From: a virus
Lineage: Duplodnaviria > Caudoviricetes
Reading direction: 5' to 3' (one strand)
Virus record (IMG/VR): IMGVR_UViG_3300032225_001492
Span: 1-26,991 of that record
DNA length: 26,991 nucleotides
A program made the position numbers and the translations under genes. Below the pieces are notes generated by a model, which saw nothing but the letters and a program-made list of their open reading frames with translations, was not told where the DNA came from and ran no database searches. Positions 1 to 26,991 of this stretch are shown here, in pieces; the first letter of the stretch is position 1, and each line of letters begins with the position of its first letter.

Positions 1-168
1 ACCCGGTTCCGTTTGCCAATCTCACAAATTGAAACCACAGCAGGCGTTAAGTTTGCTTATCCAGCAGGCGCTAAAGAACTACAACCGGGTCAAGAATGGC
101 CTGTGGATTTTGGCAAGTTGACCCAGGCCAAACGTGCCAAGTGTGGTGCCAATGCCTCAGCCGACTGA
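1..168 (+). CDS. Partial CDS (C-terminus), possibly a DNA/RNA non-specific endonuclease
   Basis: Frame 1 is open from base 1 to TGA at 166-168: TRFRLPISQIETTAGVKFAYPAGAKELQPGQEWPVDFGKLTQAKRAKCGANASAD*. 'ISQIETTAGVKF' resembles the 'v..IE..tGl.F' C-terminal motif of NucA/EndoG-type nucleases. The product call is tentative. Confidence 0.55.
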   Translation, partial: TRFRLPISQIETTAGVKFAYPAGAKELQPGQEWPVDFGKLTQAKRAKCGANASAD

Positions 169-235
169 TCAATATCCAGTTTATCCCGAGGATGATGGCC
201 GCGATCGACATCGTAACCCTTATAGTCCGGTATAA
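152..235 (+). CDS. Putative 27-aa micro-ORF (MPQPTDQYPVYPEDDGRDRHRNPYSPV)
   Basis: ATG at 152 overlaps the end of the upstream gene and TAA is at 233-235. It fills the gap before the next promoter and is too short for the ORF track. Confidence 0.4.
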   Translation: MPQPTDQYPVYPEDDGRDRHRNPYSPV

Positions 236-249
236 AAGATAGCAAACCA

Positions 250-282
250 AAATTGGACATGTAAATACTACATGTCCAATTT
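250..282 (+). promoter_or_regulatory. 14-bp perfect hairpin enclosing a late-promoter box (TAAATA 262-267) and sequestering ATG 272
   Basis: AAATTGGACATGTA (250-263), loop AATAC, TACATGTCCAATTT (269-282). The arms are exact reverse complements. Confidence 0.8.
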
Positions 283-1402
283 CTATTGTGCCGCTCCCTG
301 GCGTGGCTTGCATATCAATCCTCAAGGCAATGTCAAAACATGTTGTGCTGGCAACCCCAACATGCTGGGCAACCTTAACTCAAACACAATAGAAGAAATT
401 TTAAACACCGATCTCATGACCGAGATACGTGCTGATCTAGCACAAGGTAGACCACATGAGTATTGCTCCAACTGTGTGCAAGCCGAACGCTTTGGTGCCG
501 ACTCTGAACGTGCTTGGCACAACCGTGTGAATCCTGATTTTGATTATGCAACGGCAGGTGATCACTATCATTATCCTGTGATATTTGATGTGCGATGGAA
601 CACAACTTGTAACCTGAGTTGTAACTATTGTGCGCCCAATTGCTCTAGCAAATGGGCCAGCATAAAAGGTGTGCCATTCCGTTCAGGCACACGACCCTAC
701 TATCAACAGGTGTGTGACTTCTTAGAGCAACATTACGAACACATACACGAAGTGGCCTTGGTAGGCGGCGAACCTTTGTTGTTGCCAGAGAACGAACGAC
801 TGTTAGACGTCATACCCAAGAGTGCTATTGTTACGCTAATTACAAACATGAACGTAGACTTGGAAAAGAACCGCATATTTCAAAAACTCACACAGCGACG
901 CAATGTGGGCTGGTCAATGAGTTTTGATAACGTTGGCGATAGACTGGAATATGTGCGACATGGGGCCAGTTGGCAGTTGTTGCAAGATAATTTACAAACA
1001 GTCAAAGAACTCATGAGGAACAATGGCCACTGGGGCGGCATACATGCTGTGTATAACATTTATAGTGCCACGCATCTTTGTGAGTTCAGGCAGTTTGCTG
1101 AAGACACTGGTACCTCTGTGCTGTGGCAAAACTTGTTTCAACCAGGCTACCTTGATCCATTCCTACACGGCCCAGAAGTAGCCCAACTGGCCAGTGACGA
1201 AATACATCGCTTTTATGCCATGGGTATTGCTACTGATGCAGAACGCCAGTTCTTTGATCAAGCACTAGAACGATATAGCCAGGCTCAGGCCAATCCCAAA
1301 ATACAACAACAGTTTCATAAACATATCCTGGACAATGAAACTGTGTACCACCCAGACAAGGCAGGCGAGTTTGCACAACTATGGCCGGAGTTGATCATAT
1401 GA
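272..1402 (+). CDS. Radical SAM protein with N-terminal twitch/SPASM-like Cys cluster
   Basis: CNLSCNYC (CxxxCxxC), GGEP motif, ITN and SFD strand motifs, N-terminal CAAPW..TCC..CSNC. Confidence 0.9.
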   Translation: MSNFYCAAPWRGLHINPQGNVKTCCAGNPNMLGNLNSNTIEEILNTDLMTEIRADLAQGRPHEYCSNCVQAERFGADSERAWHNRVNPDFDYATAGDHYHYPVIFDVRWNTTCNLSCNYCAPNCSSKWASIKGVPFRSGTRPYYQQVCDFLEQHYEHIHEVALVGGEPLLLPENERLLDVIPKSAIVTLITNMNVDLEKNRIFQKLTQRRNVGWSMSFDNVGDRLEYVRHGASWQLLQDNLQTVKELMRNNGHWGGIHAVYNIYSATHLCEFRQFAEDTGTSVLWQNLFQPGYLDPFLHGPEVAQLASDEIHRFYAMGIATDAERQFFDQALERYSQAQANPKIQQQFHKHILDNETVYHPDKAGEFAQLWPELII

Positions 1403-2988
1403 TAGGCGCAAAGAATACCTTAGACACGGTGTTAGTCAAAGCACCACACCGTAAAGAAACATTTACCGAATCTGAACTCGAAGAGTTTGCTCGATGTGCA
1501 GACCCTGTTACTGGTCCCATGTACTTCATGGACAACTTCTTTCATATACAACATCCGGTCAAAGGCAAGATGTTGTATCATGCTTTTGAATACCAACAGC
1601 GATTGATTGCAAACTATCACAACAATCGTTTCTCAATCTCATTGATGCCTCGACAAACAGGTAAGTCAACTTCGGCCGCTGGTTACTTGTTGTGGTATGC
1701 CATGTTTGTGCCTGATGCAACTATTCTCATTGCCGCACACAAGTACCTGGGCGCACAAGAGATCATGCAACGTATTCGTTATGCTTATGAACTGTGCCCC
1801 AATCATATCAGAGCAGGCGCAACCAGTTACAACAAAGGCAGTTTAGAGTTTGACAACGGTAGCCGTATTGTGAGTCAAACAACAACTGAAAATACTGGTC
1901 GTGGTATGAGTATTACCTTGCTATATCTAGACGAGTTTGCGTTTGTAAGGCCTACAATTGCCAAAGAGTTTTGGACTTCTATCACACCTACATTATCAAC
2001 TGGTGGTAAAGCAATTATCACAAGCACCCCCAACTCAGATGAAGATCAGTTTGCTTACATCTGGAAAGGTGCCAACAAGATTGAAGATGAATTTGGCAAC
2101 CCACGGCCAGACGGTCTGGGCATAAACGGATTCAAAGCATTTCGTGCGTTTTGGCGCGAGCACCCTGATCGTGATGACAAATGGGCCGCTGAGCAACGTA
2201 GTCAACTGGGAGACGAGCGTTTTCGTCGAGAGATGGACTGCGACTTTGTAATCAATGACGAGACATTGATTTCTCCTATCAAACTACTGGAACTGGAAGG
2301 TCAAGAACCCACGCACAAAACTGGACAAGTGCGTTGGTATCGACCCGTTGATCCGGATAAGATGTACATTGTGGCTCTTGATCCTTCTCTGGGCACCGGC
2401 GGCGACCCCAGTGCTATACAAGTGTTTGAAGCAGAAACTACAGAGCAAGTGGCCGAGTGGCGACACAACAAAACTGATGTGCCCACACAGATCAAAATAC
2501 TAGCAGACGTAATCAAAGAAATACACTCAGTGGTTAAAGATGAAAAGAAGATCTACTACTCGGTGGAAAACAATACTCTGGGTGAGGCAGCACTGATTTC
2601 TATTGCCGAATATGGGGAAGAAAATATTCCAGGCTATTTCTTAAGCGATAACTCAGTACAAGGCACCGGCGGACGACGAATTCGCAAAGGGTTTACTACT
2701 ACGAACAAGAGCAAGATTGTGGCTTGTAACAAGTTCAAAATCCTAATAGAATCTGGGCGTATGAAAATACACTCAAAACCCCTGCTTTCTGAACTCAAAA
2801 ACTTTGTTGCTAGTGGATCAGGTTATGCAGCCAAACCAGGAGAAACAGACGATCTTGTGATGGCAGGGCTACTGGCCACACGCATGCTGATGTTGCTACA
2901 ATCTTATCATGCGGATCTAAATTCCTACCTTAAAGACCACACAGACAACATAATTGAGCCGTTTCCGTTCATTGCGATGATGCGATAG
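1399..2988 (+). CDS. terL: Terminase large subunit (T4 gp17-like)
   Basis: Walker A PRQTGKST, Walker B LLYLDEFAF, coupling motif TSTPN, RNase H-like nuclease motifs ALDPS and DDLVMA. ATG 1399 overlaps the upstream TGA (ATGA); 1381 is an alternative start. Confidence 0.95.
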   Translation: MIGAKNTLDTVLVKAPHRKETFTESELEEFARCADPVTGPMYFMDNFFHIQHPVKGKMLYHAFEYQQRLIANYHNNRFSISLMPRQTGKSTSAAGYLLWYAMFVPDATILIAAHKYLGAQEIMQRIRYAYELCPNHIRAGATSYNKGSLEFDNGSRIVSQTTTENTGRGMSITLLYLDEFAFVRPTIAKEFWTSITPTLSTGGKAIITSTPNSDEDQFAYIWKGANKIEDEFGNPRPDGLGINGFKAFRAFWREHPDRDDKWAAEQRSQLGDERFRREMDCDFVINDETLISPIKLLELEGQEPTHKTGQVRWYRPVDPDKMYIVALDPSLGTGGDPSAIQVFEAETTEQVAEWRHNKTDVPTQIKILADVIKEIHSVVKDEKKIYYSVENNTLGEAALISIAEYGEENIPGYFLSDNSVQGTGGRRIRKGFTTTNKSKIVACNKFKILIESGRMKIHSKPLLSELKNFVASGSGYAAKPGETDDLVMAGLLATRMLMLLQSYHADLNSYLKDHTDNIIEPFPFIAMMR

Positions 2989-2993
2989 TGCGC

Positions 2994-2999
2994 TAAATA
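2994..2999 (+). promoter_or_regulatory. Late-promoter-like TAAATA box
   Basis: TAAATA lies 7 nt before ATG 3007 with no SD. The same motif recurs before several genes and resembles T4 late TATAAATA. Confidence 0.65.
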
Positions 3000-3006
3000 T
3001 ACTACC

Positions 3007-4893
3007 ATGGCAACTACAAACTCTATATCACAACAACTGCTGGACCTGCTGGCCACACGCAATTATCACCCCGAAATGCTGGACCGTATGGGCCGGCCTT
3101 GTGAAGCAGAAGATGCCAAAACATTCACATTTGACTATATTTCAGGCACGGGCAAGAACTACGGTACCATGGTCGTTGTGCTGGACAGCGATAACGAAAT
3201 GAAGATCATGTACGGGGACAATCTGGGCCGTACCATGGAAGGCGATGACAAATCAGAGTTCTTTGATTTCCTGCAACACCTGAATCAAAAAGCCACAAGC
3301 AATCGTTGGACACACAGCATAGCAGACATCAATCAACTCAAGCACACCATGCAAGGCATGGCAGCCATACAAGAAGGCTTGTTTGAAGGCTACTATGGTA
3401 CTCGGAAAGTCAGTTATGCAGGCGAACCTACTCAAGCCCGACTTCAAATTGTACACAGCCAACCCTTGGGCGAAGGTGATGCACGTTATCGTCACATTGA
3501 CCGGATGTTTATCGAAACAGCCGAAGGTGAAAAGTTCAAACTGGGTTTCAAAAGTCTAAGTGGCGCCAGAGCCATGTTGGAACATGTGCGCCAGGGCGGC
3601 AAGCCCTATGACATTCGTGGATGCCATATTTCAGAAACAGTGACCGAAATTGCTGTGTTGAGCCGTTTCAATAGAGCGTCAGCAAATCGCATCTTGGAAG
3701 GTGTTACACAAGAGTTGGTGACAGAAGCACAGGCGTATTATCAAAGTCTGCGTGAGAATCTCAAGCACATGGCCTCAGGCCGTGGTTACGCAAAGTATTT
3801 CGAATCGTGGCATCCGGCCACCATTAACGAACAAGAAGGTGTTGTAGACAACATCAAGACTCTGTTTATCGAACAGAGTATAGACAGCCGTATTGAAGCG
3901 GCATTACCACTGCTGGCCAAGATTCAGCAAAGAGGACAAGATATGAAAGAAGCAGATATTTTTGAAAACTGGATTAATAATCTATCAGAAGGCACATGGA
4001 CCCTGCCAGAAACTCCTGAGCAATTGGATAAGTTAAAAACACTCATGACCAAAGAACTCATTGTTGGTCCCGATGCTACCAACGCAACAGAACAACTGTA
4101 TGACTTGGTAGGCGATGACATTTTGTTTGATAGACTACATGCTCTGGCCGATCAAGATCCCAGAGCCAACTGCTGGAACGACACAGAAGTCATGAACCGC
4201 TTGGCCGAACTGGGCGTTGAAATGCCTGAGCCTTCAGCACCAGGCAATCCTGCTGAACCACAAACAGGTGCAACTGCTCCTGTGACGGCAGCCGTGCCAC
4301 CTAATCCTGCGCCACAAGGTGTGGCGGAAGGTGACAATCTGGCCACATTTGAAGACATCAACAGCATTCGCAACTTGGCCGGCTTGCCAGTGGCCGAAAG
4401 CCGTTTGATGGACTCGGCAGGTGAAACATTGCAACACATTCTGGGTCGTTTCAAACACGAAGTTAAAAACTTTGAAGCCGACGGTGACCTCAACGATGAG
4501 TTGTATCATGCCTTGTATGACTACTACAGTGACAATGGTGAAATGCCTTATGGTGTGGCCAAAGCACGTGATGGCGATCCTTACAACTGGATCAGCGACA
4601 AGTTAGCAGCCGAATTGGGCGTAAATGAAAATCTTATTGCCCCAATGGCCATGCCAGTGACCACAGAAGGTGCTGGTTGCAACATGACCGCCGAAGGTGA
4701 GTACTGTCCAGAACACGGCTTGGCTGAGTGCGGAATGGGCATGCCAGCAGGCATCATGGGCGAAAACATTTTTGACAAACCCAAACATGATGACCCAATC
4801 AACTACAATGCCGCAATCACTGGCTCATACTATGAGTCACGCGAAGGTGATGCCGCTTTGGCAAGAATAAAATCATTGGCTTTGCTCAAATGA
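3007..4893 (+). CDS. Hypothetical 628-aa protein, probable head internal/core protein
   Basis: Long acidic ORF after terL with a TAAATA box, a Pro/Ala linker, repeated hydrophobic-x-Glu sites (LFE, LSE, VAE, VNE) and two I-R/K-x-L-A motifs. Function is inferred. Confidence 0.7.
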   Translation: MATTNSISQQLLDLLATRNYHPEMLDRMGRPCEAEDAKTFTFDYISGTGKNYGTMVVVLDSDNEMKIMYGDNLGRTMEGDDKSEFFDFLQHLNQKATSNRWTHSIADINQLKHTMQGMAAIQEGLFEGYYGTRKVSYAGEPTQARLQIVHSQPLGEGDARYRHIDRMFIETAEGEKFKLGFKSLSGARAMLEHVRQGGKPYDIRGCHISETVTEIAVLSRFNRASANRILEGVTQELVTEAQAYYQSLRENLKHMASGRGYAKYFESWHPATINEQEGVVDNIKTLFIEQSIDSRIEAALPLLAKIQQRGQDMKEADIFENWINNLSEGTWTLPETPEQLDKLKTLMTKELIVGPDATNATEQLYDLVGDDILFDRLHALADQDPRANCWNDTEVMNRLAELGVEMPEPSAPGNPAEPQTGATAPVTAAVPPNPAPQGVAEGDNLATFEDINSIRNLAGLPVAESRLMDSAGETLQHILGRFKHEVKNFEADGDLNDELYHALYDYYSDNGEMPYGVAKARDGDPYNWISDKLAAELGVNENLIAPMAMPVTTEGAGCNMTAEGEYCPEHGLAECGMGMPAGIMGENIFDKPKHDDPINYNAAITGSYYESREGDAALARIKSLALLK

Positions 4894-4895
4894 GA

Positions 4896-5077
4896 TAAAT
4901 AAACACATGAAAGAAGTGTACGTAGTAGCGTACACTTCCGTAAACAACAAGTTAGGCAAAATTCTTTACCGTACTGGTAGGAAACACAGACAGGCTGTGT
5001 TAAAATAACCTTGTAGGCAGCATTTAAGCAAGACTTAAATTTTAAAATCATATTAACGCATAGAAAGGCAACACAAT
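4896..5077 (+). promoter_or_regulatory. Structured 5' leader of the SSB gene (TAAATA box plus four hairpins)
   Basis: TAAATA 4896-4901. Stems: GAAGTGTACG/CGTACACTTC (4913-4938), imperfect TTCTTTACC/GGTAGGAA (4962-4983), AACACAG/CTGTGTT (4983-5001), ATTTAAG/CTTAAAT (5022-5040). Confidence 0.7.
4907..5008 (+). CDS. Possible 33-aa leader peptide/uORF (MKEVYVVAYTSVNNKLGKILYRTGRKHRQAVLK)
   Basis: ATG lies 5 nt after TAAATA, the same spacing seen for real genes, and the frame is open to TAA 5006-5008. It may be incidental. Confidence 0.3.
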   Translation: MKEVYVVAYTSVNNKLGKILYRTGRKHRQAVLK

Positions 5078-6073
5078 ATGGCATCATTAGCAGATATTCG
5101 CGCACGTTTACAAGCGGCAGAATCAAAACAAGGTGGCTCATCCACCGAACGTGGAGACAACTCCATATACCCCCATTGGAACATGGAAGAGGGCGCCAGC
5201 GCAACACTACGCTTCCTTCCCGATGGTAATACAAAAAACACTTTCTTTTGGCAAGAACGAGCAATGATTCGTTTGCCTTTCAATGGCATCAAAGGAGAGA
5301 TGGAATCCAAACAAGTCATGGTACAAGTGCCTTGCGTGGAAATGTGGGGCGACGCCTGCCCAATCTTGGCAGAAGTACGCACCTGGTTCAAGGACAAGAG
5401 CCTTGAAGACATGGGTCGTAAGTACTGGAAAAAGCGTTCATACATCTTCCAAGGTTTTGTTCGTGAGAACCCCTTGAGCGAAGACAAGTCACCAGAGAAT
5501 CCCATACGCAGATTCATCATTGGTCCACAAATCTTTACAACTATCAAAGGAGCCTTGATGGATCCTGAGTTGGAAGAATTGCCAACAGACTATGTGCGTG
5601 GTTTGGACTTCCGTATTAGCAAAGGTGCCAAGGGCGGTTTTGCTGACTACAATGGATCAAAGTGGGCTAGAAAAGAGTCAGCCTTGACCGAAGCAGAACA
5701 AGCCGCAGTTGATGCACATGGTTTGTTTGACTTGAGCACATTCTTGCCCAAGAAGCCCTCTGACGTTGAGTTGAAGGTTATCAAAGAGATGTTTGAAGCA
5801 AGTGTTGATGGTCAGCCATATGACACCGAGCGTTGGGGTCAATACTTCCGCCCTGCTGGTGTACAAGCACCTGCTGGTGGATCTGCGGCATCAGCCGCAG
5901 ATGAAGGCACACCTGCTCCGGTGGCCAAGCCAGCACTCAAAGTGTCTGCACCTGCTGATGATTTTGATGACGAAGATGCTCCAGCACCAACTGCTCCTGT
6001 GGCAAAGCCAGCAGGGACTGGACAAAAGGCTGAAGATATCTTGGCCATGATCCGCGCACGTCAACAGAAGTAA
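5078..6073 (+). CDS. gp32: Single-stranded DNA-binding protein (T4 gp32-like)
   Basis: ATLRFLP motif, C..CP segment, YWKKRSY, GLDFRISK..GGFADY..SKW, acidic/Pro-Ala tail; located upstream of uvsX/uvsY. Confidence 0.9.
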   Translation: MASLADIRARLQAAESKQGGSSTERGDNSIYPHWNMEEGASATLRFLPDGNTKNTFFWQERAMIRLPFNGIKGEMESKQVMVQVPCVEMWGDACPILAEVRTWFKDKSLEDMGRKYWKKRSYIFQGFVRENPLSEDKSPENPIRRFIIGPQIFTTIKGALMDPELEELPTDYVRGLDFRISKGAKGGFADYNGSKWARKESALTEAEQAAVDAHGLFDLSTFLPKKPSDVELKVIKEMFEASVDGQPYDTERWGQYFRPAGVQAPAGGSAASAADEGTPAPVAKPALKVSAPADDFDDEDAPAPTAPVAKPAGTGQKAEDILAMIRARQQK

Positions 6074-6083
6074 TTGACAAATA

Positions 6084-6106
6084 TGCAAGCACCATTGGTG
6101 CTTGCA
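6084..6106 (+). terminator. Intergenic 10-bp hairpin after ssb (terminator-like or processing site, no U tract)
   Basis: TGCAAGCACC-ATT-GGTGCTTGCA perfect inverted repeat. Confidence 0.5.
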
Positions 6107-6116
6107 CTTACCTATT

Positions 6117-7025
6117 ATGAAATTTTCTTTGGTATTTGAGAACACCGGTGATAGTATACCTTTTGAGGTAATATACAATCACGAGTTGTTTGAGTTTTTT
6201 GTAGAAAATTCGATTAGCAATAATCAGAACAAATTTTCTGACCAGCAAAAAATAGCAAAACAAGTCAGTAAAGGTTTAACCGATCTTCAATGGGCACTGT
6301 CAAATACCAACGAGGTTTTGTATGATCTTGTGGGGATTAACTTTTCACAGTCAGACAATCTGGAAAAATATTTAGACCAAAATCTGCTTAACCGCATACA
6401 TGCCGAATGGGTATTTTCACAAAATCATCGGGTGCAAGTACATCAATTGAGATTTAGTCAAAATTTAAATTCTGCTAGATTAGGTGAGAAACTGCATGAT
6501 CAATTTCCAGATGAAATATCTGAAACAAAACTAGCAGTAGTCATGCAACACATCGGACGTATTTTTCCATACGAAGAGGTTAACATGGCAATTCATAGAT
6601 TGGAAAAAATTTTTACTAGTCCTATTGCTTTTGACGCTGGTGCCAAGTGGGAAATATTTGACAATCCATTTCACAAAACATCTATGGTTTCTACTGCGGA
6701 TCGTGTGAATTTCGCTTTTGGATATACCTATGTGGGCCGGCAACTGCTCAACAAGTTTGAATATTTTGATATGAATCTTGATTGCAACGATCATTATAAC
6801 TATGAAACGTTAGAATACTCGTTCAATCTCAGTTTACAACAACCCGAAACCATAGCGTTTAGCCCAGAATTTTTGGCTTGGTGCAAGCAACATAATCGCC
6901 AACCCATGGCCAATCAAATTCCTATTGCTAATATGATTGATCTAGATAAACACTTGACTAAGTATCGCAAAATACTTTATAATAACTCACAGGCAAATAA
7001 TTCTGCCAGCATTATTTTACATTGA
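6117..7025 (+). CDS. Hypothetical protein (AT-rich, between ssb and uvsX)
   Basis: 302-aa ORF from ATG 6117 (MKFSLVFENTGD); no recognisable motif. Confidence 0.8.
   Translation: MKFSLVFENTGDSIPFEVIYNHELFEFFVENSISNNQNKFSDQQKIAKQVSKGLTDLQWALSNTNEVLYDLVGINFSQSDNLEKYLDQNLLNRIHAEWVFSQNHRVQVHQLRFSQNLNSARLGEKLHDQFPDEISETKLAVVMQHIGRIFPYEEVNMAIHRLEKIFTSPIAFDAGAKWEIFDNPFHKTSMVSTADRVNFAFGYTYVGRQLLNKFEYFDMNLDCNDHYNYETLEYSFNLSLQQPETIAFSPEFLAWCKQHNRQPMANQIPIANMIDLDKHLTKYRKILYNNSQANNSASIILH
6954..6983 (+). promoter_or_regulatory. sigma70-like promoter inside the upstream ORF, probably for uvsX
   Basis: TTGACT (6954-6959), 18 nt spacer, TATAAT (6978-6983), about 50 nt before the uvsX ATG. Confidence 0.5.
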
Positions 7026-7036
7026 AAGAAAACATT

Positions 7037-8095
7037 ATGGGAAAACCATTTGACGTAAGTAAATTCCGCAAGGAAATCACCAAGAGCATTGACGGATTGT
7101 CAATTGGCTTTAACGATCCAACAGACTGGATCTCAACAGGCAACTTTGCCCTGAACTACTTGATCTCAGGAGACTTCAATCGTGGCATTCCCCTGGGCAA
7201 GGTCACTGTGTTTGCCGGCGATTCGGGCGCAGGTAAAAGTTATATTTGTTCAGGTAATATTGTTAAGAACGCACAAGAGCAAGGCATCTTTGTTGTGCTG
7301 ATCGACAGTGAAAACGCATTGGATGAAGACTGGCTCAAGGCACTTGGCGTTGATACCTCAGAAAGCAAATTGCTCAAATTGAGCATGGCCATGATCGATG
7401 ACGTGGCAAAAACTATTTCAACATTCATGAGCGACTACAAGGCCTTGGCCGAAGGCGAGCGTCCCAAGGTTATGTTTGTGATTGACTCACTGGGCATGTT
7501 GCTCACTCCCACAGACGTTAATCAATTTGATGCAGGTGAAATGAAAGGTGACTTGGGTCGCAAGCCCAAAGCACTCACTGCCCTGGTTCGTAATTGTGTC
7601 AACATGTTTGGTAGTTACAATGTGGGCTTGGTATGTACCAACCATACATATGCAAGCCAGGATATGTTTGATCCTGATGACAAGATCTCCGGAGGTCAAG
7701 GCTTTATCTATGCATCAAGCATTGTGGTGGCCATGAAGAAGATGAAACTCAAAGAAGATGAGGATGGCAACAAAGTGTCTGAAGTAAACGGTATCCGTGC
7801 CGGTTGCAAAGTTATGAAAACACGCTATGCCAAGCCCTTTGAAGGGGTGCAGGTCAAGATCCCCTACACAACAGGTATGAGTCCGTATTCTGGATTGGTT
7901 GACTTAATTGAGAAAAAAGAAATGCTCAAGCGTGAAGGCAACAGCCTGGTGTTTACCACAAGCGATGGCGAAATTATCAAGAAGTTTCGTAAGGCCTGGG
8001 AAAAGAATGACGACTCGTGTCTGGACAAAGTAATGGCAGACTTTGGAAATCAGAAAGCCGAGGTAAGTACTCCGGAGGAAACAACAGATGAGTGA
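7037..8095 (+). CDS. uvsX: RecA-like recombinase UvsX
   Basis: Walker A GDSGAGKS, IDSENA, Walker B VIDSLG, TNHTY, ISGG, KTR. ATG 7037 (MGKPFDVSKFRK) is the preferred start. Confidence 0.95.
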   Translation: MGKPFDVSKFRKEITKSIDGLSIGFNDPTDWISTGNFALNYLISGDFNRGIPLGKVTVFAGDSGAGKSYICSGNIVKNAQEQGIFVVLIDSENALDEDWLKALGVDTSESKLLKLSMAMIDDVAKTISTFMSDYKALAEGERPKVMFVIDSLGMLLTPTDVNQFDAGEMKGDLGRKPKALTALVRNCVNMFGSYNVGLVCTNHTYASQDMFDPDDKISGGQGFIYASSIVVAMKKMKLKEDEDGNKVSEVNGIRAGCKVMKTRYAKPFEGVQVKIPYTTGMSPYSGLVDLIEKKEMLKREGNSLVFTTSDGEIIKKFRKAWEKNDDSCLDKVMADFGNQKAEVSTPEETTDE

Positions 8096-8345
8096 AGCAA
8101 TAGCCAGTGAGATTTGGGGAGAACTCAAGCGTTTTGTAAATACAGTGGACCGTGCCGAAGCCGCCGAAACTGTGATACAGATCTTGATGGACAATGATTC
8201 CACAGCCGAAGACATCCGTGATGCTTTCAAAGGCGACAGTGACATCAAACGGGCGTTGACCGCATACCTTGACAACGACAAGGACTATGAAGAAGAGGAA
8301 GAAGAAGACGAAGAGGAAGAAGAAGACGAAGACTGGGAAAACTGA
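8088..8345 (+). CDS. Small acidic hypothetical protein
   Basis: 85 aa with SD GGAGG upstream, overlapping both neighbours; poly-Glu/Asp C-terminus. Confidence 0.8.
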   Translation: MSEAIASEIWGELKRFVNTVDRAEAAETVIQILMDNDSTAEDIRDAFKGDSDIKRALTAYLDNDKDYEEEEEEDEEEEEDEDWEN

Positions 8346-8797
8346 TGTGGTACAGTCGTGTAGTTGCCAGTTTAGCCGCCCTCCCGGACTTTATCGCTCA
8401 CTATGAGCGTGAACTTGAAGATGCCAAACGAGACTGCAAGATCTATGGCATAGTAGAAAAAAATATCACAGCCTTACCCGGTATTACCGAACATAGATTT
8501 AATCAGTTACAAGAGATCGAAGCAGTACTAAACTATCTCAATATTCAATTGCGCAAGATACGTAGAAAGCATTTTCAAAAGTATCTTGAAGGCTATGCTC
8601 GGGCCTTGACTTCAAGAGATGCTGAAAAATATGTGGATGGTGAGGACGAAGTTATTGATTACGAAACCATCATTAACGAAGTGGCATACCTGCGCAATCG
8701 CTGGTTGGGTATCCTCAAAGGCCTAGATACCAAACAGTGGCAAATGGGGCATGTGGTGCGACTAAGAACTGCGGGCATGGAAGACATCCAGGTGTAA
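8345..8797 (+). CDS. uvsY: UvsY-like recombination mediator
   Basis: 150-aa helical protein downstream of uvsX, with 'DAEKYVDGED' and 'LKGLDTKQWQ...LR.AG' patterns typical of UvsY. Confidence 0.8.
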   Translation: MWYSRVVASLAALPDFIAHYERELEDAKRDCKIYGIVEKNITALPGITEHRFNQLQEIEAVLNYLNIQLRKIRRKHFQKYLEGYARALTSRDAEKYVDGEDEVIDYETIINEVAYLRNRWLGILKGLDTKQWQMGHVVRLRTAGMEDIQV

Positions 8798-8808
8798 ATA
8801 CCTGCATG
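8785..8808 (+). promoter_or_regulatory. TAAATA box (8795-8800) at the apex of a hairpin pairing ATG 8806
   Basis: CAT-c-CAGGTG-TAAA-TACCTG-c-ATG, with one mismatch and one G-U pair. Confidence 0.6.
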
Positions 8809-9492
8809 AAAGATATCATACCAATCTTTATTGGCTACGATCCACGCGAAGCCATTGCATATCATACCTGTGTCAACAGTATTATTAGACATGCTAGTAG
8901 ATCTGTGAGTATTGTGCCTGTGGCTCTGAACTTGTTCCGAGACTATGACGAGACGCACACTGATGGAAGTAACCACTTTATCTACACACGTTTCTTAGTG
9001 CCATATCTCATGGGATTTACCGGATCAGCAATCTTTATTGATGGTGACATGATCGTGCGCGGCGATATTGCAGAACTTTGGGACTTGCGAGATGTCACAA
9101 AAGATGTGCAAGTGGTCAAGCACAACTACAAGACTCGGATGCCAGTCAAGTATCTTGGTTCAAAGAACGAGGATTATCCTCGTAAAAATTGGTCTAGTGT
9201 GATACTATGGAATTGTAATAGTTTTCCCAATCGCAAACTGATGCCACAATTTGTGCAAAAAGCCACAGGGGCCGAACTGCACAGATTCTCGTGGATAGAT
9301 GATGATCGCATAGGAGAATTACCTCCGGAATGGAATTGGTTGCCCGATGAATACGGGCCAAACCCCGCAGCCAAGCTCTTGCACTATACCTTGGGCACTC
9401 CATGCTTTCACGAGTTTGCCGACACTCCCATGGCGGATGAGTGGCACAAAGAACGCATACTTACTGAATACTGTCAGCAAAGAAATATATGA
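8806..9492 (+). CDS. GT-A fold glycosyltransferase (GT8-like)
   Basis: IFIGYDPRE, F.YTRFLVP, DxD motif FIDGD, YPRKNWSS, LPPEWN, LLHYTLGTP. Start is 5 nt after TAAATA. Confidence 0.85.
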   Translation: MKDIIPIFIGYDPREAIAYHTCVNSIIRHASRSVSIVPVALNLFRDYDETHTDGSNHFIYTRFLVPYLMGFTGSAIFIDGDMIVRGDIAELWDLRDVTKDVQVVKHNYKTRMPVKYLGSKNEDYPRKNWSSVILWNCNSFPNRKLMPQFVQKATGAELHRFSWIDDDRIGELPPEWNWLPDEYGPNPAAKLLHYTLGTPCFHEFADTPMADEWHKERILTEYCQQRNI

Positions 9493-10481
9493 ACGACTGG
9501 GAACTTGAAGACGAAACATCTTACTTGCCTGTTCCAACAACCCAGCCTGAACCGCATGTGTTGGATCAGGTGGCACCAGAGATACGAGCAATATTTGACA
9601 ATATACTGAAGTATCGTGTGGACCCTGCAGGATCTACCTATGGAATCACATTGCAAACGCTGAGCGAACAAATTGCGGCATTGCCCGTGAACAACATAGT
9701 GAGCACAGACAGTGAATATAGATACGAAAGAAAAGGACACATGTACGATCCTATCCTACAAAGTTTTGTTCAAGGTGCTGGCGGCCAAATCAGCACATGG
9801 TCACGAGAAGAATTCTCAATGACACCGGTGGTGTTGCGTGGCATTACCAAACGCAAACAAATGGAAGCATGTCGTCAGGCCGGAAGAGACTTTTACTATA
9901 TTGACACAGGATATTTTGGCAACGGCAAAAAGAAACTGTATCATAGAATCACACGCAATGATGTACAATGGTTTGGTGATATTGTAGAACGCCCCTGGGA
10001 CAGACTAGAAAAGACCAACGTTCGGCCAAAGAAAATGCGTCAAGGTACAAATATTCTTATTGCGCCACCCAGCCAGAAACTATTGAACAACTATGATATT
10101 GTTTTGGAAGATTGGTTGGCCAATGTACAAGCAGAAATCAAAAAGTATTCTGACAGACCTGTTGTCATAAGAACCAAGCAAGGCCGTAGTGCCAGAGTCA
10201 ACGATGACACTATGGAAATGGCCCTGGACCGCGATGTGCATTGTTTAGTTACATTTTCCAGTATAGCCGCAGGCGAAGCATTGTTACATGGTAAACCTGC
10301 AATTACACTAGGGCCCAATGCAGCCGGACCGCTGTGCAGTCAAAGTCTTAGTGAAATTGAAACCCTACGTATACCCAGCATAGAAGAAGTGGAAGCATGG
10401 GCACGACACATGGCATATTGTCAATTTACCGAAGTGGAAATGCGTGATGGTACCGCCTGGCGCATACTAAACAATGCTTGA
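9489..10481 (+). CDS. Putative GT-B-type glycosyltransferase (capsule biosynthesis KpsS/KpsC-like), paralog 1
   Basis: YIDTGYFG, ILIAPP, VVIRTK, VTFSSIAAGEALLHGKP, C-terminal W..HMAYCQFT..E..G.AW shared with three other ORFs. Confidence 0.65.
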   Translation: MNDWELEDETSYLPVPTTQPEPHVLDQVAPEIRAIFDNILKYRVDPAGSTYGITLQTLSEQIAALPVNNIVSTDSEYRYERKGHMYDPILQSFVQGAGGQISTWSREEFSMTPVVLRGITKRKQMEACRQAGRDFYYIDTGYFGNGKKKLYHRITRNDVQWFGDIVERPWDRLEKTNVRPKKMRQGTNILIAPPSQKLLNNYDIVLEDWLANVQAEIKKYSDRPVVIRTKQGRSARVNDDTMEMALDRDVHCLVTFSSIAAGEALLHGKPAITLGPNAAGPLCSQSLSEIETLRIPSIEEVEAWARHMAYCQFTEVEMRDGTAWRILNNA

Positions 10482-11418
10482 TTGTGTGGTTTACATTAGC
10501 AGTGTGGCCAATGTAAAAAAACACAGCCGCAAAAGTCAATGTCTTGAAAGTTTTGCTACAGGGGTGGCCAATTCTGGAGGCCTGGTGCATGTTGAACGGG
10601 ATTATGTTTACACACCCAGTCGCTTGGCAGTGATGTTGGGTTGGGCAACTACCAACACTGGTGGCCGCAACATTACTTTACGCAAGGAAATCATAGCAGA
10701 ACAACGCAGACGTGGATTTCAGACCATGTGCATTGATGCTAGTTGCTGGAAATATATTGACGAAGGTAGTAGATATCTACGATATAGTTTGAATGGTCCG
10801 TTCTATGACCGCGCCGAATATGCCAATCATAGCAGTGATTGGAACAAGTGGAATGAAATCAAACAAGCACTACATATTGAATTGCAAGCACCACAATCAA
10901 ATCCTCAAGGGCATATTTTGATCTGCATGCAACGTGATGGGGGATTTTCTATGAAAGCATTAGATCCAATGGAATGGCTCAACGGAAAAATTCGACAAAT
11001 TCGACAACACACGCAACGCCAACTCCTGATACGCCCTCATCCAGGAGATTACAGACCAGATGATTTTCGCAAGTGGCATAAAAGACAACTCAACAATGAT
11101 ACTAGCATTATAGTAGCGGATCCTATAAACACCCAATTGACAGACAACTTGCATGGTGCTCATGCCGCAGTGTTCTTCAACAGTAGTGCAAGCGTGGCGG
11201 CTGTGTGCGCTGGTGTACCGGTGTTTGCGGATGATTCAAGTTGTGTGGCTTGGTCAGTGGCCAATCAAGATATTGCACAGATTGAGTCACCCAGAGTATT
11301 TGCACGAGAGCAATGGTTATATGATCTGGCCGCCGCACATTGGAGTGATCAAGATGCACAGGCCGGACGCATTTGGCAAAAATTCCAGCCTTACTTGACT
11401 TCTACCACAACATCATAG
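10474..11418 (+). CDS. Putative GT-B-type glycosyltransferase (KpsS/KpsC-like), paralog 2
   Basis: ILICMQ, LLIRPHP, FFNSSASVAAVCAGVPVF, REQWLYDLAAAHWS. Confidence 0.65.
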   Translation: MLDCVVYISSVANVKKHSRKSQCLESFATGVANSGGLVHVERDYVYTPSRLAVMLGWATTNTGGRNITLRKEIIAEQRRRGFQTMCIDASCWKYIDEGSRYLRYSLNGPFYDRAEYANHSSDWNKWNEIKQALHIELQAPQSNPQGHILICMQRDGGFSMKALDPMEWLNGKIRQIRQHTQRQLLIRPHPGDYRPDDFRKWHKRQLNNDTSIIVADPINTQLTDNLHGAHAAVFFNSSASVAAVCAGVPVFADDSSCVAWSVANQDIAQIESPRVFAREQWLYDLAAAHWSDQDAQAGRIWQKFQPYLTSTTTS

Positions 11419-11948
11419 TTGTGTCCCACAATGCCCGGCCACTTGTGGCTTTTGTCAAACACAGAAATATTTTCTGATACAATAACAATATCCATGTTGG
11501 CCAACAGTTGTTCACGCCACCAGTCCGGAGACTCTACAATTAGGTGAGCATTTCGCCCATCAGGCAAGTGTTTCTTGGCAGGATAACAAGCAATTCTAAA
11601 CCAACCAGCAATGATCATCTTGCTACTGATCATACGCAAAGTTTCCACAAAGTGTTCAGGTTCAATGTGTTCAAGTACATCTGCACTGACCACAGCATCA
11701 AATGATCTTTTGGGTACGCGATTGTGATCAACGTTTCCTGGATCATATCCTTCCACACGCATGTCGGGATAATCCTGTTGTATGCTGGCCATTAACGCTC
11801 CGTGTCCACACCCAAAGTCTAACACACTAGTGGGTTGATATTGTTCAAGGAATGGTCGCACACTTTTAAAAGTTTTGCTACCCCTAACAAAGCGTCCTTG
11901 CTCATGCATTTCTGCCAGTTGGGCCTGGTAGTTGGGATCTATAATCAT
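11391..11948 (-). CDS. Class I SAM-dependent methyltransferase
   Basis: VLDFGCGHG, GYDP, FDAVVSADVLEHI. Confidence 0.9.
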   Translation of the reverse strand: MIIDPNYQAQLAEMHEQGRFVRGSKTFKSVRPFLEQYQPTSVLDFGCGHGALMASIQQDYPDMRVEGYDPGNVDHNRVPKRSFDAVVSADVLEHIEPEHFVETLRMISSKMIIAGWFRIACYPAKKHLPDGRNAHLIVESPDWWREQLLANMDIVIVSENISVFDKSHKWPGIVGHNYDVVVEVK

Positions 11949-12619
11949 CTGTGATTTACCTCTATGTATTCATATTTGCCATCAAATGTGTCAGGCACAT
12001 CTTTCCAGGAAAGATTCAACTGATCATCTGCCCATTTATCATAATACGGACGATCTTTCCACCACCAGAACAAATCACTTGAATTCCAGTCTTGATAGTA
12101 ACTGCGAAAGAACTCGCGTGTTCTGGGTTGCACAAAGTGAGCAGGATCGTACATGCTTTTTTTACCTTTGGCTTCACGTTGAAAGTTTACACCAATAAAG
12201 CAAAACTGTTCAGCATAGGATTCCAGCCGCTTACGTACCCAAGTCATGTCTGCATCTGGAATACTGTTTAATACTTGAGTACAAATAACCCCATCAAACC
12301 GGGTACCCTCAGGAGGCAGTTGTTCAAATCCTGCCACACAAGGATCGTAGCAATATACTGTGACACCCAAGTACTCATCAAACGTTTTCCATTGGTCTTG
12401 GGGTAGTTCAACGCCGGCACCACCACCGTAAGGCAACTTTTCTTGATATTGTAGCCCTTTGCCGCATCCGTAGTCTAGTATGGTCTTGGCACCATAGCGA
12501 TCCACAAGATCCTTGATGCATTTTTGGTACTTGACCACATCGTAGCCAGCCCAACTTTTGTTTTGTTCCTGGAACTCGCGCCCCACACGAACTGATTCAT
12601 TGTAATATGCGCTTGTCAT
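11945..12619 (-). CDS. Class I SAM-dependent methyltransferase
   Basis: ILDYGCGKG, YDP, FDGVICTQVL. Confidence 0.88.
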   Translation of the reverse strand: MTSAYYNESVRVGREFQEQNKSWAGYDVVKYQKCIKDLVDRYGAKTILDYGCGKGLQYQEKLPYGGGAGVELPQDQWKTFDEYLGVTVYCYDPCVAGFEQLPPEGTRFDGVICTQVLNSIPDADMTWVRKRLESYAEQFCFIGVNFQREAKGKKSMYDPAHFVQPRTREFFRSYYQDWNSSDLFWWWKDRPYYDKWADDQLNLSWKDVPDTFDGKYEYIEVNHR

Positions 12620-13251
12620 AGCAATTTTATCTCCACAGTGGCACGTTTCTTACCGCCAGCATTTGATATTACATTCACAACTTCAAAGCCATCCACTCCG
12701 ATAAAGTTTGTTTCTGTACCTTTACATCTAATATCTAGAACAATTCTGGTATTCTCGTGCGAATGCTTCTTCATAAGATCAATGTAGGTTTTTACAGGAT
12801 AGTGATGCCCGCAACTGAGCCACGATGTAATAACATCAAATTTAACATCTGCAGGTATGTTGATGTTGTTGGCGTCAACAAGGTGATAGTTCTTTGTGCC
12901 CAGGTCCTGTAGTTTTGAATCTAAGAATTCAAATGTATGATAAAATTTTAACTCGCTAGAATCTGTGTTCCAATTACCGTAACTGGCAGATTCAGGTTTG
13001 GTAACATTGGTACTTGAATCGCCGTCGAGCAACCAAAGTTCTGTGCCGTACTTTTCATTGAACCAGCGGCTTTCCCAGGCAAAGCCACACCCAATGTCCA
13101 ATAATTTTCCTATTGGTTGGTTGAGATAAGCATCTGCTATTTCCCAACTAGATCGGTGCTTGGCTATATATCGTTCTTTTGTCCATTTACGAGCCCAGGT
13201 AACAGAATCCTCAGCACCCTTGTCAATGTTGTCAGTTGTATCTAGTTCCAT
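12616..13251 (-). CDS. Class I SAM-dependent methyltransferase
   Basis: LLDIGCGFA, FDVITSWLSCGHHYP. Likely start MELDTTD (13251) overlaps the end of the FkbM gene. Confidence 0.85.
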   Translation of the reverse strand: MELDTTDNIDKGAEDSVTWARKWTKERYIAKHRSSWEIADAYLNQPIGKLLDIGCGFAWESRWFNEKYGTELWLLDGDSSTNVTKPESASYGNWNTDSSELKFYHTFEFLDSKLQDLGTKNYHLVDANNINIPADVKFDVITSWLSCGHHYPVKTYIDLMKKHSHENTRIVLDIRCKGTETNFIGVDGFEVVNVISNAGGKKRATVEIKLL

Positions 13252-13889
13252 CCCATGATCCAATCGTCTTTGACTTGATCCAGTCGTGTCATGCCCCAAT
13301 CTTCTAACAAACCAACGGCAGCAAACTGTCCGTAGTGTTTGCTGTAGGCATCGTGAGGCTTTTGTTCAATAACAACAACAGGACGGCAGCGCCGAATGGT
13401 TTGTTCTGCTCCTTGCAACACACGATACTCAAACCCTTCACAGTCGATCTTGATGTAATCAACGTTTTGCAAGTTTAGACTGTCCAGTCTAATGATAGTG
13501 GTATCACCATCTTGACTGTCAGGATCAACATGGGTATGTCCTGTGTTGCCTTCTGTAATGATCATGCTGACCTGTCCTTCTTGATCGCCTAGTGCAACTG
13601 ATTGCACCATTAGATTTGATGCTGTAACATTGCGTTCTAAACATTCTCTAAACATGGCCACTGGTTCAAATGCAATCACTTGCTCAAAATGTTTGACAAG
13701 ATCACGCGACCATAAACCTACATTGGCACCGATGTCCAATGCTGTGCGTTTGTTCTTCACATGCCCAAGGCTACGCAAACGCACAGGCTGTTGATATTCT
13801 GTTGGCCCGCCTTTGCTCACACTCTTGGCCAGCATTTGAGGGAAGTGTGTTTCGATGTCGGGGAAATACCACCCATATTGTTCACGCAT
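13242..13889 (-). CDS. FkbM-family methyltransferase
   Basis: ALDIGANVG, AFEP, ALG, RLDS, IKIDCEGFE..VLQGA, PVVVIE. Confidence 0.92.
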   Translation of the reverse strand: MREQYGWYFPDIETHFPQMLAKSVSKGGPTEYQQPVRLRSLGHVKNKRTALDIGANVGLWSRDLVKHFEQVIAFEPVAMFRECLERNVTASNLMVQSVALGDQEGQVSMIITEGNTGHTHVDPDSQDGDTTIIRLDSLNLQNVDYIKIDCEGFEYRVLQGAEQTIRRCRPVVVIEQKPHDAYSKHYGQFAAVGLLEDWGMTRLDQVKDDWIMGWN

Positions 13890-14688
13890 TAGAAGTTTCC
13901 TTTAGTATTCGGGCGGCTGTGCCATCTGCCAATTCCGTGGTATGGAACTGTCCATACGCCAGGTGACAGGCCCACTTGTGTACCTGGTCCGAATCTGGAA
14001 ACCAAGGTGTTTCTATATCTTTTAAATCTCTATTGCTAACAGGTCGTGCGGCATTGGCAGCAGGTGCAGTAACAAATGTGGGTACACCGGCCAGCACAGC
14101 CTCTGTGGCCGCTGTTGAATTGAATGTGACCACAGCATGTACATCATTCAACCACTCTTCGGGCAGTTGTGTTTTTCGATCCCACCTTGAAGCAGGACGT
14201 TCGCGCATGCGTATGGGACGATCAGTGTGTTGTCTTATGGTATCGGTAGTGGTCTTGATCCACTGGTCCAGTGTAATACCGTAAAAGGCACAGGGCTTTT
14301 CATCCGGAGCAACTATTAGTATATCTCTACAATGATTTTGTCTTGGCCTAATTTTGACATTTAATTTTTGCAATCTATCTGCTGGCCTATCAACCACAGC
14401 GTCATGTTGCAAATCGTTAGGCACAATCCTGTGCCAAAACTTCCAACCATTGGGATTGGCGGCGCTGGGTCTGTTGCCCAAGTACCCTGAATCCATGTAA
14501 TAGAAATCACGTTTGTCTGCCCAGCATTGTTTGATAATCTTGTGTTTCATGATACCACGCAACACAAGTGGAGCATTGCTGTCTTCGTAACACCAGGTTT
14601 CCAGGCATGTGGGCACAGTTTGTGATCCTGCCGCAAACATCTCAATGTATTCGTCGGCGTTGTTTTTGTTTAGAAAAATCCAGGTCAT
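13882..14688 (-). CDS. Putative GT-B-type glycosyltransferase (KpsS/KpsC-like), paralog 3
   Basis: VLRGI, YMDSGYLG, ILIVAP, IRMRERP, VTFNSTAATEAVLAGVP, WACHLAYGQF; closest to 9489..10481. Confidence 0.65.
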   Translation of the reverse strand: MTWIFLNKNNADEYIEMFAAGSQTVPTCLETWCYEDSNAPLVLRGIMKHKIIKQCWADKRDFYYMDSGYLGNRPSAANPNGWKFWHRIVPNDLQHDAVVDRPADRLQKLNVKIRPRQNHCRDILIVAPDEKPCAFYGITLDQWIKTTTDTIRQHTDRPIRMRERPASRWDRKTQLPEEWLNDVHAVVTFNSTAATEAVLAGVPTFVTAPAANAARPVSNRDLKDIETPWFPDSDQVHKWACHLAYGQFHTTELADGTAARILKETSNA

Positions 14689-15485
14689 TGCCAGTACGCT
14701 TCTGTACGCGGCACTTTTAAATCCACACGTTTGCTGCGGCCCAAATCTTTTCTGGCACCTTTAAGGTGATCCAGGTATGCACCCCATTCACAATTGATTA
14801 AGGGATGGCCTTCGCCAGTGATCAAATGTCCTGACCAATCCAGTTCATTCAATGCACATTGTTTTCTCACAGCATCAAACACAAAACTATCATGCCATTC
14901 TTCTAGGGTGAATATGCCACCTTCAGCATCATCATAGTAACGCTGAAACTTTTGTAAAAATGCTCGAGTGTTTGGTGTGGCAAGATTCATGGCATACAAT
15001 CCGCACTCGGTGTACTTGTGTCTGCGACCCAAAAAGCACAAGTCCTGTGTTGGGGGGCATAATCGATCTAGATCTGCCAGTGTAATAGGGCTATGACACA
15101 CAGTATCCGCATCCATCCACAACAGCCAATCGGTGCTGACAGATCTAGCACAATGAAAGATACTGTAGACTTTGTGACTAAACCTCACAGCGTCCCATTT
15201 GAATCCTTTGCCAGCATCCTTGCGTCGTGCTCGTGCAGGATCCGCGCTAACATCGCCATTGGCACGTGGAACTCCTTGCCAAATTTCTTTGAATGTTGTG
15301 AGTGCATCAACAATGCCAATATCATGCACCACAAGGTTGGGCGCAGTTTCAGCAACAGCACAACTTTCAGCATAGACCACAAGGGTGACTTCTGCAGGCC
15401 ATGTTTGCAAAAAGGTCTGGATCATTCGACGGCCATACTTCTCGTAACCGTCAGCGTTAAAAGTGGTACATACAGTGTATTTCAT
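14685..15485 (-). CDS. GT-A fold glycosyltransferase
   Basis: RFSHKV, DxD motif LWMDAD, ECG, WHDSFVF, HLKG. Confidence 0.8.
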   Translation of the reverse strand: MKYTVCTTFNADGYEKYGRRMIQTFLQTWPAEVTLVVYAESCAVAETAPNLVVHDIGIVDALTTFKEIWQGVPRANGDVSADPARARRKDAGKGFKWDAVRFSHKVYSIFHCARSVSTDWLLWMDADTVCHSPITLADLDRLCPPTQDLCFLGRRHKYTECGLYAMNLATPNTRAFLQKFQRYYDDAEGGIFTLEEWHDSFVFDAVRKQCALNELDWSGHLITGEGHPLINCEWGAYLDHLKGARKDLGRSKRVDLKVPRTEAYWQ

Positions 15486-15491
15486 CTCTAA

Positions 15492-15497
15492 TACTTA
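15492..15497 (-). promoter_or_regulatory. Late-promoter variant TAAGTA for the minus-strand GT/MTase operon
   Basis: The minus strand reads TAAGTA-TTAGAG-ATG, a 6-nt spacing like the TAAATA boxes. Confidence 0.5.
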
Positions 15498-16342
15498 TGA
15501 TCAATAACGTAGCCTATTTTCCTTTGCAATGTGCAAAAAATTCTCAACCAGTGATGTCGGCTGTGCTGGATTGCTTGCAAGCACGAGGAATACAAACCCA
15601 AGAAAACAGCATGACAAGTGACGCCGCCGTTATTTGGTCAGTGTTGTGGGCAGGCCGAATGGCAGCCAATCAAGCAGTATACGAACACTACAGAGCACAA
15701 GGTCGGTCAGTGATCATAGTGGAGGTTGGCACACTGCATCGAGGTCACACCTGGAAAATTGCTGTAAATAACATCACTTATGATGGTTACTACGGCAATT
15801 GCAACAATCTGGACTGGGACAGACCCAGAAAACTGGGCATCAGTTTGTCCACACAATCAAACCCTCGACCCAATGTCATTGTGGCCATGCAACACGATCG
15901 CAGTTTACAGGTGTCTAACATAAACATGATGTCATGGCTGGACAGCACTCTAAAACTATTGAAAAAATCAACAGATCGCTTGATCACAGTACGTCCGCAT
16001 CCACGATGCCGATTATCCTTGGACAACTTGCCCCCGGGTGTGACTATGGAAATACCAAATCAATTGCCCAATACCTATGACAGTTTTGACATGCACTACG
16101 ACTGCCATGCTGTGATAAATATCAATTCAGGACCAGGTGTGCAGGCAGCCATAGCCGGGGTCAGACCAGTGGTAGCACCCAGTAGTTTGGCATACCCTGT
16201 GGGCATGAGTTTTGACCAAATTGAACAGCCCTACATTCGAGACCGCGAAACTTGGCTTGCCCAAATTTGCCACACAGAATATACCATAGAAGAGTTACGC
16301 AGGGGAATGTGGATAGATCGCATTGCGCCAGCATTAGAATAA
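15497..16342 (+). CDS. Putative GT-B-type glycosyltransferase (KpsS/KpsC-like), paralog 4
   Basis: IVEVG, VIVAMQ, ITVRPHPR, NSGPGVQAAIAGV, RETWLAQICHTEYT..E..G.W. Confidence 0.65.
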   Translation: MINNVAYFPLQCAKNSQPVMSAVLDCLQARGIQTQENSMTSDAAVIWSVLWAGRMAANQAVYEHYRAQGRSVIIVEVGTLHRGHTWKIAVNNITYDGYYGNCNNLDWDRPRKLGISLSTQSNPRPNVIVAMQHDRSLQVSNINMMSWLDSTLKLLKKSTDRLITVRPHPRCRLSLDNLPPGVTMEIPNQLPNTYDSFDMHYDCHAVININSGPGVQAAIAGVRPVVAPSSLAYPVGMSFDQIEQPYIRDRETWLAQICHTEYTIEELRRGMWIDRIAPALE

Positions 16343-16363
16343 ATACTATAGAGGGATTAAATC

Positions 16364-16879
16364 ATGACAAACAGAAATTTAAGATTCAACGGATTTGCAT
16401 ACGGCGATACACCAGTTACGTTAGATGTTAAAATAAACGGACAGCAGGTATTTTTAAACACAGTCAGCACCATACCCGGTGCTGTACCGACAGATACTAC
16501 CGATATTACATTTGATCAAACATTATTTGAAATAAACGACACTGATTTATTTCCTACATCGTTTGAGGGTGCCTACACACATTCAATTGAAGTGTCAGGC
16601 GGATCAGGTGTGTTGTTAGGAATAGTACTGTCTAATTATATGGCCAACACTGTTGGTAATTTTACTTACCCAGGAAATGTCACTAGTTATCCGCCGGCGT
16701 ATCATGGAACTCCTACCAACTCTGTAGGTACTCCGGATCCGCGCAGTAGTGTACAAATCAACGGAGTTGATCAGGTTCCTCCGTTGCCTGTTAGCACAGG
16801 CATCTGGACCTGGCAAGTTGACAATGGCAGCAATCTTTCTTGTCTCTTGAACATTGGTTTAGGAAACGTTGCGGCATAA
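16364..16879 (+). CDS. Hypothetical beta-rich Thr/Ser/Gly/Pro-rich protein, possibly structural
   Basis: 171 aa, TAAATA at 16340-16345 and SD GAGGG upstream, few charged residues. Confidence 0.75.
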   Translation: MTNRNLRFNGFAYGDTPVTLDVKINGQQVFLNTVSTIPGAVPTDTTDITFDQTLFEINDTDLFPTSFEGAYTHSIEVSGGSGVLLGIVLSNYMANTVGNFTYPGNVTSYPPAYHGTPTNSVGTPDPRSSVQINGVDQVPPLPVSTGIWTWQVDNGSNLSCLLNIGLGNVAA

Positions 16880-16915
16880 AATAACGAACAATCCAACGCT
16901 AGATATATAATTGTT

Positions 16916-17551
16916 ATGAATACCTGGCTTGATCATTATCGGCGAATCTATTACCCTTTATTAAATATTCAATTTGATGGAGTGCGTGGTGTTCTTGCTG
17001 ACGGCATTTACAACAGGGCTGTGGGATTTGATATTATTTTTAGATTGTTACTAGCCCAAAAAAAATCCGACTTTGATATTGTCGAAACAGGCACACTGAG
17101 AACACCGGGCAACTGGATGGACGGACAAAGTGCTAGACTGTTTTCAGAGTTTGTGGACTTGTACGGTGGCCAAATGCGTAGTGTAGATATAGACTCAGTG
17201 GCTTGTGAAGTCGCACGTAACACCATCACTAGCGACAAGTTTTCGGTGGTACACAGCGATAGTGTAGCCTGGCTCAAGCAACAAACCGATTTAGATCAAG
17301 TAGATTTGTTTTATTTAGACAGTTATGATGTAGATTGGAACAATGACTCTGCAAGTGCTGATCATCATTTAAAAGAATTCCTGGTCATACAACCATACAT
17401 TCGTCCAGGTGTGGTAGTTGCTATAGACGACAACTCACGTTGGATAAACAACAATCAGCGTACCGGAAAAGGTCGTGCAATAGTTGAGTATCTTGAAACT
17501 CAAGGGCACTTGCCCATTCTAGACGAATATCAAATCATTTTTCAATTCTAA
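16916..17551 (+). CDS. SAM-dependent methyltransferase-like protein (Methyltransf_24-like)
   Basis: IVETGT, SVDID, HSDSVAWL, DLFYLDS, VAIDD, GKG. Confidence 0.8.
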   Translation: MNTWLDHYRRIYYPLLNIQFDGVRGVLADGIYNRAVGFDIIFRLLLAQKKSDFDIVETGTLRTPGNWMDGQSARLFSEFVDLYGGQMRSVDIDSVACEVARNTITSDKFSVVHSDSVAWLKQQTDLDQVDLFYLDSYDVDWNNDSASADHHLKEFLVIQPYIRPGVVVAIDDNSRWINNNQRTGKGRAIVEYLETQGHLPILDEYQIIFQF

Positions 17552-18276
17552 TGTCAAAAAAGAATCCAGGACGCATTGACTGTGCCTGCGTTATTCACGG
17601 CTCTGGCTATGACTGGCAGTATGTAGAAAAATTATACAATATGTTGAGTCGAAATCTCTCGGCAGAAGTTCGCCTGCATGTGTACACTGAGCATGATAGA
17701 TCAGTACCACCACACATGGTCAAACACATTTTGGAAGACTGGGGTATAAGCGGGCCCAAGCGATCCTGGTGGTACAAGATGCAGTTGTTTAACCCTGCTC
17801 ACTTTACCGGCAATCTCTTGTACTTTGATCTAGACGTTGTGATTGCCAATCAACTGAACTGGGTACGTGAACTCAGTACCGACTATCTTTGGACCATTAG
17901 AGATTTCAGATATCTACAACGCCGTGACACTGTGACAATGAACTCCAGCATGATGTGGTTCAATGTCGATCGCTTTAGTTGGATATGGGATCAATTCAGT
18001 CAACTTGATTTCAAAGCCACAATCAAAAGTTATCCCGGAGATCAAGATTACCTGGGTGCAGTACTAGATGTGAACCAAAGACGCTTTGCAGAAGACTTGT
18101 ATTTTGAAAGTTTTCGTTGGCAATGCTTGGACGGCGGATATGACTTTGCTCGAAGAAAACATCTCAAACCCGGCAGTGGGGTTCGAATAAAACCCGGTAC
18201 CAGTGTAGTGGTGTTCCATGGCAACCCCAAACCCGCACAAGTGCATGACCCTGTGATACAACAACTGTGGCAGTAA
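17551..18276 (+). CDS. GT-A fold glycosyltransferase
   Basis: YVEKLYNM, WWYKMQLF, DxD motif LYFDLDVV, NSSMM, GDQDYL, VVFHGNPKP. Confidence 0.85.
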   Translation: MSKKNPGRIDCACVIHGSGYDWQYVEKLYNMLSRNLSAEVRLHVYTEHDRSVPPHMVKHILEDWGISGPKRSWWYKMQLFNPAHFTGNLLYFDLDVVIANQLNWVRELSTDYLWTIRDFRYLQRRDTVTMNSSMMWFNVDRFSWIWDQFSQLDFKATIKSYPGDQDYLGAVLDVNQRRFAEDLYFESFRWQCLDGGYDFARRKHLKPGSGVRIKPGTSVVVFHGNPKPAQVHDPVIQQLWQ

Positions 18277-18278
18277 AA

Positions 18279-18326
18279 AGTAGTACTAGAGTAGTACTTG
18301 ACCAATAATTCCCTTTTTGCTACAAT
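18279..18326 (+). promoter_or_regulatory. Early sigma70 promoter 1 with tandem AGTAGTACT boxes
   Basis: AGTAGTACT at 18279-18287 and 18290-18298; TTGACC (18298-18303), 17 nt, TACAAT (18321-18326), extended TG. Confidence 0.85.
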
Positions 18327-18355
18327 AGTGGCATACAAAGCAAAAAGGAGTTGCC

Positions 18356-18586
18356 GTGGGATACCGTATTATCGCAAACAAGTTTGAAACAGACATGATG
18401 CGCCAGAAGTATGGCCCACGTGCAGGCCTTGAAGGACCATTCAAGTATGCATCAGGACGAGTGTTATACTACGATCCCAAAGAAGGTCGCTACTATGACC
18501 CTACTACAGACTTCTACCTCAGCCACGAGGAAATGGATGCTGAACACGGAATTCTTGTCAAGCGTTTAGTTGATTTCCAAAAGTAA
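18356..18586 (+). CDS. Hypothetical early protein
   Basis: GTG start with SD AAGGAG; 76 aa containing a YYDP repeat (YYDPKEGRYYDP). Confidence 0.8.
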   Translation: MGYRIIANKFETDMMRQKYGPRAGLEGPFKYASGRVLYYDPKEGRYYDPTTDFYLSHEEMDAEHGILVKRLVDFQK

Positions 18587-18629
18587 TACTTTTGCTGTAA
18601 TTGACAATAAATTGTCCTTTTGCTATAAT
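18578..18629 (+). promoter_or_regulatory. Early sigma70 promoter 2 with palindrome CAAAAGTA-A-TACTTTTG
   Basis: Palindrome 18578-18594; perfect TTGACA (18601-18606), 17 nt, TATAAT (18624-18629), extended TG. Confidence 0.92.
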
Positions 18630-18655
18630 ATACACATAAAGAAACAAAGGAATAT

Positions 18656-18877
18656 ATGAATCTAAAACTCAAAGCCCTATTACAGACAGCAGGAATTCTT
18701 GTTGTAACCACCACCATTGCAGTTGGTATACAACTTTTGTTTACAACTTTAACTGCAAAAGAATTGACCAACATCCTTGCAGTAGGAAGTATTACATTCT
18801 TGATATATTGCATGTATCAAGTAGTACTGAGTCGCTTGGAATACGAGCAAAAAGTTGAAGAAATTGCACAAAAGTAA
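18656..18877 (+). CDS. Small membrane protein (two predicted TM helices)
   Basis: SD AAGGA; two hydrophobic stretches (AGILVVTTTIAVGIQLLF; ILAVGSITFLIYCMY). Confidence 0.8.
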   Translation: MNLKLKALLQTAGILVVTTTIAVGIQLLFTTLTAKELTNILAVGSITFLIYCMYQVVLSRLEYEQKVEEIAQK

Positions 18878-18920
18878 TACTTTTTGTGTACTTGACCAAT
18901 AAATCAACATTTGCTATAAT
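18870..18920 (+). promoter_or_regulatory. Early sigma70 promoter 3 with palindrome AAAAGTA-A-TACTTTT
   Basis: Palindrome 18870-18884; TTGACC (18892-18897), 17 nt, TATAAT (18915-18920), extended TG. Confidence 0.9.
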
Positions 18921-18966
18921 ATACACATAGACAGTTAGATAAACCCGCACACAAAAGGAGCCAACC

Positions 18967-19989
18967 ATGAGTGCAATTTGCGTAAAAAACGGTACATACC
19001 GTAACCGACCCGTCCGCAACCAAGAATTCGTTCTTGTTAGCGGTTTTCAAACTGGTGCAAAAGGTAACTATGTTACAGTCAAAAATAACGGCACCTTCCC
19101 AAACTGCCCTGATACAATCCGTATTAGTGTAGACAACATTTCTGACATAGAGTATACTAACGGTATGACAAAAGACAATACAGTACATTTTGAAAAATCA
19201 GTTCTTGTGGCAGAATCTGACGAGGATGCAATGAACCGTATCCGCGAGCGTTTTGACATACTAACAGAGATGACCAAGGCCACTGTGAGCGGTGACATCC
19301 GTGCTATGATTGTGAGTGGCCCCCCTGGTGTTGGTAAATCCTTTGGCGTTGAGACTGAGATTGAAAAGGCTTGTTTGTTTGACAAACTGGCAGGCAAGCG
19401 TCTCCGTGCTGAGGTTGTGAAAGGTAGTGCAACACCTATCGGTTTGTTCCAGACACTTTACAAATACTCCGATGAGAATTGTGTCATTGTGTTTGACGAC
19501 TGTGACTCAATCTTGCTAGATGATGTGGCTCTTAACTTGCTGAAAGGTGCTCTTGACTCTGGCAAGAAACGTACCATTTCATGGTTGAGTGAATCCAGTG
19601 CCTTGCGCCGTGAAGGTATCCCGGATCGTTTTGAGTTCAAAGGCTCAGTAATCTTTATTACCAACTTAAAGTTTGATCAAATGAAATCGCAAAAATTGCG
19701 TGATCACTTGGATGCATTGCAATCGCGCTGTCACTATCTGGACTTGACCCTGGACTCACAGCGTGACAAATTGTTGCGTATCAAACAGATTGCCAAAGAT
19801 GGCGTGTTGTTCCAGGACTACGAGTTTGATGAGGCTGTGCAAGACGACATTATTGACTTCATGCTCACTAACAAGGATCGTTTGCGTGAATTGAGCCTGC
19901 GTATGGCTCTTAAAATTGCAGACTTGCGCAAGATGAGTGTGCTGAACTGGAAGCGCCTGGCAGAAACAACTTGCATGAAGAGTGCCTGA
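18967..19989 (+). CDS. AAA+ family ATPase with small N-terminal beta domain
   Basis: Walker A GPPGVGKS, Walker B IVFDDCD, sensor-1 FITN, arginine finger ALQSR; SD AAGGAG. Confidence 0.9.
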   Translation: MSAICVKNGTYRNRPVRNQEFVLVSGFQTGAKGNYVTVKNNGTFPNCPDTIRISVDNISDIEYTNGMTKDNTVHFEKSVLVAESDEDAMNRIRERFDILTEMTKATVSGDIRAMIVSGPPGVGKSFGVETEIEKACLFDKLAGKRLRAEVVKGSATPIGLFQTLYKYSDENCVIVFDDCDSILLDDVALNLLKGALDSGKKRTISWLSESSALRREGIPDRFEFKGSVIFITNLKFDQMKSQKLRDHLDALQSRCHYLDLTLDSQRDKLLRIKQIAKDGVLFQDYEFDEAVQDDIIDFMLTNKDRLRELSLRMALKIADLRKMSVLNWKRLAETTCMKSA

Positions 19990-19990
19990 T

Positions 19991-20083
19991 ATGGCTTGGA
20001 TAGGTGTCTTAATGTTGTTAATGTTGGGACACCTTGGCTGGTCATTGTTGTTGGCAATTTTAATTTTGTTCTTTGGAGATTGA
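19991..20083 (+). CDS. 30-aa hydrophobic membrane peptide (MAWIGVLMLLMLGHLGWSLLLAILILFFGD)
   Basis: ATG lies 1 nt after the ATPase stop and TGA 1 nt before the next ATG, so it exactly fills the gap; not in the ORF track. Confidence 0.65.
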   Translation: MAWIGVLMLLMLGHLGWSLLLAILILFFGD

Positions 20084-20084
20084 C

Positions 20085-20258
20085 ATGGCAGGCAAAGCAA
20101 AATCAGTTTATCTAACTGTAACACCCAAGGGCCAAATCCAAAGTGTTTTTCGCAAGACATTCTTTGATGCCAAAGGCTACAATGACTATGTACGTAGCGA
20201 AGAGTTCCGAGCCAAATGGCCCGCGGATCAATACGATATTATAAAGGAAACCTACTGA
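20085..20258 (+). CDS. Hypothetical 57-aa protein
   Basis: ATG 20085 with SD GGAG; MAGKAKSVYLTVTPKG... Confidence 0.75.
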   Translation: MAGKAKSVYLTVTPKGQIQSVFRKTFFDAKGYNDYVRSEEFRAKWPADQYDIIKETY

Positions 20259-20359
20259 TGTACGAAATTTATAATGATGACCTTTTGTTGTTCACAACCA
20301 ACGATACAGAAGAAGCCGACTATTACCGGATTGAAGGATATATTGTACGAAAAGTTTAA
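20258..20359 (+). CDS. Hypothetical 33-aa protein (MYEIYNDDLLLFTTNDTEEADYYRIEGYIVRKV)
   Basis: TGATG overlap with the previous gene and SD AAGGA; not in the ORF track. Confidence 0.6.
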   Translation: MYEIYNDDLLLFTTNDTEEADYYRIEGYIVRKV

Positions 20360-20372
20360 CCTTTCAAGATTT

Positions 20373-20400
20373 CCCGGGCATTGGTTGGCTCCGGCCCGGG
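20373..20400 (+). ncRNA. Candidate anti-RBS hairpin / 3'UTR-derived sRNA
   Basis: CCCGGGC, loop ATTGGTTGGCTCCG, GCCCGGG. The loop contains TGGTTGGCTCC, the reverse complement of GGAGCCAACCA (18957-18967). Confidence 0.6.
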
Positions 20401-20406
20401 TTTGAC

Positions 20407-20441
20407 AACAGACACCCCTAAAAAGGTGTCTGTTTTTTTTT
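20407..20441 (+). terminator. Rho-independent terminator
   Basis: AACAGACACC-cctaaaaa-GGTGTCTGTT running into a T tract (T run 20433-20441). Confidence 0.9.
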
Positions 20442-20479
20442 GACTTTTAGAAATATCTAGCGTATAATAAACGTAAATA
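20440..20479 (+). promoter_or_regulatory. Tandem sigma70 promoter and TAAATA box
   Basis: TTGACT (20440-20445), 17 nt, TATAAT (20463-20468); TAAATA at 20474-20479, 6 nt before ATG 20486. Confidence 0.75.
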
Positions 20480-20485
20480 CTTGCT

Positions 20486-21607
20486 ATGACTTTTTGCCAT
20501 TCTCCCTGGACCAATATTGATATCAGTCCCCAAGGTACTATTACACCTTGTTGCAAATTCCAATTGGCCGGTCACGATCAAAAATTCAACATTCAAAAAC
20601 ACACGCTGAATGAATATGTTGAGAGTGCCTTTTTGTCCAGGATTAAACAGGATTTTGCACAAGGAAACTGGCCACTGGGTTGCGAACGTTGCCAAATAGA
20701 AGAGCAGAACAATATTGAGAGCAAACGTCAACTGGACGGTCAACGTTGGTTGGAGCACTACAATCGATACCAATTAGACAGCAATCAATTTATCACAGCC
20801 AGCATAGCATTTGGAAACACCTGTAATCTCAAATGTATTACTTGTAATCCCTACAGTAGTAGTCGGTGGCAACAAGAGTACAGAGAGATATACAACATTG
20901 ACATTGATAATGTGCGTTTTTATAGAAATGATTTTGTTAAAACGTTCACAGAGCAAGCACCAAACATTGTGCATTTGGATATTCCTGGCGGCGAACCATT
21001 CTTGAGTGGAGTGCCTGAACAACAGCAATTGTTGAAATATTATGTGGAGTCCGGTCAGGCAAAAAACATCACCTTACACTATACCACCAACGCAACACTA
21101 TTTCCTGACAGGACTTGGTGGGAATTATGGCAACACTTTAAAGAAATTGATCTACAAATCAGTATAGACGGTATTGGTGCCAGATATGAGTATATTCGAT
21201 ACCCCGGCAACTGGGATAGTTTGGTTTCAAACGTTGCTCAATATCAGGATAAACAAGCAGACAATTTGAGATTGAGCGTGAGCCATACAGTCAGTGCTTA
21301 TAACATCTATTATCTTGACGAGTTTGTAAGTTGGTGTTATAATCAAGGCTTGCCAAGGCCCTGGTTAGGGCGTGTGCATAATCCTGCACACATGAGACCC
21401 ACAGTTTGGACCGGGGATGCTAAACAAAAGATTGTTGATCATTTGAGTCAAAGTTCACACGAAGATGTAAGAACTTGGGCCAAGTTAATAGAACAAAATG
21501 ATGACAGCATGATGTTTGAGCAATTTCAAAAACGTTTATATCAACATGATCAATATAGAAACACAACCTTTGCCAACACATTTCCCGAACTGGCACAATA
21601 CATATGA
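20486..21607 (+). CDS. Radical SAM protein with N-terminal twitch/SPASM-like Cys cluster
   Basis: CHSPW..PCC..CERC, CNLKCITC, GGEPF, TTNAT, SIDG; paralog of 272..1402. Confidence 0.9.
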   Translation: MTFCHSPWTNIDISPQGTITPCCKFQLAGHDQKFNIQKHTLNEYVESAFLSRIKQDFAQGNWPLGCERCQIEEQNNIESKRQLDGQRWLEHYNRYQLDSNQFITASIAFGNTCNLKCITCNPYSSSRWQQEYREIYNIDIDNVRFYRNDFVKTFTEQAPNIVHLDIPGGEPFLSGVPEQQQLLKYYVESGQAKNITLHYTTNATLFPDRTWWELWQHFKEIDLQISIDGIGARYEYIRYPGNWDSLVSNVAQYQDKQADNLRLSVSHTVSAYNIYYLDEFVSWCYNQGLPRPWLGRVHNPAHMRPTVWTGDAKQKIVDHLSQSSHEDVRTWAKLIEQNDDSMMFEQFQKRLYQHDQYRNTTFANTFPELAQYI

Positions 21608-23073
21608 AACGATGCACAATACAAATTAAAGATGAAGTAAACATTCGACTAGAAGGCCTAGATCTAGATGTACGCAAGGCCTTGGTCACGGCTTTCAAAT
21701 ATGACGTACCTTATGCTAGGTATCTGCCGGCAGTGCGCCTTGGACGCTGGGATGGCAAGGTCAGTTATTTCCAACTGGGCGGTAGCACCTACACAAACTT
21801 ACTGCCTGAGATCATTCCCATACTTGAAAAGTTTGATTATGACATTGAACTGGATGATCAAAGAGACTACTCAACCTCGTTTGCATTTGAACAAGTGCGT
21901 GAAGACTCGTTTGCACATATCAAGTGGCCCAAAGGACACCCTGCCGCAGGTGAGCCCATTGTCATGCGAGATTACCAAGTTGATATTGTGAACAACTTCC
22001 TGGCCAATCCACAATGCCTACAAGAAGTGGCCACAGGCGCAGGTAAAACAATCATGACAGCGGCATTATCAAATGCTGTCACACCATATGGACGATCAAT
22101 TGTGATTGTGCCCAACAAGAGTCTAGTGACGCAAACTGAAAAGGACTATATCAACATGGAGCAAGATGTGGGTGTGTTCTTTGGCGATAGAAAAGAGTAT
22201 GGACGCACTCATACTATTTGCACTTGGCAGAGTCTGAATGTGCTGTTGAAGAATACCAAGGCAGGCACAGGAGAAGTGACCATACAAGAGTTCTTAGAAG
22301 GTGTGGTATGCGTGATTGTAGACGAAGTACACATGGCCAAAGCAGATGCGCTCAAAACCCTGTTGACAAGCGTAATGGCTAGAGTGCCGATTCGCTGGGG
22401 ATTAACTGGAACTATTCCTAAAGAGAAGTTTGAAAGTCAAGCATTACTGGTCAGCCTTGGACCTGTTATTGGGCGCCTTAGTGCCAATGAACTACAACAG
22501 CAAGGAGTGTTGGCCAATTGTCATGTGAACATTGTGCAGTTGGTTGATCACGTGGAGTATAAAGAGTACCAATCGGAACTTAAATACTTGCTGGAAGAGT
22601 CAGGCCGCCTGGATACAATGGCTGATCTCATACGCCGGGTAAACGAAACAGGCAACACTCTAGTGCTTGTAGACCGAGTAGCCGCAGGACATGCTCTAGT
22701 AGAGCGCCTGGGTGATCGTGCTGTGTTTGTGAGCGGAGCAACCAAAGCAAAGGACCGTCAAGATGAATACGATGAAGTTGCAGAATCAACAGACAAAATT
22801 ATTGTGGCCACTTATGGTGTGGCGGCAGTCGGAATTAACATTCCGAGAATTTTTAATCTGGTTCTCATTGAGCCTGGCAAATCTTTTGTTAGGGTTATCC
22901 AGTCAATTGGTAGAGGCATCCGAAAAGCAGAGGATAAAGATCATGTTCAAATTTGGGACATTACCAGTACCTGCAAGTTCGCCAAAAGACACTTGACCAA
23001 ACGCAAACAGTTCTATCGAGAAGCCAACTATCCTTTCTCAGCAGAAAAATTAGAATGGATGAAGATAGCGTAA
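21604..23073 (+). CDS. uvsW: Superfamily 2 DNA helicase (UvsW-like)
   Basis: RDYQ, ATGAGKT, IVPNKSL, DEVH, GLTGT, GINIP, QSIGRGIR. Confidence 0.9.
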   Translation: MKRCTIQIKDEVNIRLEGLDLDVRKALVTAFKYDVPYARYLPAVRLGRWDGKVSYFQLGGSTYTNLLPEIIPILEKFDYDIELDDQRDYSTSFAFEQVREDSFAHIKWPKGHPAAGEPIVMRDYQVDIVNNFLANPQCLQEVATGAGKTIMTAALSNAVTPYGRSIVIVPNKSLVTQTEKDYINMEQDVGVFFGDRKEYGRTHTICTWQSLNVLLKNTKAGTGEVTIQEFLEGVVCVIVDEVHMAKADALKTLLTSVMARVPIRWGLTGTIPKEKFESQALLVSLGPVIGRLSANELQQQGVLANCHVNIVQLVDHVEYKEYQSELKYLLEESGRLDTMADLIRRVNETGNTLVLVDRVAAGHALVERLGDRAVFVSGATKAKDRQDEYDEVAESTDKIIVATYGVAAVGINIPRIFNLVLIEPGKSFVRVIQSIGRGIRKAEDKDHVQIWDITSTCKFAKRHLTKRKQFYREANYPFSAEKLEWMKIA

Positions 23074-23663
23074 TGGGTACACAGATTTTTGAACGACTTA
23101 AAAAACACATGCCTGCACAAACTACGGGCGTATTTGTTGAGATTGGAAGCGATAGGTTTGAAGGCAGTACAACAATACTGGCAAACTTGGCCCAGGAACA
23201 CAAAACCAAATTAATCTCTGTTGATTTATCTGCTGAAGCCAAAAACAGATTACAAAACAAACTTGACAATGTTGAATTTGTAGTGCAATCAGGAAGTGCT
23301 TGGGCCCAAGAGTTTGCACGTAAACACACTGATATCGCATTGGTATATCTAGATAATTTTGATTACATCTATGACATAAGAGAAATTGCCACACGAGACA
23401 TAACCAAAAAACAAATTGCCGAATATGCCAGTCAAGGAATTGAGATGAATAATGTCAATTGCCAGATTGAACACATGAAACAATTACTAGCATTACAATC
23501 ATTGTTTCACGACAATACCATAGTAATGTTTGATGACACATACCAATTTAATGATTGTTGGATTGGTAAATGTGGACCTTGTGTGATTTACTTGCTGTCC
23601 CAAGGTTATGAAGTTCTGGAATGGACCACAGATTGTGGCACGATCATGAAAAAAAGATCTTGA
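23073..23663 (+). CDS. SAM-dependent methyltransferase-like protein
   Basis: ATG 23073 in a TAATG overlap; FVEIGS, ISVD, LVYLD, VMFDDT, GKC; similar to 16916..17551. Confidence 0.75.
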   Translation: MGTQIFERLKKHMPAQTTGVFVEIGSDRFEGSTTILANLAQEHKTKLISVDLSAEAKNRLQNKLDNVEFVVQSGSAWAQEFARKHTDIALVYLDNFDYIYDIREIATRDITKKQIAEYASQGIEMNNVNCQIEHMKQLLALQSLFHDNTIVMFDDTYQFNDCWIGKCGPCVIYLLSQGYEVLEWTTDCGTIMKKRS

Positions 23664-23688
23664 CATTTAGTTTTAAATCCTGTATTAT
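23660..23688 (+). promoter_or_regulatory. sigma70-like promoter, probably leaderless
   Basis: TTGACA (23660-23665), 17 nt, TATTAT (23683-23688); ATG 6 nt downstream and no SD. Confidence 0.65.
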
Positions 23689-23694
23689 AACAAC

Positions 23695-24195
23695 ATGCGA
23701 ATACTAACACTAGACAACACCTACTACGATCTAAATCAACTGCCCGAAGAAGTTGATGACATGCGATTTGCTATACTTGATAATTCAAACCCAGCAGACC
23801 CTGACTATCATTTCATTCCACTAATCTTTTTAGAGTCATTTAATTCACCTGCCTTGGTATTGCGCATAGGAACACAAACACTCAAGATGCCCATGGACTG
23901 GCAAATCCTCATTGGAGAGCCCGACATCGGTGATCTAGAAGTGTTACCATTGACCAGTATCAATGATAGAGGCTTTAGAGTATTCCAATTCAACCCACTC
24001 AGCAGTTACAGACCCTCCTTCCCGGATATTGAAATCCTAGATGTGTATCATGAAGTCAACTGGTATGCGCCCAAACTCAAGAACGGTCAAATGTTGGCCG
24101 TGCCACTAAACGATGAACCAGAACCTGACTGTGTTTACTTTGTTAAAGACGTCAGTCGTAACTGCGAGATTGTGGACTACAACAAGGCCTGGTAA
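23695..24195 (+). CDS. Hypothetical beta-rich protein
   Basis: 166-aa ORF heading a translationally coupled operon. Confidence 0.85.
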   Translation: MRILTLDNTYYDLNQLPEEVDDMRFAILDNSNPADPDYHFIPLIFLESFNSPALVLRIGTQTLKMPMDWQILIGEPDIGDLEVLPLTSINDRGFRVFQFNPLSSYRPSFPDIEILDVYHEVNWYAPKLKNGQMLAVPLNDEPEPDCVYFVKDVSRNCEIVDYNKAW

Positions 24196-24491
24196 TGTCG
24201 CAACTTAAACCAGGCGCTACTTACATTTATGAGCGTGCCAATGGTGTGATCTATGCCCGTGAGTTCAATGCTGATCCTAGCACTAGATTTGAAGTGGGAT
24301 ACGAGTATGATCCCATATCAGGACACCGTGTAGATCACGACGCAAGAACTGCAGACGGCAGGCCTTTGTATACCCATATTCAAGAAAACAAACTGTGGGG
24401 GGAAATTCGGCGCGAGGCACTGACCAATCCCACTTTACAAGATGCACTGGATCATGCTATAATGATCTATCAACTAACCAAAACCAAATGA
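24195..24491 (+). CDS. Hypothetical protein
   Basis: 98 aa with TAATG and ATGA overlaps on either side. Confidence 0.8.
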   Translation: MSQLKPGATYIYERANGVIYAREFNADPSTRFEVGYEYDPISGHRVDHDARTADGRPLYTHIQENKLWGEIRREALTNPTLQDALDHAIMIYQLTKTK

Positions 24492-24934
24492 GCGACCGAC
24501 TAAACATTGCCAACGAGATGCGTATGTTTGACCGCAAGGTCAGATCATTCTATGACGACTTGACCGCCGAAGAACGGAAAAAGTTTTCAAACTATCTCAT
24601 GATACGTTGGGGCAGTTCAGTAGAAGGCTCAAGAGAACTGCAAGAGTTCTATGTTATCAGTTGCAACGAGCGGCTGAACAAGCACTTCTTCAACGTGGGT
24701 CGACATCCTAAATTACAATGGCTCATGGCCACAACAGTAAGTCCTGACATGGGCACACCAAGACATCCATGGATTGCGCCCCGAAAGAAAGAAGCCGGAC
24801 TCAGTGCCAAACGCAAGGCCTTGATGGCCATGTATCCCACATACAAAGACGATGAAATTGATGTGATGGCACAGATCACAACACAAAAAGAAATAGACGC
24901 ATACAATAGAGCCGCAGGTGCCGACAAGAAATGA
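24488..24934 (+). CDS. Clamp-loader small subunit-like protein (T4 gp62-like)
   Basis: ATG 24488. F..YLMIRW.S, NE.LN, KLQW, RHPW..KK and ALMAMY follow the pattern I recall for gp62 homologs of T4-like phages. Confidence 0.6.
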   Translation: MSDRLNIANEMRMFDRKVRSFYDDLTAEERKKFSNYLMIRWGSSVEGSRELQEFYVISCNERLNKHFFNVGRHPKLQWLMATTVSPDMGTPRHPWIAPRKKEAGLSAKRKALMAMYPTYKDDEIDVMAQITTQKEIDAYNRAAGADKK

Positions 24935-25605
24935 CATTCACGTGCGAGTATTGCAAGAAAACGTTCATTAAAGAAACATCACTCATGGTGCATTCGTGCG
25001 AACCCAAACGCAGACGCTTGGCCCGAGACGAAGCAGGTGTGCGCATGGGATTCCAGGCCTATATCCGGTTCTATGAAACCATGCAAGGCTCGGCCAAGAA
25101 CAAAACACACGATGACTTTTGTGACTCGCCCTACTACCGAGCGTTTGTAAAATTTGGCAACTATTGTGTAAACACCCACGTGATTGCACCCCCACGTTTC
25201 ATGGCCTGGTTGTTGAAAGCACAAAAGAAAATTGACCACTGGTGCAGTGACAATGTGTACACAGAGTATCTAATAGAATATCTGCGTGTGGAAGCAGTGG
25301 ATGATGCCCTGGCTCGTGCAATAGAACACAGCATACGTTGGGCAGAAGAAACAGGCAATCCCCCACATGACTGGATGCGCTATGGTAACACCAACAGTTT
25401 ATGTTATGCTGTCACAGCAGGACGCATCTCACCTTGGGTGATTTACAATTCGGAATCAGGACAAAAGTTCTTGAGTGAACTCACAACAGAACAAGTGGCC
25501 ATGGTTTGGCCCTATATTGACTCGGATGCTTGGCAAAAGAAGTTCTCAAACTACCCAGCGGATCAAGAGTATGTGAAAGATATATTGAACAAAGCAGGAT
25601 GGTAA
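24931..25605 (+). CDS. Hypothetical protein with N-terminal zinc finger
   Basis: FTCEYCKKTF..ETSLMVHSC (C2HC-type finger). Confidence 0.8.
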   Translation: MTFTCEYCKKTFIKETSLMVHSCEPKRRRLARDEAGVRMGFQAYIRFYETMQGSAKNKTHDDFCDSPYYRAFVKFGNYCVNTHVIAPPRFMAWLLKAQKKIDHWCSDNVYTEYLIEYLRVEAVDDALARAIEHSIRWAEETGNPPHDWMRYGNTNSLCYAVTAGRISPWVIYNSESGQKFLSELTTEQVAMVWPYIDSDAWQKKFSNYPADQEYVKDILNKAGW

Positions 25606-25606
25606 C

Positions 25607-25975
25607 ATGATCAAAAATATAAATGTAGGAGCAGGACTCTCTATTCAAAACGGTTATTCGACCTGGCCTAGTTTCTATAACAATTCTGCATCAAACAGCA
25701 ATGCCTTGGTTGGTCAAATGCGTTACAATGGTTCAGCACAGTGTATCGAAGTGTATGATGGTATGACCTGGTTGAGCATGGGCACATCATTTCCCACGGT
25801 TGAACTCAACGGCGACGTACAGTTGATTCTAAACTGGGCAAGAATGAAGATGTCAGAAGAAGCACGAATTAAAGAACTTGCGGCCAAACACCCCGCTGTG
25901 GCAGATGCTTTACAAGCAGTGGCTCATGCTGAGGAACAAGTTCGTATTGTAACCGCACTGGTGGATACTGAATGA
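25607..25975 (+). CDS. Hypothetical protein
   Basis: 122 aa, SD AGGA; GQMRYN..IEVYDG..W motif and a helical C-terminus. Confidence 0.8.
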   Translation: MIKNINVGAGLSIQNGYSTWPSFYNNSASNSNALVGQMRYNGSAQCIEVYDGMTWLSMGTSFPTVELNGDVQLILNWARMKMSEEARIKELAAKHPAVADALQAVAHAEEQVRIVTALVDTE

Positions 25976-26541
25976 GCGCAGACATTGACATTGACTTTGC
26001 TGACAGAGAAACAGTGCTGAAGTTGATTCGGCACACACCTGCACGACAAAGCAATGGACGTAAACACAACTCGGGTGTGTATGTTACAGACATACCACAT
26101 GATCCGTTTGCAGGCTGTGCGGCCCTGGATTACGAAACTGCTGAATCTCGTGGCTATTTCAAACTAGACTTTTTGAACATGAGTGTGTATCAGTTGGTAA
26201 AAGATCCTGCACACTATGAAGAGATGCTGTCAGCTGCCCCACCTTGGGAACGGCTGTGGCAAGATGGACCTTGGGCCTCTCAACTGGTACACGTGGGCAA
26301 CTACATAGATTTACTAAAAGTAATGAAACCAGATTCCATACCCAGGATGGCTGCTTTTATTTCGATCATTCGCCCGGGCAAGGCACATTTACAAACACGC
26401 TCCTGGGCCGAAGTGTTTGCTAGTGTATGGGACGGGGACGATTCACAAGGCTACACATTTAAAAAGGCACATGCTGTCAGTTATGCGGCCCTGGTAGCAC
26501 TACATATGAATCTTACTAGTCCATCCGTCGCACAAGAGTAA
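25972..26541 (+). CDS. Miniature DnaE (DNA Pol III alpha) palm-like protein
   Basis: DIDIDF, HNSGVYV, GYFKLDFL, IRPG and GYTFKKAHAVSYA match the ordered C-family motifs within 189 aa. Confidence 0.85.
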   Translation: MSADIDIDFADRETVLKLIRHTPARQSNGRKHNSGVYVTDIPHDPFAGCAALDYETAESRGYFKLDFLNMSVYQLVKDPAHYEEMLSAAPPWERLWQDGPWASQLVHVGNYIDLLKVMKPDSIPRMAAFISIIRPGKAHLQTRSWAEVFASVWDGDDSQGYTFKKAHAVSYAALVALHMNLTSPSVAQE

Positions 26542-26893
26542 TTGATTTACGTTTGCTTTTCTTGCGCACTATGTCCAGCAAACTACAAGCAGGGCCGTGT
26601 AGTATTTCCAAATCTTTGTTGACAAAAGTTCGTAGCGTATAGCGGAACTGTTCCCAGTCTTTGCGTAAAAAGATGTTGATATGGATAGATCTATTGCTTT
26701 CCCACCACCAGGTACTTGCTAATTCTAGGAATAGTATCTTGGATTCTTGATCCAAGATACTTCCAAAGTCGTAGATGGTTGTAACAATATCGTCCCTGTT
26801 TTGTACCACACCCACATATTCTGCATTGGCATAAACGCACAATGTTATAAAAGGATATTTTTCTGTCAATTTTTCAAAAATATTGTTACCCAT
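26516..26893 (-). CDS. Hypothetical protein
   Basis: 125-aa ORF convergent with and overlapping the DnaE-like gene; WWWESNR motif and basic C-terminus. Confidence 0.8.
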   Translation of the reverse strand: MGNNIFEKLTEKYPFITLCVYANAEYVGVVQNRDDIVTTIYDFGSILDQESKILFLELASTWWWESNRSIHINIFLRKDWEQFRYTLRTFVNKDLEILHGPACSLLDIVRKKSKRKSITLVRRMD

Positions 26894-26913
26894 AAATACT
26901 TGCTGAGGATCCT

Positions 26914-26991
26914 ATGTATTCAACCACCGTTTACTTATACCAACAACTCGTCCGGGTACTTTTGATAGACACCAGTGGCGGATATTTTACA
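26914..26991 (+). CDS. Partial CDS (N-terminus MYSTTVYLYQQLVRVLLIDTSGGYFT...), probable late gene
   Basis: TAAATA 26893-26898, SD GAGGA, ATG 26914, open to the window end. Confidence 0.7.
   Translation, partial: MYSTTVYLYQQLVRVLLIDTSGGYFT

Follow-up and report, generated by a model that had tools for sequence, protein, structure and literature searches.

Autoregulation from the 3' end of an operon has been shown for few bacterial RNAs, namely CarZ, OppZ and icaR. CarZ and OppZ are sRNAs of Vibrio cholerae that derive from 3' UTRs and regulate their own operons, with the first gene as the target of CarZ and the second as that of OppZ, and the RNase E motif RN^WUU marks the 5' end of both (Hoyos et al. 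2020, PMC7398697). A review names them as the first examples of such autoregulation, and in the portion of its text covered here the word "phage" occurs just in the reference list (PMC9438474). In Staphylococcus aureus, a motif in the 3' UTR of icaR pairs with the Shine-Dalgarno (SD) sequence of its own mRNA and blocks initiation (Ruiz de los Mozos et al. 2013, PMC3868564). The cuckoo RNAs of Alphaproteobacteria have two to four hairpins, each with CCUCCUCCC (PMC4615179).

Here we describe an operon of a large group of uncultured giant phages whose 3' end, called the tail below, carries a seed complementary to the ribosome-binding site (RBS) of the operon's first gene, which encodes an AAA+ ATPase. 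Our literature search, with most subscription papers outside its scope, found no phage example of such an element, and the covered part of PMC5737381 contains no such motif. Among the candidate viral RNAs of PMC10690425, four motif strings are absent from six supplementary files; files 1, 2 and 4 lay outside the search and could hold the tail RNA.

Results

The window, i.e., the whole stretch of DNA that was analysed (26,991 nt), is the entire 27-kb virus record IMGVR_UViG_3300032225_001492. It contains T4-like genes for terminase, ssb, UvsX, UvsY and helicase, and since related IMG/VR records reach 330-364 kb, the window is a piece of a giant T4-like phage, which we take to be a freshwater phage. 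Six minus-strand genes are found at 11391-15485 (-), four of them with methyltransferase matches, and glycosyltransferase and radical SAM genes adjoin them.

The earlier note had read the locus as one operon with a promoter, three micro-ORFs, a seed hairpin and a terminator, and all of these are present where it had placed them (Table 1). The RBSs of the two upstream cassettes do not match the seed. As no terminator is called between their promoters and the ATPase operon, longer transcripts would hold both target and tail. The 30-aa micro-ORF gave no match in Pfam or PHROG. The U run of the terminator also forms the start of the -35 box, TTGACT, of the next promoter (overlap region 20433-20468; promoter 20440-20468), and this overlap recurs in relatives.

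Table 1. Features of the ATPase operon and its immediate surroundings in the window.
Feature	Position	Strand	Remarks
Two upstream early-promoter cassettes	18298-18877	+	Promoters 18298-18326 and 18601-18629; ORFs 18356-18586 and 18656-18877
Sigma-70-type early promoter	18892-18920	+	TTGACC-17-TATAAT with TG; 11/12
Target in the ATPase RBS	18957-18967	+	GGAGCCAACCA; SD GGAG, gene-specific spacer CCAACC and A of the ATG (18967)
AAA+ ATPase gene, T4 NrdC.10 homologue	18967-19989	+	340 aa; phrog_1250
Putative promoter-like site within the ATPase gene	19130-19158	+	TAGACA-17-TATACT; TTGACA in many relatives
Hydrophobic micro-ORF	19991-20083	+	30 aa; variable cargo
Micro-ORF	20085-20258	+	57 aa; variable cargo
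Micro-ORF	20258-20359	+	33 aa; variable cargo
AG^AUU, fits RNase E consensus RN^WUU	20367-20371	+	Predicted 5' end of released RNA at 20369
Seed hairpin	20373-20400	+	CCCGGGC-ATTGGTTGGCTCCG-GCCCGGG, 7-bp stem; compensatory and G-U changes in the stem among relatives
Anti-RBS seed	20382-20392	+	UGGUUGGCUCC; exact reverse complement of 18957-18967
Intrinsic terminator	20407-20441	+	Stem 20407-20434, 9-U tail

The operon's first gene encodes a T4 NrdC.10-like AAA+ ATPase by both homology and fold. It matches phrog_1250 with E 1.7e-82 and T4 nrdC.10 with E 6e-40 (34.6% identity, residues 81-332), and its predicted structure consists of a small beta N-domain (residues 1-65) followed by a generic AAA+ module, for which the best AAA+ fold match has Z 13.0 (rmsd 3.4, 209 aligned). 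T4 NrdC.10 is described merely as a conserved AAA ATPase in the covered part of PMC1524935. The N-domain alone shows a weak SH3/KOW-like resemblance only (Z scores up to 4.5, Foldseek E values of 0.16 or above); the idea that it is an Sm/Hfq-like RNA chaperone was dropped, as an LSm domain came at rank 46 and Pfam gave no match. In some loci an SD-like GAGGA lies 5' of the in-frame Met89 and could yield a form without the N-domain. Such a short isoform was rejected as a general feature, since the SD is not conserved and the Met is missing in 12 of the 125 loci. The RaK2 homologue of the ATPase is naturally 256 aa.

The earlier note had claimed that the loop pairs perfectly with the SD, the spacer and the A of the ATPase AUG, and the sequence bears this out over 11 nt. 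It had also held that the match is not a generic anti-SD, which agrees with our results in that the gene-specific spacer (CCAACC) is included and each strand of the window contains GGAGCCAAC exactly once. Among the 449 blocks of 60 nt in the window, only the tail block has at least 9 nt antisense to the ATPase start region. The seed hairpin and terminator fold well (z -3.4), and the target sits in an A-rich leader that is predicted to be weakly folded. The proposed display of the seed in a loop stands only in part: the hairpin is there, but its 14-nt loop is predicted to be partly closed by three extra pairs that leave a 6-nt apical loop, and the seed is not loop-borne in every lineage.

The predicted opening costs are about 3.4 kcal/mol for the seed and 2.3 kcal/mol for the RBS, and the duplex, including a bulged extension across the AUG, is predicted at -22.9 kcal/mol. 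The predicted net value for tail-RBS pairing is about -17 kcal/mol, vs. about -8 kcal/mol for the 16S tail. The bulged-U pairing over the whole AUG, suggested earlier, is thus predicted for the window, but it draws in a base of the stem and is not conserved in relatives, whose in-register pairing mostly ends at or before the A of the AUG. Coverage of the AUG was therefore discarded as a design feature. The long-range duplex is 7-12 bp long. Many loci have a predicted leader stem (GCAC/GUGC) by which the RBS would be displayed, yet it is weak and not universal, and was set aside as well.

Compensatory covariation between tail and RBS spacer, the check proposed in the earlier note, was strongly evident in the close clade, on the ATPase tree, in permutations and in a held-out set. 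The close clade comprises 80 loci with 78-100% protein identity, two of which lack the gene start. Wherever the RBS is GGAGCCAAC and the start is visible, the seed is present (63/63), 26-1557 nt past the stop codon. In loci with another RBS, the tail fits that RBS in 14 of 15 cases, and the contig of the fifteenth ends 133 nt past the stop. The RBS/tail pairs in this clade are GGAGCCAAC/GTTGGCTCC, GGGCTAGTAA/TTACTAGCCC, GGAGCTA/TAGCTCC and GGAGCGAAA/TTTCGCTCC, and a second scan gave the further pairs GGAGTTGGC/GCCAACTCC and GGAGCTAAC/GTTAGCTCC. Natural pairs include those of GGAGCCAAC, GGGCTAGTAA, GGAGTTGGC and GGAGCTAA.

In the pooled set the start is intact in 186 of 208 loci, which gave 125 distinct genes, and a terminator was called for 117 of these. 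Within 48 nt 5' of the first terminator, 113 of the 117 have 7-11 nt antisense to their own RBS; a hairpin that is absent or not complementary in homologous loci, which the earlier note had named as speaking against its reading, is thus not what these close relatives show. The eight genes without a terminator call comprise three with the element and a variant U tail, one that is cut inside the element, and four that end within 130 nt of the stop. The nine RBS classes require 10 changes on the ATPase tree, which is an upper count of independent events since recombination can move RBS and tail jointly. The GGGCTAGT and GGAGCTAG classes each form a well-supported clade that is embedded among GGAGCCAAC loci. 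The match holds whatever cargo sits between ATPase and tail, and the distance varies 60-fold without loss. An imperfect match is kept in two lineages, i.e., GGAGCCAC (two loci) and L174. This covariation of the tail with the RBS makes it close to certain that an RNA-RNA pairing between them is under selection.

Distant clades have RBS/tail pairs of their own, i.e., GGAGGAGCAA/TTGCTCCTCC, GGAGAGAG/CTCTCTCC, GGAGTAACTAT/ATAGTT(G/A)CTCC, GAGGGC/GCCCTC and TCCACGCAAA/TTTGCGTGGA, the last of which lies 5' of the SD. Terminator calling overlooked some real cases, and those of L422 and L360 were identified by eye. Of 375 loci, 312 passed the filters and were reduced to 59 representatives under 80% identity. 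The match to the own tail averaged 7.08 nt in these representatives vs. 5.53 nt when tails were swapped, with 0/5000 permutations as good, and at least 7 nt were matched in 33/59 vs. 16% of swapped pairs. In the held-out set from genome_contigs (31/36 usable), 11/19 loci at 47% identity or more reached at least 7 nt (0/5000 permutations), and 0/12 loci under 47% identity did so. As judged from sequence, the match reaches relatives down to about 48% identity.

The display of the seed varies by lineage between a hairpin loop, a single strand 5' of the hairpin and the terminator loop, and in some distant lineages the seed begins at the stop codon. Several distant loci have no tail (e.g., L424, L457, L413, L405 and L363), which together with the imperfect matches in two lineages shows the element to be dispensable. 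T4 and eight other cultured phages have no tail match, and one of 10 cultured phages reaches 7 nt.

Some individual arrangements were also observed. Among cultured phages, only Pseudomonas phage PA5oct shows a trace of the element, as a hairpin past the nrdC.10-like stop (L150:4160-4175) copies 8 nt of the RBS spacer in its 5' arm and complements them in its 3' arm, so that the match is buried in the stem. Two loci (L432, L464) have a bipartite tail past the stop (AACTCC-A-GTGTCAG) that matches a leader motif upstream as well as the SD; its second part lies in a loop, like a toehold switch. In L326-L351, loops of 17-25 nt with tandem CUCC/CUCUCC lie 20-60 nt past the ATPase stop; they resemble cuckoo RNAs and could bind host SDs broadly. 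In L369, L385, L393 and L578, the seed GATTCGCTCCC is found in two to three hairpin loops, one of which is the terminator loop.

Counted over 32 distinct seed stems, 204 positions form Watson-Crick pairs, 14 are G-U, one is A-C and five are other, and this 14:1 excess of G-U over A-C favours folding of the + strand RNA. The long-range duplex also tolerates G-U, as an RBS C-to-U change lies opposite G, and GGAGTAAC lies opposite GTTGCTCC. In each of four near-complete genomes, as in the window, a covariance model found a single strong copy (80-96 bits; next 24); the model's alignment included one mis-set row (L046), and the five strong hits are independent of that row. Rfam searches gave only two sub-threshold chance hits in the window at 18200-20600, and nothing but a tRNA across 12 related loci.

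In nine genomes, the tail matches its own RBS by 7-11 nt in all eight NrdC.10 units found. As a control, 147 units were found in early operons, of which 58 had a called terminator, and 43 of the latter were independent non-ATPase units. These 43 units had a mean match of 5.0 nt vs. 4.83 nt when swapped (213/2000), and a general tail-head pairing in early operons was rejected. The outlier among early units is a second, MoxR-like AAA ATPase (L253:6132-7217 (-), G001; loci L482-L561). In 60 distinct leader-tail sets out of 80 loci, the terminator hairpin carries an 8-9 nt complement for 29/30 starts that read AGCCC-ATG, with GGGCTGTG and CATGGGCT as the two matched forms, while 1/30 of the loci with other starts reaches 8 nt.

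Discussion

The results suggest that the tail pairs with the ATPase RBS and likely lowers ATPase translation. Pairing over the SD should block 30S loading, and we find it quite probable that the pairing represses the ATPase by one route or another. Release of the tail as an sRNA is our leading candidate for the main route, with about an even chance of being correct. The last ~73 nt of the early operon (seed hairpin, U-rich linker and terminator), which we take to fit the Hfq module, would likely be cut off by host RNase E. The freed ~73-nt RNA would then likely pair in trans with the ATPase RBS on transcripts of the same operon, probably helped by a host chaperone such as Hfq, and by covering the SD it would block ribosome loading. 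As the tail exists only once the operon has been transcribed, this would impose negative feedback, and we infer that ATPase output is under such a delayed cap. The 10 phage records searched, four of them at least 90% complete, held no phage-encoded Hfq. Host identification through genome_contigs was abandoned, as the 36 matches lie in unrelated bins and are likely misbinned phage contigs.

Release of the tail is consistent with RN^WUU occurring within 12 nt of the stem in 46/71 homologous flanks vs. 16/71 control upstream windows and 23% in coding sequence, keeping in mind that U-rich flanks meet this motif easily and could be plain linkers. In four distinct loci of two seed classes, a terminator-like hairpin with a U run and a promoter-like cassette lie directly past the ATPase stop, and the tail about 1 kb further on still matches the ATPase RBS. 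The inserted terminator is weaker (-11.3 vs. -14.5 kcal/mol) and may leak; as it is also near-identical in all four loci, which indicates recent spread, the kept match may be inertia. The cassette promoters were read by eye, with the strict pattern present only in L008, and automatic scanning of the stop-to-seed interval for promoters gave 0/116. The terminator-promoter cassette brings a new gene and lies 9-110 nt past the ATPase stop (L008, L005/L111, L023/L024, L030/L031).

The putative internal promoter within the ATPase gene would supply tail RNA without target. Its loose pattern is found in 72/125 loci, with TTGACA and TATACT in 45. Codon use at this site is biased, as Thr64 is ACT in 91/94 and Val55 is GTT or GTA in 109/121; Thr64 shares its degree of fixation with 17 other columns.

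Alternatively, the uncut mRNA might pair its 3' loop with its own RBS in cis, similar to icaR or hok, in which case it would be translated only while being made and subsequently be silenced or cut by a nuclease; in icaR-type pairing, the duplex on the uncut mRNA is an RNase III substrate. All covariation fits such a fold-back equally well, the seed is normally on the transcript of its target (113/117), and loop display requires no free 5' end; a closed-loop seed would be equally suited to kissing on the full-length RNA, and the seeds that begin at the stop codon in some distant lineages also agree with it. We nevertheless regard the fold-back as a possible but doubtful main route, as target and tail are separated by a terminator-like hairpin in the four loci above, this route would leave the conserved RNase E-type motif without a role, and intramolecular pairing was excluded by experiment for OppZ (PMC7398697). 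Folding of the whole transcript gave a pair probability of 0.01, by a method that cannot model kissing loops.

It is also conceivable that the ATPase is one target among several and that the tail is a wider shut-off RNA for many GGAGCC-type early RBSs or for host SDs. GGAGCC is common; in G004, 4/26 other promoter-proximal genes match the tail by at least 8 nt and are possible side targets, the gene just upstream matches the tail in both G004 and G002, and tandem CUCC repeats or two to three seed copies occur in some distant lineages. This broader role seems improbable, however, as other early RBSs do not track the seed class: matches of at least 8 nt were found for 0/24 in G003, 0/12 in G006, 0/7 in G007, 0/4 in G009 and 1/29 in G001. 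The 9/25 matches in G002 are mostly U-run matches to AAAAAGGA, and no other tested start in the window exceeds a 6-nt match to the loop.

Covariation shows pairing and not its sign, and the pairing might therefore act without repression, by closing the mRNA for protection, ribosome recycling or storage until a protein opens it. The ATPase itself could be this protein, given the SH3/KOW-like fold matches of its N-domain, but those scores are weak and the SD is covered in most lineages, and we consider a non-repressing closure hardly probable. A DNA-level inverted repeat (the end of a mobile cassette or a protein-binding site) or chance is very improbable, for although an 11-bp inverted repeat flanks a cassette with varying cargo, it is confined to the 11-mer and leaves the promoter outside, the stem covaries with a G-U bias, G-U is tolerated in the long-range duplex, the seed shifts among loop, single strand and terminator loop, and chance is countered by two permutation tests with 0/5000 each.

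Returning to the released tail sRNA, a broader picture can be put forward tentatively. Giant T4-like phages might have a family-wide, RNA-only feedback on early AAA+ ATPases, each with a private RBS barcode and a keyed tail, which would have had at least two separate origins, in the NrdC.10-like and the MoxR-like ATPase, with largely orthogonal re-cut pairs and an internal promoter that adds target-free tail RNA. If true, no earlier autoregulatory sRNA circuit would be known from a lytic phage, and it would also offer a natural library of orthogonal parts for self-limiting expression. The element also suggests that for these phages it matters how much of NrdC.10, a widespread ATPase of the T4 family, is made or when, and that lytic phages use their own RNA to shape early expression post-transcriptionally. 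With dozens of compensatory pairs, distances of 0 to 2 kb, three seed displays and terminator-separated loci, the question of cis or trans action is directly testable in reporters.

The earlier note had cited OppZ and CarZ as precedents, and CarZ, with its first-gene target, is the closer of the two, whereas OppZ targets the second gene. As in both Vibrio sRNAs, the tail is an operon 3' end with an intrinsic terminator and a conserved seed to the initiation region of its own operon. As in CarZ, this terminator-ended RNA is complementary to the 5' UTR of the operon, one promoter drives both, and RN^WUU is present. Unlike CarZ and OppZ, the element is predicted from sequence in a giant lytic phage, its seed is mostly loop-displayed, and seed and RBS have been replaced by new matched pairs many times. 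Like icaR, the tail has a motif that is the complement of the SD on its own mRNA. However, the icaR mRNA is monocistronic and its motif (UCCCCUG) is a generic anti-SD, with cis or trans action left open in the covered part of PMC3868564, while the phage seed includes a gene-specific spacer, covaries with its target and is separated from it by 1-3 kb and variable cargo. Cuckoo RNAs, as described in the covered part of PMC4615179, likewise have stems that vary and CU-rich anti-SD motifs in their hairpin loops, and some distant lineages have tandem CUCC loops; the window element was rejected as a cuckoo RNA, as it has one seed loop tuned to its own RBS and no Rfam match. T4 NrdC.10 belongs to the same protein family as the regulated ATPase, and T4 is without the tail match. 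Collectively, the comparison indicates that the predicted element works like a known bacterial kind, and that it is new in its host type, its spread and its repeated re-keying.
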